A DNA stretch of 64,000 nucleotides from Octopus vulgaris. Taxonomy: Eukaryota. The position numbers and the translations under genes are program-made. The stretch covers positions 100,316,001 through 100,380,000 of the forward strand of contig OX597815.1 in assembly GCA_951406725.2 (NCBI GenBank). Reading direction: 5' to 3'. A model generated the notes under the pieces. It made no database searches. It worked only from the letters and a program-made list of their open reading frames with translations, and was not told where the DNA came from. Positions 1-64,000 of the stretch are shown here, piece by piece (positions within the stretch are counted from its first letter, which is position 1; each line of letters starts with the position of its first letter).

Positions 1-186
1 CCAGATATCATCAGGGTTATTTTATATAAAAAGCTAACGCTTACATATTTTTTCAAAACATACTGAATAAAATTGATGCGGTCCTCATCTATCTTATTCA
101 GTATGTTTTTTACCACCAATGTGAATTCGTTTGAAAAAATAGGTAAGTGTTAGCTTTTTGTATAAAATAACCCTGATGATATCTGG
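1..186. repeat. Inverted repeat/foldback (arms ~1-57 and ~130-186) with nested hairpin 55-109; probable inverted Penelope-like terminal repeats
   Basis: ccagatatcatcagggttattttatataaaaagctaacgcttacatattttttcaaa is the near-exact reverse complement of tttgaaaaaataggtaagtgttagctttttgtataaaataaccctgatgatatctgg. Inner stem aaaacatactgaataa/ttattcagtatgtttt. Each arm carries CTGATGA. May extend left of the window. Confidence 0.85.
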
Positions 187-422
187 TTAAACTGTGGGCT
201 TTTTTACATCAAGAACTCTATCAGCAGAAGGAAACGAGCTCAATGAACCACAGATATGCGTAAGTTGTTTCTCTTCTATCAGCAGTGAGGTTTACGTGAG
301 TAGCATAGCTAGTTAAGAAAATATCAATAATGTAACAAGAAAAGTTCAAAAGTAAATGAAAAGAAGATCTACAGAGATGAATTTGGAGTATTACAATAAA
401 GAATCCACAATTTGAAGACAAT

Positions 423-705
423 GATCCTTTCTATTATTGACAAAAGATCTCAAATTTGGGGGAGCTGGAGCAAATCGATCACATGGACCCCAGTGCTCAA
501 TCCTTTCTACAATAGGCACAAAAATATTTTAGGTGAAGGGGATAGTTAATCACATCAAACCCCATCGTTCATCTGGTACTTATTTCATCGACCCCGAAGA
601 ATGAAAGGCAAAGTCGATCTCGGTGGTATATGAACTCAGACCGTAGAGACAGACGAAATGCTGCTAAGTATTCTGACCGGTGTGCTAACGATTCTGCCAG
701 CTCAC
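423..705 (-). mobile_element. SINE family B fragments (..gagctggcagaatcgttagcac..gtcgactttgcctttcatcc..)
   Basis: Reverse-complement similarity to the copies at 15514-15937, 38895-39096 and 59351-59556. Confidence 0.75.
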
Positions 706-1039
706 CAAGAATAATCACAATAAAAGTACACTACGCAACAATAATAACAACAAATACCTTATTTGACCTTATGCCACAGTAAGAAATCATTCTTTATTAT
801 TAATCTCAGTCCACAACAAGGTTTCGATTCTCAGCAGGGAATATTCACCTATCTTTCAAGGGTTATTGTCCATGATAATAGCTTGGACTTCATAACTTCA
901 CAGTTCCCTCCTACACACACGTACATGCCCGACACACACATACACACGCGAATCTTGATCTTCATGTCAATCTACGAAGACTTTATTAACTCAGCAGCGT
1001 AGTTTTCAATTTTACCAGTACTTTGTTCTCAATGAATCA

Positions 1040-1099
1040 TACACACATATATGTATGCATATATATACATACACACGCTTATATATACATGTACATATG

Positions 1100-1166
<67 letters not shown>

Positions 1167-1193
1167 ATGTATATATAGTTATTTACATACATA

Positions 1194-1256
<63 letters not shown>

Positions 1257-1311
1257 TTATACACATATATATATATATATACATATATATATTGATTTAT
1301 ATATATAAATG

Positions 1312-1404
<93 letters not shown>

Positions 1405-1727
1405 CTGATCTTATTATTGACATATTTTTTTTATTATTTTATTTACCATTTTTTTTGTCTCCATTCAGCTCTTATGATTTATACTGACCATAATCTCCAC
1501 CCTGCAACATATTTCAGATTTCATCTCAACTTCATCGTTTCTGTTTGTGTGGCAGGTGGGTGGATGGGTGTGTGTGTGTGCATGTGTATGTGTTCGTCTG
1601 TGCGTGTGTATGTGTATGTGTGCCTGTGTGCGTCTGTGTGTGTCAGTGTATTTGTATGATGTGTCTGTGTGCGTGTATGTGTGCATGTATATAAATATAC
1701 ACAGATTTATATATACACATATTTGCA

Positions 1728-1789
<62 letters not shown>

Positions 1790-1867
1790 CAAATATATAT
1801 ATGCGAATATATATATATATATATATATCATACATGTAAATAAATAATATATATATACATATATATG

Positions 1868-1910
<43 letters not shown>

Positions 1911-2052
1911 ACATATATATATGTATGTATATGTATGTAACTAACTATATATATATACATATATTAATGTACATATATATTATATATGTGTGTATGTGCA
2001 CGTCACCCATCTTATACATTATACTTCCTTTTACACCTTTGGACATACACAT

Positions 2053-2137
<85 letters not shown>

Positions 2138-2180
2138 GCACACTCAGGTATTTATATATATTCATATACACACATATATT

Positions 2181-2220
<40 letters not shown>

Positions 2221-2240
2221 GAGCACACTCACACACACAC
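1040..2240. repeat. Compound microsatellite block (TA)n/(TG)n/(CA)n, representative of dozens in the window
   Basis: Directly visible dinucleotide runs; similar blocks at 2.6-4.3, 8.7-9.2, 22.8-25.3, 43-45.9, 56.1-58.5 and 60.9-61.7 kb. Confidence 0.95.
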
Positions 2241-2767
2241 AGCGAAATGTATCGGTGAGAGATGACATTAGCGCTGCTTGTCCGGCAATATTCAATTAAT
2301 TTTCTCACAATATATATCCAATAAATTGCATATGTTTCTCCTGATTGATACGCTGAATTTCTGATCTTTCCATTTAGACAATGTAAGGCGCTCAAAGAAG
2401 TAGAAAAACACCACTCAATATTCTTCGTGATTGCCTGTCTTCGAGATAACATTTTCCAATCTGTTCCTTCTTTATTTAAGCGGTTGCATTGCCTCTTGTC
2501 ACAAAGTCCAGTGCCAGTCAGAAAGTGCTAAGAAGAGAAAAACAATGGTCCATTTTTGTCAATAACAATTTCAAAAAAATAAAGCATTCGATTCCTTCAT
2601 AGCAATGTGTGCGTGTGTGTTTATGTGCGCGCGTGTGTGTGTATGTGCGTGTGTGTGCGTGCGTATACTTATATACACACACATACAAACATACAAATAC
2701 ACATATCTTTCGAGACAACTAAATAAACGAGTATGCATATGCATACATAGATATACATTTTCATATG

Positions 2768-2839
<72 letters not shown>

Positions 2840-3225
2840 TATACATATTTATACATATATATATACATATATATATACATTTATATATGCATGTATATAT
2901 ACACACACACATACAAATGCATGAACATACATATGTATGTACGTACGTAAGTGTGTGTGTGTATGAGTGTGTGTGTGTGTGTATGTGTGTGTGTGTGCAT
3001 GTGTGTGTGTATGTGCGTGTCTGCGTACCTACATGCAAGCGTGTGAATAATACAAATCGTCGAAGTGTTGGTGTTCCTGACGTACGAACTGTCAGGTTTC
3101 TCCGAGTAAAATTTGCCCAGAGGCAATGAGTGAATGAACAAATGCGTAGGTGGATGGATATGTGTGTGTGTGTATATATATTTGTATGTATATGTATCTG
3201 TCCACACACACACACATACACACAC

Positions 3226-3256
<31 letters not shown>

Positions 3257-3611
3257 CAGAGAGAGAGACACACACATATTTGCCAACATGTTATCTGTTG
3301 GGCGATGTTGGTATGACGGTTGTGGAGTTTCCAGCTGTGGCACTGTCGGTTGTTGATGCGAAACGTTAAAGCGAAACAGAGAGAGAGATACACAGAGAGA
3401 GAAACCGAGACAGATAGAGAGACAGAGACACAGTGAGTGAGAGAGAGAGAGAGAGATGGAGACATAAATACAGAGAAATTAGGAGGGAGAGAAGAGACAG
3501 ATCAGCTGACATTTCTTTAATTAGTAGTCTCACCAACTGCTCGCCTGCATCAAACTTTGAAATTTGATAGTATATCGATCTGAGTATGTGCGTATTCGTA
3601 AAACTATACTA

Positions 3612-3656
<45 letters not shown>

Positions 3657-3679
3657 TAATATATATATATTTTATCATA

Positions 3680-3770
<91 letters not shown>

Positions 3771-3843
3771 CATATATATATGCATACATACATGCATTCA
3801 TATATAAATGAATGCGTATATTAATATATATATATATACATAT

Positions 3844-3888
<45 letters not shown>

Positions 3889-5285
3889 ATATATATATAT
3901 TATTTATACAATTATTATAATATATATATATATACACGCGCACACATATGTATACACATGTACATATACATGCATATATTTATACACACACATTCATACA
4001 TGATATATACCTTTATATATGCAGATATGCACGCTTATACACATGTATACACAAAGTTGTGATACATGGATGTAACATCGAGACAAACATACATACATAC
4101 ATACATGCTTGCATGCATATAAATATACATATATATATAGAGAGAGAGAGAGACAGAGACAGACAGACAGAGAGACAGAGAGACAGAGGAGAGAGAGAGA
4201 GAGACATTCCTACTCTCATTATACAGAGATACACATCCACAGCACACACACGCACATTTGCGTGCGTTCGTGCGTGTGCATGTATGTGTGTGTGTGTGTT
4301 TAAATCTGTGTTGTAGACAAAAACATGACGAATTTAACTATTTCTCCTTAAATTGAAAAAATGGTGAACAGCTTTAATCGATTTTTCGATCCTTATTGAC
4401 GCCTCATCCGAGATGCGTACATCATTTGACCAATCCTATACATATGTATACATACATTACATATATCATACATTCATATATGCATATATTCATAAATACA
4501 TTTCGATTTTTAGTTCCTTAACATTTTCTTTGGCTATGATAGCTAAGGCCATGCTAGAGCGCCCTCTTTAGAGTTCAGTGTTGTGTATCTTCCACGTCGT
4601 CTCTGTACATATCCAAAGATCTCACTTTTCTTTGGGCCGTAGTTGTGTATATGTGACTTTCCGATTCACTGGACAAAGAATCTATAAAGTATCTCTGCGC
4701 TGATTCTAATATTTTGCAGCTGGTTGGCTGGTTACGATACTAGGAATAAATGCATTTGGATAGCTTTCAAAAGTTTACAAGAGAAAGCGTTGTGAAGTTT
4801 TGTAAACTTTGGACGGGCCTTGGACATATAGTACAGTTGTTGGCTACACTAAAGTGTTGTTCTGATACAAGGGATGCAGGAAGGGTGTCTTGGGATCTGA
4901 CTATACCTCCCATTTCTCTAGTTTGTTTGTTTTTGTTGTTGGTTCTTTTTTCTTCTGTCTTATATGACAAAGTTTGTAACAAGATTTTTCAAGAGCCTTT
5001 CACATATATTTAATGGAATGACATTCCTGTCAGCATTCCAAAGCGAAAGATGTAATGTGTGGAAGATTTCCTTGTAATTAAGGTTTCTGACAATGCTTTT
5101 TTCTGGGTTTTGCTTTTTGTTTTTGGGGTTTTTTTTCTAGGGGTTTGTTTTTTGCTTGTTTTTTTCTTATTCGTGAATACATTTCTTGCGACATATTTAT
5201 AACTATACAAGAGTCGTTGTTGCTCTTGCTGTCGCTCCAGGATGGCCGCATCCTTCGGAACTCGAATTAATAAAAGAATAAGTGA

Positions 5286-5400
<115 letters not shown>

Positions 5401-5660
5401 CGTGAGTTTGTCCGCCACCATCGCACGACCACCAGTTTTTGTATGTTTACGTCTCTGTAAAGTAGCGATTCAGCAAAAGGGATTGATACAATAGAACAAG
5501 ATTTTTAAAAAATTATAAGTACTGAGGGCAATTACTTCAACTGAAATTTTTCAAGGCAGAGCCCCAGCATGATTGCAGTCTAATGACTGAAACAACTAAA
5601 AGTTAAGAGAGAGAGAGAGAGAAAGAGAGAAAGAGAGAGAGAGAGATGGATGGATGGAGG

Positions 5661-5759
<99 letters not shown>

Positions 5760-6104
5760 GCATATATATATATATATATATGTATATACATACGCACGCA
5801 TAAACATTTATACGTGCGTGTGTGTATGTGTGTGTAAATGCGAGTGTCTATGTGTGCGCATGCGTATATGTTTTTGTGTGTGTGTGTTCTTATAGTTTCA
5901 CAGCGTGTATTTATGTACGTGCTATATATTGATGTGAGCTTATGTTTATATATACTTATGTGTATGTGTATTCGCGTGCATGTGCTATGTACGTCTGTGT
6001 GCTTTATTTCTGTATGCTTGCATGCATGTGTGCATGTCTGTGCACTTCATATATATATATATATATATATATATGCTCGAATATGAACAAGTGAGTGTAT
6101 ATAA

Positions 6105-6171
<67 letters not shown>

Positions 6172-6596
6172 GCATCAGAAAGAAAGGTCTAATTTACCTG
6201 CTGAGTCAGATAAAAAAAATAGGATGGACACTTGACAGGCAGACATACACACATGCATGCAGAAAGATAGACTGATAGACAGCAAGGCCTACTGTCTAGT
6301 TAACTGTTGCAGTGATCATGTGGTCAAAGAAACCAGAACACTTTCAAGAACAATATAACTCCTGGCGCCAACTAATCTTCCAATCTATTGTATCGTTGAC
6401 AACCTGTCCAAATAGGGAATCGTCTACCACAAACTGTTACGGAGATTTCAAATTGTCCATACTTAACAATTGGATATTTCTACTGGGTAATCTGACATAT
6501 TGTGCATGTGTATACCGATTTGCTGACATGCAAGCGTCTTTGTATGTATGTTTGTGTGTTTATGCATGTTTGTGTGCGTGTATATATTCGTGGACG

Positions 6597-6689
<93 letters not shown>

Positions 6690-6862
6690 ATTTCAGAATA
6701 CGTATGCAAAAGACGGTGAATTCGCACAGTTGTTATAACATCAGATAGAATCTCTTGTTACGTTTGTTCTTACACTTTGTGTTCTGAGTTCAAATTCCGC
6801 CAAGATCAACTTTGCCTTTCTTCTTTTCAGGTTTAATAAATGAAGTACCATTCCAGTACAAA

Positions 6863-6955
<93 letters not shown>

Positions 6956-6956
6956 A

Positions 6957-7205
6957 TATATTCACCGACAAATGTTTCATTTCATAAACAAAATTAGAAT
7001 TACAAAACATATATAAATATATAATTTTGGATTTTAAATAAATGCCTATATATTCTGAGTATTCCAGACGTATCTTAATGAAATCCTTGTGTTGTCCTTT
7101 GTACACCGTGATGATTTTCCATACAAGGTATTTAAAATGCAACATTATTTATATGTTTTGTAATTTTAATTTTGTTTGTGAAATGAAATAACTGTAGATG
7201 AATAT
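6957..7205. repeat. AT-rich inverted repeat (~60-bp arms)
   Basis: atattcaccgacaaatgtttcatttcataaacaaaattagaattacaaaacatata is reverse-complementary to tatatgttttgtaattttaattttgtttgtgaaatgaaataactgtagatgaatat; inner ttggattttaaata/tatttaaaatgcaa. Confidence 0.8.
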
Positions 7206-7264
7206 GTTAATTAATTAATAAATTAATTTGTATCCGTTAGATCTCTCTGTTTTCTAACTCGATA

Positions 7265-7353
<89 letters not shown>

Positions 7354-7359
7354 GGTAGG

Positions 7360-7445
<86 letters not shown>

Positions 7446-7454
7446 TACATATAA

Positions 7455-7554
7455 GAGGGATGACCACTAAGTGGACGTCCATTATGCTAGGAGTCGAATT
7501 AAATTGATATTAATCAAATTAATATTCAACTATTCACCCTTATTATTTTATTTA
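7455..7554 (+). mobile_element. Short copy of the hammerhead-bearing element family at 40261-40900
   Basis: gagggatgaccactaagtggac..attatgctag followed by ttaaattgatattaatcaaattaatattcaa..ttcacccttattattt; both blocks match 40263-40387. Confidence 0.85.
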
Positions 7555-7589
7555 TATATATATATATACATAATATGTGTTTCTGCCTT

Positions 7590-7810
7590 TGTGTTTGAGT
7601 ATGTCTCCACTACCACTTGACATCTAGAGTTGGTTTATTTGCGTCCCGGTAAGTGAGTGGTGTCGGCAAAAGAGAGCGATAGAATAAGTACCGGATTTTA
7701 AAAGATAAATAAGTACCACGATCGATTTGTTCGATTAAACCCTTCAAGGAGGTGCCCCAGCATGGCCGCAATCAAATAACTGAAACAATTAAAGTAAACA
7801 AAGGATAAAG
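7590..7810 (+). mobile_element. SINE family A, 3' half
   Basis: cggcaaaagagagcgatagaataagtacc...aaggaggtgccccagcatggccgca..tgaaaca, matching 33448-33863. Confidence 0.75.
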
Positions 7811-8869
7811 GATGACATCAAAAGTATTCCATTGATATTCTCTAAAAAACAATCTTCAATATCTCAAAGGCTTGTAGTCAGTTTGATAATTCTCTTCTCA
7901 ACGTCTATGTTTTTTTTTTATAATAGAGTGGGAACCATACATATCGTTTTAAGGTAGGCAGAAAACTTATATTTCTTATTATTAGCTTCGGCGTAAACAA
8001 AAATGAATGTGAGAAAATAAAAGCCCAAAAGGAGAAGGACAGAGAGAGAGACAGACAGAGATTTCCTGTGCTAACTATAAAACAAACGGTATAGAACTTA
8101 GAAAATACATTATATAACCCCCAGATTAATTAACTGAAAAACCATGACTAACATGCCGGTATATAGGTTATCATGCGACATGTCACTGTCTAATCTTGCA
8201 CAGATCAAAGATGAGATGCAACGCTGAATGATGCAGTTGAGCCTTTCTCTACTTAACAAGTACTTTTATTTTTACTGAAAGTATATTTACATTCTCTGTT
8301 GAATCCTTTTGTATGCATTAAACAAGCGGGTTCGTTGCAATCTGTTGAAATAAACATACATATCTCTCTAATAGAGTGCCTGAAACAGCTTCTTCTGTGT
8401 GAACACTATTGTTGGGCCACTTATAGTTAATCAATATTATCTATTAGCTCTCAAGAAAAACTGGGGACAAAAATAAAAACATAACGAATCAAATAAACGA
8501 AACAGCTCAGGAGAAAAGAAAGCGGTAAATCAAACAAGTAGATGTCGACTTATTTTTGTCAACAAAGATTGTCCATAATCTGACGTAGGCCATTGTTGAC
8601 TCTGTTCATGTCTAACACCAAATATAAATCAATGGTGCAACTACTATATCAGCACGAAGCCACGCAAAGATTCGCGTTATGTACACGTTCATATAGATAT
8701 CACCGTGTATTATAACCAGCTAAACCCAGAACTCATGCATCTAAAACAAACACACATACACACACGCATGCACAAACATGTACCTATAATATACATACAT
8801 GAGTGTGTGTGTTGTGTATAACTGTCTATGTGTATATATATATATATACATACATGCATACATACATAT

Positions 8870-8923
<54 letters not shown>

Positions 8924-9043
8924 ATATCCATATATATATATAGCATGTATATAAATGTATGTAGACGTATGCATATATATATATATACATATGTATGCAT
9001 ATATGTGTATGTATATATATATACATTGTGTGTGTGTGTGTGT

Positions 9044-9109
<66 letters not shown>

Positions 9110-9639
9110 ATGCATGCTTGCATGTAAAAGCATATATGTATAAACTTGCATATATTGAAATGTATTAACAGACAAGCAAACGTATACAAAAGTAAATATA
9201 GTGGTATATACATATGTATGTTCACGCACGCGTATGTACATACATGCATACATAATTGTACAAAAAAAGTGAAAAAGAAAAGGCAACTATTTTGATAATA
9301 AAGTGAGCAGAACTCTCTGTTGTACACAACACAAAGGAGGAGAATGAAAACACTTAAAACGATGACACCAAACAGTATTTTTCTTGTCTGAAGAGCTACT
9401 TCCGTTTGTGTAAGTTGTAGATACAACAATGAGGACGCGAGAAAATGTCGCCAGACAATTTAAACATAATCAGAGAAAGATGAAGGAAAATAAGAGTTTC
9501 AAGTTTACTTGTTGTCATCGTGTTTACTCGTCTACGTGAAATGTTTGAGAAGCTTTTGTAAAACACCTGATGTTTCCTGCGACAAGTGGAAGATCTTCCT
9601 TAGAGCAGAACGAATAAAAACAGTCGCTGTTTAGTTAAG

Positions 9640-10060
9640 GGCGGTGGATTGGCAAAATCTTCAGAGTGTCAGACAAAATTCCTTGAGTACACCTTCCGGC
9701 TTTTTTAAGTTCTTAGTTCAAACCCAGTGAGGCCAAACTTTGTCTTTTATGTTTCCAGGGTTGACAAAAATAAAGTAACACTTAAGTACTGATATAAAAA
9801 TCAATTGTCCCTTCCGGCGTTTTGACTAAAAAAAAAAACAAATATCATAAAGATAGCAAGTTGGCGGAATTGTGACGGAAACGAAAAAAATTTCTAGTAT
9901 TTATTCCGGCTCTTTACATTCTGAGTTCAAATCTTGCTGTCAACTTTGTTTTCATTCTTTCGGGATCAATAAAACATAGTACCAGTCAAGTACTGGGGTC
10001 GATAGTATTGATGAATCCCCTTCCCTCATAATTGACGGCCGTGTACCTAAATCAAAAACA
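9640..10060 (+). mobile_element. Two degenerate SINE family B copies
   Basis: ttctgagttcaaat...ctttgttttcattctttcgggatcaataaaacatagtaccagtcaagtactggggtcgat motif. Confidence 0.65.
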
Positions 10061-10094
10061 AGTAAATTGCATAGTATGGCTATAAAATACTGGG

Positions 10095-10432
10095 TTTTAT
10101 TGCTGTTTTTTTTTAAGAATATGAGCTGTTCTGAGGGTTGCAGATTTTTGGAGAGCTCGCACATCTGTCTTAATGTCTAGCTGTTTCAAGTGGCATAACG
10201 GTTTTATTGTGCTTTTTCTTCTTTTTTGAGTCAAATACTTCAATGATAACTGGCATCACTTTCAATTTTGCTGTTGGACATTTCCACATTCTTGGTATCT
10301 TTATCTGTATATTCTGCATATTTCGAGATTTTTTCTACGTCTTCGTCAGCAATATTTTTGTCTGAAGGAAGCGCGTCATCTACTATGAAGCATTCTTTAT
10401 GTTTGTGTTATGTATGATGATGTCTGGTCTAC
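10095..10432 (-). mobile_element. Decayed R4/Dong-like non-LTR retrotransposon, restriction-like endonuclease C-terminus
   Basis: Frameshifted minus-strand peptides RPDIII..KECFIVDDALPSDKNIADEDVEKISKY..IPRMWK..VMPVII..LQKSATLRTAHILKK resemble the PD..D RLE domain and the C-terminal LQK..LGTAHILR motif. Confidence 0.75.
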
Positions 10433-10619
10433 ATTAATTTTCAGAATTGTTAATAAAATAAACAAAGGGTCTTTGCAGTTTTCAGTGGCGACTATTTACA
10501 TTCTTGGTTCAAATCCCACTGATGCTAACTTTCTATTATATTTCATCCTTCTTGGGTTGAGTTAATGAACTAAATTTTACAGTTAAAACTTGTGATCTTG
10601 TGCTAATGTTAAAAATATA

Positions 10620-10656
<37 letters not shown>

Positions 10657-12466
10657 ATTATTATTATTATTATAATTATTATTATTATTATTATTATCAT
10701 TATTATTATCATCATCATCATCATCATCATTATCATCATCATCATCATTATTATTATTATATTATTATTATTATTACACTTTTCTTTCTGACCAAGCCCT
10801 AGTCGACTTTTTCAGGCTGCACTTGTAAAGGAAGAAAGTTATGGTGGAATTGGAGGTGCTACCCGCTAGCAAATTTGTAAAAAAAAAAATTTTTTTTTTT
10901 TTAAAGTGAATCTAACGAAAACGGCCGAGTGATTGGACATATTCTAAGCTGGAGTCTGTGAGCTGAAAAATACGTAGGAGAGAGGAGCATTTGCTATGGC
11001 ATTCTTGATTAGAAAGGTACTTCAGGATTTGTGGGGTTCTTTGATCTACTCTGGGTAATGTTTCCACCCTATTGAAAAAATGTATTGATTTACTTTTCTT
11101 GTTATTATTCAGTGGTGACGATAATTGAACACCATTGCGAATATTCGGTATCAGGCTCTCAGTCGGGTGTGTCCTCCCTCTCGTTTCTAATTCTAGTTGT
11201 GGGTTTTCAGCTGTTCTGTTGAAGATAGAGGAGCGAGAAACATACACTGAATCTGAAATGCGCAGGAAAATTGTGTCAGCATACACTAGTTATTCTGTAG
11301 AAGACGGGGGTGGGGCATAAGGAGTTATGTTCTCGTGGTTACCTTGGTCATCGACGAAGACCAGATTAGTAGTCTACTTCGGGACATTTTTGACCTCGTG
11401 ACTTCGGAAAACTTCCAGAAACTTCTCACCTACCATGGAGTGGCACTACTGGTATGGTATAAACTTTACAGACATTAAGTGCCGTCACTTGAGTCCAGCC
11501 GGCATAAGTGGAGAGCGATGAAACTGTTCGTCATGTACACGTACAGCGTCTGAGCAATGCTGACTTGCGAAGTTATAGCGAACGAACGACCGTTATCGAA
11601 CGTGGGTTTCATTTGACTGTTGTCCAGTTTTAATATAAAGATTTACCCCCATCGCCACACATTTGAATATAGGCAGATCTCGATTTTGTGTTTATGGTGA
11701 AAGAGTACATGGTGGATATATTAGAAAGGATAGAAGACGCGTCTTTATCTCTCCGGCCGAGGTTTATCAGCTTCCTAAACGCGGTGGTAGGGAAGATGGT
11801 GGCATCTGGCATCTTCTAGCAAAGTTGATGACAGATGGGTGCAAGTGGTTGAACTGATGCGTCTGAGAGAACCAGTTCATGAATTCTGTCTGGAAAATGA
11901 ATTCGGAAAAGTAATTGGGATCTAGCGGTTTTCTGATTCTTCATAGATGGCTGTTCCCAACCCTCGGAGCGTGCTTTTGTTTTATACTGATGAAAAGAAA
12001 ATAAACTGCCATCCATTTTGTAATACGTTTTCTCCCAAACTTTTGTTGTTTATGCACGCGTGCACACTCAGAGACACACACACAAACAGACATACACACG
12101 CATACATATGTATATATACATATATATTAATATATAAAACAGAGTTTGTGCGTGTGTGTGTGCGCGCGCACTATTGTTCCTTATGGATTCGAAAACTGAG
12201 TTGCCAATTTTGACGCATGAGGTATCAAAAGATTCTGTAATCTTTCGGCTACCAAATAAAGTATGTTTTTTGCGCAACAACTCTTTTTTATGGCAGAAAT
12301 AACCTCGGAAACGAAGTCGGATCACACAATTTTGAGGTCTTTAGCTAAGGGAGACAACTCTCCCTGGACAATTTATGTCTTAGTATAATGAGAAAATGTT
12401 TAAAATACATGAGGGTATGAAACTACGAAGATATACCATCAATTTTATTAGTATTATCTAGTAGAT

Positions 12467-12512
<46 letters not shown>

Positions 12513-12545
12513 GTGTGTGCGTGCGTGTGTGCGTGCGTGAGTGTG

Positions 12546-12577
<32 letters not shown>

Positions 12578-14346
12578 TGTGTGTGTATGTGTGTGTGTGC
12601 GTGCGTATGTTTTGTTGTGCTGAAAAAAATACGTTTTCTCAGAATATTTTGCACAATGATTTTTTACGAAATCTGGACATCCTTCTCACTGCTAACCATT
12701 CAACTTCAAATTACAGTTGTTAACTGTTGGAGGTCAAGTAGACTGAGATGTACATATAGTGCTATCGTATAGAGTGGAAGTTCAATATGAAATTTTGAAC
12801 TTATCATCTTTTGGTTAGTGATCTATTACCTTAAATTTGAAGTCATTAAGTCCTTAAACATTATTTTACTGGGTTTAGTCTTTCGACTGTCACCGTGATG
12901 GGGTATCACCTTCAAAAATTTAATTGATCATACTGATCTTAGTATGTATTTCAATCTGACGTTTATTTCATAGATCTCTGCTTGATGAACTACAAACTTT
13001 GACACGTAGTGGAACACAATACTCAATTAAACATCAAATGTAAACACACACATATTAGATGCAAGAATGATTGTGCAGTTGAGAAGTTTGCGTCCCAACC
13101 ACATAGTTTCACGTCCATTCGCTCTGCATGATACCTTGGCCAAGTGTTTTTCAACTATATCCCTTGGCCAACCACAGACCTGTGACTGAATTTGGTAGAG
13201 GGAAACTGCAATGTTGTTCATCAGAAAATGACCGAAAAACATGTTTAAAAAAGATCCTCCACAACCAAAATCGTGGGATTCGGTAAAAAAAAAACAATTA
13301 ATATATATCCATTTTCCCGAAAGTATGACAGAAAAATCGAATTTTGTTAATTTTCCGAAAGTCCTGTCTCCACCCCTCCAGGTTCGTTTGCGCAAATTTT
13401 TTTTGTCATATTCGTTTTCTACACAATTGTTAACACCCAGCAGGCTGGTTTTTTGGGTTTTTTTTAACGAGTGAAGATCTTTATATTAACCAACACAGCG
13501 GCCCAAGGTGCCACGCAGCGGGACTGAACCTGGAACCACCTGGTTGTGAAGCAAGCTTCTTACGGCGCAGCCACACCTACGCTTCGATGAAAGAGGGTCC
13601 AGCAGGGCACAGCTACACAGTGTTCTTAGTTCGATCTTTCAGTCCATCTCCACTAACGAGAATTCATATTAAAAAGAAGTCCCCAATAATAACAAATCAT
13701 TCAGTAGGAAAACATCACTGGGGAAACTCATTGATTAATGATTGATTACATAGCTATGTTTTTTACTGGATTTTATATAACCAAAGACAAGTATCATCTC
13801 ATGAATCGTGTATTATCCAATAGGTCATTTATGTGTGATATCACATGTGATTCGAGGGGAATTTGGCTGCTATTTCTAGCAGATTGTGTGACCACGTAGA
13901 AACTCGCTCGATGGCTCATAGCACTTATGCTGCTGTTGTTGTTGTCGTTGTCGTCGCAGCACAAACTATTAGTGGCAGAGTCAGCAGGTGAAAATGCAAC
14001 TGCATTGAGAAATAAAGATGTAGGGCAGAGCCCTTCATTAGAGAACGAGGGAGTGGGGAGATAAGAGTGAAAACAAGAAGAAGGTATTGAAGTAGATAGT
14101 AAAGGAATGAGGAGGGAGATATGAAGACAGTGTATAAGTAGGTTGAGAGGAACAGACGGAGTCGATGAGATAATGTACAAGTAGATAGCGAGAGAATGAG
14201 GAGTAGGGTAAGCAATGTGAATGGTGGAGTAGGAGATTATATTTGATTGCCAAAGGTCTGTTGGTATGCCAACACTTTAAACATGACTCAGATTTGCTGT
14301 CAGCGACTGCGTTAAATTCGACTGTTTTAATACAGCCAGCCGACTA

Positions 14347-14418
14347 TCCCAAGTGGTCTAGTGGTTAGGATTCCGCGCTCTCACCGCGGCGGCCGGGGTT
14401 CGATTCCCCGCTTGGGAA
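14347..14418 (+). tRNA. trnE-CTC: tRNA-Glu (anticodon CTC)
   Basis: Full cloverleaf: acceptor TCCCAAG/CTTGGGA, anticodon stem CCGCG/CGCGG with CTC at 14380-14382, T-arm CGGGG-TTCGATT-CCCCG, Pol III terminator TTTTT at 14426-14430. Confidence 0.95.
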
Positions 14419-14828
14419 AGATGTATTTTTACCCCTTCTATTTTTGTTTATTGGTCTTTTTTATTCATAAATTTAGATATATTGAAAATTTTAGTTTAAT
14501 TCTGCAACGGCAGTTCGTGTTTTGCGAGACGATCAGAACTGCCCACTGTAGTGTCTTCTACCATAGCGTTACGCCAACTAAACTAAGTAAAATTAGGGAG
14601 ACGAAAATTGTGTGGAAGCTTTTTGAGAGGATTCTTTCCGTTCTTGGGAATGTCAGCATTAATATGCCGACCAATTTAACACCACTATTTCTCTTTCGAT
14701 ATCTTTGACGGTCTGTTGGTATATCTTTAACAGTTTGTTGGTATGCCGACAATTAAACATGACACAGTTTCGTAATGTTGTCAGCGGCTATGTATTAAAT
14801 TCAACTGTTTCATCAGCGCATCCGTATA

Positions 14829-14900
14829 TCCCAAGTAGTCTAGTGGTTAGGATTCCGCGCTCTCACCGCGGCGGCCGGGGTTCGATTCTCCGCTTGGGAA
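14829..14900 (+). tRNA. trnE-CTC: tRNA-Glu (CTC), second tandem copy with two substitutions
   Basis: Identical to the 14347 copy except G9>A and one C>T in the T-stem (G-U pair); T7 terminator right after. Confidence 0.88.
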
Positions 14901-15029
14901 AGTTTTTTTGTTTGTTTTCATTTTTGTTGTAAGCATCTCTGATCTGAAGACATATTCCCACCCCCTCTATCACCAGTCACAGAGTCACTCGATTTTGTCC
15001 TTCCTCCCTCGGCTGTATGCACACGTGTG

Positions 15030-15135
15030 AGAGCGCGTGCCCCAGTGGTTAGAGTGTTAGCCTCACGATCGCAAAGTGACGTATTCGATTCCTGAACCGG
15101 AGAAATCGCTGTGTCCTTGAGCAAGGCAATTCCAT
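15030..15135 (+). mobile_element. tRNA-derived SINE head (degenerate)
   Basis: A-box-like cagtggttag, B-box-like ttcgattcc, followed by tgtgtccttgagcaaggca; similar to the 22477 element. Confidence 0.65.
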
Positions 15136-15513
15136 TAGTGGCTTTATATTCCCCTCAACTGAAAGTGAATACTAGCAACATACACATTATAAATTGCAGT
15201 GAATTTGCCGAATCGTTAAAGCTTCATATATAATTACGCCCTTTTAAGCTCTGAATTCAAAACCGGTTATGGTTATCCATTCAGTGTCAATAAACTAAAT
15301 ATCATTCAAGCGTTGGAGAAATATTTAATACGGTTATTATTATATAATGCAATTTATAGATCAATGTGTCTCTTCTGTTTTGTTATTTTGATTATTATAT
15401 TTCATATTAGTCCCCGTTATTTCTTCTCCACCATTTGTAATTTGCTTTTGTGTTGTCCCCACGTCTTCAACACTTGTGGTCAATAAAAGAAATCATTATT
15501 ATGGTTATTAATT

Positions 15514-15937
15514 AAGGCAGCGATCTGGCAGAAACGTTAACTCACCGAGTAAAATGCTTAGGGGCACTTCGTCCGTTCTTACGTTCTGAGTACAAACTCT
15601 GCCGAAGTCGACTTTGCCTTTCTTTCTTTCGGAGTCGATAAAATAAGTATCAGTTGAGCAATGGGGTCGATGTATTTAACTTAACCCCACCCCCGAACTT
15701 GCCGGTCTTGTGCCAAAATTTGAAACCATTATTATTGTTATCAGTTAAAGCGACGAACTGGCAGAACAATTAGCTCGCCGGCAAAATGCTTAGCAGCGTA
15801 TCGTCCGTCTTTACGTTCTGAGATCAAATTTCGCCGAGGTCGACTTTGCCTTTCGGGGTCGATGAAATAAATACCAGTCGATGTAAGTGATTTATCCCTT
15901 CCCACAAAACTATGAGTTTTGTGCCGAAATTTGAAAT
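15514..15937 (+). mobile_element. Two head-to-tail SINE family B copies
   Basis: Two units (15514-15726, 15748-15937) of ggc..gctggcagaa..gttag..aaaatgcttag..ttacgttctgag..gtcgactttgccttt..ggggtcgatg..tgtgcc.aaatttgaaa. Confidence 0.8.
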
Positions 15938-16830
15938 TATTATTATTAATTATTTTTTTCTTCTTGATTTAAAAAATTTTCTCTTTTCACGCCTTTTTTT
16001 AATTTCGTGTTTTTTGGGTTTTTTTTACCAATAGCTTAGTCAGAGAAAAAGTGATACTTTTCCATGCCCCCTAAAACTGTTGGAAAGATTGACGTTATCC
16101 TCAAATCGGAGATCATTCTCGAAGCTTGCAACATTTCTAACTCTGCGAACGTCACTTAAGATACACATGGTGATGTTAAATCCAGAAAGGGGACAAGTTC
16201 GCCACTCAAAAGCAGGAAAAGTCCTTGTGCGGGGCTTCCACTGTTTCTGTCGATTAAATTTTGTTTAACAAGGCTTTGATAGACCCTAGGTTGTGGGAGA
16301 AGACATTTGCGAAGGGAATTTCTTAACCATACTACCACGCCTATCTATATCTTGCCATGACCACACCCTTTACATCCTTCTCTCTCCATATCACGGCCAC
16401 AGAACTGAAAGAGTTCGATAGACTGACTAAATATTGACAAAACAGACAGAAAGACAAAGAATCTTGGAAGATAAAGTAGCTCCATTAATCTATCAATGAT
16501 TACGAACTTCAATCGATTACCTCAAAATCAACTTCAAATGTGATAAGAAGAAAGTTTTGTCGTGGATATTATTTTTGTTGTTCTTGTAAATAGTGTTTTG
16601 CTTTTGTTTTTGGAGGAGGTAGATGGAGGTAAACAAGAGCTTTCGCTGTTTGTTTTCTGTGTATTTTCTATCGTTTTCTTTCATTTCTTTTTTCTTCGAC
16701 TTTAAGCTTTTCATTTATCTTTCCTGGGTTTTGTAATGTTTGTTGTATATTTTTGTCTTGTTCTCTTTTGTTCTTGTTCTTCCTATTTCTAGTTAGTTTT
16801 CTCTGTTGTTTTATATTCTTTGTATGTAAA

Positions 16831-16882
<52 letters not shown>

Positions 16883-17185
16883 TTTTTGCCACTCTTTACA
16901 CAATTTGCACACGGTGCCGTTGTTTCTTTTTTGTGCTTTTTTTTTTCAGAGGGAGCGGGAAGAGGAGAAGAGAGCGTTTCGCTGATTTTCTTTCTATACA
17001 ATGGTTCCGTGACACATGTAAGAACAAGATCTACCTCAATTCACGTTAGTATCAATTCTTTATCATTGACCGACAAACTTCAAACACACGCACAGGCGCA
17101 CATAAACACAAACATATATACATACACACATACAAACATACATACATATTTACATACATCACACATCTGTATACATACATTTATA

Positions 17186-17225
<40 letters not shown>

Positions 17226-17507
17226 CACACATACGCATATATGTCTGTATAAGCATCAAGGGAATATAGTATAAGTACAGAGTACATAATAAATCTCTAT
17301 ACAAATATATATCGGCCTACACATAGACACATACATGCACATACATACGTAAGTGCGTATGTACATACACACATACGTGCGAATATACATGTAAACGCGC
17401 GCATACATAAGTGCTGCATAAACATACATACATACATTACATAAATATATATACAATATAGATTATGTAGAGCCAATTATGTGTGCCTGTGCATGTGCGT
17501 GTGCATA

Positions 17508-17564
<57 letters not shown>

Positions 17565-17811
17565 ATGATGATGTCAAACAGTGTCAACAGACCGACTCTC
17601 GTAACTGTTGTCTGACAAATCGTTAATCTCTAGGGAACAGAAAATATCCAGGTGACACAACGCATTTCTACAGAAAGAAAATAAGTAGAAGGAAATATGA
17701 GAACAAATAGATAATCTTGTAATCTCGTCTGCCAACAAAAACTAACAGCAACAACAACAATAATAATAACAACAACAACAATAACAATAAAAATAATAAC
17801 AACAACAACAA

Positions 17812-18831
17812 CAACACTCAGAGCGCAAACCTCTGCCAAGGCAGCATCAACGTCCTCTGAACTATTAGCTGGAGATGAATTTTAAAATGAGAATATCTGA
17901 AATAAACTCGATTGTTTTCACAAACGAGAATACTAAAAATGAACCCGACCTCTCTCAAAAATTTAGTAAAAAACCGGGAAAATAATCCAGAATCCTTGTC
18001 CGGTACCTCATCGATCCCAAAAGTAGTCATGGAATGTGAAGGTGGGTGTGTGGGCTGTGTGTGTAACACTGTGTGTGTGTGTCGTCTACAATGAGAACAG
18101 GGACAGATTTCTCTATGAAGGCCTCTTTTAGTCTATCCACTGACATAGTGCCTTTACAACCATTAAAGTCTATAGTGAAAAGTTTAACTGTGCATGAAAG
18201 AAAACGGAAAGGACCTGCATACGGTACTGTTAACAACATCGTTGCGCACAAAAACGTAAGTCCAAGAAGTAAAGCTTCCTTCAAGGTAGAACTAGAAATG
18301 CAATTAAGTAGGTAAGAGGTTTTAAACAGGAGCGATATATTCAAAGTTAGTAAAACTAAAAGTTGTCGAAGATAAATTAAATGTATTATTGTTACTGAAC
18401 ATGTTAGTGCTATTTAATTTCAGAACGGTTTTGCTGCCGTTTGTTTATGCAGTTTGATTTTTTGTATCCATCAGTTTCTACAAAGATAGAGACGGGAGTA
18501 AAATTAATAAAACTTTAGAAATGAAAATAAAACTTCGGAAACTGAAACATCACCATAACTTACGTGGAAACCATGAGCATGCTTTCAAGGGAGATAATCA
18601 AAGACTTGAAAGTGAACGTAAGATCGTAATACTTCATGTAAAATAAATATAACAAAGAATCCAGAATCCATGTCCGGTATCTGATCGATTCCAAAATCTA
18701 ATCAGTTCGCGCCAGTCACGAGGCCAAGCATCCCTGAAAGTTTCATCCGAATCCATCCAGCGGTTCTTGAGATACCTTGTTCACGGGCAAACAAACAAGC
18801 ACAACTGAAAACAATACCTCCGCCTTCGCTA
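17812..18831 (+). mobile_element. Helentron/HINE-like non-autonomous element, interrupted
   Basis: 5' cactcagagcgcaaacctctgccaagg; 3' aagtttcatccgaatccatccagcggttcttgagata..aaacaatacctccgccttcgctaa; internal repeat aatccagaatcc.tgtccggta at ~17984 and ~18658. Confidence 0.6.
18085..18275 (-). mobile_element. Gypsy LTR-retrotransposon integrase C-terminal (GPY/F module) remnant
   Basis: LTVPYAGPFRFLSCTVKLFTIDFNGCKGTMSVDRLKEAF resembles the PY.GPF....VSxDRLKPA motif of Gypsy integrases. Confidence 0.7.
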
Positions 18832-18999
18832 AACAATTTTCAGGATCAATAGTGGCTTATTGAGACGGAAGCTTGCGGATTTCTTTTCTTTATGGTAGAA
18901 CGATGAGCTTAAAAAAGTTCTTTTTATATTCGATAGACAACCAGGGTTGCCGAATGTGCGAAAAGGAATACAAGAGTTACGAAATGGAGTATGGGAAAT

Positions 19000-19089
19000 C
19001 CGTGCTACATATGTTTCACAGCGAGTGAAGCCTGAGAAGTGGTAAAATTCAAAGTAAGGTGTACGCCGCCGGTTACTCTTCAGCCCAAG
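19000..19089 (-). ncRNA. Mirror hammerhead motif in the left arm (degenerate stem I)
   Basis: Minus strand gggCTGAAGAgtaac...gctgtGAAACATATGTAgcac (plus TCTTCAG 19077-19083, TACATATGTTTC 19006-19017). Confidence 0.5.
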
Positions 19090-19300
19090 GATATTTTGAT
19101 TAGATTAAAGGCTACATTGTCGCAAGGAGGTACATGTTGACGCAAAGAGAATTCAATCAAAATGTGTGAAGGATTCGGTATGTGAGGGGTATCTAAATGA
19201 AGGGAGAATAAGTGTGCCTTCCACACATTCTGATTTAATCCACTTTGCGTCAACATGTACCTCCTTGCGACAATGTAGCCTTTAATCTAATCAAGATGTC

Positions 19301-19382
19301 CTTAGCCTGAAGAGTAACCGGCGGTATACACCTCACTTGGATTTTACCACTTACTACTCGCTATGAAACATATGTAGCCCAG
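19301..19382 (+). ncRNA. Type I hammerhead ribozyme motif (palindromic stem III), weakened stem I
   Basis: CTGAAGA 19307-19313 ... GAAAC-ATAT-GTA 19365-19376; stem II GTA/TAT; stem I cttagc/gcccag only partly paired. Confidence 0.6.
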
Positions 19383-19513
19383 ATTTCCCATACTTCATTC
19401 CGTAACTCTTGTATGTGTGTGAGCGCGCGCGTGTATGTATGTTATGAACGTATGTATGTATGTATATATCTATCTATCTATCTATCCATCTATCTATCTA
19501 TGCATATATATAT

Positions 19514-19572
<59 letters not shown>

Positions 19573-19766
19573 ATATATAGAAAGTATGAAGTCAGATTGT
19601 GGGGTGTTAAAGATAGATTTATTTGTCACTGAAATTTACCACTTGCAATTTCTGAATTTTCATTTACACAGAAATATTACATTACGCTCCATTGCAATTT
19701 ATTACAATGTAGACAGATAGCCGATTCCGAGTTTACTGTGAGAGCCGCATGATTCTCTAAATCCAA

Positions 19767-20167
19767 CAGTGGCAGATCTACCATAAAACTAATGAAGCTT
19801 AAGCTTCGGGGTCCATAATCCTGGAGGGGTCCATCTGAAGTAACTAATTTTTTCATTCTGTTACCAGTCTTAGCGGACGTCATATCATACACATACTAAG
19901 AGTCTAGACACGCAGTGTGTAGCCACGAGTTGTTCACCTGTTGTTTCTACCGGTGTGGAGTAGCATGAAAAATAAAAGTACAAACGACTCGCAGATAATT
20001 CGCTTTACTTGAATTACATTGGAAACTTCAGCCCTACCCCTCCCATTGCAAGGGCACGAAAATTCTTTGACCCTTGTTGGATGTTACCCTACTGTTGCTA
20101 GTTGTAAAGGGTGGCCCCCCCATAACATTTTAAGCTTCAGGGCCCCAATATTGTAGAACCACCACTG
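19767..20167. mobile_element. hAT-type MITE
   Basis: TIRs CAGTGGCAGATCTAC / GTAGAACCACCACTG (12/15) flanked by a near-perfect 8-bp TSD AAATCCAA/AAATCCAT; subterminal taagcttc.ggg.cc motifs at both ends. Confidence 0.8.
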
Positions 20168-20186
20168 AAATCCATATTCTATACAA

Positions 20187-20220
<34 letters not shown>

Positions 20221-20680
20221 TGTGTGTGTGCGCGTGTATTTGATGTGTGTGTATTTGGTATGTGTTTCTTTGTGTGTGTGTGTGTGTACATACGCATACA
20301 TACATACACATATATGCATACACATATACAGATGCTTGCATATACACACATATACATACACATATGGTTGTGTATGTTTGTGTGTGTATATGTACACATC
20401 AGAAAGGAACAATCACGCGAAAGCGATAAACAAAACACGTGCATAAAAATAACAAATTAAATAAAGAAGAAAACAAATAAACAGGTTTTAAAAACAGTCA
20501 AAAAGAAATTGAACAACGTGAGAAAGAAATTGTAAACATCAATTTTTCTATATCTATCACATCTTATGTCTATCTTACACACATACATACACACTACTAT
20601 TTCCCCACTCCCGCTCCCTCTCACCCACTCTTTCTCCCCTTCTCTCTCTCTCTCTCTCTCCCCCTGTATATATATATATA

Positions 20681-22138
20681 TATATAGGTAAACAGTAAAA
20701 ATAATTACAGACATGGACAAGAACATGAAACACCACAGAGACGACACAAGAACCACAGGACGGGACATTCGAAGCCCTCAGTCATCAGTCAAGAACCAGA
20801 TCATCTTAGCAATTTCGGCTGATTAATCTTGAGATTGCTCCGATATGGGCAGCCCGCCAAGGGAAATCTAAGCCAAGCGCATTAGATCCCCTGGAAGAAA
20901 GCTTCGAATGTATACAACACGAGGACGGAAAACGAACGAAGTACACGAACAAAAATACAGAATACGTGACACCAATAAGAATACAAAAACGTAAAAACAA
21001 TAACGGTAAAAATAAAAAATAAACAACAGAACAAAACCAGGACGTAGGACAAGGGTCTTTCGACAGGACGAGTTGAGTATGGGGCTGGCTTATGAAGTTG
21101 TGCCTAATGGCCGCAGGAGACGAACAAATACGTGTTGCTTCGGCGACTGCTGGAACGAAAAGAGCGCTCAACAGCGGCTAGCGGTCACGTGAGAACAAAA
21201 GACAGGAGAAAGGGACAGATGAAAAGAGAGAGAAGGTGGACGAGGGAGGAGAAGAAAGAGACAGATCGAGGGGGCTGGAGGTGAGAGAGATAGAGAAACG
21301 TAGAAGGGGGGGAACGGATGGAGAGGGAAAGAAAGGAAGGGGAATAAGGGAGGAGAGAGAGAGAGAGAAAGAGAGAAAGAGACAGATTAAGAGTCGTATC
21401 AATGCTAGAGAAAAAATATACTTATCGTATAAGGACAATTGTGGATACGTAGCCGCCGATTATATAGGTAAACAGTAAAAATAATTACAGACATGGACAA
21501 GAACATGAAACACCACAGAGACGACACAAGAACCACAGGACGGGACATTCGAAGCCCTCAGTCATCAGTCAAGAACCAGATCATCTTAGCAATTTCGGCT
21601 GATTAATCTTGAGATTGCTCCGATATGGGCAGCCCGCTTAGGGAAATCTAAGCCAAGCGCATTAGATCCCCTGGAAGAAAGCTTCGAATGTATACAACAC
21701 GAGGACGGAAAACGAACGAAGTACACGAACAAAAATACAGAATACGTGACACCAATAAGAATACAAAAACGTAAAAACAATAACGGTAAAAATAAAAAAT
21801 AAACAACAGAACAAAACCAGGACGTAGGACAAGGGTCTTTCGACAGGACGAGTTGAGTATGGGGCTGGCTTATGAAGTTGTGCCTAATGGCCGCAGGGAG
21901 ACGAACAAATACGTGTTGCTTCGGCGACTGCTGGAACGAAAAGAGCGCTCAACAGCGGCTAGCGGTCACGTGAGAACAAAAGACAGGAGAAAGGGACAGA
22001 TGAAAAGAGAGAGAAGGTGGACGAGGGAGGAGAAGAAAGAGACAGATCGAGGGGGCTGGAGGTGAGAGAGATAGAGAAACGTAGAAGGGGGGGGAAGACG
22101 GATGGAGAGGGAAAGAAAGGAAGGGGAATAAGGGAGGA
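20681..22138. repeat. Head-to-tail tandem duplication, 780-bp unit (20681-21460) plus partial second unit (21461-22138), flanked by (TA)n
   Basis: Both units start tatataggtaaacagtaaaaataattacagacatgg exactly 780 nt apart and differ at only a few positions. Confidence 0.95.
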
Positions 22139-22199
22139 TATATATATATATATACGTATATATACTTTCCTACCTATCTATTGCTCTATCAATTGTATC

Positions 22200-22402
22200 T
22201 TTCGTCTTTTTATCTTTTACTTGTTTCAGCCATTAGACTCCGGCCATGCTGGGGCACAACCTTGAGAAATCATTGAGGAACGAATCGACCTCAGAACTTT
22301 TTTTTAAAAGACCTGGTACTTATTCTATCAATCTATTTTGACGAACCACCAGTTTACGGGAACATAATTACACCAACTGTCAAGTGGCGGTGGGGGACAA
22401 AT
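22200..22402 (-). mobile_element. SINE family A, 3' half
   Basis: ttttacttgtttcagccattagactccggccatgctggggcac...ggtacttattctatc. Confidence 0.75.
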
Positions 22403-22407
22403 CCATA

Positions 22408-22476
<69 letters not shown>

Positions 22477-22477
<1 letters not shown>

Positions 22478-22834
22478 GGCGCAATGGCCCAGTGGTTAGG
22501 GCAGCGGACTCGCGGTCATAGGATCGCGGTTTCGATTCCCAGACCGGGCGGTGTGAGTGCTTATTGAGCAAAAACACCTAAAGCTCCACGAGGCTCCAGC
22601 AGCGAGGTGGAGAACCCTGCTGTAGTCTTTCACCACAACTTTCACTCACTCTTTCTTCCTTTTTCTGTTGGACCTGTATGTCACACTGTGTGTCACGCTG
22701 AATCTCCCCGAGTACTACGTTAAGGGTACACGTGTATGTGGAGTGTTCAGCCACTTGCACGTTAATTTCACGAGCAGGCTGTTCTGTTGATCGGATCAAC
22801 TGAAACCCTCGTCGTTGTAACCGACGGGTGCCAC
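22477..22834 (+). mobile_element. tRNA-derived SINE (family C), near full length
   Basis: ggcgcaatggcccagtggttagggcagcggactcgcggtcataggatcgcggtttcgattccc with A/B boxes but no proper acceptor stem, followed by a ~290-nt body. Confidence 0.8.
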
Positions 22835-22839
22835 CCATA

Positions 22840-22940
<101 letters not shown>

Positions 22941-23608
22941 TATATATTTTTTTCCACCTGCCTTCGTCTTTTGTCTATTTTCATAAAGCTTCCCGTTATA
23001 TATATATATATATATATACAAAAATACAAATATATATATATATATGTGTATGTATGTATGTATGTATGTATGTATGTATGTATGTATGTATGTATGTATG
23101 TATGTATGTATGTATGTATGTATATGATTATATATCCCTTCCTGTTTGTTTTCACTGTCCTGTTTGTGTTACCTATTTTGACCCACCGCAAAATCCCAAA
23201 CTTCATTTAATTTACTTTGCAGGAGCAACTGTTTTATCGAAAGCCTATATTGTTGTTAAATGCTCGATATACGAGACTAGAAAAACAGCCAACAACTGAT
23301 GATGGGTTGCTCTTTATGTTGTTTGTTTTGTTTTCCATCTGTATCTTTCGTTGTTCGGAAGAATAGTTCATGTTCCATGTACACGTGCTTCGTACTCTTT
23401 TGTTGTACACGTTTCGTCACGTCCTGTGCCCACATATGCATATATATATATATATATATATATTATTTATATTATATATATATATCTACATATATATATA
23501 TATATAATATATATATATATTATATATATGTATGGATATATATTTATATACATATATATATATATATATATATGTATATGTATATGATCGTGTGTGTGTG
23601 TATGTGTA

Positions 23609-23770
23609 CGAGGAACTTCTTTCAGTTTCTGTCTTCCAAATCTACTCTCAGGGCTTCTGTCGGCCCGAGGTTATAGTAGAAGACATTTTCCCAAGATGCC
23701 ACGCAATAGGACTGAACCTCGAACTATGTGGCTGGGAAGCAAGCTTCTTACCACACAGCCACTCCTGCGT
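23609..23770 (-). mobile_element. SINE family A, 5' half
   Basis: Reverse complement of cgcaggagtggctgtgtggtaagaagcttgcttcccagccacatagttc; further partial copies at ~13070, 13500, 16270, 32665, 51620 and 53935. Confidence 0.8.
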
Positions 23771-24023
23771 CTAGTAGTGTGTGAGTTTGTTTGTGTGTAT
23801 GTGTGTATCTGAGTGTGTGTGGTGTGAGAGAGAGAAAGAGAGAGAGAGAGACATATACGTATATCCATGCATACATTAATATATGACTGTTTCTATCTAT
23901 GCATATATATATATATATATATGTTTGTGTATATCTAGCTAGATAGATAAATAGAAAGACAGAAAGAAAGAAAGAAAGACACATATATACATACATACAT
24001 GCATACATACATACATACATACA

Positions 24024-24056
<33 letters not shown>

Positions 24057-24652
24057 GCATACATACAAACAACCATACATAAATACATACATGCATTCAT
24101 ATATACACCACACATACGTACTTATGTACGTACTTGCTTACGTACATACGTACAAAGAGACAGACAGACGGACGGACCGACATCTATTAATAACGCGTTG
24201 ATTTTTGTCACAGTGAAAGTAATTTTGCGAGATTAATATCTATTTCTAAATATCTTTACAGTTTGGTAAAGTGGCTTACAAGACATGGCTTTGTTTTGTT
24301 TACCTCGTCTATGTTTTTTCGTTTCTTTGAACAGATCCCGCCGTGATCTCTGATTGAACTTCTGTTGTCTCACCGGGAACTTATAGCGACGTAACTGAGC
24401 TTGCTTTATTTTATTTTTCATTAAACATCGGTTCCGAACCAAAAATAGCAATAATTCTCTCTCGCATGTCTCTCACTACTGATGAAATTCTCATCTTCAA
24501 TTTACGTATACGCATGAATTTGTGGCTAGATTAGAGGGGTGTGTGTATATAAGTGTGTATACATGTCTATACGTATCTCTTGTTTCAGTGTGTAGATATA
24601 GATAGGAGCTATGTGAGAATTATATGTATGCATGTATGTGTGAGTGCGCACA

Positions 24653-24688
<36 letters not shown>

Positions 24689-25014
24689 AAGGTTTTATGC
24701 GTATGGCTGTGCAAGTTGGGAATGTTTAGAGGCGATTAAAAATATGTTACCTTCTGTATATCTGAATGTTTTTGGTCATATATATGTGTTTATATATGTT
24801 TCCTGTGTGTATACATGCCTGTGTGTGTATAAATATAATTATATGAAATGTATACATATATTTATATGCATATATATATATATATGTTTGTGTGTATATA
24901 TGTGTGTGTGTCTGTGTGTGGGTGGGTATATACATACATATATATGCATACATATATACACATAAGCATACATACAAACGTATATATATATATGTGTGTA
25001 TATATATATATACC

Positions 25015-25102
<88 letters not shown>

Positions 25103-25271
25103 TATATATATATATATATACATGTTTATTTGTGTGAATTAACGTACTTATGCATATATGTATGAAGATATATATATATCTTTACACTGAAACAAATAAA
25201 AGAGTAAAAGAGAAAAGAGAACATGTATATTTATTATATAAATATATATACATACACACACACACACACAC

Positions 25272-25644
25272 ACAGAACGAGATGCGTCTTTGAGGTCAAA
25301 ATTTCCATTTTTGAACTTGGCATACCAATCATGAGCGGTTCTTTCAGCTATGGCACCCTCTCCAAACACAGCATAAATGTCGCGAGTGGTTTTTGCGGCC
25401 TTAGAACCTTGATTAAAAGCAAAAAGAAGGAGGTGTCGAAAATGCTCGTTTTTCTTAACTTGACATTCCATTTTAATGATCTGAAAATAAACAAAAATTA
25501 ACTAAAATTAACTAAAAAAAAAATTAGATAGATTCTAAAATGATTCAAACATATAATTCTCGAAAAAAATAAATTCAAAATTTTAAAATGCAATAAATTC
25601 AAAAATTAAAAAAAAACGGCAGGAACTTAATTGCCAACCCAATA
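25272..25644 (-). mobile_element. Mariner transposon 5' fragment (TIR plus N-terminal HTH), truncated by a (CA)n run
   Basis: MECQVKKNEHFRHLLLFAFNQGSKAAKTTRDIYAVFGEGAIAERTAHDWYAKFKNGNFDLKDASRS is mariner HTH-like; TA-TTGGGTTGGCAATTAAG terminal sequence at 25644-25626. Confidence 0.85.
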
Positions 25645-26231
25645 TTTATAAATAGTGATGATTCTTTGTTGTTAATAAAGGATCGAACGATTGCAATCAA
25701 ACATCTATGTTGCTGTAAATCATATAACTCTAAATATTGGATTCTTCCAATATTGGATCTAACATTTCTGTATCAAAATGGAAGTTTTTCGCCGAAGCTT
25801 CACAGTTTGTTGTGTCTATTTTGAAAGCTACTTTATCCCAGAATTTTTCTGCTTTCTTTTACCACGTTACCAAGTTCCTTTCAACCATTATAAACCTCTT
25901 TAATCGGTAGGGCCGAAATCAATTTGATTCTGTGCATCGTTGGACATCACGTCCATTTTATTGACTCTTTTTAACTCTACTGACAGGAAAGCTTCCTTGC
26001 GTAAGAGTACATGTATGTATATGTATATATCTGAATGCACGCATGTATGTTCCCCTTATAAGGATATATATTTTCAATATATATTTTGTTTGTGCTTTAT
26101 TCGTTCAGACGTTTAAATCATTGGATTATCTCAATGATTTAAATACACACAGACTCTTTCCCATAAACACACGCAATTTTCTACACAAATTTTCACCGCA
26201 TAAATTTTCTTTGCATATATCTATTTATCTA

Positions 26232-26335
<104 letters not shown>

Positions 26336-26565
26336 TGTGTGTGTGTGTGTATAAGTGAGTTTGGAAGGATATATCATCGGGGTGGACACCGTATTAGATC
26401 TCAGTTAAGTTCCAATTGACGGCTAGCCACAACGATCAAAATCTAATGTCTGCGACTACATTTAGTTGTTGGTCACTCCGTGAATTCTTCAGGTAGGTAA
26501 TTCCATGCTCTCTTCGCTGGACTGTAAAAACTATCTGGAATATATATTAATATTAAAATAATAAA

Positions 26566-26675
26566 GAATATGAAGACTTGTACATCTACAAAATTTATTT
26601 TATAATTATATACACCATATTATAATGACCTACACGTATAAAATAAATTTTGTGGATGTACAAGTTTCCATACTC
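26566..26675. repeat. Inverted repeat (39-bp arms, 32-nt loop) next to (TA)n
   Basis: gaatatgaagacttgtacatctacaaaatttattttata / tataaaataaattttgtggatgtacaagtttccatactc. Confidence 0.85.
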
Positions 26676-26680
26676 CTTCT

Positions 26681-26732
<52 letters not shown>

Positions 26733-26841
26733 AGATTCTACAAGAGTAGGTACAAGCGCTAATATATGATTTATAAAAACATGTGACATTAATATAAAGC
26801 TGTAAATATAAAACCATCCAGATTTCTGAGTACCTTATTTC

Positions 26842-27002
<161 letters not shown>

Positions 27003-27009
27003 TGATAGA

Positions 27010-27046
<37 letters not shown>

Positions 27047-27049
<3 letters not shown>

Positions 27050-27908
27050 GAGTGCGATGGGTAAATTGTCCCCATTTTATATTTATTTTTAATTTCGCGC
27101 ATGTGCATTGTTGTTTTTGATTTTGTCGAGTACACAATATAGTAGGATCAGTTGGGTACTGTCAGTGAGAAAAACAGCACCATGACGAAATTCAGTCTGC
27201 CAGAAATTTGGAAACAACAAGTTCAATACGAACATTTCAGAGTATTTGGGTATCAATCTGAAGACATTACAATCTGAGGACGTGTACCGAGAGTGGTAAA
27301 AATCAAATCTCAAGTCAACATCATGGTGTTTGGAGTGATCACTTGTGATGGTGACGTTATGCCTCCATTCATCTTCCCACACGACCTCAAAATCAACATG
27401 GAGGCCTACATTAAGTGGCTGCGGGAGGTAGTGCTGCCCTGGGTCAAGAGGGTGGCTGCTGGAAGACCCTATGTCAGGCAACAGGTCTCTGCACCATGCC
27501 ATACAAGCAGGAGAACCCTGTCATGGCTGTCAGACAATTTTCGCGATCACATCACCCTTAACATCTGGCCACCTAACTCTCCAGATTGCAACCCCTTTGA
27601 TTATTATGTGTGGGGCGCAGTTGAGCGAGAGACCAACAAAACTCCTTTTAACACCAAAGAGGAACTGAAGGCAAGGATTATAGCAGCATTCACCACCTTA
27701 AACAAGGAGACTGTCGAGAAGAGTTGCAGATTCCAAAGTCGCCTGGAGGCCGTGATTGAAGCCAATGGCGATTTTATTGAATAAATTTACTCTTTAGTAT
27801 TTCAAGCTATTTTTACGTAATTTTAGTAGATATATCTGCAAAAATGAGATGTCAGTGTTATTTTCATTTCATGCGTAATTTAGACTACGGTTTATTCACC
27901 ACACCATA
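27047..27908 (+). mobile_element. Internally deleted maT (DD37D) Tc1/mariner-superfamily transposon; transposase remnant 27293-27784
   Basis: VMVFGVIT..RQQVSAPCHT..WPPNSPDCNPFDYYVW, with 37 residues between the second catalytic position (D>V) and the final D; degenerate TIRs with TA flanks. Confidence 0.85.
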
Positions 27909-28010
27909 TATGTATATACATACACACACACACACATACGCACACACACACAAGCAAACACACAAATACATACATACATACATACATACATACATACATA
28001 CATACATACA

Positions 28011-28042
<32 letters not shown>

Positions 28043-28941
28043 GGGCCCTGTGATATGTAACACACTGCCTATATTCCGATCCTGAGAAAGACTATAGATC
28101 CAGTCCATCACTGGAACTGTAAAAAGTTAATCATTTAAATATATATGAGCATGTTTAGATATGTAACTATATGCATGAGAATACATAAAACATACAAATC
28201 TGCACATACATACATACATACATACATACATACATACATACATACATACATACATACATACATACATACATACATACATACATACATACATACATACATA
28301 CAGAAATACCCTGTTATTGATGTTGAAATTGCAATGAAGGAACCTTGGATTTAGGTTAGAAACCGGTTCTTTCTCTATTGAGAAGAAATCTTGAAATAAA
28401 CTGAATAATGGTATACAGACATATAATTTCCACCTCTGCTTGAATATTTATCCCATTTACAGTTCAATCGAATTCAATAATGTTAACATTTACGAGATTC
28501 GTCTCATTGAAAAGCAATTTTGTTATGAATTATTACTGTTTTTCCACTAATTGTGTCACACCAGGTTACCTTTTCCATTCTAAAGTGGATTTTTGTTTCC
28601 CCAGCACTCTACCAAAACTTAATGAATTTGAATATGCAATGATATAGAAACTGCTTTCCCTCTATTTCTGGTTAAAATTCGGAGATCTAAAGTTTAAAAC
28701 ACAGAGTAGCTTTTATTTTATTTTTATTTTTATTTTTTCAACTTCGAATGAATATGATATATTAACTCTGTTTTGTATTGAGCACTCACTGCTTCTCCTT
28801 CACGATAATGTATTCATGTATCTACGCGCACACACACACACACAATCACACACACACGCACACGCACACACCCGCACACACACACATACACACACACATA
28901 CACACACATACACATACACAACACACACATTCACCCACACA

Positions 28942-28985
<44 letters not shown>

Positions 28986-29125
28986 TGTATACATGCAGAT
29001 ATGTGTATAGATGCATTTTTAAATATGCATATGTAAGTTTGTTTTTAACATATATATGTGGCGGAGTATATGTATGCTTGAATGTATATACATACATATC
29101 CGATTTCAAGTCAGATCTAAGGGGC

Positions 29126-29262
<137 letters not shown>

Positions 29263-29647
29263 CAGATGGACAGATAGATAGACTTTGTGAATCGTCACAT
29301 TTATTTTGATATAATGATAATAAAACGAAGGTTTAATTTACAGGGTTAATTAATCAGTGAAAATGTTTGGAGTAGTGTTTTTTTTGTTTATTTCTATTAA
29401 TGTTATTAGTTCTTTTATTCTAATATTTATTCATTTTGTTTGTGTTTTTTAGTATATACACGCTCTTGTGTTTATGAGGATATATATGTTGCATTGTTTG
29501 TGAAATTAGATATATATATATGTATGTATATGGATTATTTATAAATCTATATGTGTGTGTATGTATATATATATGATTATGTATGTATTTGTGAATATAT
29601 GACTGTGTTGTTATTGTCGTGGTGGTGGTGGTGGTGGTGGTGGTGGT

Positions 29648-29679
<32 letters not shown>

Positions 29680-30465
29680 TGGTCGTGGTGGTGGTGGTGG
29701 TGGTGGTGGTGGTGGTGGTGGTGGTGGTGGTGCTGCTGCTGCTGCTGCTGCTGCTGTTTCGCTTTTACTTTCGACAATGTAGTGAACCATTCATTAGTCC
29801 GTAAGAAGCCCCTTTGGAGAGAAGCTTATTCGTCCAATAAGTCCATTGTTCGTGCAGTTGTTAATACACTCAATTTGTTAAAGTCTATTTGTTTTTATCC
29901 CTAAGTCAGTACTGATTCAGCAATAACAATATCAAGTTTACAAAACCATTTGACTATGGGTTTTTGCATACTACGGTTCTTTTGTTCTCGTATGCTATGA
30001 GATAGAAAAAACACCACTGGGCGGGAAAATAACAGATAATAAGTGATGTTTTAGTCGCTTGCCTTTTTTCTTTACTTTCATATTGTTTTTGTTTTGGTCC
30101 TTTACATTTTTACTAACAAATAAAAGACAGAAAACTTTTCCTTTTTATTTTACTCCACAAGGACTTTGATGTGAAATAGGGGCTTCTGCAAACAAGGAGT
30201 GTATGACTGATAGTGGAATTTCGTTCGTCTTATAGGGGGTTATTGTCAACGAAATTCGTGTTGACGTTTATGACGATGATGAATGATAATGATGGTACTG
30301 ATGCTGGTTAATTGAACTAATATTTAACACACTGACCTATTTACCTAATTTTACGATGAACGGCTTTTCGTTTCTTTTCTCCATTTTGGTTTTTCTTCGG
30401 GGGTTTTTTTGTGCTTGTGGCTACTACTGCACGGTTATAAAGATACGGGCAGAAACACACACATA

Positions 30466-30519
<54 letters not shown>

Positions 30520-30623
30520 TGTGTGCGTGTGTGTGTGTGAATGTGTGTGTGCTTGTGTGCGTGTATGTGTGCATATATATATATATATTTATGCATGTAC
30601 CTGTATACGTGTGTATGTGTTTG

Positions 30624-30696
<73 letters not shown>

Positions 30697-31136
30697 GATA
30701 CATACATACACACATATATAAAAGAACACAGCGCACAAATACATGTACACATATTTTAACGCGCATGCACACATTCACGCACAAATACAAGTATTAGTGT
30801 GTGTGTGTGCGTGTATGTATATACATATATATATATATATACATACATACATACATACATATTATATATATATATATACATGTGTGTGTGTGTGTGTGTG
30901 TGTATGAATGAGCAATTTCTTTTAAGGCGGTGCTCCAGCATGTCCTCAGTTAAACCTTCCCAGTTGGACATTCAACATCAAGTTTGTTGTCTTTGTCATT
31001 GGGACCAGGCGTCAGGTTTGAGAATAACCTATGAATTGTGTATTCCTTTCTTTTCCCCCACCAGTTTTTGTGGTCTGCAATCTAACCATAGAGGGTACTC
31101 TTCTTTCTCGTTCTAAGACAAAAATATAATTAGATA

Positions 31137-32021
31137 TGTTTCTTTATTAGCCACACAGACCTGCACACAGACGGGACAGATTACAAAGTAGAGCTTTTCT
31201 TTTTGGGGGAGAGGAAAAAAAATGGTGGGTTAGGTTTTCGATCAAAAGAGATCGTAAAAGGGAAAGAAGAAAAAAAGGGGGGGAAAAGGGTAAAAACGAT
31301 CAATAGGGATCATGTATCACAGTGTCATGGTGTAAAGTGTAAAGAGGGAAGCAGATAAGGTTTATCCGTGGGAAGAAAAGCCTACGGAAAAGACCACGGT
31401 AACCTCGGTCAATGATGTTACATATTACCACATTAGTTTGCAAGTAGGTAACCCTCTGTTTTAAATTTTTCGGGTTCATAGGATTATGCCCAAGGTGGCT
31501 TCGTCATTCATACGTGCCATCCTTGCTACATTCACCCATCTTTTTTTGAAACATTCGCTAGACAAAAACTTGCCTCTCTACTCTCACTTACCTTTTCAAG
31601 TGATACTTGAAGAAGTTGATGAGAGATTGACCAGAGAGGAAAGTGTTTGTCTCCAATCCTTTCAGACGCGTCCACCAGATACATTCTTTCGCCATAGCCA
31701 CAAGGATGATGAAAATAGCTCTTCCTTCCCGTTTGAAGGAAGGGGGCGTGACAATATTGACGATAGACTCGGCTGATAAACCGACTCGTCCCACACGTGA
31801 CAGCAGTCGTTCGACATAAGCCCACAGGTCGGAAATTGTTGAACACTGAAGGAGTGCGTGCAGAACGGTTTCGTCGCTCTGACCGCATCTCGGGCAGGTC
31901 GGCCCCGTGTTTCTCGAGCCATGTCTGTAGAGCTTATTCCGAACGGGTAGCGCTTCTCGGTAGCACTGCCAGGCCAGGGATCTCTGGAAGTTGTCCATGG
32001 GCCCTGGCCCGAAAGTCGGCA
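31137..32021 (-). mobile_element. L1/Tx1-like LINE, 5'-truncated (ORF2 zinc-knuckle region plus 3' UTR)
   Basis: FQRSLAWQCYREALPVRNKL..CPRCGQSDETVLHALLQC..LW is zf-RVT-like; 3' tail ..ctgtgtggctaataaagaaacatatc. Confidence 0.9.
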
Positions 32022-32024
32022 GAC

Positions 32025-32119
<95 letters not shown>

Positions 32120-32120
<1 letters not shown>

Positions 32121-32180
32121 TTATTAGCCACACTGGGTCGAACACAGAGGGGGCAACACAATGTAGAACTTTTCTTTTCA
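32120..32180 (-). mobile_element. Tx1-like LINE 3' tip adjoining (GATA)n
   Basis: ttattagccacactgggtcgaacacagaggggg matches the 31137 terminus. Confidence 0.75.
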
Positions 32181-32488
32181 TCATCATCATTTGTACCAGT
32201 TGCGTACTGGGGTCGATCTAATCGACTTGCACCTTCCCCCAAAATTTCGGACCTTGTGCCTAGAGCAGAAAAGAAATATATTTATCCTACATTATAACGG
32301 CACAGCTCGGTACAACCCCATAAAACTGCTATTGGTAGTCGGTGTCATTAGGCTGTAGCCGGCATGATAAAATAGCTTTTATATGCATACTCAAAACCCT
32401 TCTCCCATAAACGAACTAAAAGGTTGTGTGTGTGTATGTGTGTATGTGTGTGTGTGTGTATGTGTGCGTGCGTGCGTGCGTGCGTGTG

Positions 32489-32560
<72 letters not shown>

Positions 32561-33447
32561 TGTTATTTAGGAAGCGCTTGATACGTAAGTTTCAGATCAT
32601 TCCGTAGTATATAATAGGAAATACATCCTTTACGCAACTCCTTCCTCTGTTAGTACATATAGAAGACGGTCTTACATACATTTTCAATCTACCAAATTCC
32701 CCCACAATGCATTGGTTGGTCCGAGGCTATAGTAGAAGATACTTATCTAAGGTGCCGTTTAGTGGAGCAGAACCTAAAACTATGTGGTTGCAAAGCGAAC
32801 TTCATAACCACGCAGCCACGCCTGCGACTATATTCTTAAGTTCCGCCAAATCTCTCTTGATCCATCTCTTTCAGCGAGTTCCTGTTGTTTGTTATTTTTT
32901 CTTTCACACTTTGTTCCAGATTTTTTCGGTTAGCACATGTTTTATGTTAGAGTAGGACATTCTGTCACAGTAGCAATGAGGCTGCTTATGTTTTCGATTT
33001 AGCTATTACCCTCTGCTTTGGTGTAGAAGATACTTAATGAGTATTTCTTGAATTGTTTGGAGGTAGCCTTCGAGTTGCAGTCTTTATGAACTCCGCGGTA
33101 CTCTATGTCTGGCTTTTCCCTCTACGGTCTGTGCTTTTGTTGGAAGGGGTGTTTATTCTTATTTTAAATACCCATGTAAAAATTTGTCAGTGAACTTATT
33201 TATTTTCTTATATTGTGGATGTATTATAACGATTTTCCGATGTTTATGCTTCATCCTTATAAGTTCCATCCTGTTGATAATTTTATTTACGTGCTCTTAG
33301 GCTTGAGCAAGGTTGTTTCTCGGTTTCAGCATTACAATTTGGGTTTCCCACCGTTGCAGTCATTACTTGGGAAATATAAGCATCTACATCTCCGCTGATG
33401 TCGAAATTTTTAGTATCACTGAGCAGTTTTTAACTTTTTACAACCAT

Positions 33448-33619
33448 AGGCGCAGGAGTGGCTGTGTGGTAAGTAGCTTGCTAACCAACCACATGGTTCC
33501 GGGTTCAGTCCCACTGCGTGGCATCTTGGGCAAGTGTCTTCTGCTATAGCCCCGGGCCGACCAATGCCTTGTGAGTGGATTTGGTAGACGGAAACTGAAA
33601 GAAGCCTGTCGTATATATG

Positions 33620-33652
<33 letters not shown>

Positions 33653-33863
33653 TTGTGTATGTGTGTTTGTCCCCCTAGCATTGCTTGACAACCGATGCTG
33701 GTGTGTTTACATTCCTGTCACTTAGCAGTTCGGCAAAAAGAGACCGATAGAATAAGTACTGGGCTTACAAAGAATAAGTCCCGGGGTCGATTTACTCGAC
33801 TAAAGGTGGTGCTCCAGCATGGCCGCAGTCAAATGACTGAAACAAGTAAAAGAGTAAAGAGAG
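33448..33863 (+). mobile_element. SINE family A, full length (tRNA-like head, internal (TA)/(TG) tract, LINE-like tail)
   Basis: ggcgcaggagtggctgtgtggtaag..ggttcagtccc..ggtagacggaaactgaaagaagcc..aaggtggtgctccagcatggccgcagtcaaatgactgaaacaagtaaaagag; near-identical to 37487-37961. Confidence 0.9.
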
Positions 33864-34468
33864 TATATCATTAAGTTCTTTCAGTGACGAATTCACAATT
33901 CCAAATGTGTTGTGAGCGATATGCTGATGACTATATTTTCTTTACTCTCTTGGGGTATTTTTTCTTGTTCCTTCCTTGCCTGTAGGTCCATCATATCTAA
34001 CATTCTCATCCCTTTCAAGATACCTGTAGTACTCTCATAATTGCATAGATTGTATTAATAAGCCGGTCATGATTTGTTCTATAGGGTTGAGCACAATTTC
34101 TTCTCCATCTTACCGCTAACAATTTATGTTTGATTCACCAAATTTTATTCTAACATTTATGAAATGTTGGATAAGGGGATCCAATTGATTTTTTAAAGAG
34201 GTTAATACTTGGTTCATATTATAATACTTAGACCATTTGTATGTATATATATATAAATAAAAGTATATGTACTATGTATTTTTGTGCCTATGTATGTATG
34301 TGTAAGTGGTGTATGGTGTATTTCCTATTATATATTACGCAGATCTGAAACGTGCACATTAAATGCTTTCAAAATACATTATTAGGTTTGATTTCATATA
34401 TTTGTTGTGATATATATGTGTGTGTGTATGTATATATACATACACACACACACACACACACACGCGCG

Positions 34469-34515
<47 letters not shown>

Positions 34516-34516
34516 C

Positions 34517-34642
34517 TTAAAGCATTTTGGTTCGGCGCCATGCAACTTAAAGCTTCGTAGGCTCCTTGAACCCAACGAACTAGCTTTCTGTGAGGAGCCT
34601 ACAAAACTTTAAGTTGCATGGAGCCGAGCCAAAGTGTTTTAA
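34517..34642. repeat. Hairpin, 51-nt arms with 24-nt loop, next to (TA)n
   Basis: 34517-34567 pairs with 34592-34642 with 7 non-Watson-Crick positions. Confidence 0.9.
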
Positions 34643-35599
34643 ATATTAATATATGCAAGTCCTACTAGATGTGTTGAGCGTTTCTTTCTTTCTATATATA
34701 TTCATTCAATTATCATCTTTGCAGTATGATACGATCAACTAAAGATAGCAGTATTATATTCACTAAAATCAAATATATCGCCGGTGTTCAACATTCTCGT
34801 ATACTTGCATTCCTGCATTCCGGCATTCCTGTATTCCCGTAATCCTGTAATCCAACATACATCATGGCAGATAGCAATTCACTAACTTACTTTCCCACCT
34901 TTGTATAACATGCCAGTTTCTGCTCTCAATCGATTCTCAACGACATGACGCTTTGCTCCTTCAAGCTAAAGAGGATATCAAGCTGTAATCTACTTAGCAT
35001 TGATGTTTCTCTACTATCAAGTAGAGCAATTCTAATGATATTTGTGTATTGATGTTTAGTTCATTTATAACACTTTCTCCGTAAAATGGTGCTAATTTTC
35101 GTGATATCGGCTATTGTCTATTATGTTACTAACAATACTCAACACTACCGAATATTGATTACCGTTGGAATTAACTCACTTTAAATTTCATCCATCATCT
35201 CTCTTTTCTTATTAATTACTTTTTTCTTTCTTTTATCCCTCTTTTCTTTCTTTTCTTTTCCCCTATATTTCTGTCCTTTTCTCCCTTTCTTTATACCTTT
35301 CTGTCTCTTTTTGGTTCCTTCTTTCTTCATATTTTTCGGTTTCCTTTTTCGTATTTTTTCTCTTTCTTTTTCTCTTTTTGTTTTTCTGTGTTTCTCTTTT
35401 GTTTCTTTACTTTTTCCTTCTTCTTTCTCTCTTTATTTCTTTCTTTTTCTTTCTTCTTTTCTCCATTTATTATTTCTTTTTTCCTTTCTGTCTTCCTTTT
35501 CTTTTTCCTTCCTCTCTTTCTTTTTCCCCCCCTCTATCTTTCTTATTTTGTGAATACTGCACCTGTACTGTTTGTTCATGGGAAAACAGATAGAGTTTA

Positions 35600-35860
35600 T
35601 TGCAAACAGCACTTTTGACATTGTTACCAAAGACAAGAAGGATAAGAGACAGATAATTCTGAAAGAAACACTTCTGTGAAAGCCAAACACAGTAGCTGAC
35701 CAAGTGCAAAAATCTGGAGATAGAAATTAACAGGATGTGGAACCCAAACACCGAAATTATACCAGTAATTCTAAGACTGAAGAAGAAGGAAAGACCGAAG
35801 ACAACAAAAACATTTACCCAGAACAGATTATCATTCTATAGGAAACTTAATATATTTTAC
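35600..35860 (+). mobile_element. Highly decayed R4/Dong-like C-terminal remnant
   Basis: EIEINRMWNPNTEIIPVIL resembles the EIxRMW....IPIVIG motif; otherwise frameshifted. Confidence 0.45.
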
Positions 35861-36443
35861 GGAGAGTTCTGTTCGTCAAGTGACATCTTCCTTATAGTGT
35901 TTCGGGCTAGCAGTTCAGACTTGGTTCAGCAGGAAAACAGGGAGTAAAAAAAGAAATCATAGCAATAATCGTTCAATTGTAAGAGGGGTAAATCGATAAC
36001 TGGTACTTATTTTATCAATTCCGAAAGAATGAAAGGTAAAGTCGACTTCGGCGGAATTTGAACTCAGAATGCAAATAGCCGGAAGAACGCCGCTAAGTGA
36101 TAACGTTTCAGCCAACTCGCTGCTTGGTCGTAACAAAAATAACTTCTTTTATTTAGCCAGTGAGGGAAATTTGATATAGCATTTGTTCAAACACACAGAA
36201 AAGCATGAAACGTTTAGTGGTGATTAATATAAGGTGTGAACTGGGGTAACAGATATATAAAGCTGTGAGGACCATTGAAAGACGTCATATAATATATGGA
36301 GATGTGGTTTAAAATTGTGAAAAAAAGAAACAAACAAATAATTACACGAGATAATTAGATAAGAATGAGACAAAATAAGTAAAAGAGGATATAATTTACA
36401 AAAAAAGAGTAAGCCATCATTACATACGTGGGAGTCTCTTTTT

Positions 36444-36477
<34 letters not shown>

Positions 36478-36913
36478 TACGCGCGCGCGCACACTCACAC
36501 ACACACACACACAAATGTGGACACGGACACGGATACACATGCATGCACACACACTCACAAACGTTGGCACGGACACAGACGCGCGCGCGCACGCACACAT
36601 ACACACACACGCACATACACACAGACACACATAAACACACAAATAGACATACACACACACACGCCATCTTTCGCTTAGTCCTCCTTTTTGAAGTCAACAC
36701 ATTTTATGCCATACGTCCTACTTCTCCCAACAAAGAAGATTTCATTCCATATATCCACGAGGGCTGCCTTTAGTTGCCCCTTTAATAGGACAAGAAAATC
36801 CCTCATAGTTTTGAGAAGGCACAAGTATTACATCTTCTCATGCGTCTAACTCATTCCGATTCTAATGTATAAGCACGGGGCATATACTGGATTGCCTCGT
36901 GTCTATATATTTA

Positions 36914-37004
36914 ATCTAAGGTGTACCTGCTGAAGAAGGCTTCGCCTAGCAAATTATTATATTTGCTAAAAAAAGGTCTGAAACCATTGGTCCAGGAGTT
37001 AGAT
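36914..37004 (+). ncRNA. Type I hammerhead ribozyme, intact core; predicted cleavage after GUC at 36992
   Basis: Stem I CCTG/CAGG extended by ATCTAA/TTAGAT across an internal loop; CTGAAGA 36930-36936; stem II AGGCTT/AGGTCT enclosing TAGCAAAT/ATTTGCTA; GAAA 36980-36983; stem III CC-ATT-GG; TC. Confidence 0.85.
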
Positions 37005-37117
37005 AGTAAATGTTTTTATTTTTCATTCCCTTCGACATTTTATCTCTAATAGTGGTTCGAAATTTTAAGTAGTCCTATGATGGCTACCTCTTATGTGTTT
37101 AAATATACACTGTATTG

Positions 37118-37177
<60 letters not shown>

Positions 37178-37267
37178 TGTCAAGTGGAGGTAGGAGACAA
37201 AAAGAGACACACTCACACAGACATACATACATATAAATATAAATATAAATATGTGTGTGTGTAGTCG

Positions 37268-37459
37268 CTCTCTTTTACTCTTTTACTTGTTTCGGGCATT
37301 TGACTGTGGCCATGCTGGAACACCGCCTTTAGTCGAGCAAATTAACCCCAGGACTTATTCTTTGTAAGCCTAGTACTTATTTTATCGGTCTCTTTTGCTG
37401 AACTAAGTTACGGGGACGTAAACACACTACCATCGGTTGTCAAGCGATGTTGGGGGCCA
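37268..37459 (-). mobile_element. SINE family A, 3' half, inverted relative to the adjacent full copy
   Basis: Reverse complement of the 37765-37961 segment. Confidence 0.85.
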
Positions 37460-37486
37460 ATCCAGCATATATATATATATATATAT

Positions 37487-37658
37487 AGGCGCAGGTGTGG
37501 ATGTGTGGTAAGTAGCTTGCTAACCAACCACATGGTTCCGGGTTCAGTCCCACTACGAGGCATCTTGGGCAAGTGTCTTCTGCTATAGCCCCGGACCGAC
37601 CCATGCCTTATGAGTGGATTTGGTAGACGGAAACTGAAAGAAGCCTGTCTCATATATG

Positions 37659-37754
<96 letters not shown>

Positions 37755-37961
37755 TGTGTCATGTGTTTGTCCCCCTAGCATTGCTTGACAACCGATGCTG
37801 GTGTGTTTACGTCCCCGTCACTTAGCGGTTCGGCAAAAGAGACCGATAGAATAAGTACTGGGCTTACAAAGAATAAGTCCCGGGGTCGATTTGCTCGACT
37901 AAAAGCGCTGCTCCAGCATGGCCGCAGTCAAATGACTGAAACAAGTAAAAGAGTAAAAGAG
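37487..37961 (+). mobile_element. SINE family A, full length
   Basis: Same structure as 33448-33863. Confidence 0.9.
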
Positions 37962-38289
37962 TATATACATGACAGGCTTCTTTCAGTTTCCATCTGCTGA
38001 TTTGCTCAGCTCGATTGTATTCTTTCCGCGGGAGGTTACTTAATTATGTTCGGGATGAATGTTCCCGTGAGGAAAATTGTTTTTTTTTTTTAACCTTTTC
38101 AAATCATATTGCTGTAAGATCAATACTTGAAGAATGCCAAACAATATCCAAAATACTTCATTTATTTCCATTAGATCTCATTCTCTTACACAGGTGTAAC
38201 AAAATACGAGAGGATAAACAAACCAACACCATATAAAAGTGAGAGAAGAATCAGGAACGTTACACATTGTATTAAGAGGTGAAAAATAT

Positions 38290-39135
38290 CGGACAAATTT
38301 CCTTGTAGCATTCGTTCCCGGTCTTTAAGTACGAGACAAATCCTGCAAATCAGTTTTTGTCTTCCGTACTTTTAGATTCGATAAGATAATGTACAAACCT
38401 AATGCTGGAGTCGTTGTAATTCGGTAATCCACTACTCGCAAAAATTGCCGGCCTTGTTTATAATTTAGAAACAATCATTATCAATACTGGTTTCATATTT
38501 TGGTACAATGCCATCGATTTGGTGGGAGTGGGGCGTGAGTCGATTAAATCGACTCCGGTATTCAACTGGTACTTATTTTACCGACTCCGAAAGAACGAGA
38601 AACAAAGTTAACCCCAGCAGTGTTAGAAATCAGAACGTAAAGATGGATGAGACGCTGCTAAGCATTTTGTCCAGCGTGCTAAAGAGGCCTGCCAGCACGC
38701 CACCCCCTGATTATTAATATCGGTTTCACATTTTGGCACAAACTCATCAAGAGGGAAGAGGTAAGTCGATTACAATGACCCCCACTCTCTTCTCAACTGG
38801 TGATTATTTTATCGATCCCGAAAGGATGAAAAGTTAAAGTCGCCCCGATGGCATTTGTACCAAAATTTAAAGCCAATATAAATATTACACTTAAGGCAGG
38901 CGAGCTGGTATAGTGATTAGCACGCCGGGAAAATGCTTAGCGGCATTTCGACCGTCTTTACTTTTTCATTTCAAGTTCCACTGGGTCGACTTTGTCTTTC
39001 ATCCTTTCGGGATCGATAAAATAAGTACCAGTTGAACACTGGTAGTGACTTACTCACTCCCCGGAAATTGTTGAGCTGATACCAAAATTTAAAACCAACG
39101 GTGGTGCCCCAGCATGGCCGCGGCCTTCGGGCTAA
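38290..39135. mobile_element. Cluster of SINE family B copies in both orientations
   Basis: Minus copies 38490-38880, plus copy 38895-39096 (ggcgagctggtatagtgattagcacgccgg..gtcgactttgtctttcatcctttcggg). Confidence 0.75.
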
Positions 39136-39159
39136 AACATTTAAAAGTATTTAAGGATA

Positions 39160-39915
39160 TATTACACAAAATAAATAGTATGAAACAAAGGCGACTGAAG
39201 AAGGGGAATTTTTCTTGTGTTGTATGTCTTGTACGCTATTTTTTCGTTGTTTAAAAAAATATCCATTTCCTTGGTTTTGTGTTTATGTTTTCGTTTCTCA
39301 TTGTGTTCGACGTTTTTTTTTTTTGGTGTCCTGTACCCATATATGCATGTATATATACATGTAGAGGTAGGTACGTACATATATGTATGTATATATGCAT
39401 ATGTTTTATTTATTTATTAATTTATTATATGACGGAACGCACGCATCCATTTCTAAGTAAGATTGTTCTTAATATTAATAATGATGCGCACTCTTAACCT
39501 TTCTCTCCCCCTCCCTTTCTCAGCCTTCATTCTTTTGGCTTTCCTTTTCTTCTACCTTACTGTCTCTCCCTCTCTCTCTCTCATTCTTCATTCTTTTCTC
39601 TACAACCATTCCCTTTTTTCTCTCCCTTTCTCTTACTCCTCCTCCTCCCTCCCGTCACGGACACGTGATGAGAAGGCTACTACTGTGTTTCTTCTCCTGG
39701 CTACCTTTAAGTAGAGACGGCCAATCTGTTGCTCCCTCGCCGTTCTCAAAAAATAGCGTTCGTAAAAATTTTTATCTCGTTCGGCTTAACAGCCCTTCTT
39801 GTTTGTGTTACTGTTATTCTCCGTATCCTGTCTTTTACTGTTTATATTTTGTACTGTCGTTACTGTCCTGTTTTTGTTACCATTTTTACCCCTCCGCAAA
39901 AAAATCTCAAATTTG
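39160..39915 (+). mobile_element. Non-coding repeat family related to 23130-23430, 60540-60870 and the minus strand of 20681-22138 (putative Penelope-like terminal/UTR sequence)
   Basis: Shared blocks ggtgtcctgtac..tatatgcatgtatatatacatgtaga.gt.ggtacgtacatatatgt and actgtcctgttt.tgttacc.ttttt.accc..cgcaaaa. Confidence 0.55.
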
Positions 39916-40099
39916 ATGTAAAATTCATAAATAAGGGTGTACAATAGCCCCTGCAATTGCTAGAAATAAGCGCTAAAAAATATAATTCGAATAGCCACAC
40001 AAAATCACCAATCTCATGAGATATTTATTGACTGCGAGCGGTAAGCTATAACATCTTTCTTCGGTGAGATAAACTCATAGAATGAAGTAGTTTGATAAA

Positions 40100-40151
<52 letters not shown>

Positions 40152-40225
40152 GGTGCCCCAGATAAATGGCGGTGCCCCAGCATGGCCACAGCTCATTAGC
40201 TGAAACTGGAAAAATCAAAATCAAA

Positions 40226-40260
<35 letters not shown>

Positions 40261-40265
<5 letters not shown>

Positions 40266-40895
40266 GGATGACCACTAAGTGGACTTCTATTATGCTAGAT
40301 GTAGACCCCATATGGTCTGATAACTAGGTTTTAAATTGATATTAATCAAATTAATATTCAATTTTTCACCCTTGTTATTTAAATTTAAATAACCATGTTC
40401 TCTAACCGGCAAAATTCACTGCAGAGAATTATTTTCTACAGATTATTTCCGGGAGTTTAGCGCGCCAAAACGAAGACTTTTGAAATATAACCCCAAATAT
40501 GATTGGTAAAACTATATGCACATATATGCGGACGTCTCGTGTATAGTTCTGCAAATTATATTTTGCTATGACGATCACACTGATGAATTGCGGACATTTA
40601 CGTAAGTATTACGTAAGAGGTAACAATGAAACCGGGTTTGTGATTAATCTTTATATTTTGTATCTTTTCATTTGTCTTGCTCGCTTACGTTCTGGCGTCT
40701 GCTGAATTTTCTTGAGAACAATCTTTTCTTAGTGGGGTCTACATCTAGCATAATGGATGTCCACTTAGTGGTCATCCCATTTATATATATGTAATATAAT
40801 TTTTCTGAATCTTCAGATTTTTCAATATGCTGGGCCACTGGTTTTAAATTGATATTAATCAAATTAATATTCAATTTTTCACCCTTATTATTTAA

Positions 40896-40900
<5 letters not shown>
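40261..40900 (+). mobile_element. Non-autonomous Penelope-like/retrozyme-like element: 46-bp inverted repeat, 61-bp direct repeat and internal hammerhead, in (TA)n
   Basis: IR 40265-40310/40733-40778 (2 mismatches); DR 40327-40387/40840-40900 (1 mismatch); (TA)n on both sides. Confidence 0.85.
40573..40645 (+). ncRNA. Type I hammerhead ribozyme motif with minimal stem III (GUU site, after 40638)
   Basis: Stem I GATCACA/TGTGATT; CTGATGA 40580-40586; stem II ATTG/CAAT enclosing TTACGTAA-gta-TTACGTAA; GAAAC-CGG-GTT 40628-40638. Confidence 0.75.
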
Positions 40901-40961
<61 letters not shown>

Positions 40962-41179
40962 AAGCAAGATATACAGAGTATTCTATGATTTGTCTGAACT
41001 AACCCACGTTCTACCCACTCTTCATTCATCATCTTTGAATCTAGTACATTCAAATGCGACCGTAAGAAATTTCTGCATTGGATAAGAGAAATAACCTCCT
41101 ATGACTTGTCTTATGGTGTGACAGATTATTGTCTTAACTCCTCCCTTTTTTCCAACAATCTAATCTGCTGCGAGTATAT

Positions 41180-41181
41180 GA

Positions 41182-41258
<77 letters not shown>

Positions 41259-41290
41259 TAACAATAACAACAACAGCAACAACAACAATG

Positions 41291-41359
<69 letters not shown>

Positions 41360-41451
41360 TAAATAATAAAAATAATAAGCGAAAGTGCTACATTGGGCTT
41401 CGTATATTTTACCCTAGTGTCACTTTGATGGCATGCACTGCTCTCTCACTC

Positions 41452-41517
<66 letters not shown>

Positions 41518-41719
41518 CAAAAACACCAGGACTTACAAACACATATAACATACAGAAAATTGCACTACTAGGCACTGCACACATCCTACGCAGAACACTT
41601 TCCATACAATAACCATCAGAGCATCACAACAAATCACAGCACATACCCAAGGCACACAGAGCTGCGCTCGGTAGTGAAGTGAAAGCACGCTATAAAAATA
41701 AAACTACTGAATAATAATG

Positions 41720-41777
<58 letters not shown>

Positions 41778-41785
41778 TAATAATG

Positions 41786-41864
<79 letters not shown>

Positions 41865-41889
41865 TAATAATAATAATAATAACAACAAC

Positions 41890-41920
<31 letters not shown>
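41180..41920. repeat. (TAA)n microsatellite array interrupted by R4/Dong-like fragments
   Basis: Direct observation. Confidence 0.95.
41517..41710 (+). mobile_element. R4/Dong-like retrotransposon 3' end inside (TAA)n
   Basis: KTPGLTNTYNIQKIALLGTAHILRRTLSIQ* then a ~100-nt 3' UTR and TAA repeats. Confidence 0.85.
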
Positions 41921-41921
<1 letters not shown>

Positions 41922-42030
41922 GCGAAAGTGCTACATTGGAAACTGTGCGAAAAGTGGGGGCTAGAGAGGAGAAGCAAGACATGGTATGAGCACAAACCGC
42001 AGAGAGTGGCGGTGTCGGAAACTAACAAAA
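41921..42030 (+). mobile_element. R4/Dong-like fragment upstream of the RLE domain
   Basis: AKVLHWKLCEKWGLERRSKTWYEHKPQRVAVSETNK resembles the LHW.LC....WY.H.P..V.E motif. Confidence 0.8.
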
Positions 42031-43777
42031 AATCTAGGAAGGTCCAACGTATAGCTAGTAAGAGCTCTCCAGTAGCGATGTCTCCATAAAAATACGGTTG
42101 GAGGTTAAGCTTAAAACCTAATCCACAATATTGAGTGAAAATATCTAATACAACTGTATCAAATAATGGTGTTCATGAGGCTGGAACCAAAGGTGAAAGC
42201 CTTTCGCCCGGCTGTATGTGTATATGTATGTATACATATACACATACATAATAATAACATCACAACTATATGTATGCGACATGGTGATTTCATACCATGA
42301 TAAACAGCACATGACCTTGCAGGTGGGGCCCAGTTAGAATTTTCTTCAGGTTGAGTAGCCCGTCCCACTTAAATGGTCCTGTGGTTGAGCAGCGCGTGCC
42401 CGGTCATCACCCAGAGACTGCTTATATTAGATAGCTGAAAAGAATGGATAGCATGGTGCCGACGCTGCAGGTAGCAAGCCCGCAACGTATGCAAGACTCC
42501 AGAAGTTTCAATAAAATCTGTGAAAGAAAGAAATCTCCTAGAGTTTAACTAGCATATATAATACAAAACAAATTTCTGACATTAAATAATGCATCACAGT
42601 ATAGAAAATCACGAAGCTACAAACATTCATGTAAGTACTCAGGCAATGTTCAAGATACACTCGACAGAAAGACATTGTAAACTTTAAAACCGAGTATTAG
42701 GCTATTATTTTCACAAGGAGAGAAAAATTATGACCTGGGAGGAAGGCAAATGAAAACAAAAAGGAAGATAAATACAATTATGACAGCGTTGAAGTTGATA
42801 GAGATGAAGGTGACAAAGATAAACAGGAAGTGACGTAAAAGGAAGATGTCAGGAATTAAAAGAAAATGTAATAGTGACGAAGACGACACAAGAAGATTGT
42901 AATGGTTTCTTAAGATATTCAACAATTAGTGCCACTTTGATAATAGCAGCGTGCCATCTAGTTCCACTTTTCTCTGATAGTGGCAGCAAAACGACTTGAG
43001 TGTCGGCATATAATCTATAGGGTACATAGACTATATAGATGTGTGTGTGTGTGTGTGTGTGTGTGTACATATATATATATATATACAAACACACACATGT
43101 ATATACTTATATTTATATTCATATTTATATACATGTATAATGTATACTTATACGTACAAATACACATACATATGTACGTATACATACACACATACATACA
43201 TACACACATACATACATACATACATACATACATACATACATACATACATACATACATACATACATACATACATACGTAAGATTCATCGCTCTTTCAGTTT
43301 GACATCACTCAACAACAGGCTGGAATGGAAATAAAATGGATACGATTGGTAATGTTGAGGAGACAGTATGACTGACATATAAATAAATAAATAAACCAAT
43401 AAATATGTAAATAAATAGATATATATGTAAATAAATAAAGAGATGACATTTGGTAAAAGGAAAATCTTGAAAGTACACATTGTATCACATCAAACGAGTT
43501 GGAAATAAATATGAAAGACTTTGAAATATTTACTCTGAATAGGATATTAATTTTTCTAGTTATCGTTTTGGTTATCATGTTCAGTTCTTTTTTTTTTATT
43601 GTCTTTGGTTGTTTTGTTTACGTTTTGTTTTGTTTTTGCTTTGAATCGTTCCTTTTTATCTAATGATAATGAGAGAAAGAAAATGGTGGCGGGTGGGAGA
43701 GATGATGATGGTGATGATCATGATCATCATCATCATAAGATTGTATATGACATGTTTATTAATATTTATGTCTGCAT

Positions 43778-43899
<122 letters not shown>

Positions 43900-44026
43900 A
43901 TGCATACATACACACTTATGTATATACATCTATGTATGCACGCATTAACTATATAACTATATAAACATATGCGTATAACTATTTATCAATATGAGTATAT
44001 GTGTATATGTGTATATATATATGTGT

Positions 44027-44092
<66 letters not shown>

Positions 44093-44205
44093 GCACACAT
44101 ATATGTATATATATTTGTACGAATGTATATACATATATATATATATGCATGTATACACACACGCACACTCACATTCACACACACTTCGAAACAGAAAGGC
44201 AAACA

Positions 44206-44259
<54 letters not shown>

Positions 44260-44631
44260 CATACATATCTACACATTTGTGCGCAAATGCGTATTGGAAT
44301 AATATTAAATCGATGTGTGTTTGTGAATGTATGCGTATAAACGGGTATGCGTATGTTTCCGTATGTGTGAACATGTGTGCGCCCGCTTGCGTACGAGAAC
44401 ACATATGTGCGCTTGAGCTGCAACGTATATACGTGAGTGTCACATAGAATGCCAAAACAACCATATTTAATAATTCCACTTAAGAAATCACATATGTTTG
44501 TTTACTTGTTGATTCCTTCATTTATCTATTGGAAATAATAACATTAGATGTAGAGAAGAGAACGAATATCTGAGAAACCGATGAATAGAAACGGGAAGAG
44601 CTACATGAAGGTGAGGTAGAATGGGTTATTT

Positions 44632-44718
<87 letters not shown>

Positions 44719-44722
44719 TGAA

Positions 44723-44757
<35 letters not shown>

Positions 44758-44778
44758 TAGGTACACAGACAGACAGAC

Positions 44779-44858
<80 letters not shown>

Positions 44859-44859
<1 letters not shown>

Positions 44860-45005
44860 TGTTTCTTTATTAGCCACACAGGGCTGAACACAGAGGGGAC
44901 AAATTACAAAGTAGAGCTTTTTTTTTGGAGAGAAAAAAAAGAAAAAAAAAGGGGGTAGATTTTCGATCAAAAGGGGTCGTAAAAAAAGAGAAGAAAAAGA
45001 AAAAG
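44859..45005 (-). mobile_element. Tx1-like LINE 3' UTR inserted in (GATA)n
   Basis: tatgtttctttattagccacacagggctgaacacagaggggacaaattacaaagtagagc; GATA runs on both sides; an even shorter copy at ~46497-46545. Confidence 0.85.
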
Positions 45006-45101
<96 letters not shown>

Positions 45102-45665
45102 GAAGACAGACAGGCACAAAGACGGGAAAGTAGACAGTTGGATGGGCGCACAGATGCATAGATAGCGATGTACATACAGATTGATTTATACAAACGTATA
45201 TAAATGTTAGTTAGTCATTAAAGTAGTTAGGTAAATAGTTGCATATTAATTGGGATATATTTATAATATGTTTGCGTGTATGTGTGCGCTGGCACATCAT
45301 GCACACCCTCACACATACACACACATATATATTCAAGTGCCTGTACTGCCTGTGACATGCATATATATATATATATATATACAGATATGTATATGTATAT
45401 ATATATATATATATATAGATATGTATATGTATATGTATATGTATATATGTATGTATATATGTATGTATGTATGTATGTACATACATAGATACATACATAC
45501 ATACATACATACATACATACATACATACATACATACATACATACATACATACATACATACATACATACATACATACATACATACATACATACATAGGAAG
45601 AGAGAGACAGAAAGAGGGAGTGAGAGGGAGAGAGATGGGCGGAATAGATAGGTAGATAGATAGAT

Positions 45666-45744
<79 letters not shown>

Positions 45745-46544
45745 GCACATAACATATGTATGAAATGCGATATGCATACATTGTCAAGTGTGTGTGTGTG
45801 TGTACGTGTGTGTGTGTGTTTGTGTGTGTATGTGTGCGTGCGTGTGTAAATACATACATATGAAGAAAATAAATTAAAGTGTTGTTTTGTGGTTGTCATT
45901 GCTGATATTGTTAATGTTATTGTTGCCGTTTATTTTATATAAAGAGTAAGAAGCAGTTTTAAAAGCGTATTTAGAAAATACGATCAATTTAAGTTTATGT
46001 AGGGGAGGAGATAAAAGATTGGTTTTAATTCCAATTGAGAATATTGGTTTGCTATTGTAAAGATAAAGAGTATTTCACTTTGATAAATAAAAGAAAAATG
46101 GCTGCCACCAGAGCTTTGAACACAAAAACGGAATAACATTAACTCATTGACAAAAGAGTGACAAGGTAAGGGAGAGGATATTAGTTGAAATAATAAAACG
46201 AAAATAACAGAGAACGCGGGGGTGGTTGTTGTTGTTGTTGTTGATGCTGCTGTTTTGATGGTTGTTGTGGTGGTGGTGGTTGTGGTGGTAGTGGTTGTTG
46301 CTGTTATAGTTAGCATTTTATTTTTGTTTGATGAAGTTGTTTTTATAAATGGATTTTATAACTATTTACAGAAAGTAGAGAAAGGCGGTGGGGAAGAGCA
46401 AAAATAATAATCTTTAAGACATTCTGTCATGGTAAATAGATAGGTAGAGAGAGAGAGAGAAATACAGAGAGAGAGAATGGTTGATAGATAGATAGATATG
46501 TTTCTTTATTAGCCACATAGGGATGATACACAGATAGAAGAAAT

Positions 46545-46643
<99 letters not shown>

Positions 46644-46888
46644 GTAACTCTTTTATGAGAGAATAGAGATGAGAAGAAAAAGGAATGAAAAATGAGAAAG
46701 AGAGAAAAGAAAGAAAGCAAGAAAGAAAAGTAGACGCTTTACAAAACTATTATTTATGGAAAACATCTGATGGTTATGATGATGGTTAAGATGGGTGGCA
46801 TATGGAGTGGATTGGATGACGAGGATGATGATGATGATGACGATGATAATGTTGATGAAGGTTTACAACATTGATGGTGTCGGTGATT

Positions 46889-47480
46889 GTGGTGGTGGTG
46901 GTGGTGGTGGCGGCGGCGGGTGGCGGTGGCGGCGGCGGCGGCGGCGGTGGCGGCGGCGCCGGTGGCGGCGGTGCCGGTGGCGGCGGTGCCGGTGGCGGCG
47001 GTGCCGGTGGCGGCGGTGGCGGCGGTGGCGGCGGTGGTGGTGGTGGTCTGGCGTGCTTGTGATGGGGAGGATGCTTATAGATTAATATGCCATCGATAGT
47101 GGTGATGGTAGCGATGTAATGAGATAACGATGACGATAATTTTGAGTATGACAGCTACAGTGTAGGTGGTGGTGGTGACGGAGGCGGCGGTGGCGGTGGA
47201 GGTGGTGGTGGTGGTGGTGGTGGTGGTGGTGGTGGTGGTGGTGGTGGTGGTGGTGGTGGTGGATTTGGTGGTGGTGGATTTGGTAGTAGTAGTGGTAGTG
47301 GTGGCGGCGGCGGCGGTGGAGGACGAAGCAGAGGCAGTGGTGGTTGTGGTGGTTGGTATCGTAGTGGTTGTTCAAGTTGTAGAAGTGTTTGTGATATTGG
47401 TAGCGGTCCGCAGCGTAGTGGCAATGATGAGGGTGTGGGGTTAGTGGGAGAGAAGGTGGCGGTGGCGGTGGTGATGGCAG
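46889..47480. repeat. GGT/GGC trinucleotide repeats with a 15-bp minisatellite (ggtggcggcggtgcc)
   Basis: Direct observation; similar blocks at 29619-29756 and 63050-64000. Confidence 0.85.
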
Positions 47481-47675
47481 TGGCGATGGTATGCCAGTTT
47501 ACTACATTGACAACATTCAACTGTCATGGGACGATAATGTAATTAATTAATTATGCACAATAAAATCAAGATATTGTAGTTTGACACACTTACACATAGA
47601 CACATACACAGCGACACATAGACATACACATATATACACATACAATCTCTCTCTTTCATTCTCCTTATCTCCCCC

Positions 47676-47707
<32 letters not shown>

Positions 47708-47837
47708 CTCTCACTCACTCTCCCTGCCGCGTTTTCTTTCCTTATTTTGCTATGACTCTAGTGATATCACTCTTCAACTAAACTTCATGAACATATATAT
47801 GTAGATAGATAGAATGAGACACGCATGCAGAGAAGAC

Positions 47838-47932
<95 letters not shown>

Positions 47933-47956
47933 CAGACAGACAAAGAGACAGATAAC

Positions 47957-49310
47957 TTTCTTTATTGGTCACACAGGGCTGAAATACAGAGGAGACAAAT
48001 AAAAATGTAGAGCTTTTCTTTTCGAAGATGGAAAAAGAAAAAGGTAACAAAAAGGAAACAAATGTAAAATTCCGATCAAAAGGGATCAGGGAATAAAAAG
48101 CGATCGAAAGGGATCGTGTATCACAGAAACAAATTTTTTTAACTATTAGAAACAAGATTATGTTCATCCGTGGGAACAAAAACCTACAGAAAAGACCACG
48201 GTAACCTCAGTCAGGGAGGAAATAAACACATGAGAGCAAAGTGCTCTCTCTATCTCTTTTACGATTTACATGATCATGCTCAAAGTGGTTTCGTCCCTCG
48301 CACGCACCATATATGCTACATTCACCCACCTTTTTTTGAAACTTTCGCGAGACAAAACCTGCTCTCCATTCTCACCTTCCTTTTCAAGTGGTACTTGAAA
48401 AAGTTGATGAGCGATTGACCAGAGAGGTAAGTGTTTGTCTCTAATCCTTTCGCTCGGGTCCACCATACACATTCTTTCACCATGGCCACCAATACGATGA
48501 AAACTGCCTTGCCTTCCCGGTTGAGGGAAGGGGGCGGAGCAATATACACGATAGACTCGGCCGACAGGCGGACTCGTCCCACACGTGACAGCAGCCGTTC
48601 GGCATAAGCCCACAGGTCTGAAATGGCTGGACACTTCAAGAGTGCGTGCAGAACGGTTTCGTCGCTCTGACCGTATCTCGGACCAGTCAGCCTAACCCTC
48701 CATTTAGCGAGTGTTGACAGCCTAACCATCGGAACGCTTCCCTTCTACAGGAAGCGGAAGAGTATGCGTTCCAGTTTGGTGATGGTAGGGTCGGGACAAG
48801 GCACGACGGTCAGACGGTACTCGATGACGGATGCGATGTACGCGTTCGCCACCTCCGTCACACCTTTTATGGATAGATTCCTCTCAGCCCATTGCTGGGT
48901 GAGAGTGGCCACCCTAGTCGTTATTTCGCCCCAGTTCTTCTCCATTTGGAAGTTCGGACCGAACCAGACTCCAAGCAATTTAACCGGTCCGTCGGTCCAG
49001 TGTCCCACGATGGAGACGCTGTTGGACGGCATGGGCTTGCTTCTCCAGGTGCCGAGCCGGGATTTTCCCGGATAATATTTGCTCCCGTTACCGCATCGTA
49101 TTGTTTTAGCGTCTCGCCGACCAGGTCGATGTGCTTGTGGCTCGACACTATGACGGTGACGTCGTCCGCGTATGCAGACACGCTCCTCCCGCATCCCAGC
49201 TCTCGTGGGATGCCCCTCAGTGCCACCAGTTTCCATAGTAGTGGCTCAAGAGTCAATACATACAGAAGCGATGAGAGGGGGAATCCTTGACGAACCGAAC
49301 GCATGATGTT
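47957..49310 (-). mobile_element. L1/Tx1-like LINE fragment with RT core and C-terminus, frameshifted and internally deleted
   Basis: SVRQGFPLSSLLYVL..SAYADDVTVIV..VKLLGVWFG..W..RNLSIKG; C-terminal region homologous to 31588-32021; same 3' tail. Confidence 0.92.
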
Positions 49311-49353
49311 AAAAGAGATAGACAGATAGATAGACAGACAGAGATGGATAGAC

Positions 49354-49440
<87 letters not shown>

Positions 49441-50079
49441 AAAATCTTGGCTCAAAGACAAAACTTCCGATAGAAGGATTCAATACGAATGATGTAGTAG
49501 CAGGAGAGCGATGAGTTACATTTAATAGATTTATTGTTTTAGCAAAGTTTGTGGACGTGTGTCTGTTTATCTATTCGAAGTTTATGCAAAAACACTAGCA
49601 AACGAACACCCACAAAACATTATCTTTTATTGTTCACTATCTCATATTACTGGTTTCTATAACATTTTTATCGATCTTTTCAGCGTTAGTCTGTTTGAAT
49701 GAAATGCTAAAATATTCTAGATACTGTTTATGAATATGCTACAAGCCATTGCTTCTGCAAATTATCTTGCTTGCTTTTTTTCATAATGTTCCAAAATTCT
49801 GCCGCTAGCTGTGTATACATATCTACAATCGTGTATCGAGGTACACAAACACTCGTGTGTATGTGCACATTTACCTATGCTCGTTTGCATATGCATCTAT
49901 ATGCACACACACACACATACACACAAACACACACACACACACACACAGCAACACAGGTAAACAGTTGATTAGCATAATCTCGCACGCATCCGAAAATGCT
50001 TTCTCTCACTCGTACAAACACACACATATGTATATTCAAATTTGTATATATGTATGTGTATAAGTGTGTGTATATATTT

Positions 50080-50132
<53 letters not shown>

Positions 50133-50209
50133 GTGTGTATATATGCGCGCGCGTGTGTGTATTTGTATGTATATATGTGTGTATGCATGCACGTATGTAT
50201 ATACATACA

Positions 50210-51045
50210 GGCTGTGCAAGAAAGACTGCATCACAAACTTCGTTTGCTAATAGCGCCAAGTCATCAGCATAGTCCGCATCAGTGATGGTCACAGTTCGAA
50301 AACGTCTGTTTTTGGCTGGTTGAAAAGTGAATCCTTTGTCCTTCATCTCATTGACAGAGGTGCGTAAAACATACTCCAGATATATAATGAACAAGCAGGG
50401 TGCCAAGATGTCACCCTGGAGGACTCTGTGTCGCCACCTGGTGAACGAACTATAAATTGAAAAAGATGTATATAGTAATAAAAGATTGAGTATATATATA
50501 GTAATAAAAGATAAATGGGGCCCATAGATATATATACATCATGATGGCATTGACTGTTTCCTTTGGGATACCGTTTACAAGAAGTATTTCTTCCATTTTC
50601 CCTCTCTGTATCGAGTCAAACGCCCTATAAAAGTCAACAATTAGGAGGATTGTTTCCATGCTCCTTGAATAACTCTTCAGGCTGTAAAAATCTGGGCGAA
50701 TGTTGATCTATTTTTTGAAAGCCATTCTAGTTTTCCCTCACGATTTTTTTTTCGGTCTCCAGTCTGATTCTATTGAGTAACATGGCATTGTAAACTTTGG
50801 CAGATATTGTAGTGAGAGTAATCCCACTCCACCCCCGTAGTATTTGGTGACGTCTAGATCTCCCTTCTTTGGTAACGAGAGGATGCATCTTTTACTCCAT
50901 TTCTCTATACGGTACATAGCATTACAGAGTCGATGAAGAATGTCATAAAATTTCCGTTTTCCATATTTCAGATGGGATTTCGTCCCAACCAGATGCCTTT
51001 CTGTTCTTCAACGATTTTATGACTGCTTCCAGCTTACCATAAGAA
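50210..51045 (-). mobile_element. RTE-like LINE reverse transcriptase remnant
   Basis: KASGWDEIPSEIWK, KKGDL, VDFYRAFDSIQRGKMEEILL, VLQGDILAPCLFII, ITDADYADDLALLAN across frameshifts. Confidence 0.88.
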
Positions 51046-51416
51046 AGCTCTCCAAGTACAGTTGATGATCAATGTACTTTCTAATTTCAAAGTTGATAAT
51101 TGAAAGTGCTGCTAAAGGTATTAGACTTTAAATCAACCCGGACGAGACAGAAGATACGACAGAATGTGCGTGCGTGTGTGTGTGTGCGTGCGTGTTTAAT
51201 TCGGTGCATGATAAAGCTTACTACGGATCCATAGTGTTCTTGTTTCATCATTGATTACGATTTTTAAAATCTTTGAAATGCCTTATTTTCTTAATAACAT
51301 TGTGTATATTGTGTGTGCATGTGTGTTCAAGTGCGTGCATGCGTATGTATGTGTGTATGCGTGTGCGTATTATTACGTGTCAATATGTATGTATGTATAT
51401 ATGTATGAGTGTTTTG

Positions 51417-51475
<59 letters not shown>

Positions 51476-51811
51476 AAGCGTAAAATATCAATGAACCCCG
51501 GTCACTGGATAGGAAAGTAACACTAATAACAAAAATTCCGTCAATGTATCACTGATTGACTTGAAAAGATTTGTAGGTTTCGGTTGAGAAAGACCACAGA
51601 TACTTCTTAAAAACTAAGTTACGGAATTAACGGGTTCGTTTCTGAACATTGTAGTTCCGAGATCGATCCCACTCTGCGGCACTTCGGACAGGTGTTTTGG
51701 GTTTTTTTCTTTTTTCTTTGTAATCTTGTATTGACCAAATACCTTGCGACTGAAAGTTGACTCAACCTAATTGTATGCAAGCTAGTTGCGCGTGCGAGTG
51801 TGCATGCGTAC

Positions 51812-51915
<104 letters not shown>

Positions 51916-52394
51916 ACGTTTTTATAACTCTTTGAAATGCCTTATTTTGTGATAAACACAAATTAAATTTTGTGTACTGTGTGCGCATGCATCTGTGAGA
52001 AAAAGGGAGAGAAAATAAGCGCGTGTGAACGTGTATGTGCGATATTTTTTGCTTTGGTTTTGTAAATAATTATTGAGAAAATTAAAAGGTACCCATGGAT
52101 AGAATTTAACTTTCTAGAGCGGCAGAGAGCTTTCTTTTTTTTTTTCTGTTTTCAGTCATTAAGCGTCAAAATGTATCTGTAATGACAATTATTACAGATC
52201 ATTGAACGCTAATCGTTGATCCCTGAATCGAAACTCCGCCCCAAGAGACATGTTCCATATTGAGTAAGTGGACAAAGATAATTGGTGAAAATCTTGTCAG
52301 CAAAGAAAATATTAGAATTCTAAGGACACTTCAAAATGTGGTTGCGACAAGTCACATTGGCAAATATATGAATGCGGAAAAGGTAAGGGTTTGG

Positions 52395-52620
52395 TGAAGA
52401 AGAAGAAGAAGAAGAAGAAGAAGAAGAAGAAGAAGAAGAAGAAGAAGAAGAAGAAGAAGAAGAAGAAGAAGGAGAAGAAGAGGAGGAGGAGGAGGTTGAG
52501 GAAGAAGAAGAAGAAGAAGAAGAAGAAGAAGAAGAAGAAGAAGAAGAAGAAGAAGAAGAAGAAGAAGAAGAAGAAGAAGAAGAAGAAGAAGAAGAGGACG
52601 AGGAGGACGAGGAGGACGAT
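52395..52620. repeat. (GAA)n purine tract
   Basis: Direct observation. Confidence 0.95.
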
Positions 52621-52922
52621 AATTATGAGAGTTTTTGCTAGGAACGGAGAAATAACTGGAAACGTAGAATGAAACACCGTGAAATGTGTCCGAATGCTAA
52701 ATGAATGAAAGGAAAAGATATCAGAAGAGATGAGATATATGTCAGAAGATTTCCAGCTTATCTCTGGATCAGATTTAGACACTGGATTGTGAGGGACAAC
52801 ATAAATAATACCTGAGATTACGTTTCCAAGAAGGGAAATTAGTAACACAGGATATCTAAGACTGGATACACAGATAAACATCGAACAACAAACCAAGAAA
52901 CTTCTACGTTAGTGGTCCTTAA

Positions 52923-53629
52923 CCCTTTGCCTGTCCAAATCATTTTCATAAGTTTGTCCTAAACATTCGTGATTTAGTTTCAGACTTTTTGTTAGATTTT
53001 GTTTCAAACCTTCCAAATAATATCCCGCTTTCTTTTCATAAGTCCCAAGGAACTCTGGTAGTTGAAAAAAATTGGGAATGTGGATCATATAGGATACATG
53101 GACGTCAAGGAAATATGTCCTGTGTATCACATTTCATACACAGTATAGGAAAAGGGTTGACCTGGGTTGTAGCGCCCCCTTGGCGATGGATGTAAGCTCA
53201 CAATAAAGCAGCAAATGTCAAGAAGGTTGCTTTGAGACTGGGCACAAATGTTTAGAGAGATCGTGGCTTTCCTTAGAAATATAATGTTTAAACTAGGTAC
53301 AACGCATTTTAAATACATTTTCAAAAAACTTTCGTTGAAATTAAAATACGAATAGGATATTGCGTTATCAGTAAAGATAACCATAACTGATTATGTGTTA
53401 ACCCTTTGCTTGTTCTGTGTGTCCCATGTGATACACAAGGCATATTTCCCTGGTGTCCATACATTATATATGATACACATTACCAATTTTTTCCAACCAA
53501 CAGTGTAACATGGGTCTTATGAAAGCTTTATTTTACTCAAAACATATGAAACAAGGGCCTATTAAAAGTTTGAAAACAAGTATGGGCGTTTAGGATAAGT
53601 TTATATAAATGCTTTGGACAGGCAAAGGG
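52923..53629. mobile_element. piggyBac-like non-autonomous foldback element
   Basis: Perfect 17-bp TIR CCCTTTGCCTGTCCAAA/TTTGGACAGGCAAAGGG, flanked by TTAA (52919-52922) and TTAT; arms remain reverse-similar for ~235 bp. Confidence 0.85.
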
Positions 53630-54093
53630 TTATGGTCCGAAGAATTTTCGTAATAATTTTTTTTTAATTCTCGACTGCTTTAATAATTTCCCTAAAAATG
53701 TAACGTAGGAGTACTAGTTGACGCAAATTTCTGAAAAGTGGCTCACGTTGGCTGAGATACCATATGAAAATATGGATAATGAACCACAACACACAATTAG
53801 TTTCTTTTTGACTTTTGCTTTTTTTTCTGCTTGCTAAGCCTGGAGGAATAAGAGAGACCGTAAGCGATGAGCATGAGACTCCGCTGATGTACCGTTTATA
53901 GTGTCATAGAACAACACCTACAGAAAAGACATGGTTGACTCGAGGCTATAGTAGAAGGCACTCGGTCAAGGTGTCATCAAGAGGAACTGAACCCAGAACC
54001 ACATAGTTGGGAAAGTAAGCTTCTAACCACACAGCCATGTGCCTATATATATATATATATGTATGTATGTATATATAGATAGTGTATGTAGAT

Positions 54094-54140
<47 letters not shown>

Positions 54141-54144
54141 TACA

Positions 54145-54295
<151 letters not shown>

Positions 54296-54586
54296 TAATA
54301 TAACAGGTTTTGGTATTCAGAGGACCCAAAAAGCAGGTAAGGCTATGTAAGTTCTACGGAAAGACTGTATTAGACTCCTGGATCGATGATAGTATAAGTG
54401 AGGAGTCTAACGAGGGTCGTATGTGAGCGTGTATATACTGAATAAAATGAGATAACAAAGCCAAGGTAGTGTGAAATTTCACAAACAAAAAAGGTATATG
54501 TCGTGATTGCACAATTTTCTCAGAATATGTCGGAAGGGTTTAGACATAAATGAGAACTTATATACTACTGGTTTATTATTGGTTCA

Positions 54587-54967
54587 AATTAAATCGACTC
54601 CAGTGCACAACTGGTACTTATTTTATCGACCGCGAAAGGAGGAAAGACAAAGTTGATCCCGGCAGCATTTGAACCTAGAACATTAAGTCGGACGAAATTC
54701 CGCTAAGAATTTTGTCCAGTGCAGTAACGATTCTGCCAGTTCACCGCTTTAATCTTATATATTATTGCTTTCAAATTTTAGCACAAGACCAATAATTTCG
54801 GGTGAGAGGATTGATTGCATCGACCATACTGTTCAACTAGTACTTATTTAAAGACCTCGAAAGGCCAAGTCGACTTCGGCTGAATGTGAAAGTAGAACGT
54901 AAAGACAGACGAAATGCCGCTAAGCATTTTGCCTGGCATGCTAACGATTCTGCCAGCTCACCGCCTT
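54587..54967 (-). mobile_element. Two tandem SINE family B copies
   Basis: Both end ..gacgaaat.ccgctaag.attttg....taacgattctgccag.tcaccgc. Confidence 0.8.
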
Positions 54968-55079
54968 AAGCTTATATATTATTAATAATGTTTAAATAAT
55001 GACTAAGAACATCAAACATTAGCTGAAAAAAATATGATATGAGATAGAGTCATATCTATGTATGTATGTATGTAGGTGC

Positions 55080-55153
<74 letters not shown>

Positions 55154-55509
55154 GCTCACATACACAGTTTTGTTAAATCAACTGCTGTTTATACAAAGTT
55201 GCGGTTGATGTCGCCGAACAAAAGACAATTGCTTCCACCTGATGACGTCACTACACGAAACAAGCTGACTACAATGGCTGTCCAATATTGGAGCATTATT
55301 AAATGTTGTATTCTCTTCAGTCTTGTTGTTATAATCATTGCCACCACAACCACCACCACCACCATCATCATCAATAATTCTCAAATTAAAAAAAAAAACA
55401 TTTGCATTGCAAGATAACAAAACTATTATTGATATTATTATTATTATGTAGTTCTCATGCAATAATTTAGAAATATTCACGTTTCAGAAATACAAAAACA
55501 ATTATGATC

Positions 55510-55580
<71 letters not shown>

Positions 55581-56187
55581 CACAGCAAGCAATAACCGTA
55601 TTATTACTGGCATTCTTTCGATATATATTTATTACAATTCATTTGTTGTTTGCGTGGCATGACAACAATATTGGTATTTTAAGATTTTTTGTTCCCTTCT
55701 TTTAATAAAAATGACTTATATTTATATATATATATATATATCTTCTTTTAATTTATTTCTCTCTTTTTTTTTAATAATGTGGTGGTGGCGCGGAAAGAGA
55801 GTTTATCGTACGAAATAAAAAGAAGTATTGAAATTAGTGAAGAAGAAAAAACATATTTTTCGAAACGTTTTATTTCTAACTCAATTAAATCTATAAAGTC
55901 TTTTTGTGTGTTTGCATGAGATTTTCAACAGATCTGTTCTTTGAGCAGTCTTTGGACAATAGCGACACGCCTTGATAGAGAATAGCAGGAAATACTTTGT
56001 GAATCGATCAAGACGACGAGCGTAAGAACTCTGCATAAGTTTTCCCGCCAATAGCTTTTCGTGCTTCCATTTTTGTTAAAAGAATTAAGCTGAAAATGAA
56101 AATTGATTAACACAATGTGTATGTATAAATTTATGTACATAAGATTTATACAATGACATGTATCTATATGTATATATATGTGCATAT

Positions 56188-56251
<64 letters not shown>

Positions 56252-57070
56252 CATTAATATGTATGTATACATATTTAAATATTTTGTCTACATATATGCA
56301 TTTATACGTACATATATGTGTGTGTGTGTGTGTGTGTGTGTAATTATATATACATATATATATATATATATATAAATTATATAATCATACACATATATAT
56401 ACATTGATATGTATGCATTATGTACCTACATATACAGTTATATGAGTATCTATGCTTATAGGCATCTATGTATATACGTGCGTGCATACATTCAAAAGAG
56501 AGAGTGTTTATGCGAATATGTTTTGCTACATTTTCAATGCAAAGAGAAAATGTATATATTTACCTTTCGTGTATACGTAGAGAATTACACGGGTAAAAGC
56601 ACATAACTACATAGATAATTGATTTTACAATGGAAATATGCATTATAACTGCAATCTTAAAGGTCTTCCGAATACGCACGCGCACGCGCACGTACAATAG
56701 ACGCTCGCACGCGCGCCCATACGTATGTATGTATGTATGTATGTATGTATGTATGTATGTATGTATGTATGTATGTATGTATGTATGCATGTATGTATGT
56801 ATGCATGCTTGTATGTATGTATGTATGCATGCATGCATGTATGTATGTATGTATGCATGCATGCATGTATGTATGTATGTATGCATGTATGTATGTATGT
56901 ATGTATGCATGCATGCATGCATGTATGTATGTGTGTATGTATGTATGTATGTATGTATGTATGTATGTATGTATGTATGTATGTATGTATGTATGTTTGT
57001 ATGTACGTATATATCTATGTATGCATGCAAGCATGTATGTATCAGAGAGTGGGAAGGAAGAAAGTATATA

Positions 57071-57118
<48 letters not shown>

Positions 57119-57432
57119 GAAGGTGTTTATAAGGAATATATTGACTATCGTGTATGTACAGCGTGACTGCATACACTTTCCATATAGATACGTGTATTGC
57201 TCGCTTGTGCCAATGTCACGCAGGTTTTTGACAGAATTTGTTTGAAACAATTGACCAACAATACTCTAATGAAACACTGGCATTATATTGTATTATATTG
57301 CATTGTATTACGCTATATTATATATATAGTTAATAAGAAAAAAAAACGAAGAAAAACACAAGAAAAAAACAACAACGCGAGGACGTCGTACATGCAAAGT
57401 ATTAGCAGACGTTCAAGGAAGGAAAGAAAGGT

Positions 57433-57469
57433 AGTTTTACGTTTCGAGCAAAGCTCTTCTTCGGAAACC
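57433..57469 (-). ncRNA. Minimal Penelope-type hammerhead motif with variant core (CCGAAGA)
   Basis: Minus strand ggttt-CCGAAGA-a-gagc-ttt-gctc-GAAAC-GTA-aaact; palindromic ACGT stem III. Confidence 0.55.
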
Positions 57470-57582
57470 GGGGATAGAGGAAAGCCCAAGAGAAAGAGAA
57501 GGCGAAGGAAAAAAATCGCCAACGATCCACACGTAGTTACATTTTGAAAATATATATATACAAACATATACAATTATACATG

Positions 57583-57636
<54 letters not shown>

Positions 57637-57758
57637 TATACATGTAATTATATATATATATGTATATATACATATACATACATACATACATTCATACATA
57701 TATATATATATATATATATATACATACATACATACATACATATATATATATATGTATG

Positions 57759-57804
<46 letters not shown>

Positions 57805-57834
57805 CATACATACATTCATACATATATATATATG

Positions 57835-57892
<58 letters not shown>

Positions 57893-57909
57893 CATACATA
57901 CATTCATAA

Positions 57910-57946
<37 letters not shown>

Positions 57947-57949
<3 letters not shown>

Positions 57950-58184
57950 CTCTAGTTTCAGCTCAGAGCTGCGGCCATGCTGATGCACCGCCGTTTTGTG
58001 CTACACTGTTATTACGAAGAACTTCGTCTAATATGTGGTACTTGGTGAAGAATGGAGTTTGATATAGCTACTCTCATTTGCACCTCTTGCCTTGAGGTAG
58101 GTTCATCTGGGACTCTTGACAGGAAGATGTCCAGCTTTGATTTAAAAACCGCTACATCTACTTTGTGCAAGTTCCTCAGACTCT
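57947..58184 (-). mobile_element. CR1/L2-like LINE 3' end
   Basis: [48 protein letters not shown] (FK..LD.FL..VPD.P motif), then tail ggcggtgcatcagcatggccgcagctctgagctgaaac. Confidence 0.85.
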
Positions 58185-58383
58185 TATATATATATATATA
58201 TCATCGTCGTCATCATCATCAACTTCGGTCCACGAACCAGTGGAACGGCTAGCTTGGGCTTTATTTGCAGAGTTGGATCAATAAATCCAGTAATTTTAAT
58301 CAATGTGAGATATGTAGGCATATATATATATAGAGAGAGAGGGGGGGGACAAACAAATACATACATATGTATGTATATATGTC

Positions 58384-58434
<51 letters not shown>

Positions 58435-58514
58435 CACACACATATGTATATACTTGTATATACATGTATATGTATATATACATATATGTGTGTGTATGTA
58501 TATATATATGCATG

Positions 58515-58548
<34 letters not shown>

Positions 58549-58660
58549 TAAGGCAAATCAAAAATAAAAAAACAGGAAAATAACAAAAGTCAAAAGGACA
58601 TACGCATTGAATGTATTAGATTGACGCTCTAAGAAACTTAAAGGTGGAAAAAAAGAAGGG

Positions 58661-58695
58661 CTGTGACGTTACAAGCGTGGCTCTTCGTCAGAAAG
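58661..58695 (-). ncRNA. Mutated minimal hammerhead motif, same family as 57433
   Basis: cttt-CTGACGA-a-gagc-cac-gctt-GTAAC-GTC-acag (GAAA>GTAA). Confidence 0.45.
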
Positions 58696-58796
58696 AGTAA
58701 AGAAGAAAAGTTCAGAGAGATGGGAAAGAACAGTTCGAGAAAGGCACGTGTGTCGTTACACGGTTGAAGATTAGCTAAACTGACAGACAGACAAAG

Positions 58797-58871
<75 letters not shown>

Positions 58872-58872
58872 G

Positions 58873-59008
<136 letters not shown>

Positions 59009-59250
59009 GTAATAACTTTATATTCAGGTATACACCTTCTTGTACAGTTTAAAGCCCGTCCACAGTAATAGGCTATCTGACGTCAACAACAGTATGGAAA
59101 AGTCACCTAAGACGCATCTGCACCTATGATGCATGACAATAGTTTGTACAGCATCTCACCTGTAAGGTAGCTGTGCTTGATGAGTGGAAACGATCGTAGT
59201 GGTTCTGAATAAACAGTCTCGTGAATTCTGTTTTCAATCTGTCACATCAT

Positions 59251-59313
<63 letters not shown>

Positions 59314-59350
59314 TGTGTGTGCATGTGTGTGGTATGTATGCTTGTATATA

Positions 59351-59556
59351 AGGCGGCGAGCTACATAAACGTTAGCACACCGGGTGAAATACGTAGCCGT
59401 ATATATCAAATTCCGCCGAGGTCGACTTTGCCTTTCATCCTTTCTGGGTATAAATTAAGTACCAGTTACGCACTGGGGTCGATGTAATCGACTTAATCCC
59501 TTTGTCCTTGTTTGTCCCCCTCTGTGTTTAGCCCCTTGTGGGCAGTAAAGAAATAG
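59351..59556 (+). mobile_element. SINE family B copy carrying a Tx1-like 3' tail
   Basis: aggcggcgagct..gtcgactttgcctttcatcc..ggggtcgatgtaatcgac..tttgtcccctctgtgtttagccccttgtgggcagtaaagaaata. Confidence 0.85.
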
Positions 59557-59975
59557 GTATGTATGTTTGTATGTATGTATATGTGCATGTATATATATAT
59601 ATATATACATATACATACATATATATATATATATATACACATCTAATATAGGATAAAATTTTTCGAAAAAGATTCTATCAATGGTCAGCATATTAAAGGT
59701 ATATATATATAGTTCAAATTTACAGAAAACAAAACACGAAGACAGGTGAAGGAACAACGATCGGTTATATTTGTTTAACGCTCGGGAAGAATGGACAAGT
59801 CTTTGACGTTTCGAGTCCCTTACATTCCGTTTAGAACAATAGAGTTCCTAGACCCATCATAATGATCGATCTTCCCAGATCTCCATATTTTTTATCATCA
59901 GGATGTAAATCGTTGCCAGAATTTGAAATGTAATCATTTTATTTCTTACTCATTTGTCATACATTTATATTGTTT

Positions 59976-60064
<89 letters not shown>

Positions 60065-60873
60065 GTGTTGATTGTGCTATATCATCATTAATCGTTTATT
60101 TCTTTGCGAAATATTCTAAAATGTATTTATGTATTTAGAAAGTAAGAATGTATGTCTTCTTATCTAGTTTAGATGTGTTGTATGTTTTGCAATTGTTCCT
60201 TGTTGTCGTTGCATTGTGAGTTTTACCAGAGCGCATACAGGTATGACCAATCTGAGAGTTGAACTTAAGAAGCATACAACTTTCTCTTTTTCTCAATCAA
60301 TAAAAATAGGCAATATTATTTACAATTACATAGCCATTAAGCATGTTCATCTCAATATATAAGCTACTTAATAGCTATTCTTTCTCCAGTGGAAAAATAA
60401 GCGTAGTAAGTCTTTTCTCGTCCAAAATTACGTTTTATTTACTTCATTCCACATCATACTTTTTCATGTATGATTGTATATATTTTGTTCCGTTCTTTAG
60501 TGTTTACATTAACATATTTTTTTAAGACTGCTTCCGTATTTATTCTTTGTTGCGTTTTACTTTATCGCTATTTCTAATTTCTCTCTCTTTTACATTCAGT
60601 TTTAAGCTTTCGACGGTCAAATGCCATAATATAGAATAACCTAATAACCTGTTGATTTTTACGTCTTTTTGTGGTGTCCTGTACGTATATATATTTATAT
60701 ATGCATGTATATATACATGTAGATGTCGGTACGTACATATATGTTTGTATGTGTGCATATATTTTATTTATTACACTATTGTCTGACAGCGCTTCGCGTC
60801 GGGTTCGTTTGAATTTTCGATTTTTCGAATTTTCACTTCGTTCCGAACCCTTTCCTCCATGTTTGTTTTTTAG

Positions 60874-60931
<58 letters not shown>

Positions 60932-60935
60932 TATG

Positions 60936-60998
<63 letters not shown>

Positions 60999-61068
60999 GT
61001 ATGTATGTATATGTGTGTGTGATATATACATATATATATGTATAGATATATATTTGGGTGTGTGTGTG

Positions 61069-61100
<32 letters not shown>

Positions 61101-61144
61101 AAGAAGTATGTATGTATGTATGTATGTATGTATGTATGTTTTGT

Positions 61145-61470
61145 TTTGTATGGGGAGACCACAAGGGGCAGCAGTATTCGAAGTGTGGCCGTACAAAGGA
61201 GGAGAAAAGTGGAATGATGACACCTTGTTCTCTGGACAGTATTTGACCTCATTTATTGCTGCTATGATGCCAGAGGCAATGAATGTTACGTCCGAGATTT
61301 TATGTTGGGAATCAACTTCGTTCACTTCTCTTACGTCAATATCAGTGAGATCACTAAATACAGAGCAGTATTGTTTCTGCAGTATTTCTGCCGTATCTTT
61401 AGCATCGTGTTGGGGAATGCCGTTATCATCGATCAATGGCCCAGTGGGTGAGACAGTGGTTCTAATAATA
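61145..61470 (-). mobile_element. CR1/L2-like LINE ORF2 remnant with large internal deletion
   Basis: [21 protein letters not shown] (EN-RT linker) fused to [19 protein letters not shown] (post-RT motif). Confidence 0.8.
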
Positions 61471-61669
61471 GAACACTTATATATATATTTATATATATAT
61501 ATATATGCTTGAATGTTTTATATTTATATATATGTATTATATATATTGATGTTTGAACGTTTTATATTTATATATATGTGTATTATATATATATATATAA
61601 ATTTATACATGTACGTGTGTGCGTGTGTGTGTGTGTGTGTGTGCGTGTGTGTGTGTGTGTCTGTGTGTA

Positions 61670-61746
<77 letters not shown>

Positions 61747-61952
61747 TTAGTTATAATTTGCTCTTCAGCTATACATACACCAATACGTTCTAAACAATAT
61801 GTTTCTGCTCTTTCGCAGTTCAAAAGCCTCGCTTCGAAAACTGAATCTAAAACATCCTACAACATTTAAATTAAGAATTACTTAAGATTACAAAGAAATA
61901 TTCACAGAAGATCAGTACACAAGCGAGAGAGGTGGCTCTGAAACAAAATGTT

Positions 61953-62025
<73 letters not shown>

Positions 62026-62300
62026 CCCACCTCTCTCTCTCTGAAAACAAATACATAGAAAATATATCTGTGATAGCGTGTAACATTATTGACATAGATT
62101 TTTTTAACGGGAAGCCTTTGAGTTTCGTACTTTTGATGAAAACCTCAAGCAGACATGATAACTTTAGAATCCTTCTGTTTACTTAAGACTAACAATTGGA
62201 GTACACAAATGAGCCATCTCCATTAATAGAATGCCTCTCACTTTCTCTCTCCTTCTCTCTTTTTTCCCTCCTTCTTTCCCTCACTGCTAATTGTTTGATG

Positions 62301-62408
<108 letters not shown>

Positions 62409-62449
62409 TAATCACTACCACTGATTTATCACCACCTTACTGACAATGA

Positions 62450-62486
<37 letters not shown>

Positions 62487-63929
62487 GCACGCTCCCATTT
62501 TTTTCTTCTTCTTCTTTCCTAATGGCAGGTTATGCCTCCAGAACACCCCAAACCCTATGATCGAAGGCGATTGTTTAATGTAAGGCCAATAAATGAAACA
62601 TCGCAAGAGTACAACCCATAATTTTCTCTATCACACTATCTCTCAATTTCTTTTTGCATCTTTGCCCCCTCTTTTTCCGTCTTTCCCCCCTTCTCTGTTT
62701 GTCTTTCTATATCTGTATCCCTTTCTTTTCTTTCTTCTCTGTAATTCCTCTCCAACTTAAAACTCCGATTATGCGTTAATAGTTAGGAAGACGATGAAAA
62801 CGATGTTGCGAAAGGATATTAACAAACACTTCTGGATGTTTGCTCTGCTGATGTCGTCTGCCAGAACTGAAGTGACGAGTAAAGAGAAAATGATAGCTTT
62901 GTGCAAGAGAAGATTGTCTAAAAATGAACAAGATGAAAGGGGGCCAATGAACGCGGCAAAAGAAAAATAATCTGTTTAAGTATATATGGCGAACTGTGAA
63001 GAACGATAGTTTTGAATATTGAAAAAGCAAACCGAGTTAAATGGCGGTGATAGTGGGATGTTGATGGTATTTATGGAGGTGATGGTGATAGTGGGGGGAA
63101 AGTAATAGTAGTGTTGGAGTTGGTGGTAGTAGAGAGGTGATGGCAGCAGCAGAGATGGTGGGAAGTGGTAGTGATTTATGGTGGTGATGGCGGGGAGTTT
63201 TCAAACGGGAGAGTATGATGAAAATTGCGGTGGTGGTGTTAATAGTGGGATGATGGTAGGGGTGGGATGTCGGTAATATTAGAGTGATGGCAGTGATGAA
63301 AGTTATGGAGATGGGAAGAGGGTGATGGAGGGGGCTGTGCAGGCGAGATGATGGTTGTAAAAGCGATGATGAAGGTGGTGGGTGAGAATTATTTAGCGCG
63401 GAGGGGGGATGAAAGCAGGGATGACGTCGGCGGTGGCGGTGGTAGCGATGGTAGTGATGGTGATAGTGGTGATGGTGGTAGTAATGGTGGTCGTGGTGGC
63501 GGCGGCGGCGGTGAGGTAGTGGGGGGGAGGCTGGTGGTGGTGGTTATGCTGGTGGTGGTGATGCTGGTGCTGGTTGTGGTAGTAATAACAGGGTGAGGAT
63601 AATGATGAAATTTGTGATGGCCATGTTGATGACCATGAAGATGATGGTGCCAATGGCAGTTATATAGTTTATTGTTGTTATGGCTTCTTGTTGTTGTAGA
63701 TGATGTTGTTTAATCCCAGGTGAGCTCTGGCTAAACAAATCTATGTCCAACGTCATTCCTGCCGTGACCACCTCACTTTTATTCCAGACTGTGTTATCAA
63801 ATATGATATGATGGATATTTGGCTGTTATTTCTAGCAGATTGAGTGATCTTTGTTGAGTTAAGTTGGTGAATGACGGTGAAGGTGAAAGTTGTGACGGCG
63901 GTAGGGTGGCGGTGAAGCAGTGAGGCGGT

Positions 63930-64000
63930 GACGGCGGCGGCACGGGCGGCGGCACGGGCGGCGGCACGGGCGGCGGCACGGGCGGCGGCGGCGGCGGCAC
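63930..64000. repeat. 12-bp GC-rich minisatellite (ggcggcggcacg)n
   Basis: Direct observation. Confidence 0.85.

Follow-up and report, generated by a model that had tools for sequence, protein, structure and literature searches.

The Octopus vulgaris sequence at positions 40261–40900 of the window (the whole 64-kb stretch of DNA analysed) belongs to an abundant family of ~0.5-kb head-to-tail units that is, on balance, probably a non-autonomous Penelope-like element (PLE) that relies on a PLE with (TA)n targets for its reverse transcriptase (RT) and GIY-YIG endonuclease. A unit, a shared head-to-tail junction, inverted arms of variable length, a 3' bias and (TA)n flanks are directly observed for this family. 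The first-pass annotation had proposed a Penelope-like, non-autonomous element whose head-to-tail unit was copied through slightly more than one turn, and this is supported, the junction being common to diverged members.

Anatomy of the element and its family

Read from the sequence, the parts of the element follow the order arm, direct repeat, body, hammerhead, second arm and second direct repeat, and the anatomy first reported for it (a 46-bp inverted-repeat core, a 61-bp direct repeat at a period of 513, a hammerhead and (TA)n on both sides) is borne out. The flanks, (TA)16 at 40229–40260 and (TA)30 at 40899–40958 (neither assigned a strand), are the left and right halves of the target microsatellite. 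We note that a 3' fragment of a very common repeat, with a 19-bp duplication (40149–40228), is in the same (TA)n tract and adjoins the element on the left; further copies of that repeat lie near 7748, 22257, 30926, 33802, 37330, 37905, 39097 and 57996. The direct repeat occupies 40327–40387 and 40840–40900 with 60 of 61 positions identical, and its first copy (plus strand) is a short pseudo-LTR, in which the final 61 nt of the unit recur as a partial tandem, as is typical of PLE anatomy. Behind it lies one whole unit (40388–40900, plus strand, 33% GC) of 513 bp, a length that is read from this copy alone, a single contig over the whole stretch being lacking. A perfect AT-rich palindrome of 20 bp (40374–40393, no strand) spans the head-to-tail junction and is 18 bp long if the family's majority letter at 40374 is used. 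The unit contains, all on the plus strand, a 38-codon open stretch named P0001 (40393–40509), a predicted type I hammerhead (40573–40645) that is 255 nt from the unit end, the internal original of the inverted arm with a short TA tract at its end (40733–40790), and a tail of ~110 nt (40791–40900; 120 nt counted from the arm core), which is present in the direct copy only and includes the repeat at 40840–40900 and a hairpin at 40846–40877. This tail is three to four times longer than the 30–40 bp of PLE descriptions.

The inverted repeat had been given as 46 bp long, which is correct for its core (40265–40310 and 40733–40778, 2 mismatches), but the full left arm is a 60-bp inverted, 5'-truncated copy of a family segment that ends at an internal TA tract (40261–40320, minus strand), and it retains 13 nt that are absent from the internal copy. 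Because these 13 nt, kept by the left arm, are also found behind 40735 in 41 X1 and 33 X3 contigs (public runs described below), we take the arm to be 60 bp long and the family unit to be ~526 bp once the nucleotides missing from the internal copy at this locus are counted. A 6-nt filler (40321–40326, plus strand) joins the inverted to the direct part. The arm differs from its internal original by 5 substitutions and the 13 bp, which exceeds the divergence of the direct repeats, so the arm and the direct part may derive from two template molecules or from two (nested) insertions.

A second, short family copy at 7454–7553 (plus strand) sits between (GATA)n/TA and (TA)n and consists of a single 37-bp inverted arm, an 8-nt filler and ~55 nt from the very end of the unit. 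Its breakpoints, in arm length and in direct length, are unlike those of the larger copy, which indicates an independent insertion. A variable-length inverted, 5'-truncated copy at the 5' end, one of the PLE features, is seen in both window copies (60 and 37 bp) and at four X1 arm-to-direct joints, all with distinct breakpoints (40280>40705, 40299>40706, 40309>40784 and 40320>40700). Arm length varies from 20 to 60 bp in the window and X1 taken together, and three other arm-to-direct joints have fillers of 1–9 nt.

Four public runs were compared at 85% likeness, X24 as raw RNA reads (6% of the run) and X1, X3 and X15 as contigs; 227 X24 reads and 4795, 2376 and 314 contigs, respectively, were placed. 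Part of the element stretch is present in 20 of the 24 listed public runs, none of which has half of its words, and the family and its head-to-tail junction are present in runs from four studies. The 40387/40388 junction is bridged by at least 31 nt per side in 3 of 24 listed pieces, one from each contig run (X1, X3 and X15), with 20, 12 and 3 differences, and a variant at 40394 occurs in 47 X1 contigs, the best of which extends 59 nt on either side. Since diverged contigs bridge it in all three contig runs, the head-to-tail junction is a property of the family, and copies are, as far as the data reach, not confined to plain truncated tails, which would have spoken against the first-pass annotation.

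Summed depth behind the hammerhead is 6–23 times that of the body, and in the last 44 nt 19–59 times, in all four runs; such depth does not measure copy number, and the gradient is inflated by sister families that share the 3' part alone. Loose ends before 40654 and 40744 represent such sister families, with different upstream sequence. The 5' truncation common among PLEs is seen as this 3' bias, to which sister families contribute, and in the short copy at 7454. Among the best 24 of 650 loose ends, those at 40778, 40870, 40877, 40891, 40893 and 40898 run into TA- or CA-type repeats, and behind 40778 the sequence entered is TA-rich in 17 X3 contigs. X24 first mates at 40327–40458 are biased toward the plus strand (3–7 versus 0–1), on few reads from a library whose strandedness is not established, and a TATA/initiator-like pair seen by eye near 40782/40815 has no read support.

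The near identity of its repeats had suggested that the copy was recent. This was an overstatement, since at least 9 of 513 positions differ from a letter with more than 70% of the depth in X1 and X3 (among the best 40 of 177 variant rows), a divergence of at least 1.8% from the family majority, and the internal copy carries the 13-bp deletion in addition. If the majority letter is taken as ancestral and the Octopus substitution rate as 0.0036 per million years (PMC13282606), the insertion would be about 5 million years old or older.

Several other repeats lie in the same window. A 780-bp unit at 20686–22138 is present in 1.87 head-to-tail copies that are 99% identical over 678 bp, has (TA)n at both ends and a CUGAUGA...GAA core-like motif near 20789 on the minus strand, and looks like another PLE-type partial tandem. 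The ~220 bp between inverted repeats of ~26–30 bp at 38805–39023 are MITE-like, and their family is repeated at 536–707, 15489–15947, 38483–39098 and 54587–54997. Non-LTR retrotransposon frame fragments interrupted by (GATA)n are found at 48266–49451 and 31132–32217, with four relatives at 51–69% identity, and 27278–27784 is a fragment that, by eye, we take to be transposase-like.

The predicted hammerhead

The hammerhead is composed of stem I (40573–79 and 40639–45), a CUGAUGA core (40580–86), a long stem II, GAAA (40628–31) and a palindromic helix III, and its predicted cut falls after the GUU at 40636–38; as a predicted motif, it provides the sense-strand type I hammerhead that PLEs carry in the terminal region. 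It is the sole match of a strict descriptor on both strands of the 64 kb, and dinucleotide shuffles of the element gave any match in 1 of 5000 and an equally strict match in 0 of 5000; the motif is beyond chance. An Rfam search of the window returned no hammerhead at E<=10, and the gathering score was reached by two tRNAs alone (14347–14418 and 14829–14900, in segments duplicated at a distance of 482 bp). At 40618 the letter carried by the majority (93–100% of contig depth) re-forms an A-U pair of stem II, and the core positions are unvaried among the best 40 of 177 variant rows; conservation of the ribozyme across the family is weakly supported.

The fold of the hammerhead itself is unremarkable (z –1.5), and a stem I extension for loop-loop contacts is not seen in the sequence. 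The minimum-energy fold (–15.9 kcal/mol) pairs the core and lies 5.9 kcal/mol below the active monomer fold (–10.0 kcal/mol), while the palindromic helix III can pair with that of a second copy (–11.7 kcal/mol), and a helix III of this sort is described in PLE ribozymes acting in dimeric form (PMC4209133). Folding thus predicts a hammerhead that is weak alone and would cut as a dimer, and it is probably dispensable for insertion. Splice-donor-like hexamers at 40602 and 40613 in the long stem II and acceptor-like ones at 40441 and 40732 have no read support; splicing from these donors to the downstream acceptor-like 40732 would delete half of the ribozyme. Another type I hammerhead motif, of a different family, is located at 36923–37000 (plus strand), with a CUGAAGA core, a palindromic helix III with a 1-nt loop and a GUC triplet; it lies ~120 nt ahead of a (TG)n tract and is probably the 3' remnant of another PLE.

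Directly behind the predicted cut site of the element the depth rises, 14-, 25-, 45- and 17-fold in X1, X3, X15 and X24, respectively, from 40613–40634 to 40657–40678. Seven of the best 15 of 66 joints fall at 40635–40670, one of them at exactly 40639 in both DNA runs (binomial p ~0.002 if joints are spread over the 3' 265 nt, for an interval picked post hoc), and four of the seven are same-strand skips with undetermined letters between. In addition, 17 X24 reads depart at 40654 into different ribozyme-like sequence. We tentatively raise the possibility, itself rather doubtful, that the hammerhead cuts in vivo and that the cut RNA is the usual template, so that most copies would start at 40639 or shortly after it; the depth step is explained equally well so far by sister families whose ribozyme has diverged, and in vitro work on the PLE PAc found ribozyme cleavage unnecessary (PMC11167929).

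Proposed insertion by a borrowed enzyme, and alternatives

PLE insertions are described as partial tandems with pseudo-LTRs, an inverted 5'-truncated copy, a 30–40-bp tail and a bias toward microsatellites (PMC8557442). For one PLE, the purified enzyme cleaves AT-rich DNA on both strands and extends them from two internal sites on the RNA, between which the tail lies, with no need for hammerhead cleavage (PMC11167929), and rotifer pseudo-LTRs, which have 18- and 38-bp palindromes, suffice for trans mobilisation (PMC3846280). By analogy, plus-strand transcription of a source locus in partial tandem would yield a linear RNA that exceeds one unit in length, and the borrowed enzyme would nick both strands of a (TA)n. 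The first nick would prime cDNA at the AU-rich palindrome (40900, equivalent to 40387), and this cDNA would copy 513 nt, cross the junction and halt 61 nt into the upstream repeat, leaving the short pseudo-LTR. The second nick would prime near 40785, at the TA tract that ends 40733–40790 and would serve as the second reverse-transcription start site, and its product would halt after 60 nt to give the inverted arm. The 110–120 nt between both start sites would be the tail, and the two 5' ends would be joined through the 6-nt filler. A linear transcript of the partial tandem would suffice for this, with circular RNA unnecessary; the published PLE begins reverse transcription at an internal position of RNA that has not been cleaved, which gives the same DNA with no circle (PMC11167929).

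The 513-bp unit has no frame of 100 aa and so no RT or GIY-YIG frame of an autonomous PLE. The Hydra-clade protein motifs RWK, DKT and the CxCX5C linker have scattered single matches elsewhere in the window and none in the element. Exact motif scans of viral, metagenome and prokaryote genome contigs for an autonomous partner gave 0 matches, and seven element motifs compared with the Craig et al. supplement gave one unrelated 10-mer match, in an exact search that can miss variants and line breaks. The partner is most likely from a (TA)n-targeting, ribozyme-bearing PLE clade, possibly the Hydra clade, with which the target and the ribozyme style of the element agree.

It is unlikely that the family is instead a true retrozyme, in which paired hammerheads cut tandem arrays into ~526-nt monomers whose ligated circles are copied for 1.12 turns by a PLE enzyme. 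The shared head-to-tail junction, the low GC content, a predicted circular fold that pairs 66% of bases and the depth step directly behind the predicted cut site are all in its favor, the go-back joints 40602>40380 and 40430>40379 in X3 fit rearranged tandems, a circle-copying model has been proposed for PLEs (PMC4209133), and circles have been demonstrated for mussel, coral and axolotl repeats (PMC7229834). Yet the locus at 40261–40900 has one hammerhead, where the definition of non-LTR retrozymes asks for two or more units in a row, every one with a complete hammerhead (bioRxiv 10.64898/2026.07.22.740005), the sequence has no stem I extension, and 8 of 9 Xenopus dimers were uncleaved in vitro, according to the same preprint. 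The circular RNA intermediate of the first-pass annotation is so far unsupported: X24 shows no pile of read ends (its library may lose circles), none of the best 15 of 66 joints has X24 read support, depth over the ribozyme is 1–5 per strand on both strands, coverage along the unit is uneven with the same 3' bias as in DNA, and 73% of the reads continue into unlike sequence. These reads look like read-through of scattered copies.

An element that is simply the end of a protein-coding PLE, the 513 bp being the end of its frame plus the 3' region and the locus a plain truncated insertion, is unlikely. The strong 3' bias would suit it, as would the 30 Penelope families listed as recently active in O. 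vulgaris (PMC13282606), and in the Hydra clade the hammerhead follows the stop codon closely, as it does P0001, which ends 64 nt before the ribozyme and, in a comparison by eye only, has a faint likeness to Hydra-clade C-termini. P0001, however, matched nothing in Pfam, in 1.84 billion protein representatives or in Atlas, and 4 of 5 X24 reads have a 1-nt insertion at 40441 within it. Against this explanation are also the repeat-to-body junction common to diverged copies in three runs, the letter at 40374, which in the majority of the depth is that of the 3' repeat, and the absence of a loose end at 40388 among the best 24 of 650.

A DNA transposon is very improbable, whether of the MITE type, inserted at TA and bounded by 46–60-bp terminal inverted repeats (40261–40780), or Helentron-like and marked by a 3' hairpin, with an incidental ribozyme motif in either case. 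It would account for the inverted arms, the TA flanks and the hairpin 23 nt from the right end, but the family extends beyond the inner arm as far as 40900, where its depth is greatest, the hammerhead is beyond chance, and the single arm of the copy at 7454–7553 disfavours terminal inverted repeats. Fixed repeats of that kind, bounding the element, are contradicted by arms of 20 to 60 bp and by the continuation of the family past the inner arm. An assembly artefact or chance, for which only the microsatellite-rich region speaks, is hardly credible given the independent second copy 33 kb away and the family and junction in runs of four studies.

Known relatives and significance

The non-autonomous PLE proposed here most resembles the (TA)n-inserting hammerhead PLEs of the Hydra clade (including Hydra-1_Obim of Octopus bimaculoides), and also Neptune, in its partial tandem, pseudo-LTR, inverted 5'-truncated copy and tail (PMC8557442). 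With these PLEs it also shares, by the same account, the (TA)n target and a sense type I hammerhead that lies close to the 3' end, has a palindromic helix III and often cuts after U; by our own count in File S2 of that paper, the cut follows U in 10 of 25 Hydra-clade families, and loop III is a single nucleotide in 16 of 25. Unlike the Hydra and Neptune PLEs described there, the octopus element has no RT or GIY-YIG frame, is 0.5 kb rather than 2–3 kb long, and has the longer tail and the 255 nt after its ribozyme. Its sequence is also different from that of Hydra-1_Obim, the one octopus Hydra-clade member listed in File S2. Non-autonomous Chlamys PLEs such as MRC1 are likewise without protein, are head-to-tail with pseudo-LTRs, and share their 3' end with other families, but they are algal and their clade is described as mostly without canonical hammerheads, whereas the octopus element has one (PMC8557442). 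Membership in the Naiad clade is contradicted by the full hammerhead motif, as Naiads are reported in that paper to have no canonical one.

Metazoan non-LTR retrozymes are similarly small, low in GC and non-coding, have a type I hammerhead and a head-to-tail junction, and have a proposed PLE origin (PMC7229834; bioRxiv 10.64898/2026.07.22.740005), and the octopus element falls within the 51–972 bp retrozyme range of the preprint. It is larger than the 170–400 nt circles of PMC7229834, X24 has no sign of an abundant circle, and it has the PLE inverted arm and tail, the word "inverted" being absent from the text of PMC7229834. The Poseidon element PAc of Anolis resembles it in having two preferred 3' ends that bound the tail, an AT-rich target and a ribozyme upstream of the start sites; PAc, however, codes for protein and starts in an AC-rich loop unlike its target, whereas both such ends of the octopus element lie in TA-rich, target-like stretches (PMC11167929).

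The first suggestion of a possibly uncharacterised element holds for the family, which is probably new, but not for its kind, since non-autonomous PLEs and PLE-derived retrozymes have been published. Repbase, Dfam or the O. vulgaris library (PMC13282606, Zenodo) may already contain it; in the literature on octopus or cephalopod Penelope, hammerheads, retrozymes and circular RNA, the titles concern other elements, PMC8557442 and its own preprint version aside. The family is otherwise an ordinary repeat; the 64 kb also contain the PLE-type hammerhead at 36923–37000 and the partial-tandem unit at 20686–22138.

Animal retrozymes are tied to PLEs by co-occurrence and phylogeny, with the mechanism described as unresolved in the bioRxiv preprint that proposes the connection. 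The combination of inverted arm, pseudo-LTR, tail and (TA)n target in a 0.5-kb, non-coding unit with a ribozyme lends anatomical support to the idea that PLE enzymes mobilise such units. Since the family is abundant, the 5' breakpoints of its copies could, once mapped, reveal if the template for transposition is cut in vivo by PLE hammerheads. If so, the octopus genome would preserve traces of PLE ribozymes having cut during retrotransposition, and the family would be a bridge form, a retrozyme-sized unit with the complete PLE insertion signature and an unusually long tail.
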